In this document: positions 1 through 64,000 of the stretch, piece after piece | How the letters are laid out: the number at the start of each line of letters is the position of its first letter | Position numbering within the stretch: the stretch's first letter is position 1 | Source: Neodothiora populina | Lineage: Eukaryota | Assembly (NCBI RefSeq): GCF_041146345.1 | Contig: NW_027191406.1 | Span: 1,364,001 to 1,428,000 of the forward strand | Direction: 5' to 3' | Length of the DNA stretch: 64,000 nucleotides | Notes under the pieces: generated by a model | The model's database searches: none | The model's input: the letters and a program-made list of their open reading frames with translations, nothing else | What the model was told of the DNA's origin: nothing | Position numbers and translations under genes: made by a program

Positions 1-2079
1 GGGCATTTCTTCCTGTCGACTTGACTCCACCACCTCTTTGTTCTCTTTCTTATTATGTTCCTACTGATCTGTAAAGCATGTTGATGGCATTCATGGTCAT
101 GGCTCGGGGAGTTCTAGGCGAACCAATCTTTTCTGGACGATCGACGCGCTGCTTTTGTCCGGGCAGGCAGAGCGCGTAAAAATGTGTTTGTTTACTGTAG
201 TGGGGCGTCTTCTTTCAAAAATTTCCACTTTGCTAGATATGGGAAGTTCATCTTCAATGTAGAGCTGTTGTATACCAGGCAACAATGAGAGAAAAATACT
301 ACATCAAAACGCTCTGGCACTTTTTCTACTTTTCCTTGTGATGTTGTAACTTGCCTACCTACATTCTTGTTGCCAGTTAGGCAAGAATAGGGTGACCATC
401 ATAACAGAGACGAGACAGAATGCAATGCACGCCTTGTCGGATGCTGTACCACTTGAAGCCATTCTCGATGACACTGCCTGCAGATCAAACAATCTTGGGA
501 TAAGATTGAGTGAGACATGAAGTTATGCTCGTGCAGCGACACAAAAAATGCAGCAATAACAAAAGCAAGAATTCTGTCGCACTCTTTCATATTATTCCCG
601 TCAAGTGTATCACCTGTTCTTATCTTTGCGGCCGGACGCCTGGCTTTAAGATTGGTGGCATGGAGATCGTATCAAGGACTCCCCAAGCCACGAACCCACC
701 GTCTTAGAGTCCAAGCACATCTCGAACCGCTGAGGGCCCGGCGTAGCGTGTGATATGGAGATCCTCTCACGAACCAACCGAGGAACTGAACTTGCCCCAG
801 ATCTAGTCATTGGCTCTTCACTTTGGCACCTACCATCCCATAGGTATACAACAAGCGACGATATATTATTGCGGGCTGAGGACCATGTCTCAGAATGGGG
901 GAGTCCACTCTCCTCGCGAGGCGACTCTCGCTACCATGACCGCTTTAGTCCGACTTTTCCACCGGCCGATCAGTCCAGCCACTTCTGGTTACCATTATCG
1001 TTGCAGGTTGAGATCTATCAAGTGGAGCTAAACTTTCGATCCGACCGCATAGATCAGAATTGCTGCTTCTTGTCACGGGCACGTTTTCGGCTGCAGCCCC
1101 TCATCGAAGTGGAACAGCCTCTATATTAGCCACGAGGGACTCAGTCCGGCTCTGCAATGTGGAGACAAGCCATCCGCCGTGGGTAAGCGGTCAGAATTGC
1201 TTGAGGGGCTTGTTTCCTTGACGTTACACAGCGATGCAGCTTAGTCGAAAGGTCAAGATGGCAATTGAAAGAGCTTGCTGTCGAGCCATGCCATTGGCGC
1301 ATTGAACTGGACCTCTAGTTGAGCATACTATTTTCTTGAAGACTTGTAGCAATGAGTTCGAGTTCACAAAGCCTTGTCGATAGACCCGACACTTTGTGCG
1401 ACTTGTTTAGTTGTCGATCGACCTTGCATGGGAGCGCCAACCGAATTGCGCCTTGCTCTTGTCGGTGCCTCCGCAACCCGCTCACTCTGAACACTTCACC
1501 CACTCCGGTGGAGGCTCTAACAATCCAACGAACCGCGACCTTTTCAATATCAGCGCAACTGCCTATTCCTCCTTAGATCCTTCACGGAGCGCGGTTGATG
1601 TCGAGCTTATGTATGCAACCTATAGCGCCAAAGCTTCAACGGTTTTGGTCAAGGGTCGACATTCACGTCCGGTCGCTGCCCCGTCGCTGACGTCTTGTGT
1701 GTGAAGTGCCTCGTGGTGGAACGTTGCACACCTCTGCTTTAGTACGACACGCCGAGTCGCCATGTCGAGCACATGGTTCCGGCACAACGCAGATATCGTA
1801 CATCACCTTGCTTTGGCGTTTCCACTTTGCATAGAGACCAACCCCTCTTTTTGGATCTGCGGATCGGTGCAGAGCAGTCACGCCTGCGCTCAATCGCTCC
1901 AGATCATATATGAAAAGATGTTCTATTTCACTTTACTTGTACCCCAAATAGCGCGCAATTTCCGGGCCGTAGTGGCCTAGGCTTACCTTATCGAATGGGC
2001 CACCAGTTCGTCCCCACTTCTTATTGGATACGATAGCTTACCTCTGTCTATCTATCAAAACACGAGGGAGCCAAGTTCT

Positions 2080-2102
2080 CACACACACACACACACACAC
2101 AC
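2080..2102. repeat. (CA)n microsatellite
   Basis: cacacaca... run of about 11 units read directly. Confidence 0.9.
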
Positions 2103-2543
2103 ATATCGATTGGTAACTATTGGCGAGATATCATTGTAACCACTTAGGTTTGCCTGGTTTCGGTGGCGTGCAGGCGCACCGAATTCCTGGGCGCCCTCTC
2201 GCGGGTCAGACTGCCGCGTTTCCTTGGTGCTTGCGACTTCGCATGACCAGGGTTGTGTGACAGCTGCGGGCGCATTGCCAATGGTCCACGATCCAACTAG
2301 AAACCTACATGGCTGCAGGCTCGCCGCATGCTGCAACATATCAGAGGTAGGGATCCAGCTTCGGTCGATCCAATGTTTATCATCCACCGCTGTTCCATTT
2401 GAAGTCTTACCTCGATTTCTTTATTGTTGTCTGCCTTGCCGAAGAAAGTATTGTCTTATCATCCCGCGACTGTATTACTACTCGAAAGATTCCATGAAAA
2501 TAATGTCTTTGTTGCCCATCCGACATATTCCACTCTAGCACAC

Positions 2544-5498
2544 ATGGGAACTCGAACTTTTGCTCAAGTTCCACCCACTGCGGCGACGATTGCTCTCAAT
2601 GCTTACATATATGGATATGCTGGCCACTCTCTGGTCACACCCCATGCTGCTCTCAAGCAACTATGGTGGACAGACGACCGGATCGAGAGGAAAGTCACCC
2701 GGGGGTTTGTAGTATCAAAGATCAGAGGCGAAGAGCGAGACTTTTTGAACAAACCACTTGGGTTTGGCGAGGGACTGACAGACGATACGTACATGGACTG
2801 GATCTTGCAACGAGCACGACGCCTGTTTTTGATACTGGCCGAGCTTGGCAAGCCAGAGCAGATCTTCGGCCTGATCGACGACTCCCTGGACGACGACGAC
2901 TTGCCATTCACTTTAGAGAGCATCAGACAACTAGAACTGTCCATCGAACCAGACGATCGACTAAACAAGCAATGTTACGACACGCAATTTCTTTTTTTGC
3001 TACGGCAGCTGAAACAAGGCTCACATATTGACTATGGACCGAATGAGCATATTCCTATGGAGCATGTGCACAAGGTCCCTCCGGCAGTACCGCTACAAGC
3101 GTGGGACAGGATACACTTTCCGCGAGATCCAGAAAGATTTTTCCTCAGGCGCAAATACGTGTTCGGCCAGGACAACTCGAAAGAAACGTCGCGATCAGAC
3201 TACTTGGCGGATATTGAAAAGGCCAAGTACTTGAAGCATGAGCATATATGTCCGGTGTATGCATCTTATACCGCTGGCGACTCTGGTTATGTGCTCTCAG
3301 ACTTTGTTCCAGAACACACTCTGGGTTCGTTCATCGCGCAACGGCTTCCATATCAGTTTATGCGCGTGACAGAAGCAGATCGTCCAGTGCTGGTGTTGGA
3401 ATGGTTGCACTGTCTGTCTGATGCTATCGCTTCGTTGCATCACAGAGGGACATATCACGGTGCGATCCGTCCCAACAACATTATTATTGACCATGATAAT
3501 CGGATCGCCTTTTCCGACATCGGAAGCTTGCGAACATTTCAAAAAGGTAAAAAGATAGACAAAAAAGAGATTCTTGAGTATGCGCCTCCAGAGGTGTATA
3601 CTGCACTCACAGCACCGCCCCTGGTCCAGGCTAGATTGGGTGCGGTAGGGGGTAGACGAAGATCAAGCGGAGACGACAGCAGTACGAGCAGCGGCTCCTC
3701 TCGCACAAACTCCATATTTAGTTTGAGCACGATCACAAGTCCTGTCTCGAGTCCACTCGGCAGTCAGACATCCTACAATGCACCCGGCACGCCAAAATCG
3801 CCGCGCGGATTTCGCAATTTCAGCAGGCACCTAAGCCAGCAATCCACAATCTCCGAATGCGGGCCGCTGTCAGAGCCCATTAATGCGACACCGGCTTTGC
3901 CTCCAGAGGGATCTTCACCTGGGCGTGTGACGTCGTTGGCATCGATCATTGCGACGGCGACGTCGAATATCACAACGATAACCCCTTCATTACCTCCACC
4001 GACGCCTGCTGAGATGTCTCCGAAGTCACCAGACAGCAGGTGTGGTAGTCTTTGGGGAGCAGGGCAAGGGGCAGGACAAGGAAGGATCAGCGATCCCTCA
4101 TCGGGAGTATCGACACCTACAAGATCGACCTTTTCCCCGGCTCTTTTGACTTCACTCCCTACATCGCCGACGTTTGGCTCAACGAAGCCGGTCCGCTCCT
4201 CATCCTCGCCCGCAACGACGACTATCTTCCCATTCCATAGATCGGCCCATATCAAGAACAATACTCCCACCCTTCACAAAGCACCATCCACCTCGACTCT
4301 TCCCTCGCTGACGACTTCTCTGTCTCACTCGTCTGCGAACCAGCTCCACCTCATGCGGACATCGACGTTTTCGCTTCCCGCCACCATCCTGGCAGACACG
4401 ACGACAGCCGCCCTCCCGAATCCCGAAGCGGCAGACATCTTCGCGCTGGGATGTATATACCTCGACGTTCTCACCTGGCTAGTCAAGGGGCGTTTGAACG
4501 AATTCGTCAAGTATCGCGCCTCACCTCCGGCACCAGGTCTACTTTCTTCGTCTGCGGCGTCCACGGCGGCCAGTATGAGGAGCGTCAGATCCGCAAGATC
4601 AGTTTTCTCGTATCGGAGTTCGCCTCGGGGCGTCGGCATGGGCATAGGCATGGGCATAGGGAGTGCAGTGGGCTCATCCTCGAACAGTTCCTCGGGCAGC
4701 TCCGACGGGTTCGGCATTGGCGCGTCCTCAGCAAGCAGCACAGGATGCTCATCAGCAGTAGGGACAAACGGGCCAAAGACCGACACCGCGTACGCCGCTC
4801 AGCTAGCGCACGGCAAACTCGAGCTGTGGATCTCCGAGCTACGAGACGAGAGCCTGAAGCGGCTAGAAGACCCCAAGACGTCTTCAACATCTGCATCTCA
4901 ATCCAGACCTAAATCCTCGCGCGGCGCTTCTTCGTCGTCGTCAAAAAGACCCAAAAAGTCCTCGTCCCCAGAAAGCGATCCAGCCCCAGAGCCCCGCGAA
5001 GAAGGCGCAAGACTCGACAACAACCAGACCGCAATCTGGGTGAACGGCGTGCCCGAGCTTTTGAAGCTAGTCAAAGACATGCTGAGCCAGGAGCCTGAAG
5101 ATCGGCCCTCGGCGCGCCAAGTCAGGGATCGCGTCGAGGAGGTGCTGGGCAAGGGGTGCGGCATGAGGTTCTTGTGCTGCAGGGGCAGGGAGTGGGATTT
5201 CGCTGGTTCTGGTGCCGGGCATGAGACGATGGGAAACGGTGTTGGGGTGAAACCCACAACGAGCCACGGAACAACATCTGACCATACAAAGTCCGGCGCG
5301 CAGCAGCATATTCACGAAGTCGACACCGACAAAGGGAACCAAGAAGCCTACGAAGCAGGGACGGAAATAGGAGAGACAGAAGGTCTAGGAATCCACATGC
5401 GCAGCCATCGAATCGACGAAGCCGTCGAGACGTTCAGGTCCGGCGGGGTTCCCGTTCGCAGACGGATTGTCAATCTGCCTTGGAGGAAGAAGGGGTGA
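2544..5498 (+). CDS. Protein kinase-like (pseudokinase) protein with long Ser/Pro/Thr-rich insertions
   Basis: Uninterrupted ORF; first in-frame ATG at 2544 (the track start 2424 is TTG). Kinase subdomain remnants: LKHEHICPVY, HGAIRPNNI, SDIG, YAPPE, ADIFALGCIYL, MLSQEPEDRPSA. Confidence 0.8.
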   Translation: MGTRTFAQVPPTAATIALNAYIYGYAGHSLVTPHAALKQLWWTDDRIERKVTRGFVVSKIRGEERDFLNKPLGFGEGLTDDTYMDWILQRARRLFLILAELGKPEQIFGLIDDSLDDDDLPFTLESIRQLELSIEPDDRLNKQCYDTQFLFLLRQLKQGSHIDYGPNEHIPMEHVHKVPPAVPLQAWDRIHFPRDPERFFLRRKYVFGQDNSKETSRSDYLADIEKAKYLKHEHICPVYASYTAGDSGYVLSDFVPEHTLGSFIAQRLPYQFMRVTEADRPVLVLEWLHCLSDAIASLHHRGTYHGAIRPNNIIIDHDNRIAFSDIGSLRTFQKGKKIDKKEILEYAPPEVYTALTAPPLVQARLGAVGGRRRSSGDDSSTSSGSSRTNSIFSLSTITSPVSSPLGSQTSYNAPGTPKSPRGFRNFSRHLSQQSTISECGPLSEPINATPALPPEGSSPGRVTSLASIIATATSNITTITPSLPPPTPAEMSPKSPDSRCGSLWGAGQGAGQGRISDPSSGVSTPTRSTFSPALLTSLPTSPTFGSTKPVRSSSSPATTTIFPFHRSAHIKNNTPTLHKAPSTSTLPSLTTSLSHSSANQLHLMRTSTFSLPATILADTTTAALPNPEAADIFALGCIYLDVLTWLVKGRLNEFVKYRASPPAPGLLSSSAASTAASMRSVRSARSVFSYRSSPRGVGMGIGMGIGSAVGSSSNSSSGSSDGFGIGASSASSTGCSSAVGTNGPKTDTAYAAQLAHGKLELWISELRDESLKRLEDPKTSSTSASQSRPKSSRGASSSSSKRPKKSSSPESDPAPEPREEGARLDNNQTAIWVNGVPELLKLVKDMLSQEPEDRPSARQVRDRVEEVLGKGCGMRFLCCRGREWDFAGSGAGHETMGNGVGVKPTTSHGTTSDHTKSGAQQHIHEVDTDKGNQEAYEAGTEIGETEGLGIHMRSHRIDEAVETFRSGGVPVRRRIVNLPWRKKG

Positions 5499-5521
5499 AT
5501 GAATGAATGAATGAATGAATG
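5496..5521. repeat. (TGAA)n microsatellite starting at the stop codon
   Basis: tgaatgaatgaatgaatgaatgaatg. Confidence 0.85.
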
Positions 5522-6222
5522 CATCTTTTCTGGTTCGTGAGTGATGTATCCGATGTACTTGACGGGGCTTGGACTTGTGAGATGAGAGATGAGTGATGCT
5601 AGATATGTCTGCTGCTGTACGTGTCTACAGTTCATGGATTGATCCCCCTCAAACCCCCTGATTTCTTCTGGATTTAATGTTGTCACTCTTCTATCCTGCG
5701 CGGCTCCAGGCCGACCGATGAGACTGAAATCCGAGAAGGTGCACACGGAGTGCAGCTATAAAGAGTGGGCGCATGACATGTATTATACAGAATAAGGCAA
5801 GGTACCCAATCAAGGTCCGCAGGGTCTGTGTCTCGTCTGTTCTTGCCTTGCGTCGCTCGACTGTCCGTCCGGTCATCTGGGTGCAAGGCTTGGCGCTGCT
5901 TGAAAATAAGTCATGTTCAACATGCCGTATCTTGCGCTGTGCCCATTCGAGTCTCTCGCACCACCCCGGCGGTGCAAGTATAGAAGGCAACAAGGGCGAG
6001 AACTCTGGTGGGCGGCGCCCGAGTGAGTGCATCTATACAAGTTGGGTGCAGTGCCGGCTTGGCTCTTCGGGTCTTTCTGTTTTTCGTGAATCGTTACTTG
6101 ACGACTTTGGGGTTTGCGCATGGACGTTTTCTTGTGTCGCGGGCGACGATGGTGATGATGTTGTTTTTGTTGGTAGTGGTCTTCGTTCGAGATTGGCCGA
6201 GAGAATGGAAATGGCGGACGGC

Positions 6223-6864
6223 TCAATCATCGTCGTCGTGGATGACGATTCCGATCTCTTCTGGGTTGTGGACTTCGGAAGAACCAGCAGCAGCAGCTGT
6301 AGCACGTCGACCATTCGTTCTACTATTTTCATTCGGCTTGAACTTCTGCACTTTCGTCTTATGCGGAGCAGCCTTGTCCACCGAATCATCACCAGAGCCC
6401 CCACTACCACCAGCACCACCACCCTCCTTCTTCCTCAAGGCCCTCAACCTAGCCTTCTCGCGCTTAGCTCTATTCTTCGCAGTCTTCTCATCGTCTTTCG
6501 ACCTCCACTCCTCCTTCTTCGCCATAAACTCCTTGTCCTGCTCCTCTTTCTCTTTCTCTTCATCCATCGCTCTCAACCGCTCGTACTCCCGTCGCCGACT
6601 CGCCTTGTACACGTGGAACTCGCCACTGCCCGCGCCGGCAGACGAGCCCTGCACATTGGACACGATCTCGGGCACTGCGGATGCTGGGGCCGCGGTGGAA
6701 AGTGCTGATGACGAGGGCAGCAGGATGGGCTTGTTGGGGTTCGCGAACAGCGAGTCGAGGTGCGCCGCTTGTTTGCTTGTCGGACCGAGGGCGCGGCGTT
6801 TCGTGGGGCGGCGCGAGCGTGGGTCTTGGGATGTTGGGATTGATTCGGGGATGTTTTCTGACAT
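6223..6864 (-). CDS. PRKR-interacting protein 1 (DUF1168) homolog, spliceosome-associated
   Basis: Signature PEIVSNVQGSSAGAGSGEFHVYKASRRREYER followed by a charged coiled coil (KTAKNRAKR). Confidence 0.9.
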   Translation of the reverse strand: MSENIPESIPTSQDPRSRRPTKRRALGPTSKQAAHLDSLFANPNKPILLPSSSALSTAAPASAVPEIVSNVQGSSAGAGSGEFHVYKASRRREYERLRAMDEEKEKEEQDKEFMAKKEEWRSKDDEKTAKNRAKREKARLRALRKKEGGGAGGSGGSGDDSVDKAAPHKTKVQKFKPNENSRTNGRRATAAAAGSSEVHNPEEIGIVIHDDDD

Positions 6865-7340
6865 GATTCTTTGGGTTTGTTGTGTCTGGCGCTGGTGGTG
6901 CTGGGTGCTCGTGTTGGTGTCGGTGTTGGTGCTGGAGATGCGGCGGGCGGAGCAAGTGTGAGCTCTGTGTCTGTACGCGCGCGCGCTCGTGGTTGCTGGG
7001 GGGAAACAGTGACGAGTCGAGGGGGTTTATCAGAGGACAGAGAGAGCGGGGTTGACAGGTGTGTGTCTAGAGTGATGGCGGGCAGTCAATAGATCAATAG
7101 ATAAATAAATGTGAATATGGTATAGAACTATCAAAGGTATAATCATAAAGTCAAGGGCGACGTGTGCATAAACGACACAGCTCCAGTTATGCAATGAACC
7201 GCGACCAATAGGATAAAGTGACTTGGCGCTGACTCCATCAAATCGAATCAACCTTTCTGCGTGATTCCGTTGATTCCGCGCTTGGTGCCCCCTCCGATGT
7301 TCTGCGTCATCCGACTCGATTCTGCCAGCCCCAGCCTGAG

Positions 7341-7390
7341 GTCAGCTAGAGACAGCTAAAGACAGCTAAAGACAGCTAGAGTCAGCCAAA
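7341..7390. repeat. 10-bp tandem repeat, 5 copies (G[TA]CAGC[TC]A[GA]A)
   Basis: gtcagctaga gacagctaaa gacagctaaa gacagctaga gtcagccaaa. Confidence 0.85.
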
Positions 7391-7732
7391 GTCAAGGGAT
7401 TACGGAGGAAAGACAGAGGGAGAACAGGGGGAGACGGCGGGCCTGATCCCGAGATGGTTTCGCCCGCTTTATCATCAGAAGATCAGTAGCTTCGGCTTCC
7501 GGGTTGTTGTCGCTGTACCTTTTTTGGCCGTAAACAATTGTGTCAATTATAATAGAACGTTATTCGCCTCTCGGATGTACACTTTTCGTTGTAATCATCC
7601 CATACAGTGACACATGCCGACATTACTGAATATATATACACGCCCAGAAACACATCCATCCACTTTGGGCTCGCTTCGCACCTCGATAGCATCCGTTTGG
7701 ATTTCCGTTGGTGTCAGTACATCACATCCAAG

Positions 7733-9634
7733 ATGGGGAAACCTCGAGTATGTCTCTGTATGAGAGTGGTGATAAACCCCCCTGTGGCTGACTTGAGATA
7801 GATGATTATCCTGATCCGGCATGCCCAGAGCGAGGGCAATAAGAACAGAGACATCCACCAGATGATTCCCGACCACAGAGTCAAACTCACAGATGAAGGC
7901 AAGAGACAGGCGGAAGAGGCAGGCCACAGACTACGGAGCATGTTGAAACCCGACGACAACATCCAGTTCTTCACATCTCCCTACCGACGAGCACGCGAGA
8001 CGACAGAAGGCATCTTGTCTACACTGACCGCCTCGGACCCGGAATATGGCCCTTCGCCATTTCCTCGCCACACCATCAAGGTCTTCGAGGAGCCGCGCCT
8101 ACGAGAGCAGGACTTTGGTAACTTCCAGCCCTGCTCCGCCGAAATGGAGAGGATGTGGCAGGAACGAGCCGATTACGGCCATTTCTTCTATCGCATCCCG
8201 GACGGAGAGAGCGCCGCAGATGCATACGACCGAGTCAGCGGATTCAACGAGAGCCTATGGCGGAACTTCAACGAGCCTGACTTCCCCAGTGTCTGTGTCT
8301 TGGTGACGCACGGCCTCATGACGAGGGTTTTCCTGATGAAATGGTACCACTGGTCCGTCGAGTACTTTGAGGACCTCCGAAACGTCAATCACTGCGAGTT
8401 CATCATCATGCGCCAACGAGAAGACAACGGGAAATACCTGCTGGAAAACAAACTACGGACGTGGTCGGAACTAAGACGGAAAGCCGCCGCCGCCTCCTCC
8501 TCCTCCTCCTCCTCCTCCTCCGCCGCCGCCGCAGCTGCATCCAATCCCACCACAAACGCCAACGCCTCCCCTGCCTTGTCGACGTCCAAAGCAGCCGCAA
8601 CCGCAGCGCAGTCTCCAGCCATCCCGCCGCTGCGGAAATGGGGAGGATGTCAAGGAGGGTGCCATCACAAGAACGCTCTCTATCCGCGCCGGAGACAGAA
8701 CACTCAACAGCAGATGCAAGACGTCTCTCTTCCGCCACCGCTGTCGGAAAAGGAGGTTAATCGGGTCGTCGTGACAAACAGTCCAGCCATAGACCCGCAA
8801 CGGGCAGTCCCTAAACATCACCAACAACCGCAATCCGAACCTTTGCATGACCATCACGACCACGACCACGACCCTGACCACGATCATGACCATGACCACA
8901 ATGACAACCCTGCCCACACCCACACTCACTCGAACTCTCTCCAACCGCACCGCCTGCCAATCCACTCGAGGTTGTTCTCCGAATACGGCCGCGACGCCGG
9001 CGGCTCGCTATCAGGAGCAGCGACACCGGCAGAAGGCTTCTCGGACATCGAGTCCGACGCCGGCAGCGCATCATACTTCGCCCACTCACACTCAGCAAGC
9101 GGCGCCTCGGATCTCGACATGGATCGCGCCAAAGGCCTAGGTCTACGAGAAAGCACCAACCCCTCGGGCTTCGACGGCACGCAAAACGCCCCCGAAGCCA
9201 GCGGTAGAGGCAGCAGATCAGGGATTGCGGTGAGGAGAGGTGATCCCGCAGTGGCAGCACAGACGAAAGCCGACCTCTCGACGAAACGGCCGGGGATCGT
9301 GCAGCGCAAGAAACACACTCAGGACAAACTGGACGAATGGGTGCGTCAGAGCGGCATGGGCGCCGGCACACGCGCCGACGCGCTGGGCGACCGCGAGGAA
9401 TCACCTCCTAGCGATGAAAATGTCGAGCATCACCATCACCATCACCATCAGCATCAGCATCAGCATCAGCATCAGCACCAAGACGATGCACAGCTACCTG
9501 CAGAAGAAAAGAAGAGGGACGAAGACGAAGTCTCATTAATCGGAGACGGAGACGACGACGACGAGGGCAGAGACCCGAGAGAAGTCGAGCTCGAGATGGA
9601 ACTCGACAGGAGTGTACGGGGGAGCGTGTATTGA
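7733..9634 (+). CDS. Histidine phosphatase / phosphoglycerate mutase family protein (Det1-like); exons 7733-7747 and 7802-9634
   Basis: ATG GGG AAA CCT CGA|gtatgt...gctgac...tag gives MGKPR-MIILIRHAQSEGN. Motifs RHA, SPYRRARET, LREQDFG, GES, LVTHG. Disordered His-rich tail. Confidence 0.88.
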
Positions 9635-9965
9635 TCTCTTTCCTTTTCTCTACTCTTCTCCATCTCCTTCCGTCGCTCGGGCCCCTCTCTCCAAACTTTT
9701 AGTCGAAGAGGAGGAAAGGCTGTAGAGGCTAGATAGAGAGGAGTACAAAAAGGGGCGAAGTTTTTGTTTCGGCGACAGCGTCGCGATAGATATGATAAGA
9801 TTCAACGAATACGTTTAGAAGGGCGTTTATCATCTCACTTGGTCGCTTTATCATGCCTGTTTCTCGATCCGCGCTCTCTATCTCGGTGTCTAGTCAAACG
9901 TTCGCTCGTTGACCTCGCTATTCCCTTATACTCCCCATCCCTTATCCCCCCACGGCTCCCTTCGA

Positions 9966-10000
<35 letters not shown>
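9966..10000. repeat. (GAT)n microsatellite in the convergent spacer; (AAGGT)4 near 10246 and (CTCTTG)n near 10290 lie nearby
   Basis: Read directly. Confidence 0.85.
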
Positions 10001-10001
<1 letters not shown>

Positions 10002-10637
10002 CAGTCCGAAATCTTTCGAGGGGATTTACCGACCTTCGACTCCAAGGCGACTTCACTGCGTCTTCTTGGATCTGCAGTTCTTGCGCCTCTTGCGCCTCTT
10101 GCATCTCTTGACACCTTTTCGCTTTTTGCGCTTCTTATACCTCTGACGCCTGTGATACCTCTGACACTTCTTACACCTCTGACGATGATGGAGTGAATGA
10201 TGAGGTGCACGAATTCCTGGTATTGACCTTGTTTCGGGAATTGCTAAGGTAAGGTAAGGTAAGGTATTCCTTCGCTGGGCGTCGGTACTGCTCTTGCTCT
10301 TGCTCTTGCTCTTGTTCTTGCTCTTGTGTCCATCCACTGCTGCGCGAGCGCATTTGTTTGCTGGTCTTGAACTGGTCTCGTCTACTGGTCCTTTCGAACC
10401 GGTCTTTCGCACAGGTCTTCTTGGTCACGAGCTCCAAAACAAGAGTGGAGAGCCAGAACGGGAGAGAAAAAGGAACAAAGGCAGCGAGCGTCGTGGAACA
10501 TGGATCTTTTCCATTTTCGAAATCTTTTAAGCTGATTTCGAGCTATATACACAGTTCTAAAATGAATCTCACAAGAAAAAAACTCTTTTTATGACAAGAC
10601 AGAAAGGGCGAGAAAAAGAGAGAAAGAAACAGAAAAT

Positions 10638-13600
10638 CTAGTAGACTTCGAGCACATATCTCTCCTCCTCCTTGAGACGGTCAATCTCCTTCTTGGCATC
10701 GACCTTCTTGCCGCCCTCGGCCGCCGCACCCTCAGCCTCGATCGCCTCCTCGAGCACGTTCGTGACGTCCGGAACCGGCCACGTGGGTCCGCAGAGATAG
10801 AAGCTTCCCTCCTCTTTGAGGTAGGCCTTTCGGATCTCGGTCAAGCTCTCACGCATGCGGTCTTGGATGTAGATCTTCTGAGGCTGGTCACGCGAGAAGG
10901 CACAGCCCATCAAGGTGATAATGCCCGCGGACTGGTAGGCCTCCCATTCTTCGCCGTACAGGTACTCTTCGCGCTGAGTGCGCGAGCCCATGTACAGCAG
11001 CACGTCGCCGATCTCGTGGCCTTGCTGTTTCTGCCATGCGCGCTCCTGCACGAAGGCGCGGAAGGGCGCGAGACCTGTTCCGAGACCCGCCATGATCAGG
11101 GGCGCCGTCGTCTTGGGGGGCAGCTTCATGACGGACGGCTTGACGGATACAGTCACGGGGCTGCCGACATGCAAAGAGTTGAGGTAGCGGGTTGCTTGGC
11201 CGAAGCGGTCGCGGCCCTGCGGGTCGACCCAGTTGACGGTGACGATGAGCAGGGACACTCGGGTAGGGGTGACGTGCTGAGACGAGGCGATCGAGTACTC
11301 GCGACGCTTCATGGGTGCAACGAGACGCACAATGTCGTGGAACGAGGGGTGAGCCGAAGGGAACTCGAGCAGAATATCCGCATAAGTGACCGTGTCGACT
11401 TCGGCACGGCGCTTGAACTCGACTTGGGCCTCCTGGTTGCCACCGGTACCGAGCATGAGAAGCTGAGTCTTCTCCGAGTCCTTGTCGGCGAACTCGGACA
11501 GTGCCTCGTAGAAACGCTTGGGTGGGCGACCGAAGATGTCGACGTTCTGGATGAGTGCCTGGTACACGGTGCGGTTCTCGAGGACGCTGGCATCCTCACG
11601 AGAAGGAACCTCGACAACCTCCTCGGGGTTGAGTCCGTACCACTTGATGAACTCGTCGATCTCCTTGGGGTCGTTCTCGGCATGGATACCGAGCGCCTCA
11701 CCGATGGCGTACTTGAGACCGGTGGTACCGAGATCGAACTCGATGTGGAAGATGTTACGGTCGTAGTGCTTGGGAGTGAGACGGCGACGCTCCATGACGT
11801 TGACAACAAAGGTCTCGACGCCGAGGTCAGGGCGCAGGGCAGACTTGGTGCCGTAGGCCTCCTTGAACACAAGACCCTTGGCGGCGACCTGCCAGTCACG
11901 GAGGAGATTCGTCGCCTCCTCGTCCTCCTGGGCAAAGCTGCCGAAGCTGTTGACATTGAGATCCTCGGGCATAAGCAGAGGCTTGTCGGCCTCGGGCTCA
12001 GCGGTCAACCAAGACTCAGGAATCTCAATCTTACGAAGAGCAGTCTCGAGGTCCTTGGCAAGAGTCTCGAGGACATCGCCGCCGAGCTTCTTGATGCCAG
12101 TCTCGTAGAGATCGCCACGGGCGAGCTTGAGGAAAGCAAGCTGAACAAGATAGTTCTCAAGCTCAGCCTCCTCGGCAACCTTGGCAGAGGCAGTGGGGTC
12201 GAGAAGGAAAAGCTGGACCTTCTTGCTGGCAAGGCCCTTGCGAACCTCGACAGGGAAGCTCTTCTCGAGGTCCTCGTCCTTGCCACCGGGCAGCTTGACG
12301 AGAACGACACCCTCGTTCTTGACCGACTTGAGGACATCGTAGTTCTTGAGGAGCTTGGCCTCAGCGACAACGGCCACGTCAGCGGCCTTGACGGAGTAAG
12401 CTGCCTCAATGGACTTGGCCGAGGCCCTGATATCGGTACGGAGGGAACCACCCTGGACGAGGTTGTCGTGACCAGTGCGGACGGAGACATTGAGCTTAGA
12501 GTTTCCGGACAGAAGCTGGCCGAGAACAACAGGGGCACTGGCAGAGTGCGAGTTGTCGACATCCCAGAAGGTGTACTGCTGGACATCACCAGATGGGAGC
12601 TCAAAGGGAGTCTCGGGGGCGTGAGCGATCTTCTGGCCGATCTGCTGGATGAGACCAGCCATCTTGGCAGGGGTCCAGACCTCTTCCCTTGCGTACTTGA
12701 GGTCGAAGACGGCGGGAGTCTTCTCCAAGTGAGTGGCAAAAGTCAAAGCCGCGAGAACGTCAGTGTAGAGATTCGAGTGCTCGGCAGCGTCGGTGACGGC
12801 GGCCTGGTCGTGGACCTGGCCGAGAACAGCAATGTTCTGGACGGAGGGAGCAAGAACCTCGAGGAACTCCTCCTCGACGAAGGGGCGGTAGACGCGGACG
12901 TTGACAACACCAACCTTGATGTCCTTTTGAGCCATGGCGTCGGCGGTTTGAGCAGCAAGAGAAGCCTCGACGGTACCGAAGACGACGAGAACAGACTCGG
13001 GCTCGGCGTGGCCGCGGTATTCGAACAGCTTGTACTCGGTGCCGAGCTCGTTGTTGAAAGCCTTGAGGAGACGGCTGACTCTGCCCTCATTGTCCGAGTG
13101 CTTCTTCTCGCTCTCGGGCGAGTCGTTGAGGATGGCAGTGTAGTTCTTCTGGAGACCGGCCTTGTCAAGCACGTCAATGACACGAGTGGTCTCGCGACCG
13201 ACGGTGATGCCATCGTAGACATGGAGAGAAGGAAGAATGGAGGCCATGAGGGTGGCGAAGAGAGACATGTGCTGCATCTCGTAGGTCGAGGCACTCGAGA
13301 CAAGACCGAGGCCGAGCTCCTCAGCAATGCGGAAGGAAGAGACATAGTCGGTGACAAGACCAGAGGAGGAGTTGCGAGCGTAGTCTACGGCAGCAATGTG
13401 GGCAACAAGAGGGTTTGCGACATTGTAGAGAAGAGACAACTGATCGAGCGAAGGACGGAGGAAAGGCAGGGATCCAGAAGAGGCGAGGATGGACTGAGGG
13501 ATGTGGCGCTTCTTGAGGTCAAAGTCCTTGGAGAAGATGTAACCGAGAGCGATGGATCCAGCACCGGTCCTGGTCTCCATGGCGGTGACGCCGGTGGTGT

Positions 13601-13865
13601 AGCCATTGCCGTTCTGCTCGCCCTGTGCCTGCCAGCTCTTTGCGGCGACGTCAAGATCGAAAGTGTCGGGAGAGTAAGTGAAGAGCTTGTCGGAAAGGGT
13701 GTATGCGACCTGCTGAACGAGCGTCTGGGCGGTCAAGTAGGTGGGACCGCTGATGGACGAGAGAGAGACATCCCGGCCGAAGGGGAGACTGCCCGACCTC
13801 TGCGCAGATTTGTCCCGAGACTCAACCTGGGCTGAGCCGGTCGAGGTGGCTTCTTGGAGATGCAT
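10638..13865 (-). CDS. MET10: Sulfite reductase [NADPH] flavoprotein (alpha) subunit
   Basis: 1075-aa ORF: N-terminal PFOR-like region (VGVVNVRVYRPF), FAD-binding RREYSIASS, NADPH-binding MAGLGTGLAPFRAF, AFSRDQPQKIYIQD, FYLCG, C-terminal YVLEVY. Confidence 0.93.
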   Translation of the reverse strand: MHLQEATSTGSAQVESRDKSAQRSGSLPFGRDVSLSSISGPTYLTAQTLVQQVAYTLSDKLFTYSPDTFDLDVAAKSWQAQGEQNGNGYTTGVTAMETRTGAGSIALGYIFSKDFDLKKRHIPQSILASSGSLPFLRPSLDQLSLLYNVANPLVAHIAAVDYARNSSSGLVTDYVSSFRIAEELGLGLVSSASTYEMQHMSLFATLMASILPSLHVYDGITVGRETTRVIDVLDKAGLQKNYTAILNDSPESEKKHSDNEGRVSRLLKAFNNELGTEYKLFEYRGHAEPESVLVVFGTVEASLAAQTADAMAQKDIKVGVVNVRVYRPFVEEEFLEVLAPSVQNIAVLGQVHDQAAVTDAAEHSNLYTDVLAALTFATHLEKTPAVFDLKYAREEVWTPAKMAGLIQQIGQKIAHAPETPFELPSGDVQQYTFWDVDNSHSASAPVVLGQLLSGNSKLNVSVRTGHDNLVQGGSLRTDIRASAKSIEAAYSVKAADVAVVAEAKLLKNYDVLKSVKNEGVVLVKLPGGKDEDLEKSFPVEVRKGLASKKVQLFLLDPTASAKVAEEAELENYLVQLAFLKLARGDLYETGIKKLGGDVLETLAKDLETALRKIEIPESWLTAEPEADKPLLMPEDLNVNSFGSFAQEDEEATNLLRDWQVAAKGLVFKEAYGTKSALRPDLGVETFVVNVMERRRLTPKHYDRNIFHIEFDLGTTGLKYAIGEALGIHAENDPKEIDEFIKWYGLNPEEVVEVPSREDASVLENRTVYQALIQNVDIFGRPPKRFYEALSEFADKDSEKTQLLMLGTGGNQEAQVEFKRRAEVDTVTYADILLEFPSAHPSFHDIVRLVAPMKRREYSIASSQHVTPTRVSLLIVTVNWVDPQGRDRFGQATRYLNSLHVGSPVTVSVKPSVMKLPPKTTAPLIMAGLGTGLAPFRAFVQERAWQKQQGHEIGDVLLYMGSRTQREEYLYGEEWEAYQSAGIITLMGCAFSRDQPQKIYIQDRMRESLTEIRKAYLKEEGSFYLCGPTWPVPDVTNVLEEAIEAEGAAAEGGKKVDAKKEIDRLKEEERYVLEVY

Positions 13866-14654
13866 TTTTCTCGTCTTTGGCTCGTTGCAGAGATCACCTC
13901 GAGTGGGGGAAGTGATTATAAATGATCTTTATTTTACTCGAGTCACTTGTCGCCACGACAATAAGAATGACAAGAAAATAGACAAGCAATCGAACCAGCG
14001 CACCACAGACCAAGGACACAACTGCGACGCGATTGACTAGAAGAGAAGAAAAGACGTCGAGATGCGTATACAGCAAGAGGCAAAAGACGAACGACTTACT
14101 GTATTGTTCGCCTCTATCGGCAAAAAAAAAGTGTTGGATCAACTCGACATGTCCGCTAAGGGCAAAAGCACGCAATTCCGCATCCCCGACTTCGCTTTGA
14201 TCCACCCTGGCTGATTTGGTTACCTTTCGGGTCATCTTTGGACCTCAGCCCGTGATTGGCTGATCGTGGACACAAGCCAAGCATTGCTGTACTGTAAACG
14301 ATGCCAGAATCAAGACTAGCGTATTATACTTGTACAAGTATAGTGAAGACAGGCGGGGCATCGCAACGGTGTTACTGTACCATATCGCCGTGCCCCCCAA
14401 ATTGTTTCTGTTTACTTTTGCTTGGTGCTCGGCGTGTCGCAGGTACTTTTGCAGTCATTTATGGAGTAATCTTTGGCACTTTCAGGTTGTTGTTTTCCAA
14501 GCCTTTTTCGCCCTGAAACAAGACGATCCAAGTGTGACGCATTTAGATTCATCAACAATAAACAACAACGACGTTGACAACGACAACCGCTCACCCACGC
14601 CACTATTGTCAACTACTCTATTTCCATTCCTTCTGTCCCTGAAGTGTGCATTCC

Positions 14655-17600
14655 ATGTCCTCGACCGACACTTCACGCAAGGAACGAACGCCTTTCAGGC
14701 CGCTCAACAGCCTCCATTCCATCAAACAACCAGACTTTGGCAAGTCAATATTGTCTTCATCAACAAAACATCAACGTGGCATTCCCACGGAGAATTCACA
14801 GCGCAGCATAGGCGACGACAGTTCATTGTTCGACAGCACGGATGGCAGCATAAACTTCGACATCATCCCCGTCATCCCGCCGCAGTACGTGTCGCCTCGC
14901 AAAGACTCGTCGTCAGATATGGCTATCCAGAGAGAGCCGCCAAAGGACAAGAATGCATCCTCTTCTTCGACGTCGTCTTCGCAACATTCGGCATCATCAC
15001 AACGCCCCGCCGCCGATGCTCTTCCGAACCGGGCTTCCCTACAGCAGACCGAGTTCGGCAAAGCGAGCCCTCTGCGCAATCCGTTGAGAAGAGACCATCC
15101 CAATGTCTTCAACCCAAACAAGGGCAGGAATGAACACCATCGTGCAGCTCCAGCGCCGGCTTTCCGTGATCCTAGAAGTATCATCGCCGCTGCCCCACCT
15201 TCCCAGCCGCAGTTCAAGCGACCTGGTGACAAACCTCGCGCCCACGTGTCGCAACAGTCTTCGGACCCATTGTTTGCACCCATCCGGAACCCACTGTATG
15301 CCCCGCAACCAAATCCCCTGCGCTCCTCCACGTCGCAGCACCAAGCCATCCGCATGCCCACCAACAACGCTCCCAAGACCATACATGCTCCGCCGCGACC
15401 GACTTTTTCTTCTTCCGTCGGTCCAAACACGTCCTTTCAACCTTCCGGAGCACCGCCCGCTTCGCGCAAGACCATCGACCTCACCAGTCAAGACTCGGAC
15501 GATGATGATCGCTTCGATCCAAACGCTGCCCTGAGAGAAGACAAGTTCGGCAGCGCTGATGCCCATGCCTACGTCGACGCCTCCCAGACCGGCGAGAACA
15601 TCAAGGCCCTGCTTGAGGGCGCCTTTGAAGATGACGAGGACAAGCCGAAGATCAGGCTGCGGAAAAGAGCAAAGAAGCAGGACAAGCCGTCCACAGAAGA
15701 CAAGAAGATGCAATCTCTAGAGGCCAAGCTTAAGGAGCTAGAGCTCGAGGCGGAGACAAAGCAGGAGGAGGAAAAGCCAGCCGAAGAGGACGAAGATGAA
15801 GAAGACGGCACTGTCGAAGGTATGAAGGTCAAGCTCTTGCCTCACCAGGTCGACGGTGTGGCCTGGATGACCGACAAGGAGATTGGCGTGCGCAAGAAGA
15901 ACGGTGTCTTGCCCAGAGGCGGTATCTTGGCTGATGACATGGGTTTGGGAAAGACCATCCAATCTGTCACGCTGATCTTGACCAATCCCCGACCCGCACT
16001 TGACGCCAAACCTCCGCCAGAGAACCCGAAGCAGAAGATGCCAATCAAAGATGTGGGAAAGGGTACCCTCGTCGTCGCTCCTCTTGCTCTCATCAAGCAG
16101 TGGGAAGCCGAAATCAAGGACAAAGTCGACAAGGACCACGCACTCCGAGTCCTTGTGCACCACGGCCCCTCACGGACAAAGTCACATGCAGAGCTCAAAA
16201 AGTACGATGTTGTCATCACCACGTACCAGATCCTCGCCTCTGAACATGCTGGCTCCTCTGACGCCGATGGAGGCGCCAAGTTGGGGTGTTTCGGTGTTCA
16301 CTGGTACCGCGTCATCCTGGACGAAGCTCACTCAATCAAGAATCGCAATGCAAAGTCTACCAAGGCTTGCTATGCTCTGAAGAGTTGGTACAGATGGTGT
16401 CTGACGGGTACCCCGATGCAGAACAATCTCGATGAACTGCAGAGTCTTATCGCCTTCCTCAAGATCAAGCCATACAACAATCTCGGCAACTGGAAGGAGC
16501 AGATCACTGGTCCAATGAAGAACGGCCAGGGTCAGATCGCCATAAAACGTGTTCAGTACTTCCTCAAGGGATTCATGAAACGGAGAACGAAAGACATATT
16601 GAAGCAAGACGGCGCTCTCAACTTTGGCGGAAATTCAAAGACTGGCGAGCAAAAGGGCGCCGGCATGCGAATCGTGAAGCGCGATGTCAAAACCATTATC
16701 TGCGAACTTGATCCCCGAGAAAGAGACCTTTATGATCAGCTCCAGGAGAGGGCTCAAAGCCGACTGAACGATATGATGGCAGGCGAGAGCAACGACTACA
16801 TGGGTGCCCTTGTTTTGCTTTTACGATTGAGACAAGCCTGCAATCACCCTCAGCTTATCTCCGGGTCAATGGCCAAGGACGGAGACGCCGTCTCTGTCGG
16901 TCGGCTCATTGCTGCTCCGATCTCGAGAGAAGGATCAAATAACGATAATGACTTGGACGACCTCGCCGGCCTAATTGGCGGCCTGACTGTTGAGACGAAA
17001 GTCTGCGATATCTGCAGCGCCAAGCTGACGCCAGAGGAGGCATCCAAGGGTTCTCCAAGATGCTTTGACTGTGAACAGCTCGCGCTAAATACACATAGCC
17101 AGAAGAAGAGAAGCAAGAAGGAGAAGAAGAAACAGAAGGTGAAAGCAGAAGCCGTCAAGAAGCCAGCTCCAAGGATCAGAAACCGCAAAGTCGTTCTCGA
17201 TAGTGACGACGAAGACGACGAGGGAGAGGGTGACTGGCTGGTCGATGAAACACAACAGAAGAGACCTGATCTAGGGAGAGCAGGCGGCACGGATGACGAA
17301 GACGCCGAAGGTGGGGGCGAGTCACTTGGATCTATTGACTCGGTGGACGACAGTGGCATCACCTCGACGATCGCTTCAGACTCTGCAGTTTCAGAATCTG
17401 ACGATGACAGCGAAGACGAGGGATCGTCAGATCCGAGCATGCCCTTGGCTTCCACCAAAGTGAGGAGACTACTCAAAATCCTTCACACCGAGACTCCAGA
17501 GCACAAAACTATTGTGTTCTCCCAATTCACGTCAATGCTCGATATCATCGAGCCACACCTGAAGAAGGCATCGATCAAGTACGTTCGCTACGACGGCAGC

Positions 17601-18203
17601 ATGAAGAACGATGCTCGCGAAGCCGCACTGGAGAGTCTACGCAATCACAAAGCAACCCGCGTACTGCTGTGCAGTCTGAAGTGTGGCTCTCTCGGCCTCA
17701 ACCTCACCGCTGCCAGTCGTGTTGTCATTGTCGAGCCTTTCTGGAACCCGTTTGTCGAGGAGCAAGCCATCGATCGCGTCCATAGACTCAACCAGACCGT
17801 CGATGTCAAGGTGTTCAGACTTACCGTCGGTAACACCGTCGAGGAGCGCATCCTTGAACTTCAAGAAAAGAAGAGAGAACTGGCCAAGGCTGCCATCGAG
17901 GGCGGCACGGCTGTCGGCAAGCTCTCTATGCGCGACATCATGTCACTCTTCGGCAGGAACGCAGAAATTCCGCACGTAGACGACAATGATCCCCAAGGCA
18001 AGCCTGTGAACTATTCGATGCCGAAGATCGCTAGAAACAATCCAGACAAGCGAAGAGAAGCCAGCAGTTCGGGAGGCGCACCGAGACAAGTAGGATGGAG
18101 CAACGGACGCTTGAGCTATGACAGAAATGATAGAAGAGGCGGCTACGAAAGAAATTCGGGAGGAAGGATCAGAAATGAAGATCCGGTCTATGGACGGCGC
18201 TGA
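14655..18203 (+). CDS. SNF2-family helicase/ATPase, Rad5/Rad16-like group (Uls1/Rrp1-2-like)
   Basis: LLPHQ, GGILADDMGLGKT, TLVVAP, LDEAH, LTGTPMQN, LLRLRQACNHP, FSQFTSML, GLNLTAASRV, QAIDRVHRLNQ; first ATG at 14655. Confidence 0.9.
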   Translation: MSSTDTSRKERTPFRPLNSLHSIKQPDFGKSILSSSTKHQRGIPTENSQRSIGDDSSLFDSTDGSINFDIIPVIPPQYVSPRKDSSSDMAIQREPPKDKNASSSSTSSSQHSASSQRPAADALPNRASLQQTEFGKASPLRNPLRRDHPNVFNPNKGRNEHHRAAPAPAFRDPRSIIAAAPPSQPQFKRPGDKPRAHVSQQSSDPLFAPIRNPLYAPQPNPLRSSTSQHQAIRMPTNNAPKTIHAPPRPTFSSSVGPNTSFQPSGAPPASRKTIDLTSQDSDDDDRFDPNAALREDKFGSADAHAYVDASQTGENIKALLEGAFEDDEDKPKIRLRKRAKKQDKPSTEDKKMQSLEAKLKELELEAETKQEEEKPAEEDEDEEDGTVEGMKVKLLPHQVDGVAWMTDKEIGVRKKNGVLPRGGILADDMGLGKTIQSVTLILTNPRPALDAKPPPENPKQKMPIKDVGKGTLVVAPLALIKQWEAEIKDKVDKDHALRVLVHHGPSRTKSHAELKKYDVVITTYQILASEHAGSSDADGGAKLGCFGVHWYRVILDEAHSIKNRNAKSTKACYALKSWYRWCLTGTPMQNNLDELQSLIAFLKIKPYNNLGNWKEQITGPMKNGQGQIAIKRVQYFLKGFMKRRTKDILKQDGALNFGGNSKTGEQKGAGMRIVKRDVKTIICELDPRERDLYDQLQERAQSRLNDMMAGESNDYMGALVLLLRLRQACNHPQLISGSMAKDGDAVSVGRLIAAPISREGSNNDNDLDDLAGLIGGLTVETKVCDICSAKLTPEEASKGSPRCFDCEQLALNTHSQKKRSKKEKKKQKVKAEAVKKPAPRIRNRKVVLDSDDEDDEGEGDWLVDETQQKRPDLGRAGGTDDEDAEGGGESLGSIDSVDDSGITSTIASDSAVSESDDDSEDEGSSDPSMPLASTKVRRLLKILHTETPEHKTIVFSQFTSMLDIIEPHLKKASIKYVRYDGSMKNDAREAALESLRNHKATRVLLCSLKCGSLGLNLTAASRVVIVEPFWNPFVEEQAIDRVHRLNQTVDVKVFRLTVGNTVEERILELQEKKRELAKAAIEGGTAVGKLSMRDIMSLFGRNAEIPHVDDNDPQGKPVNYSMPKIARNNPDKRREASSSGGAPRQVGWSNGRLSYDRNDRRGGYERNSGGRIRNEDPVYGRR

Positions 18204-19648
18204 CATTACGAGAAGGCGATTACCCATGGTTTGAAGAGGCTAAATTTCTTTCTGGAGAGTTCTCATTTCCTCTCCACGGCGTTATTGAATGGAGGCTGTA
18301 TTACTCCGTCGTCTTTGTGAATTATCAGCATCTTGGATACGATCAATCCCCCAAGACCTTTGACTTTCCTGAGTTGTCAGTGACAAATTGGTGCTCATCT
18401 TTGATAATATGTCACATCGGCCCCGTCATCGGGCCTCGCTGCTATAAAGTAGAGCTCGTAAAGTAGAGGCCATCAAGTCTAGCATAAGCAAACATAGAAG
18501 ATCCACAGGCGAAATGTTATCATATACTATTTCAAGCCCTTGCTGTCTCGGCGTAATTCAGGGTTGAAACCCCTTATATGAGATCAAGATAACCTGTGGC
18601 TCGAGCGTCGGTGGTTAAAGGTCCGCCAAGGACTTAGCGATGCTTTTCAACCCATTCTCTAACACGCATCCGGACTCTAAGGTAGGCAACAGCGCCTAGG
18701 AAAACATTCGCTGCGATCCTTTTACTCTTTATTCCCAGACGTGTCTAGACGCGCTCTGTAAGAGGTCCCATCAAGTAGGGCAAATCGGCAAGCATGTATG
18801 GCAAGTCGTCGTGCTACACGTATTCTTGTGGCATAAGGTTCAAACCAAGATGACGAATCCTGGCCTGTCATACGCCATCAGTCACAATCACACAGTATAC
18901 TCATCGACCTGATTCCTGTCGCTGAGCTATACAACACGATCGCGAATGTATTGCGGCAACTCGCGACTTCGGAAATGCTTGATATCTGGCGGCACTTTCT
19001 TGTCTATATATGCTAATATGAAGACGAAGCTCGCGCCAAGTGGGCACCTGGCCACAAGCGTTTCGGACGACTGTTCATCCAGCAAACCACAAAGTCGCTG
19101 GGTTTACCACCGCATCTGTGCACGTGAAACTCATCCCGGCTGACGCGGCAATGGAGTGTCGACCTTCGAACTGTTCAGCCCTCGTTGATATTCTCCGAGA
19201 GTGGCTGTACATCACTTGTGATACGATGCACTGACTGCATGTGCATCATAGTCTTTGCTCTTTGGAGAAAGGTAGCAGCTCAAAGCGCAGACAGGACTCT
19301 GGCTGTCCGGCGTGGGTCTCATGGACCAGAATGATGATTTACTATTAGTAGGTGATCTACCCTACTTCCTTTTGCCTGTTGTACATCCTTGCTCGCCCCT
19401 TGACCCTCTTTTCTGCTCTTGATATTCCCCTTCATTCTTATACCCTGGTTGTCCTGTTTCTTTCCTGTCCGCGTGTCGTCTGTTTCATATCCAATAGCCT
19501 GCCTTCTTGTGGCACTTCCTCTCTCTCGCTCTCTTCCTCTCTCACAGCCTCTTCCTCTAGGCATTCCTACAGTCTTCAGAATACCCCTCCTTTGCTGGCT
19601 AGCGGACACAAAACCTTACTCGTGTTACGAATCTATCTGAAGATCATT

Positions 19649-20938
19649 ATGAGATCTTTCAAGACGCTCGCTACGGGTACCGCCCTCGTGGCTGCCACCA
19701 TGGTCAGCGCCCAGACCTATACTGACTGTAACCCCATGAACAAGACTTGCACACCTGATGCAGGTCTTGACGTTTGGACTGTCACCACGGACTTCACCAA
19801 GGGCGAAAATGAGTTCAAGAAGAACTGGACCGCCGCCGATGGTACATATCTTACCTACGATGACTCCAAGGGTGCGATGTTCAACATCTCCAAGGATGGC
19901 CAGGCTCCTACCGTCCAGACGGACTTCTACGTCATGTTTGGCAAGATCGATGTCGTGATGCAGGCCTCACCTGGAACTGGTATTATCAGTTCGATTGTGC
20001 TGGAGTCTGACGACCTTGACGAGATTGATTGGGAGTGGTTGGGTGGCAATGGCACCCATGTCGAGAGTAATTACTTGTACGTATCTGATGGCCTTTCACC
20101 TCAGCTGTAGCAAGCAGTTATACTTCTGTTGTGGATGAATGTGAGCTGACTTTCATACTAGCGGCAAGGGCAACACCACCTCGTACGATCGGGCCATCTA
20201 CCACCCCGTCGATGCCCCGACTACCAAGATGCACACATACACGATCGACTGGACCGAGGAGAGCGTCAAGTGGTTGATCGATGGCAACGAAATTCGCACT
20301 CTCCAAGCCTCTGAAGCCAACGGCGGTTACGACTTTCCCCAGACCCCCATGAGACTCAAGCTTGGCAGCTGGTGCGGTGGATGCTCCGGCGAGAGCTACT
20401 GGACCAAGCAATGGGCTGGTGGCGACACCACTTTTGACAAGGCTCCGTACCTCATGTACGTCGAGTCCGTTACCGTAAGTTCTTTTCTCCCCACAACCCC
20501 AAGGGCCATACGAATCGAAACACTAACAGCCGTGACCAGGTAACCAACTACAACCCGGCCAAATCCTACACCTGGACCGACAAGTCCGGCTCCGCCGACT
20601 CAATCAAGGGCTCCAACGCAACCTCCATTTCAACCAACATCATCACTTCAACCACCAGTAAGGCCGCCTCCTCAGCCAAGACCGTCGACGTCAGCTCCGT
20701 CGTGACAACCACCAACTCAGACGGCAAGACCGTCGTGAGCACCAGCACTGGCGTCGCCACCGCAGCCGCCACCGCAAGCGATGGCTCGTCTTCCTTCTCC
20801 CAGTCGTCGGCCAGTGCTTCCGGAAGCGCGTACGCCGGCGCCGCTAGTCGTCTCGTCGGTGCTTCTGGAAGTGGTGCCGCTGCTGTGGCTTTCGGAGTCT
20901 CGTTCTTGGGACTTGCTATTGGCGCTTTCTTGCTTTGA
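19649..20938 (+). CDS. GH16 Crh1-family cell-wall transglycosylase, GPI-anchored; exons 19649-20076, 20162-20474, 20540-20938
   Basis: Signal peptide, QTYTDCNP, catalytic DLDEIDWEW, spliced NYF-GKGNTTSYDR, FPQTPMRLKLGSW, Ser/Thr-rich stalk and hydrophobic C-terminus; both introns canonical and frame-restoring. Confidence 0.92.
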
Positions 20939-22014
20939 GAAACCGTCTCACTTTTGAAGATTATCCATCCATCCACTAGAGCGAGTGGTTGTTTCCCTTA
21001 GTTGAGGATATTGAAGAAGTAGATGGCTAGCTAGCTGTCCCCCTTCGAAGACTGCACATAAAACCCCCTCCTACAAATTATTCACCTTGTATGTATGCCA
21101 CACTACCTAGATATTCACCTTTTCATGTCAATCTTTTCTTTTTCTCTTTTCTCTGTACATACACAAAATCACCTGTATATACACAAAGTACCTGTGTCTG
21201 TAGCGATAGTAGCAGTAGTAGCGGTGATAGCAATAATGGCCATAGCAGCAATAACACAACAGAGCATCGAGCAGCGATAGCGATGATAGCAGTGGTGAAG
21301 TACAGCAGCAATGGTAAGGTAGCTATGATGGAGGCTGAGCGGCGACAGTCGCATAATCACCTCTTGTCACACGTTGTGTGAAGAGCGGGGAGGGGGTGCA
21401 CAGTCAGGTTCACTCCCATTTGATATTCGTAGTAGACGAAAGGGGATAATGGCAATGGTAATGTACATCACTCCCTTCCTGGTCGCTTCCCTTCTCACGT
21501 CATTATATCACAGGAAATATATGGATGATCCTATACTACATACTCTTCTCGAGCAGGTGGGAGGACTGTTCCAGCTCCAAGCAAAAACAGATTGTCCCTG
21601 TCCTCAAATGTACCGGGGCGGGCTAGGCTAATCTTGGGTTCGATGGCTCGGGTGCGTTGGACAGGGTCGCACATTCGCAGCCCCTGTTTTGGGTATACTG
21701 TATTACACTTTGGATGTTTCGGCTGAGGTAAAACAACTGTGCAACCCACTAGCGCTGGATGGGGTCATTTGTAGGTGGATAAACAATCTATGCTGTATCG
21801 CTCGGTTTCTATATGCTACTGAGATGAGATTTCAGATGAATGGATTCCAAACATTAATCATGGAAAGCCTCCTTGACTTTATGCGACGGGGTTTTCTTTT
21901 TGGGCGTTCGGAGTGCCAGGGTAACCACCGTGGCAGATATCAACCCTCATGGAATCCGTTGTCACATTTTCCTCGTATGCCCCTCATACTTTGCTCTACC
22001 AGTCTCGACTTAGT

Positions 22015-24425
22015 TCATATTCCGCTGTCCAGCTGCTTGTACCGCAAGCCCCATTCGTCCCACTTCTTGCATCCCTGCTTGACGGGATCGAGAGCAGCAA
22101 CGCCACCCATCGCGCTGGTGATTTCGTTTTCTCTTTCTAGGATCTGGAGGGCAAGACCGCTGTTTTCGTGATCAGTACGCAATGCTTCACTTGCTCACAA
22201 ACGCCGGATGCGAAATGTTGGTGATGAGGGGGATATTATCCTGGCTATGTGTTGGGGAGGATGAGGAAGACCTTACCTAGCAGCATGGAACGCGATATGA
22301 CAGTGTACGAGCCAAACCCCGGGATTATCGGGCTTGAACGCAAGAGCAAGGTAGCCGCTCTGGTCCAACATTGCGACATCTCTTCGTGGGGGATTGTTAA
22401 AGTTGAAGTTGGGCATATCGCGCGAGGCGTTGAAAGTTGAGTTCTCCTGAGCGAGAATGACAAAGTCATGGCCGTGGAGATGGATAGGATGCGCTGCAGG
22501 GATCTCGTTCTTGTCGCGGTGAAGTACGTCGGTGAGGTTCTGAGCGGTTATGATCAGCCAGACGTAACCTGCGGTGAAGTTGTCTGGGCAGAAGCTAATG
22601 TCAGTCCATGAGTCCATCGACGAACGAAGAAAAATCTGTCACGTACAATCAATGACGGCATAATTGGACGGATACACAAAACCAGAGTTGTCTGTATGCA
22701 CGATGGTTGGGTCGCTATAGTTCAAGAACAATGGGTCATTCGCAAGGTCCCATCTCGCGTACCCAGAGTCGGTAACCTCGTTCGATGCAGGAGCAATGCC
22801 GGCTTCGAAAGTGTACGCATCGAGGCTACCTAAAATCTGGTCCTTACGAGGGTACCATGGGACAACGGGGTTGAGACTTGCGCGAGGCTCGTCTGCACAT
22901 GCAGTCCTGAATTGCTGAGTGTGGGTAGCAGGTGTGTTGGCAACGAAACCGGCATATGTCAAGATGCCCGTGGTCTCCAAAGATTGTTCGATGCTACCAC
23001 AACCAGTCGCCAGGCGAGTTCGAATCCAGTAATTGCCGCCCGTGGCTTCGAGTTCTTTGTCATCTGTCTTTGCATGAACGATGACTGAATATCGCTGGCC
23101 TATATCATGTCAGTTCGAAAGCCTTATGCAGGTCGCTAAACAGAGAAGTATATTCATACCTATACCGAGAAACAGTGAGTCAGTCTTATAAGGTGTTATT
23201 GCCACAAGATCAGTCGCAATTATTTCCAGCTCGTGGCCGTCAATTGAGAAGATAAACATTGACTCGGAAGATGCATTGATGAGTCGCAGCAGATGTCGTT
23301 TGCCCTTCTTCACTGTCATCTTGAAGGGGGCCCCTGGCACAACAGCGCCCGCATCAGAGCAGTGTGGGTTTGGAATACATTTGCCAGGACCAGAACTTAG
23401 CTTGCAGGGTGAACAGCACTTAGGGTCTTCATTACTGCAGCTAAAGGTACCAGTTCCATTGAAGATGATGTTGTCCATCAGCGGAGGTGCACCGAGAAGC
23501 TCCTCCCGAAAGAGGTCATCGGCGCCATCGTGAGCCCAATCATTGATGAGCACAGGCTGGAACGCTTCATCATAGGAAGCGCTACTAGGCCCGTAAAGAG
23601 TGAGAGCAGCTGCAATGCCATCACTGTACTGTAACTTGTAATGCGAGTGGTACCAAGTGGTTCCGTATTGCGTAATGTCAAACTTGTAGGTGAACGTATC
23701 GTTGAGGGCAATTGGGCATTGCGTGACACCTGCAAGCGTCAGTCGCGGTCTAGACAAGCAAGTAAGAAGTCAATGTGTTACCATTCACACCATCCATCTG
23801 GTTCGAACCATGCTGTCTTATACCATGCCAATGTATAGTTGTGCCATTGTCGATGATCTTGTTCGTGACATGGACAATCACGGTATCACCCCAGCAAGCC
23901 TCAAGCACAGGCCCAGGATAGGTACCGTTGAAGGTTAGACCCGACTCCTTGACATAGCCATCAAGAGTAAGAACTGTCGATTCGACATTGAGCCAGTACT
24001 GGAGCTACAGTCAGTCGAATGTGATGCCTGAACTGAGCGGCCTTTCCCACCTCACGAGTGACTCCAGGCGGAGCTATGTCCTCATCTTGATTTCATCAGT
24101 GTACATTCATATCCGCAAGGCATGGGGAATTGGGCATACAATTGGTATGGATATCATACTTGTCTCCAGTCCTGGTGTTCTTCAGCCAGCAGGAGCGATC
24201 ATTCGCAGTATTGCACGCCATCCAGCCGTTCCCTAACTTGGGGTAGTGACACTGGAAAGCACCTGTTGTAGCATTGTGAGGTGAGAAGGTAACTCCTCGT
24301 GTGTGAGAAGTCACATCTGAAATTGGAAGTCTAAGTGGTTCTTGACCAAGGTCATACTCGATCACATGGGCAAGGGCAGCGAACTTCAGAATGGTCTCCC
24401 AACAGGTCTTCGCAACGCCCATCAT
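22015..24425 (-). CDS. Laccase / multicopper oxidase; 7 exons (24425-24140, 24085-24051, 23998-23782, 23729-23160, 23099-22647, 22583-22277, 22159-22015)
   Basis: All four Cu motifs after splicing: TTIHWHGIRQ, WYHSH, HPIHLHGH, HCHIAFHAASGL; ascomycete laccase C-terminus DSGI*; six GT-AG introns restore the frame. Confidence 0.92.
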
Positions 24426-27037
24426 CTTGAGTAGTGAGTTTGAGGTGAATTGAGCAGCTTAGCTCTTACGAAAAGCGGTCTTCACGAGGCTTTTTAAGCT
24501 TACTCAGAGCAATATTCATCGATACACACCGATTGCCTCATGAGGAATGTGAGACCTCAGCTCGATCCCAGTACGCCTTGCCGTATGCATAGTAGAGAGT
24601 CGCATTGCGCCTCCGCCTTATTATTGGTAGAGTAACAAGAGACCAGTTTACAGAAGGATTGTACGGTTTCCCGTTTTCCCAGTGATTCCGAGACAGAGAT
24701 ATGAACGAGATTTTGATGATGGCGCATGCAAAAGCCACTGAGGAGGGGCCCGCTTACGTGAGAGGAAGATGATACGAAAGGCTGAAGGTCCAGCGCTCAG
24801 GCGGTGATCGGTTTTATTGACTTTCAGATTCGTGAAGTTGACGAGTATGAATTGTCTCAACCCAGATTGTTGAGATTGCTTGTTAAAGGCAGTAATCATC
24901 AGCCGCAGGCTCTCGACACTGTGAGACTTGGGGACTTGTCTTCGCGTGCCATGTGCTCGAGGTGGGACAGGCCGCGTGGTTGACTGCTTTAATGTAGGAC
25001 CATGAGAGACTTGCATTCATCGGTATCCCCGCCTTGGCTGACCACGATACCTCGAGCTGAAGGCCACCATAAGTTGGTGGCCTTACATCCACTACCGAGT
25101 ATGTGCAAAGCAGAAGCGAGCTGAGTGAGCGTATCTCATCCGCACGTTGGATCACATAATGAAACACGACCAATCAGCAGCTTACAATTCCCTATAGCAA
25201 CACACGGGACTTGCCAACTCGAAAGCTGATGCCAAGGCCTCAGTTCCAAGCACTGCGTCCAAGTAGTTTCTAGTGACACACTGCAATCCCTCGAGCATGC
25301 ACCCCTTTGAAGACCATTCTTTGGGGTTTGATGTCCAAAGGTGATTATAGAAAGTCCAGCATTTCAGTTTGTTACACGACTGCAAGTTGATTCTCGGCAG
25401 CCGTCTACTCACCATCACCACTAGACCGCTCATGTCACAAGATGGCGGCTTATGGCTGACCTGAACGGCAGAAAAGATATGCTTGCGCGTTCTGACGCAG
25501 CCTCATGGACCGCCTCATTCATATCGAGATGGAGGACCACTTTCTTCCGACGTCATGTCAACCAGCCATACGAGTCCGATCACGACTCTATCCACTTGCA
25601 GCACCTGGCTACCTGCATCGGTGGGTTCGTGTAGAGAGGATCTGGTCTCTCCCCCAGTCCACAGCATTACTATAGCTTGGATGACAATTGAGCCTCATCC
25701 TGCTGTCACAGGGACCGATGGCAGCAAGGATCCAGACTCAAGGTAGGTGACATGAGCCTTGACAGTGACAAAGACTATGTGTCTTGTTAGTAGTGAGGTT
25801 GCACGGTGCAGTGTGTGCGCCTTTCCATGCCACCGTCAAGAGGTGTGATGTGCTGATATCCTCTATTGCCACCGCGGCTGGTCTACTCTACTAAGAGTCA
25901 CGTGGTAGAATATGGCATAGCTTTGAAATCTTGCTGTACATCATCGTGAACCACATCAATTCAAGCTCGAGACCGGATATAGGATCGTGGTGTCGCAAAG
26001 TCCTATACACAAAGGTCCATGCTGGAGAGCTTTTCTGTTCAGTCGACAATGCACACCTTCGGAGTTCGGAGCTGCTCCGTCAGTTCGCCATGTAATAACT
26101 GTCATCTTGTTCTGTCAGTCGACCGCCAAGGTCTCTTCATTTGACGGATGATATGCTTTTAGTGTTCTCGTCGCGTACAAAAAACTACTGCATTTCACAG
26201 ACTCAATATAACGCGTTCAAGTCAGCAACTTCTGCATTTGTGAAAGGCAGTGGTCGACAAGGCTAACAATACTCCCCGAGATCTCGTCTGTTGATAGATT
26301 TGCGGATCCAACTAATGCATCGAGAGCAAGGCCGCGCAGAGCAGAGGAAAAGTAGTGTCAGTGCAGTGCCATAGCAAATACTCTTGCTCTGAATCTAACA
26401 TGCTTGATCTGTTGTTGTGGTTGTTGCTCCATGCGGTGAGGTGCGTGGAAGCAAGGTGACATTCTTCATGGCGTGTCATTCACCTTCAATAAGTGTCCCA
26501 CCCTGAAAACTTATTCAGGGTTACTGGCCATGGCAGGGCGGCGGAAGAAGCTTCCGATCGATGAACGACCAAGATCTGATTCGGAAAGGTAAGGGCTTGA
26601 TGATAGCTCTGTTCCTATTGGCTGCAAAGGATGCCAGGGTAAAGCCATTTACACCGCCAGATAGACGTCCTCCTTTCGCCTGCATCTCCACAGACACGAT
26701 TTCCAGCGGGATAGAAGTCTGCTCCAGGGTGTGTCTCATATATATCGAAACATCACCTGGGTCTTGCGAAAACAAGACCGTTTGCTGCGTCTCGTGGTCG
26801 ACTTGTAGGTGTACATGATTACCTACCGTACTCCAAAGACCCATAGAGATCGTCATCATCACGTTCATCAAGCCAAGCCCTAAAAGTACCGGTACAGAGC
26901 ACGGAGAACTTCACGACCGTCGCGTTTCTGGGGTCAATTGTTATATCATTTCGAGAACACCCGCTCCATCATATACCACGACATGTCCCCGAGTATAGAA
27001 GACGTCTCAGTCTAGGATTCTGGAAGGCCGGAAGAAC

Positions 27038-28810
27038 ATGGCCCTGTCGAACATATCAGTGCCGGAAATCCAGTCGCAAATAGCCCCTCGGCAACTCCAC
27101 ATCCTCTTCTCTTCGAGTGGGTGTACAGATGCAGCCATCGTGAGAAACCTCCTGCCATCCCTGGTCAGCATACCAGATTGCTCAGTCAAGGCGATACTGG
27201 ATATCGGCTACGGAAATGCAGACCTTATCTCCGCTTCTTCTGAATGTCTCACCATTCCCAACATCATTCGGGCGCAGACCAAGTCTGTACAGGACACTGA
27301 GAAATTAGAAGAGGAGGCGGCAGATCTGTGCCAATGGGCTGACATACTCGTGCTGGCACCTATTGATGCCAACAATCTCGCCAAGATGCTACACGGCGGA
27401 ACAGACAATCTGCTGCTAGAAATACTCAGGAGTTGGAATGTGTCGAAAAAGGTGCTTATGGTGCCAGGCATGTCGTGTCTCATGTGGGAGAACCCCATGA
27501 CGAAGAAGCAACTCACCAAGATCAGGCGGAAATGGAATTGGGTACAAGTTCTACCGCCAATTCTCTGGACCTTCGAAGATGGCAAGAAGCGCATCAAGTC
27601 TCGCGAGGTTTTCTTCGAGCTTACCGAAACTGTGCGAAACCAGGTCGACCTTATGAACATCGGTCACGGCGTGCAAGTTTCCCCTACGCAGAAAGGCGTC
27701 CGGTATCAGAAGAGCTCTAGCACTCGTCGTTCGACCAACTTTCTGCCGCCGGAGTTATGGACTATGATCCTCGATGCTTCCGGAGATTGGGAGTTGGCGA
27801 AAACCTTACACATATATACTAATCTTCCACCCCCACCGGAGTGGCAACAACATGCCAGTCCCAAGGGTCCTCAGAACTACATGGAGCAGCTTGAGTATAC
27901 TCTGCTCACTGGTCAACTCTCCGACATTAAAGCATTCATAGCTGCCAACAGTGTTCCGCGCTGGATGAGTCGACTATGTATCAAGCTCATCATGCGCTTC
28001 GCCATGACGTCTCTCCTCTCATATCTCGAGTCCGAACATAAACATCTCTTCCTCAGTATCTTCGGCTCTACCTTCCTGCCTGATAAAGCATCCTCGGTAT
28101 TCGGTAGAACAGAGATACTCGATTTCTGGAACACGAGCCCGAGCTTCCTGACGAAAAACTATACGGCTGAAGCTGTCGATGGGGCAAGCAGACAGGGCTT
28201 TGTTCATGTGCTAGAATGGTGGCAGAAAAGCGGTCTCAAGCTGCTATATACAGAAGCTGCTTTGGAGCAAGCGAGCTCACAAGGCCATATGGATGTTCTA
28301 GAATGGTGGCATAATCTGATAAGCCATCAACCCATGGAGCATGACACCACTGGATCTGACTCGATGACGACTGCATCCGAAAACCATCGTCGACCACTCA
28401 AATCAAAGCCAGGAAAAAGTATTTGCTACGCGACGCAGGCTGGAAATGCAGATGTGGTGCGATGGTGGGTTGAGTCGGGTATTGCTTTCGCGCATGAGGA
28501 CACAGTTGCAAAATTGGCCAGCACGCACGGCCACGTCAATGTTCTCGAGACGTGGCACGAGCTCAAGGGCTCGAAGATGATCTACGATAACCAAGTCCTG
28601 GTCGGCGCAACGAAGATGGGACACGTAGACGTTCTGGAATGGTGGAAACAGAGTGGACTACGAGTCGAGTACAAGACTTGCGATGTCGAGGAGGCCCTCG
28701 AAGACGGTATAGAGGGAAGGAAAGGTGACGAGGTACGCAGGTGGTGGGCCAGGAATGGTCTCAATCTTGGCGTTGGCACATCTGAATGGATGAAACCGAA
28801 AGTGCTCTGA
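27038..28810 (+). CDS. HFCD (PPC decarboxylase/Hal3-like) flavoprotein domain fused to ankyrin-like repeats
   Basis: WADILVLAPIDANNLAKM..G..DNLL..ILRSW....VPGM..MWENP matches the HFCD core; six or seven C-terminal repeats of type A...GH.DVLEWW. Confidence 0.85.
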   Translation: MALSNISVPEIQSQIAPRQLHILFSSSGCTDAAIVRNLLPSLVSIPDCSVKAILDIGYGNADLISASSECLTIPNIIRAQTKSVQDTEKLEEEAADLCQWADILVLAPIDANNLAKMLHGGTDNLLLEILRSWNVSKKVLMVPGMSCLMWENPMTKKQLTKIRRKWNWVQVLPPILWTFEDGKKRIKSREVFFELTETVRNQVDLMNIGHGVQVSPTQKGVRYQKSSSTRRSTNFLPPELWTMILDASGDWELAKTLHIYTNLPPPPEWQQHASPKGPQNYMEQLEYTLLTGQLSDIKAFIAANSVPRWMSRLCIKLIMRFAMTSLLSYLESEHKHLFLSIFGSTFLPDKASSVFGRTEILDFWNTSPSFLTKNYTAEAVDGASRQGFVHVLEWWQKSGLKLLYTEAALEQASSQGHMDVLEWWHNLISHQPMEHDTTGSDSMTTASENHRRPLKSKPGKSICYATQAGNADVVRWWVESGIAFAHEDTVAKLASTHGHVNVLETWHELKGSKMIYDNQVLVGATKMGHVDVLEWWKQSGLRVEYKTCDVEEALEDGIEGRKGDEVRRWWARNGLNLGVGTSEWMKPKVL

Positions 28811-29716
28811 AGTCGAAATCTGAATCAGCACACGTCCCCAATTTGACGATTCGTTCTTCTCTGGCACTATGCAGTGCAGAGCCGAGTGTTTTTTGTATCG
28901 TTCGTCAAAGTCGACTTTCATGTATATAACTTAGATTACTATCATTATTTGCATGGCGCTGGTGGTGTTACCCAGGTATTTCTATCTTTAGCATCACGAC
29001 TTACTCTGGTTATAGATAATCATGTACCTCGGACATACCTCGATGGACAAATGTACTTCTTGATACCTACCTTAGGTACCTAGCTTTAGCTCAACCACGC
29101 TTTATCTGCATCACAGCCCCGGCTTGCTGCCTATGCGACCTATATCTGCTTATGATCCGAAAATATCGCACACATGCTATACCTTTAAGCCCAATACAAA
29201 TGTACTACAGTGAACAGGTAAAAACATCGAACAGTAAGGCAACAAGTTAGTTCCTCGGAGGCTAAACTCGCTTCATAAACCTCCTTGCAGATCCTCAAGC
29301 CAAGCAGATTTGACGGCTGTCAATCCCCCACGTGCGCCACGTTGGTGCTTATAGCCTAGCCGTGATCTGCGGGAACGCCGCGGGGGACCACTGAACTTGG
29401 CAGACGCGATCTAGTTCTGCTGTACTACACACGAAATTCTCACAACATTGGGGACCATTTGTTTGCTTATACCCGATACAAAGTGTCGCAGCTGTTATCC
29501 CTGTGACTTCTGAATACCATCTATGCTTGGCAAGGATCGCGAATCTTTCTGATCCCAAATACTGTCTCTCATTCTCGGCGACTTATAGTGTAGCGCCATC
29601 TGTGTTTTGGTCGTTGAAATAGTGACGAGTCTCTTCTCGTCTCCTTATCTTCTGCATATAGAGCATGCTTGGGTGAATTATTGCCTGCTTCAACGAAGAA
29701 GCCGCCAAACGAAACC

Positions 29717-32700
29717 ATGCCGACCAATATGAATGTCGAGGACATGACTCCTACGCAGCGTGCTCGCTACGAGAGCAAGCGGGAACACGAGTTCTACAGG
29801 TTAGATGCACTTACCACAACTGTAATCTCATCGCATTTGGCTGACCTATTTCGCAGCTACTACGAACCCATTCGTGCGCTGAATGCATCCGAGCTGGCTT
29901 GGACTGATCTCAATTCTCCCGAGGCAGTGTCTGCACATCGCCCCTCATCTTCGCCGGACAAGGCATTGACAGCGTTCTGCCAGCTCGCGGCTATTCGTCT
30001 TGGCATGAGGCGAGCGATGGTGTTTTTCTTTGACATTGACTCTGCCTATATTCTTGCTGAGGCGACTCGGACTTTGTCCCTGCAAGATGACGACCTTTAC
30101 GAGGCGAAGGACGAGTTGTGGCTGGGCGCCACCAAGATTCCTCGTGGTTTCTCTGTATGCGAACACACCGTCAATCTACCAGCTAATGGAGGCAGTAATT
30201 CTAGAGACGACAATTCAGATGTCATCCATATCATCAATAACCTCAGCGAGGACACGCGTTTTTGCAACAGACCTTATGTTACTGGTGGGCCCAAAGCTCG
30301 ATTCTATGCTGGTGTACCAATAACCACTTCCAAGGGATTAAATATTGGTGCTTTTGTATGTATTGGATACTCATGTACTAAGGAAATCATCGCTAACAAC
30401 AGATAGTGGTGAGATGTATGGGGCTGTCATGGTTTGGATATGTTTCAGCTAACATAGTGTGATTCACAGCGTGCTAGATGATAATGTTCGCGAAGGTCTG
30501 GATGCGAAGAGTACTGGATTCCTTCAGGAGATGGGCAGTGCTGTTATGAGCCATCTGGAGATGGTTCGCGCCATGGCCGAGCAGCGTAGGGGAGCTCGAA
30601 TGGTGTCTGCCCTCAGCGCCTTCATGGAAGGCTCCTCCGACGCATGGCAACAATCCAACCAAGCGTCTGGCAGCACTATGACTGATATAAATTCTGCCAG
30701 ACGTCCGTCACTCGACAAGTTCGGGAGGATGCAACCAGGCGACAAAGTGGTGAGGCCGGATCAAACTGCGAGCCTGGCAGGTGACGCTCTGCCGAAAGCG
30801 CTAGAAACCCCAAAATCGCTGCCAAATACTACTAGAGCTTCAGATATGAAGCCGAACATAGCCGAGGATGTGGACTGCACGGGCTCGTCAGACGATCTTG
30901 CTAGCATATCAGTATCCAGTGCCTCTACAACGGAAGAAGACCCCGAGCTGAAATCCCATGGTCGCACTGTACGGGGAACCCTGCAAACAGCCGCAGATCT
31001 CATCCGCACAGCGGTAGATGCGGATGGTGTACTTTTCCTGGATGCGACCATATCTGGCTTTGGGGAATTGATTAATAGTTCGATGATCAATAGCACTCCA
31101 GATGACGACATTGATACCACGACCAGTGGCGCGGAAGGAACTGAAGGAACAGGCAGCGAGGCCGACTCCATTAGTGTTTCGCCTAGTCAGAGGGAGGCTG
31201 CTCTCGAGACATCATGTGCGTTGCTCGGAGCTTCTTATGCATCAAGAAATGATCCAGAAGTCTCACACAGTCTGCCCGCACGAAAGTTGTTACACTCATT
31301 GCTGAGATATCATAAGCGCGGAAAGATTTGGAACTTCAGTATTGCCGGTGGAGAATCTGTAGACATTATGACATCAGAAAGCTACAGTGCTTCTGACACT
31401 GGATCTGCAGTACTTCCACAAGACGCGAATGCAGGCAGCGAGACATCCAAAAAAAGGCGTAAAAGACTCACAAAAGCGGCATGGGGCAAGGACCTAGGAC
31501 AGTTGTTCCCTGGTGTACGAAGCCTCATGCTTCTCGGCCTATGGGATCCTAGCCGAGACAGGTGGTACGCTGGTTGTATCATCTGGACATACTCGCCTAT
31601 ACGCGTCTTTTCTCAAGAGGGTGAGATGCATTATCTTACAGCTTTCTGCGATGTCATCATGGCAAAACTCGGCCGCTTGGACGTGGAGCTTGCAAACAAG
31701 GCCAAGTCAGACTTCATATCTTCGATAAGCCACGAGCTCCGGTCTCCCCTTCACGGCATTCTTGGTACGGTTGAGATCATGCAAGATCAGGTGAGGGACC
31801 CTGCGACTAGTGGTATGATCACCCAGATCGAGGCCTGCGGCCGTACCCTGTTGGATATCGTGGACCACCTACTAGACTTCTCCAAGATCAACTTTTTCGC
31901 AAAGCGAACCCTTGTGGCAGCTGACCCAGCTCAGAAGGGGCGCAGGAGCCTGAGCGCCAGGGTGAATAAGAGACGAAGTCTTGGTGGTATGATCTCCGTA
32001 GATGCCGATGTGGCTCTTGATCAGATCACGGAAGAAGTCATAGAAACTGCGGTATACTCGTACTGCTGCTCGAAAGACCAAAGGGTCCTGTCTGCGCGGA
32101 ATCTCACCGTAATCGTGGACATCGACAGATCTCTTGGAGTGTCTTGGAGATGTCGCGTTGCCGTTGGTGCCTGGAAACGCATATGCGTCAATCTTGTCAA
32201 CAATGCGTTGAAGTATACAGCAGAGGGCTACATTGCTGTTTCACTCAAGATGCTGCCTCACACTACCAAGGAGAAGCGGCCATGTGCGCAATTCACGGTG
32301 ACAGATAGTGGCCGAGGGATGTCGAAGGAATTCTTGGAGAATCAACTTTTCCACGCTTTCACACAAGAAGACGACTTAGCAGAAGGTACAGGACTAGGTA
32401 TGAGTATGGTCGCTAAGATTGTGAAAGGTATCAAGGGTAAAGTGGATGTTCAAAGCGGAAAAGGCATCGGAACCATTGTTACTGTCACTGTGCCATTGGA
32501 ATTGAGCCGTCCCTCTCGTCAGAAAGAGCCCGCGGAGAAAAAACAAAAAGAAGCGCAGCGCGACCTGACTGCTCTCGCGATGGACGTGCTTGGCCCACCG
32601 ACGCCGGAAGGTCAGAGTCCTACCGAGGTGGGTATAAGACTGTTGCTCAAAACATTACGCAAGACGTGTGACGAGCTTGGGATTGCTTTGTCCGGACCCA

Positions 32701-34005
32701 GCTGGACAGTGTCGGACGCGAGCGTGCTGTCTATGATCACAGAGGCAGACATACCTCAATTACTACATCTCTTACAGTCGGCACCTCACGACATCAGCCA
32801 GGAGGAACTTGCCCTTGTCTCACAGCTACGGTACAAGCCTCTGGTGATTTTGTGTAATGACTACATGTCTGCACGTCGGCTGAAGAAGTCTGACCTCAGT
32901 CAACTTGTGGAAGGTCATATCGAGTATATCTCTCAACCCTGCGGTCCACAACGGCTTGCTATCGCTTTGCAGACGTGTCTCTCTGGCTCTATAAGTCCGC
33001 CATTTTCTCCTATCGGGATTGATAATGTCCCAACACCTCGAGCGCGTCCGAACCGCTTGTCCATGACGATGCCAGACTTTGACGGTTCGATGGCTTATCA
33101 TAGTGATAGTCAAGGATCACGCACGGCTACCCCATTGACAGCCATTGCGATTCCAAACCGACCGGATGGACACATCGGTGTCAGTCCAGGCACGTCAATA
33201 CTCCGCTGGAACGACACAATGACTGATGACGCTTCTGATACCCGTGAAGGCTCAATCAGTGAATACCCATTTCCTCAAGTTCCAGTCATGACTGAGTTGG
33301 CCGAGAAGCTTGCAGATACAGCTATCTCACTAAGAAAAGATTCGCAAGCTACAGGGCAGGGCAAGCGGAAGCCAGGATCCAGCATCGACCCTTCGAAGTC
33401 TTGTCTCCTTCTGGTAGATGATAATGTACGTATAAACCCGGACACGTAACGTCCTTCGCTGACAATACTTCCAGGCTATCAATCTCCAGCTCCTTGTAGC
33501 CTATGCCAAGAAGCATGGCCATCTGGCGCTCACGGCACGAGATGGATCTGAAGCAGTTGAAACATACAAGACGGCTGCTATTGCTGCAAGAAAATCTGTC
33601 TCTGCCGAACACAAGAATAGCAATAAAAGCGGAAACAGCAACCAGACATCTCCGCAGTTGAATACTGACGCACAGGGCTCACCCAACGCTGCTCGAAGTG
33701 TCAAGCCAACGGTCATCCTGTTGGACATATCCATGCCCGTAATGAACGGCTTCGAAGCCACTCGACACATCCGAGCATTCGAGCATCGTCACAAAATTGA
33801 GCCTGCCACCATTGTGGCTCTGACGGGACTGGGGTCCGCTGACGCTCAACGCGAGGCGTATATCAGCGGTGTAGATCTGTTCCTGACGAAGCCTGTCAGA
33901 CTCAAGGAGCTTACGAATCTGCTGAAGGACATCGAAGAGGGCAATCACAACAACGAAGGTGGCAAGCACAGCGTTAGTCCACGAAGCGGCGATGATTCTG
34001 GATGA
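29717..34005 (+). CDS. Hybrid sensor histidine kinase (GAF-HisKA-HATPase-REC); exons 29717-29799, 29857-30355, 30407-30408, 30470-33425, 33475-34005
   Basis: GAF (DTRF..RPYV..GP.ARFYAGVPI...G.NIGAFCVLD), H-box ISHELRSPLHG, N-box NLVNNALKYT, G1 DSGRG, G2 GTGLG, receiver LLVDDN/LLDISMPVMNG/TKP; start codon uncertain. Confidence 0.9.
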
Positions 34006-37000
34006 TGGTCTATTCATCAATGCAGACGCCTCGAACTCAGAAGTGATACAGTTGACACACTAAAAGCGAACATCCTAAATGCTTGATAGTCAACAGACGC
34101 TTCTGACTCGGCAAACGTCGACCCACGAGAGCAATGACCTATCGGAAAGCACTCGAAGGGTACTGGTGACTAGTTGATAATACACTAACCAACCTTCGCA
34201 AAAGAGGCATCGTAAGCCTAAGCGACAAAAGAAACCGTTGCAAACGCTCTAGTCTCAAAAGAGCCGGTACTCAGGGTTTTTCACATCAACGTTGGGAGAC
34301 AGTTAATGGGGCTCTCGTTGCGCCACAGCGCTATAATCCTTTTTAGCACAACGGGAGTATACTTTGCGGTGCTCGTGCTCGTATACGGGAAGGGTTTAAT
34401 GCCGGAGTTGGTTGGGCTATGATAATAGCACTCTTGCAGTATAGCATTGACACACGTTGATCGACTCGATTCGAGAAGTCATCAACAGTATCACCTTACA
34501 GAGACCAGATGCCAGAGAAACAAGCGTTCTAGTATATGTGGAAATGTAGCTACGGAAATGGACAATGTGTGGAAAGGATAAGGGTGCACAGGACAGGAAA
34601 CAGGACGGAGTCTCGAGGAAACTAATGACAATACAACGGTTGCTATTTGAACAACAACGCATTATTAGACGAGAATACCACTGTAGTGTGGTACAAGTAT
34701 GGATACTATCTTACTTTGTACAACATTTCAGTTTATGTGCAAGCAAATGTTGCTGATAATAAGGGCAACGCTGTATGGAGTAGAGTTTGATAAGATACAT
34801 TAGAGACTACAATGGAAAGTAGAAATCGCAACATGCCAAGCGACCCTGGTCCTCCTCTCTTCCTACACCATTAAGCCCTGTATACACACAATATATCAAA
34901 CGATTGGCACATACAACGCTGGAAATGACTTCAAAACTGTGTGACGAGAATAGGTGAAAGACTGGCTAGACTGACGCTGTGGTTATGCTATAGCACATCC
35001 TCCTCGTAAGGGAAATGTAGAGCATCAAAACTCATGGTCAGGGAACGCAGACACACATGCATACAGTCTTCACGGCGCTACGATCGTGGCTTAGATATCT
35101 GCCTTCTTCCGCTCGGATATAGACGAAAGGGTGCAGTAAGGCAGGCATATTGCCATCTATTCATCTGCATCGATAAGGCTGCAACGATATTTACAAAAGA
35201 CAAAAGAAGAAAGACGATCGAAGTCGAGTCAAGACAGTATGATACATCAGAGGCGAAAATGGATAGTCCTTAGTAGTAAGGAGATATTTCTAAATCAATC
35301 GCGATCATAATCACGAAAACAGGATGTTCAAATGATAGTAGGTTTTCCTTGCTATTCGACAACGTACAGTACAAGGATTATCGGGTATAAAAGTACTACG
35401 CCAAGCCCACGTGCTGCACAATATGCTTCACCCATAGAAGAAAAGTCTGCTGTAAAGCCAGAAAATGAGCCCGCGGGGGGAATGATCGGGTTCTAGCAGG
35501 TTGAAACAAGGTAGACTTTTCATATTATACAAGTATCTACGTGTATGTGTGTGCTCCGTATGAGTGAGTGAGGGAGTGCGTGTGTCAGGTATTATGAGCT
35601 TTTCCTGGATTCAAGCTTTGGGCTCCTGTTGCGTCTTGCGCGTCACGCTCGTTTGGTGGTAGTAGTAGTGGTGGTCGTTGTTTCAGCATTCCATAGGGCA
35701 TCGTGTCGAGGAGTGAGACATTGACGACCGAATAAGAAACTTCATATTACATTGACCAAGGAGATAGAAGGACTGAGAAGAAGCCGCGGACGACGGTAAT
35801 GGAAGATGAGATGACTGGACCAGAAGAGGATCTGCATACAGCACTGTACTATAGAACATTCGAATTTCTGTTCTCAAGGTTTTGTTTGTTTATTCAAAAC
35901 ATCACGTTAAGCCTTATAAGGCAGGATGAACAGAAACCCCCATCACCTTCGTATGCACGAGTGACAATGTACTGTTTATCGTACCTGTACCTATACAAGT
36001 ACATGCACTGCATCTGCTGGGCGCAGAAGCCCAGTGACCTACAGTAGCATCGACAAGGGTGGAAAAGGGCGCGTGTGTGTGGTTAGGCTCAACCGAGGTC
36101 TTCTCTTGCAGGAGACAACGACGAGATCGTCGTACCTGAATCACTTGTCATAATTGTTCAATCGCCAGAAACGCAAATTTGTTTGCGAAAAGAAGGTAAG
36201 GTACGCACACTGCAGCTTGTACCCGTGGCACCGCGACAACATCAAGCACACACAGAGTCAGTCTTACCACGCATGCACAATTTCCGCTCGACGTAAGGTG
36301 ACATGTGCATATAAATGGCCAGACATGCATGACTTGGAATTTATGCATGGACGCCCGTGCTGTTAGAGTAAGAGGCGTCTCCTAGCGGAATGTCACCAGG
36401 AACCCATCGTCGCTCTGGTTGACTTGCCAAATGGTTCTCCTTCGGTCACGCCCCGGACTTCCCAAAGTTGTCGCCTGTGCATAGTGGATAAGAAGGGAAC
36501 AGACTCCAGGTCGTCGGATTTCTCGCACAGTGGTCGAATCCTGTACGGACCGGCGGGCGGGGCGCCATTTCCCCAAACCTTAATTCGCCGAGATTGAGAT
36601 AAGATGAAGGCAGGACTCTAAGAAGGGGTATCCCCAGCAAGAGCCAGCCTATCAGTGATATACCTTGATACATAAAAAAGCATGACCGGCCTCTCGCGTA
36701 TATACCGAGTCTTTAGTAGTGAGTGGCGCATATAGGATTGCTGGAGCCATAGTAACGAACATAAGTCCGTAGTGCATGCTGGCTTCTACCTAAGGAAAAT
36801 GGTGCGGGTCGGACCCAAGTGTTCGGGTCTCGTGCGGGTGCAGACGACCCAAAGCTGAAGACAGTGAACGATGATACAATATGTATACGTTAGAATGCAC
36901 ATTAGCTCAACATGTGACGGGTCACGATGGTCGCACATAGTTGGGGTGTTTGGAGGGCATCCGTCATCGTGGTTCAATCATGAGAAGGGCTTAATGCCAG

Positions 37001-38592
37001 GCTGAGTGAGAAGAGATACGATGTGTGTTTCAGCTCTGCGCAAATTGCAGCATTCTCAACAGCGAGGCAGCTCCGACGTTAGACAAGAGTTACGAAGAGA
37101 GCGGCCACGGCGGCTATGGACCGTATACAGAGATATGTACTGTACCACTGCCAACTTATCAGCGGTATGGGCTGGCTGTCTGGAAGAGCCGGACTCGTGG
37201 CAGAGTAGGGGCCACAGCCGTCACGACGCCCGCTGGAGACGGTGGCCGCTGCATGTTCAACAAACTGCGCGTTTCAGAGTGATTGGCGCCCTGGGCGCTC
37301 GATCCCTTGGAAAGCATCACAGAATCGAGATTGGGCATGCACAAACAAAGGGATGTGGGAAGCACGAAAGCGACCATGTACACGAAGAGGAGGACGGGCT
37401 GGACCCAAGGCTGGGCTTGTACAGTACGGTAGTAGCATGACGGAGGAGGAGGAGGAGCAGGAAAGTAGGAGCCATTGGGCGGGATTTGTTGTGGGCCCGC
37501 TCGAGTGGGAGGTGGGGCACGAACAGTAGGTCTGGCGCGTTGCACTAATAGGGCCGTCCTGGTACGGGGACCTAGTCCTGGGTAGGGTAGGAGGCAGGGT
37601 AGTCGAGGTACAATAAGGATCCAGGCGTGGGCAAGAAGGCAAAGTACTGTACCTAAAGTTTGCTTCAAACAATAATCGATACTCGCATGCTTCCCTCGAA
37701 CGGCTGGCTGGCAGATGTCGACTGTTAGCCTCAAGTCGTCGCAAGCGAACCCAACGTCCGAGCTCGTCGCCATCGAGTGCAAAAAGTCAGTCGAAGGCCA
37801 AGGACGGACGGTAGGCAAGAAGTAGTGTGTGAGTAGTGTCGGTAGTCCAAGCAATAGACGTGTGTACGTCCGGAGTCTCGTGTAAGGGTCGAAGGAAAAA
37901 AGGTTCGCGATTCCTCGATCGTGATGGAACAATAATAGTAATAATAATAATTATACTGCCTGTTGGCCTCACCCAGACCCAGCAGCCTGCACCACCCACT
38001 TCCAGAACGATTTACTTTTCGGTGTAGTAGAAGTCATCATCAACAACAACCCCCGCCGCCCGGTTCTTGTAAGAGACAAAGTCCCTTGGCTTTTTCTTCT
38101 TATTGTTATCCAGCATCTGTCGTTATTATTGTTGTTGCTGTTGCTGTCATTGTCACTGTAGTGCATTCGGCCATCGTCAATCAGCCCGTCAATCAATCAA
38201 ATCAATCTATCAACACGGATTGGGCATCCCTACCTCACCCTATCCACACTTACAGCACCTTACTCACCACAGTCGCTCGCTTCCAAGACACGGCATCCCT
38301 TGTAAGCGGCAGGTCAGAGGTAACCAACCCTCCAATCGGAAGAGACTCAGCCAGACCCAAGTTGGCTTTCACGAGCGAACCTTGACCTATTGGAACCACT
38401 GACCTTTACCTTTTGCGCCCTGTGTGTTGCTGCATTACCCTACCTTGCCTTGCCTTTGACCAAAGAAGTCCCCCCTCACCCCCGATCCCGCGCGCATCGG
38501 CGGCCTAGCTGGACCCCTTCCTTCGCCCTTTGAGCTTTTTGTGTAGCATTTGAGTGCTCTGATTGCCTTGATTGCTTCGATAGCTTCGCCGA

Positions 38593-41375
38593 ATGGAACA
38601 CCACACTCCTCCTGCTCGTCTCCGCAAGACCCCTTCTGCCAGCGAATTTAGCAGAATTGATTATACCAAGCCGCGTTCCACACCGACATTACGACGAGCC
38701 CCATCGGCGCCAGTGCGATCTCGATATAGAGAGGTCTCCGGCACTGGAGCGGCCACTGGCACCACTGGCACTGCTACTATTAGCACTACTGGCACCGTTG
38801 CTAGCACTGGCACCGTCCACACTCACAGCAGAAGAGACACCCTCCCTGATCTACACGTTCCCGAAAGCGACAATCCAGACCGTCAACAGTATCAACAGCA
38901 GCAGGAACAGCAACAACACCTCCCACCCTCCGCTATTGGAGCTGTCTCCTCGACAAACGACCTTCACCGTCTCTCCGAAGCATCTGCGGAACTCCTACCG
39001 CCGCCTCAGCTGAATCCTGATTTACGACCCGACTCACTGGCCATCTTCAGTTCTAGCTCGCATTCACTCGTTGCTCCCACAACCACCTCCCTCTCCGCCT
39101 CGCCGTCTCCTCATCTGCTACCCCTCGATAACGCCAGGACCATCCCCACGTCCAAATCCACCCCTGCCATACGACCACCCCAAGCCCCACGAGCACAAAC
39201 TACCGGTCGTCTATCGCTGAGGCACACCCTCTCCACGCGAGGGTTGAAGCGACCTTCGATCATCGGCATCATGGAAGGGGGCGCCACTCCGTCGCCTCGC
39301 TCCAACAATGGCAGCACTGCCACAGATGGAACGAGCAGTCCGCGACAGCGCTACAGTGACGAGATCAAGTCGAAGAAAAAGAACGGTCTCGCCAACTTCG
39401 TTACTGGTTTAATGAAGTCCAACTCGCGACCTGCAATTTCTGCACCTGCAAACCCTCTCCATGTCGTCCACGTTGGCGTGGACAGCGCCACTGGCGCATT
39501 CACTGTACGTATTTTTCTTCTTTTTTTCTTCTTCGTACCTGATTGCTACGGGTCTGCTTCGCACTCACTCACATGCCGACTCTTCTTGTATGCCTTTGGC
39601 GACCGTCGCTGACAATGCACTAGGGACTACCCAAAGAATGGCAACACATGCTTGCGACGGCTGGAATCTCCGAGCAAGAGCAGAAGAAGGACCCCAAGAC
39701 GGTGCTTGATGTCGTACAATTTTACAAGGAGAACACGGAGAAAGATCCAGAAGACGCTTACTGGCACAAATTCGATCATGCTCGTCCACAAGACTCACCG
39801 CAGAACTACTGCCCGTCCAACATCATCACTTCTCCCACCATGTCCAGCTCTGGTTTTGGTCACATCTTGAGCCCTCCTCAGAGTCCGCGCTTCCCTCGCA
39901 ACAACGAAGAAAGCTTCGAGAACCCCCGAGCACCTCCTCCAGTCCCTCGTGGCATGAGCAATGTCGGTCTCGGACTTGGGCCTACGTCTCCGCCAGCAGG
40001 TACTGGCATGCTACCGATGCGCCAGGCTCCTCGTGTGCCAGGAGCCACGAATGCGCAAGTCACGACTCCATCCCGCCAGGCTCCTGAGACTCCTGTCATG
40101 TCGCCTCAAAACGAGCGCGGCGAGCACGACTTCCCCGAAGTGCAATACGCCCCTCCTACTGTTGATCAGATCGCCCAGAGCACCCATCCGTCATCTCGGT
40201 CCCGTTCCACTTCGGCAGCCCAGCAACAGCAACAACAGCAAGCCGCATTCGCACAGCAATATCAAGCGGAACAACGTGAAGCCATGGCAGCAGCTCAACA
40301 AGCATACCAGCAGAAAGCTCTCCAACGCAGCCAGAGTCAAAAGGTACAGCAATATGGTCCTTCAGGCGCCCAGCAATCAGATCCCAAAAACATTCCCATG
40401 CCGCAGAACGATCCTCGTGCAGCAGGGGGCGCTCGGCCCAGACCACGTCAACGACAAAGCCAGGCGGTGGCCGAAGAGATCGTACAAAGGCTGCAACAGA
40501 TCTGCAACCCGGCCGACCCGGTCAAGCGATACCGCAACCTGAACAAAATCGGTCAGGGTGCATCTGGTGGTGTCTTCACAGCATACGAAGCCGGCACGAA
40601 CAAGTGTGTCGCGATCAAGCAGATGAACCTGGAGCAACAGCCGAAGAAGGACCTGATCATCAACGAGATCCTTGTCATGAAGGACAGCAAGCATAAGAAC
40701 ATTGTCAACTTCATGGACAGTTTTCTGGTGAAGGGCGATCTCTGGGTGGTCATGGAGTACATGGAGGGAGGCAGCTTGACAGACGTCGTGACCTTCAACC
40801 TGATGAGCGAGCCGCAGATAGCAGCCGTGTGCCGCGAAACGCTTCACGGCCTGCAGTTCCTGCACTCCAAGGGTGTCATCCACCGAGACATCAAGTCGGA
40901 TAACGTGCTCCTTTCCATGGAAGGCAACATCAAGCTGACCGATTTCGGTTTCTGCGCCCAGATCAACGAGTCGCAGCACAAGCGCACCACGATGGTCGGC
41001 ACACCGTACTGGATGGCGCCCGAAGTGGTCACTCGCAAGGAATACGGACGCAAGATCGACATTTGGTCCCTCGGCATTATGGCCATCGAGATGATCGAGG
41101 GCGAGCCTCCGTATCTGACGGAGAGCCCGCTGAGAGCTTTGTATCTGATCGCGACGAACGGAACGCCCCAGATCAAGGCGGAAGAGGAGCTCACGCCCAT
41201 CTTCAGGGACTTTCTGGGGTTGGCACTAAAGGTGGACCCCGAGAAGCGAGCGAGCGCGCACGATCTGCTGAAGCACCCCTTTATCCAGACGGCGGCTCCT
41301 CTAGTCATGCTTTCAGGTCTCGTACGCGAAGCCAGACGGGCTCGCGCAGAAGAGCGCAATGGCAAGAGCAAGTAA
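38593..41375 (+). CDS. STE20: PAK-family Ser/Thr kinase Ste20; exons 38593-39504 and 39624-41375
   Basis: [18 protein letters not shown], spliced FT-GLPKEWQ, kinase [31 protein letters not shown]-terminal Gbeta-binding-like motif; no PH domain, so not Cla4. Confidence 0.93.
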
Positions 41376-43146
41376 CGAGTGAGATGTGCAGAGTCATGAA
41401 GCAGTTACATGGCACCATTTTCGAGTTTCGATCTTGATCGTTTTCACTGGCATTGCGACACGTGTCCGACGGACACGGCCCTTTAGATTGGCAGGCCATC
41501 TGCCACATATAAAGCATTATGACATGACGGGAAGAATTGAGCAGCGTCGCGTATGGACTGCACTTCAGCCAGTCATTCATCTTCACTGCGTCACCAAGCA
41601 ATGGGATACGAACACGAGCGCCTGTCTTTAAATGTTTTTGTTTTTGATCCGAGCGCGCCCGCGATTCTCACACATACACGAGACCCGAGCGGTCTTGGAC
41701 AACTCCTTGTCTGGTACGAAAGAAGAAAAAGAAAAAGATATCCGGGGTGTTATACTTTACGCAGTCCAGCGAACGGCGTTTCTCTAACCCTTTTATGTGC
41801 GTCTCCCCCTGGCGCTGGCACAAGCAGGTCTGGCGGGCGAGTCAGAGATATGTGTCAAACAAGTCGCGGGACAGAGAATTGTCCTTGCGCAAGGGAAAAC
41901 AAGGCGGAATGGATGGATGGAGGGAGTGGATTGGGCAGGTTTTGGTCACACGGCTATAGGCAAAGTCACAGGGTGGATATCTACTGGTAGCACAGGTGGT
42001 ACGAAGAGGTGTGAAGGAGCAAAGCAGCGACATTTCCTCCAGATCTGTCGTCTGCTTTCTTATCCTGTTATCAACCGAGTTTTCTCAAGCCTATTTTGAA
42101 GATGGCACAATGGGTATATGGAATGGAGGCTCTAGCATAAGGCGATAGTCCTCGACTGTCTAGTCTACGAAATTTCATCATGGTGACATTCTCATCGCTT
42201 GCCTACCTACCGTACCCACCTACCTGCCTATCGGCTGTGCATTATTCTACTTAGGCCGTCGCAAGACAAGCATTTCCAAGTGCACACCACTCGCGCAGAT
42301 GCTTGCTTTCACACAAGCAAGTCGATGTCAATCCTCCCATCTCACGCCACAGGTGAACAGAAACAGGCTGTGTCTATCGCAAAGCCTCTATCAAGCAACA
42401 ACATAGTGGTGGGAATAAGGGCAGACCGCAGACGAAGAGACGCATCACCTCGCCTCGTAAGCAGTATTGTTTGTAATCAAAAGTCCCGGATTCTCTAGAC
42501 TTATACTGACAATATACAAGGCACAACTGTAGCTTGGTCGTACAGAAAGGCAGAGTAGAGTGAGTCATGTGTGCGTGTGGCTCAGAGGCATTGCTTTGCA
42601 GCTGTGCGTGCATAGGTGGCGAAGGCTGAGTCTGTCTCTGCGGTGCAGCGCGGTGTAGCTTGTGCCTGACCGTGGTCAATGGGGAGTGTTGATCGGGGAT
42701 TATGACTGTTATAGCTATGTCAATGAATAAGGTAGTGTACAGTAACAGCACGTACGGAGAAGTTGGATGCGCAGGAGGAGGGGCGGAGGCAACATGTACC
42801 TGGGCTACCTGGACTTGGGTGATGCGCATGACGTCTCTTGGCGAGTCTCGGGGTTAGTTGGTGTATACGGAGCACCCTACGCGGGCAGGTACCTAAACCG
42901 ACAATCCAAGGCAACTGCCTTTTGAACCATTCGCCATCGGAGTAGCTTCCCTTTTAGTTGATATCTACTTTTTAATTCAGCTGCCTAACATCATCCTGGT
43001 CACAGACTTTTGGTCAAATCACAGGAAAACAATAGGGTTTCTTGATTGAAGTGTCGGTCATCCTGAACCCATCTCAGTGTTCGTCGAAAGGGTAGCCTTA
43101 GCGCATATATACACATCCACGACTCAACTCGACGGACTGCGGGGGT

Positions 43147-45286
43147 ATGTTTCGCGCCGCCAACAATCCCTTTGACGATGCCGTCGGTAGGTCACCAGTC
43201 GCCGTAAGAAGAGCAGAAGAGGAGAGAGACTGACCAAAACCTCCCAGTCAAGGCAACCGACGAGAACCTCACATCGGAGAACTGGGCGTTGATACTGGAT
43301 GTCTGCGACCGCGTGACGGCCTCTCCTCAAGGACCATCCTCGGTCATTGCCGCCTTGATCAAGCGCCTCGCCCATCGAAATGCCAATGTCCAGCTCTACA
43401 CTCTCGAGCTCGCCAATGCTCTGTCTCAGAACTGCGGGCCTCCTCTGCATCGCGAGCTCGCCTCCCGCAGCTTCACCGACGCCCTGCTGAGACTCGCCAA
43501 TGACAGAAACACCCACCAGATGGTCAAGGCCAAGGTCATGGAGCGCATGGGCGAGTGGACCGACATGTTCGGCAAAGACCCCGACCTGGGCATAATGGAG
43601 CAGGCCTTTGACAAGCTGAGGGCTGGACACCCGGGTCTGGCTCCACCGAGCAAGCCCGTCAAGAAGGGTATGAGTGCAGACGACAGACGGAAAGAAGAGG
43701 ATGAGTTGCAGATGGCTTTGGCTCTGAGTCTCAAGGACAAGGGATCAGATGCGCCTGCATCCACCACATCGCCTGCCGCATCAGGAGGCGCTGCTTCCAC
43801 CGACGCACAGCCAGCCAGCGGTCAACATCAGCAGCCTTCGGGGACTACCGCCGCCACAGTCAGCAGAGTCAAGGCGCTCTACGACTTCACCCCTAGCGAG
43901 CCGGGCGAGTTGGCCTTCAGGACAGGCGACATCATTGCGGTGCTTGAGAGCGTGTACAAAGACTGGTGGAAGGGCAGCTTGAGGGGCCAGACGGGCATCT
44001 TCCCTCTGAACTACGTGGAGAAGCTACAAGATCCCACCGCGGAAGAAATGGAGAGAGACGCAGCCATGGAGGGCGAGGTCTTTTCGCAGATCAGGAACGT
44101 CGAGAAGCTGCTGTCACTGCTGAGTGTGAGGCAGGACGGCATGGGCGGCGGCTCAAGAGACTCAGGCACCGAGGAAGAAATCACCGAGCTCTACAACCAG
44201 ACGCTGGCCATCAGACCAAAGCTGATCGAGCTGATCGGGAAGTACTCGCAGAAGAAGGATGATTTCACCCAGCTGAACGAGAAGTTCATCAAGGCCCGTC
44301 GCGACTACGAAGCTCTTCTCGAGTCGTCAATGTCGGCGCCACAGTACGCAATGCCGCCGCGACAGAGACAGCCTTCTCAGCCGTACTACGTGAACGCATA
44401 CGGTCCACCTCAAGGTTATCCTCCTCAGACACAGCAGCAAGGTCATCCTCCTCAAGGGCCCCCTCCGTCGCAGGATCCTCGCTATTCTTATTCTTCTCCT
44501 CCGCCGGATGCTCAGTCTCACCAACAACCTCCACAGAACGCATATGCGCCGTACAATCCTTCAGCGACCCCAGGCCCAGCACCCTTTCATTTTCTTCCTA
44601 ATGGCGCGCCTCCCCCTCAATCAGAGCAGCCGTCTTCTCCACCACCCCAAATCAGCATGGCTCCCCCGCCTGATGGCCGCAACTATCCACCCCAGCAGAG
44701 CCAACAACAAGCTCCTCCGCAACAAAACCGACAACCGCCTCCACAGCAGTCACAAGGGGGAGCCAGTCATCTGCAGGCCGGCAGACCAAACAGCATCCAC
44801 ACCCTGAACAGTGGCAACCCTCAAGAACTAGGCGCAGGAACATATGAATCACCCGTCGAGCCACGCCACCAATCACAGCAATACCCACCCGCACAGGGCT
44901 CATCACAGCACCTACCCCTCCGTCAAGCAGCAGCAGCGCCATCATCAGCGAACCCCTACGACAGCCCAGGAGCCTCGTCCTCGGTGTATAGTCCTCAGGT
45001 CCCAATGGCAGCAGGAGAAGATCCCTTGTCACCCGTATATCAACCACAGTCATCAGCATACAACACGCAGCAGCAACAAGTGCCTCAACAGCCCTCTCAC
45101 CCGCCCCCTGGACCTCCGGGAGCGAACATCATACCCCCCGCGGGAACATATCCTGCAATAGGCGGTGGAGGAGCAGTCGCTGGCGCTGGAGCATATCAGG
45201 CTTATAACCCTCACGGCCCATCTGCGCCGTCTGCGCCCCCTGCCGCTGCTGCTGCTGGCGATGACGCCAGTGACTTCTATCGATAG
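43147..45286 (+). CDS. HSE1: ESCRT-0 subunit Hse1 (VHS-UIM-SH3-GAT); exons 43147-43186 and 43248-45286
   Basis: MFRAANNPFDDAV-VKATDENLTSENW (VHS), EEDELQMALALSL (UIM), VKALYDF...WWKG..GIFPLNYV (SH3), Pro/Gln-rich tail. Confidence 0.93.
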
Positions 45287-46404
45287 GGCACCCCTTCTCA
45301 TGTAGTCTTTTGAAATAAATACTGTATTCTCTTTCGAACCTGGAATCCAACTCGGAAGTATAGTCTGCTTGCTGCGCCATGTACAACACGGTATCTCGAG
45401 CCCTCGTAGTAAGCCTTGCTTTCAATTTCCGTAACAGACGCGCTCAATCAAAAGCAGCATAGTCCCTTCGAAAGAATTATACCTTTGAAGCGAAACACGA
45501 TCACTTCGCTGAGATCACCAAAGTATCGTCTCAACAAGAACATGTTTCAAGCGTACTGTATTGCAAAAAGCGCGAATACGCAGCGTAAAGTGGAATGTCA
45601 TTTGGTCGGAGCGTGCGTGTAGTAGTGGGAGAAACTAGAGAGGCATGACATGACACCCTTGTTGGTGACAAAAGTGGGGGGTGGGGTTACTCCTCGACAT
45701 GTCACGCGGTGGAAGGCGTGATATACCTGTCTGTCTCGAGAACATGGATCTATGTATATATAAACGCAACTTTGCGATCCTTGACATGCGACAACAACAA
45801 CAGTATCCGAGGCCCGAGTAGAGTCAGAAAGATGCATCACAGGGAAATAGTCAAATGGATAAAACCGCGAGAGAAAGGCGAAAAGAAAATGTATATATAT
45901 GAATTTGTAGACCTGCCATACAGTGAAATTCCAAACAACAAGAAGAAGAAGGAAAACAGAAAACAAGGAGAAAAAAAAGCATTCCACTTTGTCCGGCGCG
46001 CTTCTGCTTTCAAAGAGCAGAAGACGGGGGTGGGCTTTTCTGTTTTTCCTCCTTTCCGTCTCTACTACTGCTAAAATCCTAGGACTAACGCTACTTATTA
46101 CCACTTCCTCGTCAATGGTGTTGGCGGCATATCTTCCCCTCGTTCTATATATGGAGGCAGGCCATAGAATGACGCCTGTCCACTCGACAACCAACCGTTC
46201 TTTCCCCAGACGAGGAAGGCGGCAGCACAGGAAGACTGTTTGTTTCCTGCCATCACTTTCCGCTTTCTCTTGTCCATCTCCGCTATAGCGACCCCTTCCC
46301 TTCTCGTATCATGCAATTGTTTAGTCTTCCTCTCACATTGTGTACTCTTGTCTCTTGCGAAAGGCGCAGAGAGAGAACTGCTCAACTCCTTCTCCCCAGC
46401 TTCT

Positions 46405-47200
46405 TTACTTCGACTCGGCAGCACCCTGCGATTGCAGGTATGAATACGCCACGTAGGCGAGAGCGCCACCGACGAGCAGAAGCGCATAGACGCCCATGCC
46501 GAGGCCGCCTGCGTCCGGTCCTGACGTCTTGGAGCTCGTGGGTTGGGCGTGGGACTTGGGGGCTGGGTCTCCGGGCTTTTGGTGTATCAGTGGACCTGCA
46601 CAAAGTGGGGGGAGGATGGAAAAAGAGACTTACAGCACGCTTGAGTGTGCCGATGAGCATGCCATTGAGGATCTCGCGGGCTTCGTCACTGTGGCCGACA
46701 TCCTCGAAAGCCTCGGTTGCGTCTTGACCTCCTACGTCGAGCATGACTTCCTCACCGCCGCTACTCGATATGTCAGCAATGAGGATTGTGAGAGGGGTGC
46801 CTTTTGCGGTGAGCAATTGGGAATGCAGGAACTCTCAAGCGAGGAGCATCATCGCTTAATCCACTTTCTGCACTGTGTAGCGTGTTCGAGCAGAGGCAGA
46901 TGGTGATATGGCTTGAAAGAAAAAGAAAAGATACAAACGTACGGGTGCTCGTCCACAAAGCTGGAAGTGTTATAGACCTTGTCGTGAATGACCATGAAAA
47001 GATCCTGTGGTTCGCCGCCTCGAGTCAGCCTCCACACCGCATGATTCGATTTGCCTTGCTGTTGCGCTGAAGGGGCGGCGCATCAAGAGTGGCGGTTTGT
47101 AGCCTGCTGCTCTTGCCCTCCCTATTGCGTGACTGCCATCTTTACGCACCTTCTTGCTAGCATGCTCGCTAACATCCGAGTAAGTAAACTCCTGAGACAT
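46405..47200 (-). CDS. CYB5: Cytochrome b5, tail-anchored; exons 47200-47150, 47004-46943, 46760-46634, 46575-46405
   Basis: Spliced product [28 protein letters not shown]...EHPGGEEV...[12 protein letters not shown] with a C-terminal TM helix. Confidence 0.93.
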
Positions 47201-49655
47201 GATGGGCTTGTTGTGAATATGGAAAAAAGATTCGTGGAAACAATTCGTTATAAGAGTCGAAGAACAGAGACGGCACAGCAAAGGAAACGTGTTCTGTAAG
47301 ATACACTCAGAAAAGGCAGGGACAGAGACGGTGATGGTAATCGTAGTGTTGAGAAAGAGCAGGAGCAAGGCAAAGACTGGGAAGCAAGAAAGTCGTGAAG
47401 CTAAGACCACGGAATGATGGTCCAAATGTCGGCCTTTTCTGTCGTTCCACACTGCACGCACTGCACCTCTTCAACTTTCTCCGCAAGTAACTTCTTAGGG
47501 TAACTCTCCCCATAGAGATCAGGGTGAGATATGCGCCTCAAGGGTCAATCCAACTGTGCCGCCTGTGATTCGCCGGATCTTTCCCTCTCCTCCTCCCCCC
47601 ATCAGCCGCATTGACGCGCCGAAAACAACCAACACGTGCAGTATGATGTACCGCTGCCACTACTCGAGTCTTCACCCCACGCTTCCACTCTCTGCTGCAC
47701 TACAGGTCAGGTACCTTACCACACTTGCAGAGTCACCGCCGCCCGGACCTCTTCCGCTGCTACTAGGAACCCCATCTCCCGAGTCTTCTTCCCCTCGGTG
47801 ATCGGGAGACTTCGTCACTGTAACCGGCAAGTCTTTTCACTGTGAACTTCTTTGTGTGTCGAGCACGACAACCTCGCGGTGTTGATCCGCAATATGCGCT
47901 TTGACTCTGCTCTACCCGCGGACTGATGGGACCTCTTCTTCTTTGCTTCTGCACTCCTGTCCTTTTCGTTACTTTCCAGACAGCCGACTCGAACTGCATA
48001 ATATGCCGGACGCCGAGGGGGTGTGTTTTTTGCCCTGTTTTGGATTGGCCCGGGACCCTTACCCTGCCCGGTACTTCTGTACCTCACCTTATCCTCGAGC
48101 TTGATCAGGTATCTTTTTTATCTTATCGCCTGCTCGCTCGCTTGCTGCTATCTTTTGTTTACTTAACTATTTTCTTTTATCAATCGATTTTATACAGATC
48201 GTATCCCACGAGACCGATGAACGCCTGTTTTCAGGATAGGCTTTCCCGACAGGTGTATACAGCAGCACGTCGACATATGCAGCGTGCATGCAACAATCTG
48301 TGGTTGGTGTGATTGTAATCTGCTTGTCTGCATCTCTCTCCATATGCTTGACAGTTCTCACATGTTCGATGCATGGTCAAGATCTCAAGCGGCCTCATGT
48401 CGCAACATGCAGGGCCGAGCTGAGCTTATGGTTTCCGCTCCAAGAGGAGGAGAATTGCTGTCGGGCGTCCCGCTATCGGAATTGGGCCGCACCGTTGACT
48501 CTATCGCTGCATGATCGAGCGGTTGTGCACCATCTTTGTTCTCAGTCCGAAAGAACTTTTATTACCTACAGTATTCTTACTTGTATTACTATACTCTGGC
48601 TGATAAGATTGGCCAAGCAGCTGTTGCTGCAGCATGGGGTGTGATTGTGCCATATGACTTGTCTCGGAATCACCAATCGCATAGCAGACTTACCTGATAG
48701 ATGAGTCTGACATTTTTCTCAGCTTTAATGCATTTGACCTTGACGTTGTTGTCTCCATAGTGTAAGACAAGGATCATATTGATTTGCAGTTACGGAGCGG
48801 GGTGATTGATACTACGCGAAGTGATGATCGCAAAGGTCAAGATGAATTGAGGTTGTGATGCGCCACGGCTACTTGACCATATGCACATAATACTTTGTGC
48901 AGAATAGCAAATCTACGACACGCGTGGGGATCCGGACATTAATTATGACCAATCTAACTTCGATGTCCAGAACGCTGTACAGCGTGATGACCACGCTGTA
49001 TTGAACCCAGCTACAGTGATTTCAGAGCGCTCTTCAGTCAGCACTGAGTGTTTCGTCGTCGAGTCCTCCTCGATAATAGCGGATTCGCATGCGCAGTGTA
49101 CGACCATGAGAATTGTAGAGCTCATGTGACGATGAAGGTCTGTATACCTAGTCGACGCGGTACACTTCTCCACTTCATGACTTGAAGAGAGTGTGTGACA
49201 ACGGCATAAGGTTTTCTGATGCTCGCTTCGTGATTGTATGATGCATACTCGCAGTCTCATGCTAGGTTTCTGAGATGACTATTCAAGAGTTCTACTTTTG
49301 TGAGCAAATGATACCCTCAATGTCCAGCTTGTGTCACACACTGGTATGATGGAGCCGTCAGCTCAAAAGAATGCCTCAAACCTCTCGAGTGTATAGTACA
49401 GTATATGCTCCACAGATAAGGGTGGGGCTCGATCCTTATCGGTGCATCTATGGTGGGCCTTGTTCTGCTGTGACCTCGTCTCATCATGGTCAGAATACAA
49501 TAATCGGTAGCTACTTCGCTCATGAGTAGTGTAGCTATTGAACACTTAGTATTCATATCTCGTACATAGAAGTTAGTAGAGCGAGGCCCAGGAACAAGTA
49601 GGACTACTTTACTATACAAACTGTCGTGACGAGCACCAAACAAACCTACTTCACG

Positions 49656-50705
49656 ATGGATATCAAGACATTCTACCAAAGCATGCCCAAGGCCGAACTC
49701 CACGTCCACATAGAAGGCACCCTAGAGCCAACCATGGTGCGGGATCTCGCATCCCGCAACAACATCCCCTTACCACGAGCACTCTCAGCACTCGAACTCA
49801 AAGGCACGAACAACTACGCCTTCGACGACCTAAGCTCCTTCCTAGCAGTCTACTACGGCGCCATGGGCGTCCTGCACACCTCCCAAGACTTCTTCGACCT
49901 AGCCTACGCCTACCTGCTCAAATGCCGCGCGCAGAACATCGTCCACGCCGAAATCTTCTTCGATCCCCAAGCCCACACGTCGCGAGGCGTGGCCTTCTCA
50001 ACTGTGATCACTGGCCTCCGAGACGCGCTCTCGAAGGCTCAAGTCGAACTAGGCGTCTCGGCGCAGCTGATCATGTGTTTCCTGCGCGATATGAGCGCCG
50101 AGTCGGCAATGGCGACTCTGGACGAAGCGCTCTCTTCTCCGTACAAGGAATGGATCTCGGGCGTCGGCCTCGACAGTGACGAGAGAGGGAATCCGCCTTC
50201 GAAGTTCGCGGCTGTCTTCACGCGTGCTAGACGTGAAGGTGCGGCGGCGGGATGGAAGCTGACGTGTCATTGTGATATCGACCAGGAAAACAGTATCGAG
50301 CATATCCGGCAGGCGGTTCGGGATATCGGAGTCGATAGGATCGATCATGGTACTAATATCGTTGAAGATGGAAAGCTTGTGGATGAGGTTCGTGGTAAGG
50401 GGATTGGGTTGACTTGTTGTCCTATCTCTAATTCTGTGGTCACGAGAGACTTCAAGGGCAAGGAGATGATGGAGCTTATGGACAGGGGGGTCAGGGTCAC
50501 TGTCAATTCGGATGATCCGGCGTATTTCAGGGGTTATGTCAATGAGAATCTGGCGTTGATGTGCGATGGTACGCATGTCGGTTTCAAAGAACTGACACAG
50601 CTTCAGCGCAATGCATTTATGATATCTTGGATCGATGACGAGCAAAGAAACAAGTTCTTGAAGTCATTGGACGACTTTGTGGAAGCATCTGGGGTAAAGC
50701 GTTGA
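49656..50705 (+). CDS. Adenine/adenosine deaminase-family amidohydrolase (variant active site)
   Basis: PKAELHVHIEGTLEP, EIFFDPQAH, GLDS, DRIDHG, CPISN, VNSDDPAYF; intronless; ATG at 49656. Confidence 0.9.
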   Translation: MDIKTFYQSMPKAELHVHIEGTLEPTMVRDLASRNNIPLPRALSALELKGTNNYAFDDLSSFLAVYYGAMGVLHTSQDFFDLAYAYLLKCRAQNIVHAEIFFDPQAHTSRGVAFSTVITGLRDALSKAQVELGVSAQLIMCFLRDMSAESAMATLDEALSSPYKEWISGVGLDSDERGNPPSKFAAVFTRARREGAAAGWKLTCHCDIDQENSIEHIRQAVRDIGVDRIDHGTNIVEDGKLVDEVRGKGIGLTCCPISNSVVTRDFKGKEMMELMDRGVRVTVNSDDPAYFRGYVNENLALMCDGTHVGFKELTQLQRNAFMISWIDDEQRNKFLKSLDDFVEASGVKR

Positions 50706-51620
50706 GCGATACATGTTCCATCAGGGATTACCCAGACAAACGAGATACATGTTCTGATGAGCTACGATACTATATAGACACTATTACTACATTGCAGAAG
50801 GCACCTGTCCCTTTGCACTACCGACGCTGTAGACTCTTGATATCTGCCCCCTGAAGGCACATATCCTCCACTATGATACTTCTTCCTACAGCCACCGCGT
50901 CGCGAGACACAGGCATTTACCCCTCTACAGTCCTTTCACTAGCGCTTGCGAGGAATTGATCTGACTGTTCCCAAGCCAGACGACTCCTCGCACAAGGTCT
51001 CGAGTTCCGTCATTATCCACCACTCCCTCTCCCTGCCACGAAAGGACAGAAAAGAAAATATGAACATATTCCAATGGTAAAAATTACTGCAATTAGAACA
51101 CGAAAAGCAAGCACGTTCCTTTTCTGGCATTTGGTTTCGGGGCGCAAAAGTCGTGCTTAGAGAGTGGGAGCGCCGCGACGCAAAATTTTAAGGTTTGACG
51201 GGAGCGAGTTCGCACGGTCGAGACATGCGAAGTTCTCCATGTCGGGTCTGTTGGGACACTATGTCCGGACTGGAGTGTTCTGTCGCAGGGTTAACCCTTA
51301 GCTAGACTCGATAGGCCTTACTGATCGAAGGACCATCCGGGAAGGCCAAGTGCCACTTCTTGTGTCGATGTGACTCTGCGATGCCTTTCTGCTGCTGCTG
51401 TCGCTATCGCATTGAAATGACTGAAGCAAAACAATAAAGACGACTGATAGGAATCGTGGATGCTCGATGTTCCAGGTTGACTGCTCAAAGTCTCGGGCCG
51501 GGGAGAGACTTCAGTCACACCTGTGTGTCAAAATGTCAGATGGGATGAGCAGGGTTTGGAGGGCTATGCGTGTTATCTGGTATGCGTGGTGATTCAGACA
51601 CCAGTATGAACACCATTCGA

Positions 51621-51965
51621 TCAGGCGAAGCCACGAGTAGTAATCACAGGACTCTGCTTCATGTCGTGGTCGTCAAGACCCTCGTCAGTGTGGTTTGGGG
51701 GCCAGTATGAGCTTGGAGGCTTGCTAGGCATATACGAGCTCGAGCTGTCCGACCCAAAGAGAGGTCTGCCAGCGCCAGCTTCCAAGTCACGCACGTTGGA
51801 CTTTTGGACCTGGCGCATGTACTTGGTTTGGTCGTAGCTAGGCGCGTAGTAGTTATGCTCGTCGGCGGGTCTGCCTAGTCCACTTCGGCTAGCCACGACT
51901 GCGATGATAGCAGTCAAGGCTACCGAGCAGACGATGACTAGCACAACTATGGCAAAGTGCTGCAT
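51621..51965 (-). CDS. Small hypothetical protein with one N-terminal transmembrane helix
   Basis: 114-aa ATG ORF, hydrophobic residues about 4-25, followed by a Q..YMR.V...N segment and a Ser-rich tail. Confidence 0.6.
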   Translation of the reverse strand: MQHFAIVVLVIVCSVALTAIIAVVASRSGLGRPADEHNYYAPSYDQTKYMRQVQKSNVRDLEAGAGRPLFGSDSSSSYMPSKPPSSYWPPNHTDEGLDDHDMKQSPVITTRGFA

Positions 51966-54366
51966 GATCTGAAGGCTATCGGATTGATGTTATTGCTTTA
52001 CACGAAGATCTATGAAGCTGTCATGTCAGCATATAGCTTGTCACTGTGATCAGATAATGAACATGCTCACACCGACAATAGCGGCCACAAGATATAGGCT
52101 CAAAATCTCGTGCAGAGAGTATGAAAATCGTGACAATCTTCTGATAGTTGATATATTGTACTGAGCGTGATTGAACGAGAGATGTAGTATAAGAAAAGAG
52201 AGAGAGAACAAGATGGCGATACAAGAACCGGATATAAGGAGCTATAGGTTTGTGTCGCGGGATGCAGCGGAGTCAGACAGAGAAAGTTCTGGTAAGCTAT
52301 AGGATATTCGGCATGTGGACAAACAAGCGAAGGAAAAACATGAGAGAATACCAGATATGAAGCAACGGAAGATGCTACACTATATCGTATCATGTTGTTG
52401 ACACGTCCACCTGCCATCAATATATCTTAGTTGCCTGTGTTATGTCTAAACGTTCATCATGCAAGTGACCGGCCAGGTCTTGTCCAAGGCTGACGTATTG
52501 GGATTGATTGGTTGGTATTGGATGAGGATTGGAGGGATGGCCTCGACACAGCCACTTTGCTCGCGATCAAACTTGGCCGGATTGACAAATCCGATGTCCA
52601 TACCCCACTCGGCATCTGCGGCATATGAGGAGGTCTCACCACTTACCGTATAACAATGGATCTCAGGGTAAATAAGTCGCAGGCAAGAAAATCTTCTCGC
52701 ACACGACATGCTTACTCGGCCAATTGGTAGCTTTTCATCAGGTGGTGTACGTCCAGCTTGCTGCTAATCATGGCGCATATTCGCGTAAACACTTGATCCT
52801 CCTGTGTTCGTAACATACTTCGTAGACATCACAAGAGACTCGTGCTCTACCTGTTTACATCGTTCAGCATGCATAAAACGATCGAACATCACAATTCGCG
52901 CCCTTGAAGTCAATAAATCGCATGTCTTGTGCTTCATGACAAGTGGGTGACAGCCACAGCAAGTTGACAGAAGAGGACTGCTAGAGCCAAGATATGTATG
53001 CGACGTTTGATTGAGAGTGACAACAACTGTTGGAAAGACGTGTATATCGATCGAGATCCTGTGTGCATAGCACATGGATGGTGCAACAATCAACTTGCGG
53101 CATGTGGTTGCAGGAACTTCCGTGATTGTGTCAGCGGAATTAAAACCATAATGTCAAGCCGAAGCGGATGCTGGGAGCACGAGGCACCGATTGGTCATTG
53201 GCGACACGCAAGCCTCGGTATATCGTCGGAGAATCTCAGTTGTTGATACTCGGGCATGAGGATCCACGTGCAATAGTAGAACCATATGAAAAGCTTCTGT
53301 ATATGAAATTCATGGCAATCCACGTGAGGCCTGAACGTTAGGTACTGGCAGAAGCTGTGCGCTGTCTGAATGTTATGCGGTACTTGTACATCTTCTTAAA
53401 TGCTCGTGGACGTCGAGCGCATACAGCAGCGCATACAGCACTTGGGAGCACGTGTGTTCGATTCGGCCGATTGATTCCGAACAGATTGTTTCCAAGAATA
53501 TCGGTCGGAACTGCTTCATTTCCAGCAATGCTGGTCAGCAATGTTATGTAAGAAGGATTATACCGAGAAGGAAAATTTTGCAAGCACCTGTGGCGCCCCG
53601 AGCAAGAGCAGTTAGGCATAATTCTTCGCAGCTGACTGATGCTATCATGTTGTCCGTTCCTCAGGCTCCTTCTGAGATATCATGATCCGAACGAGGTCTG
53701 TTATTAGGACAACAGAATCCGTCTTTAGCACCACTCTGATCAGGTTGGCCTTGTCAGTCCACAAGGTCTTGGGGACTGGATCCTTCTTGCTGATCACACA
53801 AAGTGGTATCGCGGCAATCGGGAGCCGAAACTCTACCTTGTGGATTATATCATTGTATCATCTGGACGGATGCTGGGATTGTTGGCCTGATCTCCAATAT
53901 GGTCGAACTCTGACTTATAGAGGCTACCTACTCGAAACTCTCAGTCCTTGTTGACTGGGCAAGCCCTAGTGCAGGCCTACATAACAGACTAGGGCTTGTT
54001 CCTGTTCGTCGCAGACGAACAAGTGTTCGCGGTCCTCGTGACATCAATGCGAAGATCACCTCCCCACAACTCTCTCTCCACATGCAACTCCACATGCGAC
54101 TCCGCAAGGTTACAGGGTTCTCCGCGCTTTCTTCATCTTTAAAACCACAAACATACCAACCATACCTTAATTGGTGTTTCTCTACTCTGATGGTTTAAAG
54201 CTAAGACTAGGATTGAGGCGGAAGCCCTCTGTTAAGGTTCTGCGATCGGTGGAGTGCACCCCGAGACCTCTCGCGAGTAGTTATAGCGAGTTAGACTGAC
54301 GTCGTAGACTATGCATATACCGCCTTTTCCTTGAATATGCATCTGCATTCTGGATGTGCCGAGGAT

Positions 54367-54375
54367 CTATAAAAG
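54367..54375 (+). promoter_or_regulatory. TATA box candidate for the GH78 gene
   Basis: ctataaaa about 70 nt upstream of ATG 54442. Confidence 0.5.
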
Positions 54376-54441
54376 GTAGGGAAAAGTTCTCTATGGGGCC
54401 GATACATTGTGAGTATACAACTCAATCAATTTGCATGCAAG

Positions 54442-56791
54442 ATGTTCGGTAGGTCTTCTGCAGCTATAGCTGTGTTCTCGCTTCTATGGAGCATTCATCA
54501 TGTTCAAGCAACCCAATACTCTGAATATATTCTGGCGCCAAAAGAACGAGTCCTTGCACCAGTAAGCGTTCACCGCGCCAACGGGTCAGTCAGCAATGCT
54601 GCTGGTGTCACAGAATCGGGAAGCGGCAACATTGTCTTTTCGAGTGTCTCCGCTGTGACATTCGACTACAGCAAAAACATCGGCGGCTTGGTTTCTTTTG
54701 TTGTTGATCAGGTGTCCGGACCAGGCCAATTCATCGGCATCTCTTACTCAGAGTCATCGATGTGGATCACTCCGGATGGCTCAGACGCTACTCAGAATAC
54801 CGCCATTGACGAAACATTGTGGTTTGAGATCACCGGTCCCGGCAATTACACGGTTGACGAGAAGCACGATCGTGGCGGTTTTCGATACCTGAACATTTAC
54901 CACAACACCACAGGGAACATCTCACTCAGCGAGGTCACCACATATTATACTGCGATGCCGCATTACGCCGGTGATGCGATGGGAAACTATACTGGGTACT
55001 TTCACAGCAATGATGAGAAGCTCAATCGTGTCTGGTACGCTGGTGAGTTATAACTTTGACTGCTGCTTCTAGATTTATATTTTGACTTACGTACACTCAG
55101 CCGCCTATACATGTCAGCTATGCACAATTCCCAGCACACACGGCAACTCCCTGGTTGACTTGGCTGCTACGGATCCGGATGTACCTACGTTCTGGTACAG
55201 CAACTCTACCCTCACCAATGGGATCTCGGCGCTTGTTGATGGGGCCAAACGAGACAAGCTGATCTGGCCTGGTGACTTCAGTATATCAGTATGTGCTCTA
55301 TTCCATAAGGGATCCAGATGTTCAGATACTATAATGGCGACTAATGGCGTGAACAAAGGTTCCTGGTGTCTTCTTGTCGACAAATGATGCAGTCACGATT
55401 AAGCTATCCCTCGATCAGCTCTTCGCAGATCAGAAACCGACCGGTCAACTCCCTTACTATGCGCAGCCTGTACTCGCCATCCCCCAAAACGACTTTTTGG
55501 AGTTCGGACGTACTGTCTGGTCCTTCACCTATCATCTCTACTCTATACTTGGACTGAATATTTACTATACCTACACTAGCGACTTGGCTTACCTACAGGA
55601 GAACTGGAACCGAGTGGAACTCGCACTCAACTACAGCTTGAGCTTTATCGATGAGACTGGACTTGCAAATGTGACTGCTAGTGCCGATTGGCTGAGGGTC
55701 GGTATGGGTGGACACAACATTGAGGTATATATGAACCTTGTGAGGATTTTTCCCCTCAGCACATGACTGACACAAAACAGGCGAATTCGATACTGGCGTA
55801 CACTCTAGACACGGCGATAATCTTAGCCCAAAAACTTAATCAAACCGCTCATGTCTCGAAATGGACCAACACATCATCGACGATCAAATCGGCAGCCAAT
55901 GCTCTTCTCTGGGACTCTGCCTCGAATCTCTACTTCGACAACGAGACCACTACTCTCCATCCTCAAGACGGAAATGTATGGTCGATTTTATCTGGCGTCG
56001 CATCATCTTCCCGCGCGAGAGACGTAAGCACAGCCCTGGTGAACCGATGGACACCATACGGGCCACCAGCGCCCGAAGCAGGCGTGACAGTATCGCCCTT
56101 CATCTCCTCATTCGAGCTCCAGGCACATTTCATCGCCGCCACCACCCCAAGTACAAACAGCACAAACAGCAATAACACCAACCCCGCAACCTTGGCTCTC
56201 GACCTCATTCGTCTCATGTGGGCAGACTTTATGCTCGACGACCCGCGAATGACAAACTCGACCTTCAACGAAGGATACTCCGTTACGGGTGCTCTCTCCT
56301 ACCCAGCCTACGCCGACGACGCTCGAATCTCTCACGCGCACGGCTGGTCCACGGGTCCCATTATTGCTCTGACGAACTACGTCGCCGGACTGCACATCCT
56401 GGGCGACGGCAAATGGAACGTTAGACCCCAGCCGGGAGATCTGGAGTCTATTGAAGCGGGCTTCAAGATTGCAGAAGGCAAGTACTGGGCCGAGTATCGC
56501 TCTGCCAACACTACTACCCCTAGGTCAGCGACAGGAGGATTCGTTTATGAGTTCGGTACTCCCGAGGGAACAAGTGGTTTGTTGACGATTGACATTCCAA
56601 CGTCTTGTGCGGACGCAAGGGTGGAAGTGTCAAGCAAGGGAACAAAAGACAAGAGACACGGCAAAAGCGGCAGCGATGACAGCGGCAGACATGTCTACGG
56701 TGGGGGACACCATGGCGGTGCCGCTAACGGAACTATTGTCTTGGACAATCTGGAAGGTGGAGAGTACGTGGTCCACGTCTCGTGTTCTTGA
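54442..56791 (+). CDS. Secreted GH78-type alpha-L-rhamnosidase; exons 54442-55042, 55101-55288, 55359-55724, 55781-56791
   Basis: Signal peptide, RGGFRYL, LNRVWYAAAYT, DGAKRDKLIWPGD, HPQDGN, SPFISSFEL, EGY, SHAHGWSTGP. Confidence 0.88.
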
Positions 56792-57635
56792 CTCTGAGAT
56801 TGGTTTCGAGCATGAATGATGGACAGTGATGTAGCTTCTCTGGACGACGTGTGTAACAGCTTCATAAGTCCGACCAAGGACGAAAGTGAAAGAGGAAGGC
56901 ACAGGGAGAGATATGGTGAAAAAAAGCGATGAGGAAGCAAAACTGTACGAGAGAGCTTCGTGCTATGCCACTTCTTCACTCATGCCCCATTCCCGTCCTC
57001 GAACAGCAGTCTGTTCATTCGTAGGTAAGGTACAGTTGTGCAGTGCACTAATCCATGCCTTTACTTCATCAACATATTCTCAAAAAGCTGTTTGTTCGCT
57101 AGTAATGCAACAAGTTTCACTCGTGTGTGAATCTGTCGCTCGTGATGTGAGAAAAATAGGAACCTCTGTGTATCAACTCTGTCCATCTTAGCCTGTCTCT
57201 GGCTGGCCCATGAAGAAAACAGAATGAATGAGCACTCGCGTGAAGGATGAGATTAACAGCTCGAATGGGATGTATAGCTGGATGAAGGGATCGATAGTTG
57301 AAGAACTCAATGGTGCTTTTCACTCTAGTGATGAGAAACCCAACCGTCGAATACGCTCATTCCAACACCCACTCGCTGGCACGCTCGCCTCTGGCAAAAG
57401 ATAACCAATGACAATGTCCAAAAACAAGCAACAGTAAAAATGACAAGGAACATGAAGGTCCATCTCAGGACGACGCATGTCATATTAATCCTTCTTTGCT
57501 CACGAGATGATAAATAGCAATGTGTCGAACAAGCCGCGCCTATCCAGATAAGAACATGAGAATATCCAGAAATGCTCCGTACAAAACGAGGCTAGACACA
57601 CCGACCAACACGCTAGAAAAGCAATGCGAAAAACA

Positions 57636-60600
57636 TCAGGAACTCCTCGCATGCACCTCTTCTGCGCCATCCGACTCTGAGATTTCATCCTCGCCTTGGC
57701 CCTTCCCTTGTCTCTGTCCTTGTTGATCAAGTTGTCCTCGTCCTTCATCACCACCACCCTCACGAGCTCCAGCAGGAGCATCAGAAGCAGAAGTGACAGC
57801 GTCAAAGAACCTCACTGACCTCCCCGTAGTCATTGGGCCAGCGGCGCCGAACCCTCCGCGTACACTGCGTGCGAACAGTCTGCTTTTACCGAATGCAAGG
57901 GGCGTCGTGCTGCCTGTCACTGGGTGCTCTTGCGCACTGACTCCATTGAGCAATTCACCTCCTCCTTCTCCAGCTCGTCGAGAAAGAGTAGAAGAAGCGA
58001 ACGTTGATGAGGTGGGAGGTGGTCCACCGCCGAATACTGATCGCCCGAACCCTCCTGCGCGCATCTTGCGTTCGAAAGGCGTGACTTGCGGCGTAAGAGC
58101 GCTCATATCCCTCAGGCCTCCAGATCGGAAGGGCGCCGGGGTTGTGGACGCTAGGAAGTCGAGGTTGTTGTTTCTGGTCGGTCCGTTGGCTGTTGAAGGA
58201 TTGAGCTGTTGCTGTTGCTGCTGCTGGTGATGGGTAGGTGCGATTTTGAATGTCGAAGGAGGTGGTTGTGATTTGGACTGGCGAGCGGTAGAGGCGTTGG
58301 AAAGAGCTTTGAAGCGGGTCCGTTGACGCGCTGTTCGCTTCGAGGGAGTTCGCAGGTAGCCTGGCTGGGGGGTGTTTAGTGTTGACGGCGCCACTGCTGT
58401 GGGGTCAGTCGTTTGTTGTTGCCGTCGTCCGCTCAAGGGCTCGCACTCTTCGTCGAGTGTGGGCAGCATGTTATTGCTGTTGTTGCCGAACTCTCCGAGT
58501 AGATCGAATGACGTCCATTCTTCTGCTTTCGCGGTCGTGGTGCTGGCTCCAAAGTCCATCTCGTTCTCATCGTCGTCATTGAAGTCGTTGTCGCTGAACA
58601 GAGCATTGTCCGGTAGATGACCTGTCGTGGCTGGCCTTGCAAATGGCGTTGGAGGAGGGCGCGGCTTCCTCGCCGACGGCAGTCTCATGCTACTAAACAT
58701 ATTCGGGGTTGGCTTCGAGGGGCTTTCAGGGTCTGCTATTGTCTTCAGAGCTTTCCGCTGAACAGCCTGATCGGCCCAGTAGCGGACCATGTTACGCCGA
58801 TGCTGTTCTGAATTGCGGTCTTTGAGGGCCGAGGCATTCTCCTTGTTGCGTTTGAGACAGAAAACTTGCCACTTCATGCGTCGCATCATCTCGGATTTGA
58901 TAGCCGTGTGCACGGTTTGCTCAGCATAATTGTCTGCTTCTTGGTGATTTGATAGGATCAAAGTACCTCTGGCAGTAAGTTGGGCAACGCAAACCTCAAA
59001 CAGTCGACGCACGTAGACTTCTTCGGACTGAGCGTTCATGTCTGCAAGGTGTGCAGTCATTTGTCGCCATCCGTCGAATGCAATCGTGCCGAGAGCAAAG
59101 AGCCTCGATTGATATCGTTCGCTGGCTTGCACCTCCATTTTACCGACTGCACTGCTTCTCCGACGCCAATGATCGAAGAACTTCTCCACAAGACCAGTCT
59201 TCACTCGTCGTCGTACAGTCGAGTAGGCATTCCTTCGTCTGGTCCTCTTCGCCTCTGCGGTAGCTTCTTTCCAATGGGCCAAAGTCGAATGGGTGAGACA
59301 GTAGTATCGAGCGTCTCTCGACCACTTGTCCAATTCCTGTACCCTTGCGGTTCTCTCCTTCCAAGTGGGAATAAAATGGCAAATAAGACGAGCATTGCGG
59401 AACTCCAGGGCCTTTCGTTCTAGCATCTCTTCATGTCGAGACTTTCTATTCAGCGTCAGCATTGTAGACTGTAAGAGTCGCCGTCGCTGGTTCTCCTGGA
59501 AAATGGCCTCGGCTTCCCCTAGTCTAAAATGCAATTTGGTCAGTCGAAGACTGATGATCTCGAATGTGCGTTCCACGAGTCGGTAGTCCATCATACGTCG
59601 GAACAGAGCGAGACGGTCGGCAAGAACCCATTTATAATAAGTCTCTGCTTTGACTCGCTCGTCAATCATGTTAGTCACCACCTTGATTCTCAGAGTGTCG
59701 TTCCAGTTGGTAACCGCATTTCGAAGTATTCGGTGTCGATGGAATTCCGCAGCTTGTTCGGCAAGCGCTGTGCTGTGAGTCCAGATCGATACGGTCTTAA
59801 CAGCCAGACGAGTAGAAGTTTCTTGTTCATACTGTCGCCAGCGGGGTGCAAGCTGCGAATGCTTTCTCAACGTATTGAACGAACGCGATAACAGAGAAGT
59901 ATTTCTGTGGCGTTTGGCTTGGGTCTCTAGCAACGTGACAGACTGGCCTTGCAGACCCAGAGCTGCAAGAGCATTTCGCAACAGGTAATACCGTCTCATA
60001 TCCTGCGCCGTCTGATTCAATTGGCGCATTCTGAAGGCATGGGCGGTGATCTTCGACAGAGCAGACCTCTTCGTTCGCGCATCCCTCCAGATCGGAGCCT
60101 GGCGTTCACATAAGGTCCAAAACCACTTCCAGTATTGTTTCTCCACAAGATTCTCCTCGTAAATTGCGAATGCTCGTTGATGCTCGACCCCCCGCCTCGC
60201 AGTCTTCTCTCTCCATACCGAAAACCACTTCTTCAACCCAACTCGGCGACACTTGAGCTCATTGACTGCAGTGATGTCCCTCCAGGCGTTGAAGTACCGG
60301 ATGCGAAGAAGATGGCGTCTAGCGACGTTTGTTCTGGCGACTTCTTCACCAGCGCAGCGAGACCAGTGCGTGAAAGCCTTGTTCAGGAGAAAGAGATTTC
60401 TTGCGCGGGTGGCTCGACGGTCAAGATGGTCAAAGAATCTCTCGGTCTCAGCTTGGTTTAGTCGATTGTCGAAGTTGATCTGCCACAGCGAGAAGGCCTG
60501 ATTTAGTAGGATCTGTCGGTCGTGGTTGGCAGCGATGCTGGAAAGGTCCTCTCGCATCTGACGCTGACGGATAGTATGATCATGCCAAAGGTGAAGGACG

Positions 60601-61572
60601 TGTCTGATGTTTCTGATGCCGGTGGTTGTGTAGAAGGCTTCTGCCGCATCTTGCAGTTCCCAGTCAGGCACTGAGTAGGCAGGCTGGACTCTGGGTATGG
60701 GGCCCTGCTGGCTGAGGTGAGGGCGTGACGCTGGAGGAGGAGAAGAGGCTGGAGGAGAGTCAAAGTATGAGCTCGACAGAGAAAGATCCTCTTCGTCGTG
60801 AGTCAGACGACTATACTGCTGGCTCGAGGCTGCAGAGGCGTGGTTAGACTTGAGCGCACTCTGCCCAGAGATGGACCGCTGGTGTTGAGCAGGTTGCGGA
60901 GAAGAGTGATCGATAGACGAGCGTCGGGGACGAGCATTACTCTTCGTAAACGCTTCCGGCGCTGCGACACTGCTTCCTCTGACATGGCTTGTGGCTCGTT
61001 CTCGGTCGGTCTCCAGTCTTCCGCCACTGACCCAGGTGGCATCTAAATTGGAGTCATTGAAAGAAGATCGCCTTTTTCCTTTCGTTCGATTGCCTTTCGG
61101 TTTGCCGATGGCATAATGCTCATCGCGCGCCTTCTCTGCTTCCTCATCTAACGAATGCGTCTCATTGCGACGACTCTCGTCCCTTCCGTCGTATTGGTCA
61201 TCGTCCTCGTCTCCACCAAGTACAATATGAATGTCCAATCTGGCGAGTAGCGCACGGAACCTAGCAATCAGATCTCGATTGTCAGACGTCGTGGGCCCCT
61301 CGCCCAGGCGCAGGAGATATCTAAAATAAATCTGATCATGCTGGGTGGGGATATTGTGTTCGGCAAGGATGGTGTCGTAGGCGGCGAACAAGGCGCGAAA
61401 GGGAGGGGTTTTGGACTCTGCCGCTAGAGAGACGATGCTGTAGAGGATGTTGACATCTTTTTGCCGTGGTCAGTTTTATCCTTTATGAACCTCAGGAAAA
61501 ACAACAACAAGAAAATGAGATACCTTCATCAGTCAAAACCGGCAACTCATCAAGAACCAACGAGTTTGACAT
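57636..61572 (-). CDS. SFI1: Sfi1 spindle-pole-body half-bridge protein; exons 61572-61524 and 61456-57636
   Basis: Long helical region of periodic [LF]..W repeats (AFSLWQ, AFTHWS, YFNAWR, WFSVWR, FDHWRR); upstream exon MSNSLVLDELPVLTDE splices in frame to DVNILYSI..PFRALFAAYD. Confidence 0.82.
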
Positions 61573-61849
61573 TCGCAAAGAAAAGAAGTAGTAGTAGGTA
61601 GACGAATAACCACCGATTCTACCTCTTCAATCACCTGACCTCGTCGACTACTACTACCACCGCCCTCTTTCGGGTGGAAAACGGTTCCCACCGCCCTCTT
61701 ATGAGCGGGTCACTCGTTCACCTCAATTGGCCTTTTTGCTGATGGTATGTTGATTCGCGCAAGGCTTTCCGTCTGACCCTCTTCTTCCCGTACGCCTTCA
61801 TTGATGTTCTGTTTTCCTCTTTCGCGCCGACTCGATATTCGAATGTCCA

Positions 61850-61861
61850 ACGCGAACGCGT
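61850..61861. promoter_or_regulatory. Tandem MCB-like elements (ACGCGA ACGCGT) upstream of SFI1
   Basis: caacgcgaacgcgtgc about 280 nt upstream of the SFI1 ATG, with further CGCG cores nearby. Confidence 0.5.
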
Positions 61862-62388
61862 GCGCTCGTCGGACGCTGACCGGCGCGCGAGTGGAGTTTC
61901 TACCGGGGATTGATTTCTGCTATGACATGCTGCTGGATCAAAAAGACAAAGAAAGAATGCGCAATGTGTCGAGGTTGTTTTGTGGTTTCTTCGTGGATGC
62001 GACGGAATTGCTGGTTGGCTGGATGATTCTGTTTATGTTTCAAAGACACACGAACGGGCGCGCGTCAACAACAAGCGATAAGGTACAGTAGGTAGACCCT
62101 TGGTTTTTATAATTGACAAAAGAGCTCTACACTAGTCGGGTCCAAGGATTGCGGAGAGATATGCAGAAACACGGACAGACGAGAGGAACATCAGATAAGA
62201 TGATCAATGACCAAGGGTCCACCGAGGACATCGAGCAACTCCATGATGTCAAGAACGACAGTGATCCAAATGCAAAGAGGCGATATCTGATATCTGTATA
62301 TCTTACATAGCAGCACTCCCTAATCACCATCCATACTCTACATATCACCGGAAGCAAAGACTATCTCACCAACAACCTCAAGAACAAT

Positions 62389-62829
62389 ATGACAAAAATG
62401 TCCTCGGCGACGAAAGCAGTAAAGCCGCTCGAGAGATTCACACAAGCCATGGGCAAATGCGGTCTAGAAGTCAGTTTTGCCTGCCCTTGTCTCCTCTTCC
62501 CCGCCCTCGTCTCCTGAGACAACCCAAGCTCCTCCTCGAGGCTACATGTATATACAAGGAAATCAAGACTAAAGCAGAAGTGAACAAAACAGGGCGCAGC
62601 GTACGGCAAATGCATAGCGGCCGACTATCAGAACGTGCGAAAGGACATGTGCAAGAACGAGTTCATGAAGTTGAAGAATTGCTATCTCGTATGTTTCGTC
62701 TATCTGCCTTTTTGTCCTTTTTGCTTCTTCGTTTATTCATCTGCCTGACTTTTGACCGGTTGTGATTTATTTTCTATTGCTTTTGCTGATCTTGGCGGTT
62801 TACAGGCTGCTGCTGGGCGGCAACGATGA
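62389..62829 (+). CDS. Small twin-CX9C mitochondrial protein (NDUFAF8-like); exons 62389(or 62398)-62469, 62593-62688, 62806-62829
   Basis: Spliced MSSATKAVKPLERFTQAMGKC-GLEGAAYGK-CIAADYQNVRKDMC-KNEFMKLKN-CYLAAAGRQR*; two exact CX9C motifs; phase-0 GT-AG introns. Confidence 0.82.
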
Positions 62830-63197
62830 TTGCATTCACTCTTTCTGCCTCTTTATTTTTGTCTCTATGACTAGCTGAAATAGTGAGAGGGAGGAAAGGA
62901 ATGGAGAAAGACGGAGAAAGATTCTATAACAAGTCATCGAGTCTTCATGTCGTGTCGTGTCGACCTCGAAGGCCTTTGTTGCGACGATCAATGTGCAGAC
63001 ATACGATGCACAGGATATATAGATTGTGTGGGATTCTGACGACAACAAAAACACTTTTCATCATTTCATCTTTATTCTCTCTTTTTGTCTTGTTTGATCC
63101 CGTGTATATAGGTCGTTGCACCTTCTATGCAAGATATCTCGTCTCTAGAGAAGCTAGAAAATAAGGAAACAAGAGAAAGAAGTCGCAGAAAAGACAT

Positions 63198-64000
63198 CTA
63201 GAGCTTGACGAGTTTCAGCAACACGGTCAAATCCCTGACCTCGGCCTCTTCCTCGGCCGTCACGTCACCAGCAGAACCATCCTCCTTGACCACCTCCTTG
63301 GCAGCCTTGTCGAACATGGCCTTTTGATCGGCAAACATCTTCTCTACCTCGTCCGCGTTGCCCTTGGTGACGCTGTAAGTGACCCTGACATCATCCGTGG
63401 GGATCAGACCGGCCTTCTTGCGCAGTCGCTGCACGCGGTTCAGGAATTCTCTGGCGAGTCCCTCCTGGGCGAGTTCCGGATATGCGAAACTGTCGAGAAT
63501 GACAAGGCAGTTGTCGTCGACCGCGACCTCGTAGTTCTTGGTCTCGGGCGTCTGCTTGATGCCGCGTTGTACGCGGAGGTCCTCGGCCGACAGCTGGCAG
63601 CCTTCGACGGTGATGCTGCCCGTCTCGAGGAAAGCCTTGATCTCCGACGCCGGCAGGTTGGGAAGTGCCTTTTTGACCTTGGCGGCGTCCTTCTTGAACT
63701 TCATACCCAAGTTCTTGACGTCTGCGAGAACAGAGTACTCGACTCCGTATTTCTGCTCGTCGGAACTCAGGACAAGATCGCGAATGTTGAGCTCTTCCTT
63801 GACGTATCCTTCTAGCGACTTGACGTCGGCGAGGTATTCGGGGTCCGAGTGGATGACGATCACCTCCTTGAGTGGTGTCTTGAGGGAGATGGTACGTCTG
63901 TCACGGCAGAGACGGCCCTGCTCGATGACGGTCTGCATGCGCTTGACGCGTCTCTCGACCACCTCGTCGAAAAGCTCCTCTCGCACTTCTGGGTAGGACA
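63198..64000 (-). CDS. ILS1: Cytosolic isoleucyl-tRNA synthetase, C-terminal part (gene runs off the window)
   Basis: R..R...ISLKTPL, YVKEELNI, LG.KFKKD, EGLAREFLNRVQRLRKKAGL.PTD, typical of the eukaryotic IleRS C-terminal domain. Confidence 0.9.
   Translation of the reverse strand, partial: SYPEVREELFDEVVERRVKRMQTVIEQGRLCRDRRTISLKTPLKEVIVIHSDPEYLADVKSLEGYVKEELNIRDLVLSSDEQKYGVEYSVLADVKNLGMKFKKDAAKVKKALPNLPASEIKAFLETGSITVEGCQLSAEDLRVQRGIKQTPETKNYEVAVDDNCLVILDSFAYPELAQEGLAREFLNRVQRLRKKAGLIPTDDVRVTYSVTKGNADEVEKMFADQKAMFDKAAKEVVKEDGSAGDVTAEEEAEVRDLTVLLKLVKL

What the first reader, a model, noticed from the sequence alone, without database searches (positions are those of the whole stretch)
30356..30470. 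2-nucleotide micro-exon (TG) required to build the GAF domain of the histidine kinase
Seen: the upstream exon ends in phase 0 (GGT GCT TTT|gtatgt, 30356) while the downstream exon starts in phase 2 (cag|C GTG CTA GAT, 30470), so a single intron would frameshift. The gap contains two complete introns: 30356-30406 (GTATGT...GCTAAC...TAG) and 30409-30469 (GTGAGA...GCTAAC...CAG), separated only by TG at 30407-30408. Including TG gives TTT TG-C GTG CTA GAT GAT = GAFCVLDD, the usual GAF IGxxCVLD motif. Inference: gene predictors would split or truncate this gene, and skipping the micro-exon or using the CAG at 30402 would shift the frame and act as an off-switch for the kinase.
Basis: partly seen in the sequence, partly recalled or inferred. 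Interest (0 to 1): 0.72.

Follow-up and report, generated by a model that had tools for sequence, protein, structure and literature searches.

The report
Two-base exon in fungal histidine kinase
A sensor kinase gene of this fungus most likely contains an exon only two bases long between two ordinary short introns, a rare but known kind of gene structure that has caused the public gene models to lose the protein's sensor domain.

Summary
The window matches Neodothiora populina at 100% identity (deposited protein). The gene is a GAF-HisKA-HATPase-receiver hybrid histidine kinase.

Between the Phe codon ending at 30355 and C at 30470 lie two complete short introns: 30356-30406 (51 nt) and 30409-30469 (61 nt). 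They are separated only by TG (30407-30408). Splicing both gives F-C-V-L-D-D. That is the contiguous sequence in 92 of 138 relatives that carry the motif.

The same AG|TG|GT layout occurs in three independent related metagenome sequences. Their intron interiors have diverged to near-random identity. One public model (Aureobasidium pullulans EXF-150) already reads the Cys from DNA that carries this layout. In total, 38 other Aureobasidium models (35 full-length in 11 wrong versions, plus 3 fragments) and both deposited N. populina models are wrong or truncated here.

All carriers fall in one well-supported clade. Contiguous forms are nested inside it, which implies at least two joint losses of both introns.

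No RNA data could be reached, so splicing is inferred, not shown. The proposed "off-switch" role is untested. One- to five-base exons are known elsewhere, and this scan noted a 2-nt exon in another fungus before.

The parts
29717..29799 (+). Exon 1, from the ATG start codon
   Evidence: ATG at 29717. The translation aligns with orthologue N-termini. It is part of the 1356-aa model.
29800..29856 (+). Intron A: 57 nt, GTTAGA...GCTGAC...CAG, phase 2. It is stop-free and a multiple of three, so ORF finders read through it.
   Evidence: Orthologues lack the 19 residues it would encode (alignment A1). Sequence, listed.
29857..30355 (+). Exon 2, encoding most of the GAF-like domain and ending ...GGT GCT TTT
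   Evidence: Pfam GAF matches profile positions 2-100 of 133, at 17.7 bits, which is below the 22.4 cut-off. 5 of 8 family members match GAF, best E 2.1e-7.
30356..30406 (+). Intron B: 51 nt, donor GTATGT, branch site GCTAAC (30392-30397), acceptor TAG 10 nt after the branch A. A competing CAG ends at 30402, only 6 nt after the branch A.
   Evidence: Donor, branch site and acceptor are conserved in L008, L032 and L048, while the interior is 4-11 of 30 identical.
30407..30408 (+). 2-nt exon TG: the first two bases of the Cys codon TG|C
   Evidence: Invariant AG-TG-GT block in 4 of 4 sequences. It is the only solution common to all four loci. Orthologues have a contiguous TGT or TGC codon.
30409..30469 (+). 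Intron C: 61 nt, donor GTGAGA, branch site GCTAAC (30448-30453), acceptor CAG 17 nt after the branch A. An AG ending at 30457 would give an in-frame +4 aa variant.
   Evidence: Homologous introns are present in L008, L032 and L048.
30470..33425 (+). Exon 4: the last base of the Cys codon, then VLDD..., HisKA, HATPase_c and the start of the receiver domain
   Evidence: 100% identical to deposited protein P0003.
33426..33474 (+). Intron D: 49 nt, GTACGT...GCTGAC...CAG, phase 0
   Evidence: Sequence. Removing it reproduces the deposited protein across ...VDDN|AINLQ....
33475..34005 (+). Exon 5: receiver domain and stop codon
   Evidence: ORF end at 34005. Response_reg hit on P0171, the deposited form of this region. 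Model.

Best explanation
The gene at 29717-34005 (+) is a five-exon hybrid histidine kinase of 1356 aa with GAF-like, HisKA, HATPase_c and receiver domains. Its third exon is only two nucleotides long, TG at 30407-30408.

Two ordinary short U2-type GT-AG introns flank it: B (51 nt) and C (61 nt). Each has its own donor, CTAAC branch site and YAG acceptor. Fungi recognise short introns as units (intron definition; established knowledge). So each intron is most likely removed in its own splicing reaction, and TG is left between TTT and C. This makes the Cys codon of the conserved ...IGAF-C-VLDD... strand.

The acceptor of B and the donor of C are 2 nt apart. The two reactions therefore probably run one after the other. 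This step and the order are inferred, following the argument made for the Arabidopsis 1-nt exon (PMC4674806, passages read).

Shown here: the signals, the frame logic, conservation of the layout, contiguous Cys codons in intron-less relatives, and the mis-annotation.

Inferred: that the RNA is actually spliced this way in N. populina, and that splicing is constitutive.
For: 1. Sequence and frame. A single intron gives a stop at 197 aa. The five-exon model is open for 1356 aa and collinear end to end with orthologues (P0139 1-1265, P0007 29-1335).

2. All four introns of the gene are 49-61 nt long. One 114-nt intron would be about twice the local size.

3. Among 138 relatives with the FYAG motif, 92 read a contiguous Cys form and 5 an Ala form by the script's patterns. 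Of the other 41, two are pattern misses (one Cys form, one Ala form), one is an Elasticomyces model with a deletion, and 38 are discordant models or fragments of one Aureobasidium paralogue clade.

4. The motif was located in 76 of 80 related metagenome loci. Of these, 41 have a contiguous Cys codon and 31 a contiguous Ala codon. Four are interrupted at exactly this point.

5. Those four (L007 and L008 are identical and count as one; L032; L048) all read F-codon|GTGAGT..CTAAY..YAG|TG|GTAAGC..CTRAT..TAG|C.

6. In alignment A2 the donors, branch site 1, AG-TG-GT and AG-C are invariant. Between the deep lineages (window, L008, L032) the intron interiors are only 4-11 of 30 and 12-13 of 34-41 identical.

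7. The branch-A to acceptor distance of intron B is 9-10 nt in all four, counted on the sequences.

8. Enumerating all GT/GC-AG solutions shows the TG exon is the only one shared by all four loci and the only one without an insertion.

9. The JGI model P0139 (A. pullulans EXF-150) reads GAF-C-ILDD. It is 792 of 792 identical to the downstream exon of L008, which carries the layout. That genome's annotation project had RNA-seq transcript assemblies (PMC4227064, passages).

10. L009 is genomic, because it keeps the upstream intron. It nevertheless has a contiguous TTC TGT GTC, as expected if both introns were lost together from a spliced copy.
Against: There is no RNA evidence. The one run found is probably DNA, holds 0.07 of the sampled words and does not cover the junction.

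The window has competing sites. A CAG ends at 30402 (use would shift the frame). An AG ends at 30457 (in-frame, +4 aa). A weak GTGGTG donor at 30406 would allow a single 64-nt intron with a 17-aa insert. A second window-only 2-nt solution exists (GAG|AT|GTATGG).

Each related locus also has one to three weak-donor single-intron solutions giving inserts of 6, 12 or 20 aa.

Whether the P0139 model itself rests on transcript evidence could not be checked.

The pattern count in the window is only modestly above chance.
Confidence: 0.85

Rival explanations
1. The TG exon is real, but its inclusion is regulated. Skipping it (donor of B joined to acceptor of C), or use of the CAG ending at 30402, gives a frameshifted message. 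This would act as an off-switch for the kinase.
For: Skipping ends the protein at 197 aa. The same skip runs into early stops in L008 and L032 when read by hand from the sequences. A competing CAG lies 4 nt upstream of the TAG acceptor. The layout has been kept in three deep lineages.
Against: There are no expression data of any kind. Two or more lineages lost both introns and kept the gene, so the layout is dispensable. The competing CAG is window-specific: it is absent in L008, L032 and L048.
Confidence: 0.1
2. In this species a single canonical intron 30406-30469 (donor GTGGTG) is used. The 51 nt of 'intron B' would then be coding, adding 17 residues inside the GAF-like domain.
For: It is the only single GT-AG solution that keeps both conserved flanks in frame without a stop. 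Intron B is a multiple of three.
Against: The donor GTGGTG is weak, while GTATGT and GTGAGA match the usual fungal GTRWGT (recalled consensus). The insert replaces the conserved Cys and has no counterpart in any of the 138 relatives. The equivalent route is closed in the other loci: L008 has an in-frame TGA, and L032 and L048 are out of frame with 50-nt introns.
Confidence: 0.04
3. The deposited models are right. The kinase starts downstream (residue 216 or 239 of the long model), and the upstream GAF-like ORF is a separate gene or a decaying remnant.
For: NCBI lists two isoforms of AAFC00_004357 that both start downstream of the junction.
Against: The upstream exons are intact. They are 78% identical to Aureobasidium uvarum over the aligned part and retain the start codon and splice signals. 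The GAF profile match is cut at position 100 of 133 by the junction. Orthologues are collinear across it. Truncation at the first ATG after a frame break is the expected artefact when a 2-nt exon is missed.
Confidence: 0.05
4. Assembly error: a 2-base indel in a single roughly 112-nt intron region mimics the frame problem.
For: None specific. Indel errors are a general risk of assemblies.
Against: The same AG|TG|GT layout with full signal sets is present in three other independent assemblies.
Confidence: 0.01

Closest known systems
One-nucleotide exon of CYP621A P450 genes in Fusarium (Nelson and Syed 2026, PMC12940212; abstract and passages read)
   Same: An ultra-short exon sits between two short canonical fungal introns, inside a conserved protein motif. 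It is needed for phase compatibility, missed by annotation pipelines, and supported by orthologue alignment and an intron-less homologue.
   Different: Here the exon is 2 nt, not 1, the gene is a histidine kinase, and the fungi are Dothideomycetes. The Fusarium case has SRA transcript support. This one has none.
One-nucleotide exons of plant APC11 and VPS55 (PMC4674806 and PMC8831610; passages read)
   Same: The micro-exon is flanked by two introns in most species, while some homologues are intron-less with the base(s) inside one exon. The authors read this as reverse-transcriptase-mediated loss. Reference annotations miss the exon and give N-terminally altered proteins. Stepwise removal of the two introns is proposed.
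   Different: Those are plants with longer introns, and the exons were validated by RT-PCR and reporter assays. Here the evidence is comparative only.
2-5 bp internal exons found computationally in Arabidopsis, Drosophila and human (Volfovsky et al. 2003, known here only as cited in PMC12940212)
   Same: Exon size class.
   Different: Other kingdoms. That paper was not read here.
Spliceosomal twin introns (stwintrons) of fungi (search listing and abstracts; passages of PMC7138796)
   Same: Two short U2 introns lie adjacent within one intervening region and are probably removed in consecutive reactions.
   Different: In a stwintron the internal intron interrupts a splice signal of the external one, and nothing between them stays in the mRNA. 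Here both introns are complete on their own and 2 nt stay in the mRNA.
GAF-only hybrid histidine kinases of filamentous fungi (groups I and VII in Table 1 of PMC13452588, passage read)
   Same: Domain content: an N-terminal GAF-like sensor, HisKA, HATPase_c and a receiver.
   Different: Group membership was not tested by phylogeny against reference members. The function of these groups is described there as little known.

Membership tests
Ultra-short internal micro-exon (1-3 nt) between two U2-type introns | Each flanking intron has its own canonical donor, branch site and acceptor | tested here: met
   Intron B is GTATGT/GCTAAC/TAG and intron C is GTGAGA/GCTAAC/CAG.
Ultra-short internal micro-exon (1-3 nt) between two U2-type introns | Inclusion restores the reading frame and a conserved residue; omission breaks the frame | tested here: met
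   The model is 1356 aa with TG and stops at 197 aa without it. Cys is contiguous in 92 of 138 relatives.
Ultra-short internal micro-exon (1-3 nt) between two U2-type introns | The exon and its four splice sites are conserved in orthologues while the intron interiors diverge | tested here: met
   Seen in 4 of 4 sequences representing 3 deep lineages.
Ultra-short internal micro-exon (1-3 nt) between two U2-type introns | Intron-less homologues carry the same bases inside one exon | tested here: met
   41 of 76 loci have a contiguous Cys codon. TGT or TGC was read in the 12 loci inspected, including genomic L009.
Ultra-short internal micro-exon (1-3 nt) between two U2-type introns | cDNA or RNA-seq reads show the doubly spliced junction | not testable with these tools
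   One probable DNA run was found, with no cover of the junction.
Stwintron (spliceosomal twin intron) | An internal intron interrupts the donor, branch site or acceptor of an external intron, which becomes functional only after the first excision | tested here: not met
   Both introns carry complete signals in the primary sequence, and 2 nt between them remain exonic.
Zero-nucleotide recursive splice site (ratchet point) | Acceptor and donor are directly juxtaposed (AG|GT) with no exonic base retained | tested here: not met
   TG lies between AG and GT and is needed for the frame.
GAF-domain hybrid histidine kinase | GAF domain in the N-terminal sensor region | tested here: inconclusive
   The window's exon 2 alone scores 17.7 bits, below the 22.4 cut-off. 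5 of 8 family segments match PF01590, best E 2.1e-7. Full-length P0139 and P0007 gave no GAF hit at E 0.01.
GAF-domain hybrid histidine kinase | HisKA, HATPase_c and C-terminal receiver domain | tested here: met
   HisKA E 3.3e-15 and HATPase_c E 5.6e-19. Response_reg on P0171, the deposited form of this gene.
Fungal HHK group I or VII | Clusters with reference members of the group in a kinase-core phylogeny | not tested
   Only the domain content was compared with Table 1 of PMC13452588.

The most novel reading that the evidence does not exclude
The AG|TG|GT arrangement is an old feature of this kinase lineage that is kept by selection. It predates the split of Neodothiora, the Aureobasidium paralogue and an unsequenced lineage (L032/L048). 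Because the acceptor of one intron overlaps the U1 site of the next, it would force an ordered, two-step (recursive-like) splicing path. The efficiency of that path would set how much full-length sensor kinase is made, with the skipped form (197 aa, premature stop) as a regulated unproductive product.
Probability: 0.1. Interest if true: 0.7.

Novelty: new member of a known kind. Interest (0 to 1): 0.5.

Why it matters
1. Annotation. Both deposited N. populina models lack the first 215 or 238 residues, which include the N-terminal part of the GAF-like sensor region encoded upstream of the junction. The same junction is modelled in at least 11 different wrong ways across Aureobasidium genomes. 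Comparative or functional work on this kinase family therefore starts from broken proteins.

2. Biology of splicing. Exons of 1-2 nt show that fungal intron definition needs essentially no exon. This locus offers a conserved natural case in culturable yeasts-like fungi (Aureobasidium) for testing the order of removal.

3. Evolution. Contiguous forms nested among carriers give a clean example of both introns disappearing together. That is the pattern expected from recombination with a spliced copy.

4. Method. An intron about twice the local size, combined with a phase mismatch, is a simple flag that annotation pipelines could use.

Tried and rejected
- RNA evidence. The look-up of sequencing runs listed no RNA holder, only one run with a 0.07 share. 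Laid on 29500-34200, it gave three short contigs (30019-30174, 33457-33638, 33822-34021) and none across the junction. This says nothing either way.
- Own genome. None is held for this window, so no genome-wide intron statistics or paralogue search was possible.
- Transcript-derived proteins of the Aureobasidium paralogue. The search with the L008 downstream exon and the cluster look-up gave no clearly transcript-derived contiguous form. They did give the JGI model P0139.
- Naming the organism of L032/L048.
- Single-intron and other two-intron solutions were enumerated. They were rejected as the main route because none is shared among loci and all add residues or delete conserved ones.
- Stwintron and zero-nt recursive site. 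Considered and rejected on definition (see membership test).
- Introner-like or duplicated origin of introns B and C. There are no other copies in the window beyond chance matches of 13 nt or less, and B and C are not alike. A 64-kb window is a weak test.
- Literature. The exact phrases for a 2-nt exon found no fungal paper (4 papers hold a term, 3 listed, none fungal). PMC5639578 has no micro-exon wording.
- Earlier notes near this place: none.

Full report
**What is in the sequence**

One search confirms every coordinate of the finding.
- The upstream exon ends ...GGT GCT TTT at 30355.
- GTATGT follows at 30356, GCTAAC at 30392-30397 and TAG at 30404-30406.
- Then come TG (30407-30408), GTGAGA at 30409, GCTAAC at 30448-30453 and CAG at 30467-30469.
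- C at 30470 is followed by GTG CTA GAT GAT.

Reading through from 30355 hits the TAG at 30404-30406 as an in-frame stop. Removing 30356-30469 as one intron shifts the frame and ends the protein at 197 aa.

**The gene**

The downstream ORF is 100% identical to a deposited protein of Neodothiora populina (P0003). That names the organism.
- Pfam finds HisKA and HATPase_c in the large exon.
- It finds a receiver domain at the C-terminus (on P0171).
- A GAF match in the upstream exon stops at profile position 100 of 133, right at the junction. It scores 17.7 bits, under the 22.4 cut-off.
- Five of eight family segments spanning the junction match GAF, best E 2.1e-7.

With two further introns the gene becomes a five-exon model of 1356 aa. 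These are intron A, 29800-29856 (57 nt), and intron D, 33426-33474 (49 nt). The model is collinear end to end with orthologues. All four introns are 49-61 nt long, so a single 114-nt intron would be about twice the local size.

**Protein-level expectation**

Among the 175 proteins gathered, 138 carry the FYAG motif upstream of the junction.
- 92 of these read a contiguous ...IG[A]x-C-xLDD form.
- 5 read an Ala form by the script's patterns.
- Of the other 41, two are pattern misses (P0016, a Cys form, and P0127, an Ala form) and one is an Elasticomyces model with a deletion.
- The remaining 38 all belong to one Aureobasidium paralogue clade and disagree with each other exactly here. By eye I count 11 different wrong full-length junctions, plus ORF fragments that run into intron B or start in intron C.

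**The same layout elsewhere**

A scan of metagenome contigs with an alignment of the N-terminal region returned 80 loci. My pattern located the junction in 76 of them.
- 41 have a contiguous Cys codon.
- 31 have a contiguous Ala codon; these are more distant paralogues.
- 4 are interrupted at exactly this point. The pattern did not place L028, L055, L059 and L061.

The four interrupted loci are L007 and L008, L032 and L048. L007 and L008 are identical sequences from two assemblies that also share another identical locus, so they count as one. All four read F-codon|GTGAGT...CTAAC or CTAAT...YAG|TG|GTAAGC...CTAAT or CTGAT...TAG|C, followed by [V/I]LDD.

In the four-way alignment the donors, the first branch site, the AG-TG-GT block and the AG-C are invariant. 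Between the three deep lineages (window, L008, L032) the intron interiors are near random, at 4-11 of 30 and 12-13 of 34-41 identical; L032 and L048 are close to each other. Intron B is 50-51 nt long in all four, and its branch-A to acceptor distance is 9-10 nt (counted).

**Rival splice routes**

I enumerated every GT/GC-AG single intron and every GT-AG pair of introns that keeps both conserved flanks in frame without a stop.
- The window has two single-intron routes. Both use the weak donor GTGGTG at 30406 and keep intron B as 17 extra residues.
- L008 has one route, with a GC donor.
- L032 has three and L048 has two, with weak GT or GC donors and inserts of 6, 12 or 20 aa.
- None of these is shared across loci, and the window's equivalent of the 6-aa route would need an AT donor.
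- The TG exon is the only solution present in all four, and the only one that reproduces the orthologue sequence with no insertion.

The window also has a few private alternatives:
- an AG ending at 30457 that would add four residues in frame;
- a CAG ending at 30402, only 6 nt from the branch A, that would break the frame;
- a GAG|AT|GTATGG pair without a branch site.

These could be minor products.

**A public model that already contains it**

The JGI model of A. pullulans EXF-150 (P0139) reads GAF-C-ILDD. Its residues 196-987 are 792 of 792 identical to the downstream exon of L008. With that DNA and canonical sites, a Cys at this place can only come from the 2-nt exon.

The genome paper reports stranded RNA-seq assemblies for that strain (PMC4227064, passages). 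I could not check whether this particular model rests on them.

By contrast, the two deposited N. populina models (P0171, 1141 aa, and P0003, 1118 aa) are exact suffixes of the 1356-aa model, starting at residues 216 and 239.

**Evolution**

In a FastTree of 111 rows, all five micro-exon rows fall in one clade of 28 rows with 100% local support.

In an IQ-TREE quick run of 30 rows (LG+C20 PMSF, SH-aLRT) they fall in a 20-row clade with 100% support. Rows were chosen by me, and loci under 200 residues had been dropped beforehand.

That clade also holds two groups without the introns:
- the main Aureobasidium orthologue, which has a contiguous TGC or TGT;
- a sub-group nested inside the Aureobasidium paralogue clade (L009, P0024, P0019, P0026) with a contiguous codon.

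L009 is genomic DNA, because it keeps the upstream intron. The fewest changes are three. The simplest reading is one origin and two joint losses of both introns, as argued for the plant 1-nt exons (PMC8831610). The trees are unrooted within the clade and its deepest forks are weak, so three gains cannot be formally excluded. No locus with only one of the two introns was seen.

**Mechanism**

Two independent intron-definition events leaving TG in the mRNA is the best-supported reading.

The acceptor of B and the donor of C are 2 nt apart, so simultaneous assembly of two spliceosomes is unlikely and stepwise removal is expected. This is inference, in line with the discussion of PMC4674806. The order is unknown.

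At least two lineages do without the introns.

**Known context**

- One-nucleotide exons are described in Arabidopsis APC11 and plant VPS55 (PMC4674806, PMC8831610).
- In 2026 one was described in Fusarium CYP621A and presented as the smallest fungal exon (PMC12940212).
- That paper cites 2-5 bp exons in plants, flies and humans.
- A phrase search for a 2-nt exon found no fungal paper.
I did not test that note.

This is therefore a new member of a known kind. It is real with high probability, of moderate interest, and of practical value for annotating this kinase family.

**Limits**

- No RNA data.
- No whole genome.
- The organism of L032 and L048 is unknown.
- GAF assignment is sub-threshold for the window's own piece.
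- Supplements of the cited papers were not opened.

Noticed in passing
window 29800-29856: Intron A is 57 nt, stop-free and a multiple of three. ORF finders therefore read it through as 19 extra residues that no orthologue has. Removing it gives ...EHEFY-S-YYEP..., as in Aureobasidium.
   Followed up: yes
protein P0123: A 754-aa protein labelled as a response regulator of a Cytophagaceae bacterium MAG begins MYQNS-ILDD.... That is the translated end of intron C of the Aureobasidium pullulans-type locus. It looks like a fungal contig binned into a bacterial genome.
   Followed up: partly
L007 vs L008, L042 vs L045: Loci from an ENA assembly and a JGI assembly are identical in pairs. They are probably one sample assembled twice and were counted once.
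   Followed up: partly
L010-L034: In most loci of this group (18 of 22; four run on for 51-80 codons) the ORF after VLDD ends after only 33-46 codons. This suggests another intron position that the window's gene lacks.
   Followed up: no
L032 and L048: The ORF upstream of the junction is only 20-25 codons long. These genes therefore have a further interruption just upstream that the window and L008 lack.
   Followed up: no
window 30400-30402 and 30456-30457: Extra AG dinucleotides lie between each branch site and its acceptor. CAG lies 6 nt after branch A of intron B, and its use would break the frame. AG lies 5 nt after branch A of intron C, and its use would add four residues in frame.
   Followed up: partly
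window 26999-28810 (+): A 603-aa open frame lies just upstream of the kinase gene, with repeated ...VLEWW... units that look like ankyrin-type repeats. It was not examined.
   Followed up: no
protein P0004: The closest non-self relative (50% identity, a Logan contig) is an ORF that starts exactly at the codon after the Cys (M/V-LDD...). This is as expected if its contig is also interrupted at this junction. The DNA could not be fetched.
   Followed up: no

Follow-up and report, generated by a model that had tools for sequence, protein, structure and literature searches.

The best described systems close to the protein studied here are Pa0148 of Pseudomonas aeruginosa and AAur1117 of Arthrobacter aurescens (adenine deaminases of cog1816; structures: PDB 3ou8, 3pan, 3pao and 3pbm, and 3rys, respectively). 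Both have the sequence HAGE at the site of the family motif HxxE, the glutamate of which, three positions behind the His of strand 5, normally donates the proton to N1. Eukaryotic enzymes of the same adenine deaminase branch and of similar size are Aah1 of Saccharomyces cerevisiae and NadA of Aspergillus nidulans; fungal Aah1 carries HAGE as well. Loss of the HxxE glutamate is usually inactivating in the superfamily, and in mouse adenosine deaminase the replacement of Glu217 is strongly so. The cog1001 enzymes Bh0637 and Bsu06560/YerA are about 580 residues long, have a C-terminal domain and contain a binuclear metal centre. They differ from our protein in COG and architecture and are not homologous to it at the subfamily level. 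According to PMC13296781, both are amidohydrolases which prefer N6-methylated adenine over adenine. The same paper assigns Patl2390 of Pseudoalteromonas atlantica T6c to Group 3 of cog1816 and reports that it takes N6-methyl- and N6,N6-dimethyladenine, not adenine or adenosine; residues of Patl2390 are not given there (PMC13296781). The cytokinin deaminase is also cited in PMC13054789.

The gene described here lies in a window of 64,000 nucleotides, the whole stretch of Neodothiora populina DNA that was analysed (Table 1). Its product, the window protein, matches the adenosine/adenine deaminase family PF00962, a family of mononuclear amidohydrolases, over residues 11–340 (E 1.4e-74, 251.6 bits). 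The best solved relatives found with phmmer (HMMER against PDB) are 3ou8 and 3pao (E 1e-78) and 3rys (E 2.6e-71), and an AF2 model of the protein (pLDDT 94.6, pTM 0.93) aligns with 3rys and 3ou8 in Foldseek with TM scores of 0.84–0.94 at 40–43% identity. The window protein has fold and length in common with Pa0148 and AAur1117, and also the motifs HxH, DHG and SDD, the His that follows strand 5, and signature sequences such as FFDPQAHT and VNSDDPAYF. Bacterial homologues match it from end to end (query coverage 95–100%) and are likewise intronless. A Protein Atlas look-up returned family membership and nothing further. Fold and PF00962 profile agree with the family, while the HxxE motif is lacking. 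The gene encodes an intact (beta/alpha)8 amidohydrolase, probably dependent on zinc, which belongs to the Pa0148-type branch of the adenosine/adenine deaminases.

Table 1. Coordinates of the gene and of its active-site motifs within the window.
Feature	Position	Strand	Remark
HCDxxQ-type adenine-deaminase-like amidohydrolase CDS	49656..50705	+	uninterrupted ATG-to-TGA ORF, intronless, 349 aa plus stop
HVH (H16-V17-H18)	49701..49709	+	HxH metal ligands after beta-strand 1; read directly
H205-C206-D207-I208-D209-Q210 (HCDIDQ)	50268..50285	+	in place of HAGE; read directly
Sequence around HCDIDQ			WKLTCHCDIDQENS; H205 is the metal-binding His that ends beta-strand 5
DHG (D230-H231-G232)	50343..50351	+	His after beta-strand 6; equivalent of ADA His238 by homology
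SDD (S285-D286-D287)	50508..50516	+	Asp-Asp following beta-strand 8; by homology, a metal ligand and a catalytic Asp

The metal ligands, which the first-pass annotation had described as intact (HVH, DHG, SDD), comprise H16, H18, H205 and D286; they were read directly from the sequence and are all invariant in an alignment of 45 sequences (A1). The same applies to D230, H231 and G232 and to D287. The annotation had further reported HCDIDQ in place of HAGE, and here the position is exact and the HxxE glutamate is absent. Its suggestion that a shorter, Asp-type acidic residue occupies the glutamate position has to be revised: all three aligners (HMMER against PDB, hhalign and MAFFT) put Gln210 in the column of the glutamate, and the invariant Asp, D207, sits in a two-residue insertion (Cys-Asp) immediately after the metal-binding histidine. 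In the AF2 model, residues 201–205 form the strand and 206–212 the loop. Compared with H-A-G-E of Pa0148 and AAur1117, the change to H-C-D-x-(D/N)-Q comprises this insertion, a Gln at the old Glu site and a new, invariant Cys-Asp.

Homologue searches scored 8000 candidates each. HCD-x-(D/N)-Q was found at the motif site in 118 of the 119 other best matches; in the 119th the region could not be parsed. Among HCDxxQ-type proteins of 300–420 residues (in the following, HCD type), C206, D207 and Q210 are invariant (276 of 276), whereas HAGE-type relatives have Ala, a gap and Glu in these columns in 73–74 of 74 cases. Two further columns discriminate between HCD type and HAGE type, namely G251 versus Pro and W325 versus Phe. 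Of 14 divergent motif variants in the wider clade, 9 retain Asp at His+2 and three Gln at His+5. By this conservation, the HCDxxQ motif is a family signature and not a product of chance. Asp207 probably supplies the proton which is normally given by the glutamate.

As the catalytic and metal residues are otherwise all invariant, the protein is predicted to be an active enzyme. It is very improbable that we deal with a purine-binding pseudoenzyme, a hydrolase for a non-purine substrate or an assembly contaminant. The usual inactivation upon loss of the HxxE glutamate would speak for a pseudoenzyme, but invariance of all four metal ligands, of the His after strand 6 and of the second Asp is unexpected for such a protein.

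The split between the HCD type with its variants and the HAGE type (Pa0148-type) received a support of 99 in both FastTree and IQ-TREE. The first-pass annotation had called for a phylogeny, and in both trees, which were computed without any named fungal Aah1, the window protein falls outside the HAGE-type adenine deaminases. Its nearest relatives are of the bacterial HCD type and not of the HAGE type to which Aah1 belongs; a cluster look-up identified no fungal Aah1 among the basal HAGE representatives. With NCBIfam NF006850 (Pa0148/Aah1-type, HAGEEG), the window protein scores 378.7 bits and remains below the curated equivalog cut-off of 419. Bacterial HCD members reach 409–433 bits, one of three being above the cut-off, and the HAGE relative L032 reaches 522.1 bits. 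In terms of trees and motif, the HCDxxQ subfamily is a large, sharply delimited and distinct lineage. It is mainly bacterial, occurring in Actinomycetota, Chloroflexota, Lactobacillales and marine Gammaproteobacteria, and was found in 26 of the 201 genomes of one sample. Named members carry the public labels adenosine or adenine deaminase, a few being hypothetical proteins.

These labels might be correct. An ordinary adenine deaminase, in which the acid has moved from the HxxE glutamate to the inserted Asp207 and which, as Pa0148 and Aah1 do, still turns adenine into hypoxanthine, is an unlikely reading that nevertheless agrees with several observations. Besides the public names, true adenine deaminases are the nearest proteins of solved structure, the remaining catalytic residues are all conserved, and the gene sits among genes for purine uptake and catabolism. 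Furthermore, 17 of 26 HCD-bearing Streptosporangiales-order genomes are devoid of a second Pa0148-like match at E <= 1e-50, so that the HCD type may simply be the adenine deaminase there; in one genome (G278) of an order sample, too, it is the only Pa0148-like gene. On the other hand, Neiella and Nonomuraea purpurea contain both the HCD type and the HAGE type. In the order sample, a paralogue with 39–45% identity exists beside the HCD type in four of the five HCD-bearing genomes, and such a paralogue, judged by identity only, is present in 9 of the 26 Streptosporangiales-order genomes. A different motif that is strictly invariant in all 276 proteins, together with the well-supported split, indicates a changed constraint, and the effect of the Glu217 replacement in mouse adenosine deaminase also disagrees with a simple exchange of the acid in an otherwise ordinary enzyme.

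Gene neighbourhoods were analysed for 23 bacterial loci; gene calling at high-G+C loci used a filter for third-position G+C. Purine-related neighbours, such as nucleobase permeases and other purine genes, were found at eight loci, and no clear purine-related neighbour at the other 15. At two Streptosporangiaceae loci, genes for an NCS1 permease, a cog1001 adenine-deaminase-like protein and the HCD protein are tightly packed on one strand. The cog1001-like genes score 373–376 bits against a TIGR01178 cut-off of 472.5. An NCS1 permease gene directly adjoins the HCD gene at a third locus, and in Bombilactobacillus the HCD gene is adjacent to genes for an NCS2 permease and a cog1001-like protein. 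Altogether, three bacterial lineages have a divergent cog1001 gene directly beside the HCD gene. Next to such an adenine-deaminase-like gene, an ordinary adenine deaminase would be redundant. In Neiella, the HCD gene is part of a urate-oxidase/allantoinase-type cluster. Two gammaproteobacterial MAGs have, directly after the HCD gene, a gene that passes the 8-oxoguanine deaminase model NF006055 (652 and 675 bits; cut-off 532), with a xanthine-permease-like gene alongside.

The last arrangement raises the possibility that the substrate is ring-modified rather than N6-substituted, for example 8-oxoadenine, isoguanine (2-oxoadenine) or 2,6-diaminopurine, so that damaged or unusual bases would be cleared or scavenged. 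The apparent co-transcription with the 8-oxoguanine deaminase gene is in line with this, and a base from which two groups have to be removed would fit the presence of another, non-canonical deaminase beside the HCD type in Streptosporangiaceae and Lactobacillaceae. A Gln at the N1-contacting position may likewise suit a substrate that already has N1-H. However, only two MAGs, closely related to each other, provide the operon evidence, and nothing links the fungal or the actinobacterial branch to oxidised bases. We consider this explanation quite improbable.

The first-pass annotation had proposed an altered substrate specificity. This is plausible, as in bacteria the HCD type is often kept beside a HAGE paralogue or another adenine-deaminase-like gene. 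The substrate is probably a base that resembles adenine but is not plain adenine itself. According to our proposal, the substituent at C6 of this base would be hydrolysed to give hypoxanthine or a close analogue, and the product would enter salvage or serve nitrogen scavenging. The leading candidates for the substrate would be N6-alkyladenines, that is N6-methyladenine and cytokinin bases, with ring-modified aminopurines as alternatives. The remodelled loop adjoins N1 and N6 of the substrate and could therefore alter what fits at N6. For an aminohydrolase acting on modified adenine, with N6-alkyladenines in the first place, we see about an even chance. HAGE-type adenine deaminases reportedly accept N6-methyladenine as a side substrate, as described in the study on Pa0148, so that a special enzyme for this base would not strictly be needed.

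Patl2390, a cytokinin and N6-alkyladenine deaminase, is reported to have the kind of specificity that we propose for the window protein, and both belong to cog1816. The sequence HCDVNQ was seen in proteins of P. marina, P. arctica, Paraglaciecola sp. L3A3, sp. MB-3u-78 and sp. 2405UD69-4 and of an uncultured Paraglaciecola, the genus in which Pseudoalteromonas atlantica T6c is now classified; this links the HCD type to Patl2390 only indirectly. By profile searches and cluster look-ups, members were found in Paraglaciecola, Aliiglaciecola, Brumicola, Colwellia, Alteromonas and Cellvibrio. This marine gammaproteobacterial branch is about 50% identical to the fungal protein and has Asn instead of Asp at His+4 (D209). 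The T6c protein itself was not among the best 120 matches of two profile searches nor in two clusters, and Patl2390 could just as well belong to a HAGE-bearing side branch, represented by the Neiella paralogue L082. A wider proposal combines a family that would work without the otherwise near-universal HxxE glutamate by means of the inserted Cys-Asp, that would be the home of N6-alkyladenine deaminases including Patl2390, that would form part of a bacterial gene module and that a group of ascomycetes would have acquired. As a whole, this is tentative and somewhat improbable.

In the IQ-TREE analysis, the window protein and sequences from 12 named fungi form one clade (21 rows, support 100). 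Among the top matches, the fungi that carry the gene and have a name belong to the Dothideomycetes and Eurotiomycetes, plus Cirrosporium; one Sordariomycete carries a variant. In the best tree, the fungal clade is nested inside sequences from Actinomycetota and Bacillota, and FastTree likewise places it within bacterial sequences. The alternative of bacterial monophyly, for a group that was named after the tree had been seen, was not rejected by the AU test (p 0.139). The absence of introns, earlier regarded as compatible with a bacterial origin, is borne out by the single unbroken ORF, and the closest non-fungal relatives are bacterial. The most likely course, as read from these trees, is that the gene reached the Pezizomycotina once by horizontal transfer, with bacteria as the putative donors, and vertical inheritance appears to have followed. 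A literature search found no report of the HCDxxQ motif, of such an enzyme in fungi or of a transfer of its gene, and the readable supplements of PMC5595782 contain no mention of the orthologue in Cladophialophora immunda.

The gene is at home in the fungal genome. Its neighbours in the window are ordinary fungal genes (a PAK-type kinase, a VHS-SH3-GAT protein, a cytochrome b5-like fragment and Sfi1), and its G+C content equals that of the surrounding DNA. These flanking genes, the matching local G+C and the orthologues in the 12 named fungi, which form one clade with it, exclude an assembly contaminant; the recorded length of the contig, 1,546,563 bases, also counts against contamination. No purine-related neighbour was seen at the fungal locus. 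Interference with plant hormones is a possible role. Most of the fungal carriers, however, are black yeasts, lichen fungi or wood saprobes, and a role in plant interaction receives no specific support from this.

HCD-type proteins are labelled adenosine or adenine deaminase, yet they do not have the residue that defines the mechanism of this class. Should the subfamily act on a substrate of its own, much of the existing annotation is wrong, and a gap in the turnover of modified adenines would be filled. To enzymologists, the subfamily would offer a natural experiment in which the catalytic acid has been relocated within the amidohydrolase superfamily. If the wider proposal holds, the HCD gene would belong, alongside its own permease and another non-canonical deaminase, to an undescribed bacterial module for nucleobase scavenging, and fungi would have gained a route to destroy cytokinin bases or methylated adenine that is not described in the literature searched. 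For fungal biology, the gene is a candidate for acquisition from bacteria, and it may extend the range of nitrogen sources that black yeasts, lichen fungi and wood saprobes can scavenge.

The HCDIDQ sequence and the metal-ligand landmarks HVH, DHG and SDD, which the first-pass annotation had claimed for the adenine-deaminase-like protein of N. populina, were all found. The Pfam family PF00962 (A_deaminase) covers residues 11–340 (E 1.4e-74) and TIGR01430 is passed, while the score for the closest NCBIfam equivalog model, NF006850, is 378.7 bits, under its cut-off of 419. Among solved structures the nearest are 3ou8, 3pan, 3pao and 3pbm (E 1e-78) and 3rys (E 2.6e-71), adenine deaminases of cog1816. 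An AlphaFold2 model, for which 45 relatives were the input, was confident (pLDDT 94.6, pTM 0.93), and Foldseek again returned the adenine deaminases 3ou8 and 3rys (TM 0.84–0.94). His-205 ends a strand (201–205) in this model and is followed by a loop (206–212). The protein clearly lies within the fold and the superfamily, yet fails one defining catalytic feature of its annotated family. Compared with most relatives, it also has a four-residue insertion (AAAG in REGAAAGWKL, residues 196–199, window 50241–50252) directly before strand 5; two relatives, P0079 and P0085, carry an insertion at the same site.

Features of the N. populina gene and of genes near bacterial HCD-type genes (L-numbers are bacterial loci)
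Source	Feature	Position	Strand or arrangement	Remarks
Window	Adenine-deaminase-like CDS	49656–50705	+	single ATG-to-TGA ORF, 349 codons
Window	HVH	49701–49709	+	read in translated ORF
Window	HCDIDQ	50268–50285	+	read in translated ORF
Window	DHG	50343–50351	+	read in translated ORF
Window	SDD	50508–50516	+	read in translated ORF
L004, L005	NCS1 permease, cog1001 adenine-deaminase-like gene, HCD gene		one strand, tight	Streptosporangiaceae
L005	PucR-type regulator		close by	
L027	NCS1 permease		adjoins HCD gene	
L012	NCS2 permease, cog1001-like gene, IMPDH/GMP-reductase-family gene			Bombilactobacillus
L041, L080	Xanthine-permease-like gene, long ADGF-like deaminase		divergent from HCD gene	related gammaproteobacterial MAGs
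L041, L080	HCD gene, then 8-oxoguanine deaminase-model gene, SAM hydroxide adenosyltransferase		same strand	
L042	Urate-oxidase, polysaccharide-deacetylase, cupin cluster			Neiella
L010	Phosphoribosyltransferase, nucleoside phosphorylase			

HCDIDQ had been read as a replacement of the catalytic HxxE motif, with a shorter acid at the position of the glutamate. The replacement is real and family-wide. Among the best 120 matches in a collection of 5.8 billion proteins, HCD-x-(D/N)-Q is present in 118 of the 119 sequences other than the window protein itself (57–71% identity), the last having no parsable region. The second part of the reading did not hold: according to HMMER, hhalign of both family alignments and MAFFT, a two-residue insertion directly follows the metal-binding His, Asp-207 falls within it, and the column of the HxxE glutamate is occupied by Gln-210. 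For a column comparison, proteins of 300–420 residues were pooled and then chosen by motif. Cys-206, Asp-207 and Gln-210 do not vary in the HCD..Q proteins (276 of 276); the 74 H[AS]GE proteins show Ala (73), a gap (73) and Glu (74) in these columns. The sole further columns separating the two sets are Gly-251 versus Pro and Trp-325 versus Phe. Asp-209 is changed to Asn in the marine gammaproteobacterial branch. Fourteen divergent motif variants, drawn from the best 150 representatives at 50% identity, keep Asp at His+2 in nine cases and Gln at His+5 in three. Because the Asp outlasts the Gln, Asp-207 would be the best candidate for a relocated catalytic acid.

A further Pa0148-like group without the HxxE glutamate (P0186, P0203, P0236, P0247, P0250) has H-G-G-H-D-G-P after strand 5 and forms its own clade within the HAGE-type sequences (FastTree, support 100). 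P0130, the divergent copy of the fungus Dactylonectria macrodidyma (Hypocreales), has lost the Gln, its motif being HCDVDY; it sits on a long branch among Chaetothyriales sequences in the FastTree phylogeny.

A scan of prokaryotic genomes yielded 80 loci, 26 of HCD type (49–60% identity to the window protein) and 54 of HAGEEG type (42–49%). HCD loci were listed for Nonomuraea, Nocardia, Streptosporangium, Streptomyces, Brachybacterium, Propionibacterium, Galbitalea and Phytoactinopolyspora, and for Chloroflexota, Enterococcus, Bombilactobacillus, Ligilactobacillus, Marinimicrobium, Neiella and several MAGs. One actinobacterial match (G525:C1:2391824-2392816, 89% identity to a Nonomuraea protein) contains an in-frame TAG, possibly reflecting a pseudogene or a sequencing error.

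A phylogeny with HAGE-type homologues placed the window protein outside the HAGE clade with support 99 in both programs. FastTree (118 rows) united the insertion-bearing proteins in a single 83-row clade (support 99), and a 33-row clade (support 100) held all 12 named fungi together with the window protein. IQ-TREE (LG+C20+F+G4), run on 55 rows hand-picked from the 118, gave the same split between HCD and HAGE types (support 99) and a fungal clade of 21 rows (support 100) within Actinomycetota/Bacillota sequences, the enclosing sets of 29 and 30 rows having supports of 92 and 97, respectively. Inside it the Chaetothyriales group together, as do the four Dothideomycetes, to which the window protein is sister (support 86). 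Forcing the 19 bacterial HCD rows to be monophyletic, a group defined after inspection of the tree, cost 25.3 log-likelihood units and was not rejected by the AU test (p 0.139). Given the nested fungal clade, but also this p value, a single bacteria-to-fungi transfer appears the best-fitting reading, not a proven one. Most of the named fungi that carry the gene are black yeasts, wood saprobes, or fungi that form lichens or live on rock.

A contaminant origin was rejected, as the gene lies amid fungal genes on a contig of 1,546,563 bases and its G+C content (0.52–0.55) is that of its surroundings. The fungal neighbours encode a PAK-type kinase, a VHS-SH3-GAT protein, a cytochrome b5-like fragment, Sfi1 and a DUF5915-bearing ORF; no purine-related neighbour was seen at this locus. 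Three successive open frames at 54373–56791 (+; 226, 137 and 355 residues) gave no hit in Pfam at E <= 1e-5, and the first opens with a hydrophobic segment. Together they probably make up a single gene split by introns, whose product would be secreted and of unknown family.

Survey of 23 bacterial HCD loci, about 4.5 kb to either side, revealed clear nucleobase or purine genes at eight. Two are ambiguous (L008, where an ABC transporter of NMT1/THI5 type lies upstream, and L014, with PRPP synthetase), and 13 of the 23 have no purine-related neighbours. The three cog1001 partners score 373–391 bits, all under the TIGR01178 adenine deaminase cut-off of 472.5, and have 3nqb as best solved relative. 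The 8-oxoguanine deaminase-model genes reach 675 (L041) and 652 bits (L080; cut-off 532). The module around them (L041:950-6921, L080:5127-12270), with ADGF-like deaminase and NCS2 permease on one strand and the HCD row on the other, to which L080 adds an alpha/beta hydrolase on the HCD strand, resembles a unit for scavenging purines that are damaged or unusual.

A whole-genome search of five HCD-bearing bacteria found a HAGE Pa0148-type paralogue beside the HCD type in Neiella marina and Nonomuraea purpurea. In the order of Neiella (401 genomes sampled), five genomes have the HCD type, with the motif confirmed in each (L096–L100), and four of these carry an additional paralogue at 39–45% identity; the 25 loci that rank next are without exception of HAGEEG type. 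In the order of Nonomuraea, where types were assigned from identity alone and not from the motif, 26 of 201 genomes (25 of 200 without the unpublished genome G415) have a match of at least 69% identity, nine of them with a second match at 46–52%. A second Pa0148-like gene was not seen at E <= 1e-50 in the other 17 of the 26, which counts against a changed substrate. We nevertheless argue, from sequence comparison, for a substrate other than plain adenine, because of the strict motif conservation, the separate clade, the frequent HAGE paralogues and the frequent adenine-deaminase-like and permease neighbours; that the enzyme deaminates plain adenine by means of a relocated acid is less likely, but a real possibility.

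In adenosine deaminase the loop with the proton donor to N1 adjoins the exocyclic N6. The window protein retains all features for binding one metal and activating water, and it is the counterpart of this loop that has been rebuilt. A precedent is the deaminase Patl2390 of Pseudoalteromonas atlantica T6c, which is assigned to cog1816 Group 3 and reported to hydrolyse N6-methyl- and N6,N6-dimethyladenine at kcat/Km near 1e6–1e7, with adenine and adenosine not taken (PMC13296781). Profile searches with the gammaproteobacterial branch found HCDVNQ proteins in Paraglaciecola marina, P. arctica, Paraglaciecola sp. L3A3, sp. MB-3u-78 and sp. 2405UD69-4 and uncultured Paraglaciecola, with further matches from Aliiglaciecola, Brumicola, Colwellia, Alteromonas, Marisediminitalea and Cellvibrio; the T6c protein is not among the matches listed. 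As HCDVNQ proteins occur in these Paraglaciecola taxa, we lean towards Patl2390 being of HCD type, a HAGE-bearing side branch (Neiella L082) being a possible alternative home.

The geometry and the Patl2390 precedent make N6-alkyladenines the leading substrate candidate; the 8-oxoguanine deaminase operons speak for ring-modified aminopurines, which are a serious rival. Nothing specific speaks for a cytokinin or plant-interaction role in N. populina. In searchable full text, which leaves most subscription papers outside, we found neither an HxxE-less clade of the adenine deaminase family, nor the HCDxxQ motif, nor a fungal member described. In two Streptosporangiaceae loci (L004:3494-8990, L005:3853-8990) the row of permease, cog1001-like and HCD genes is closely preceded by a gene for a UbiA-family prenyltransferase, which in a third (L001:7116-8996) lies directly upstream of the HCD gene. 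The adjacency may be inherited synteny alone, but the pairing of a prenyltransferase with a possible N6-prenyladenine hydrolase is noteworthy.
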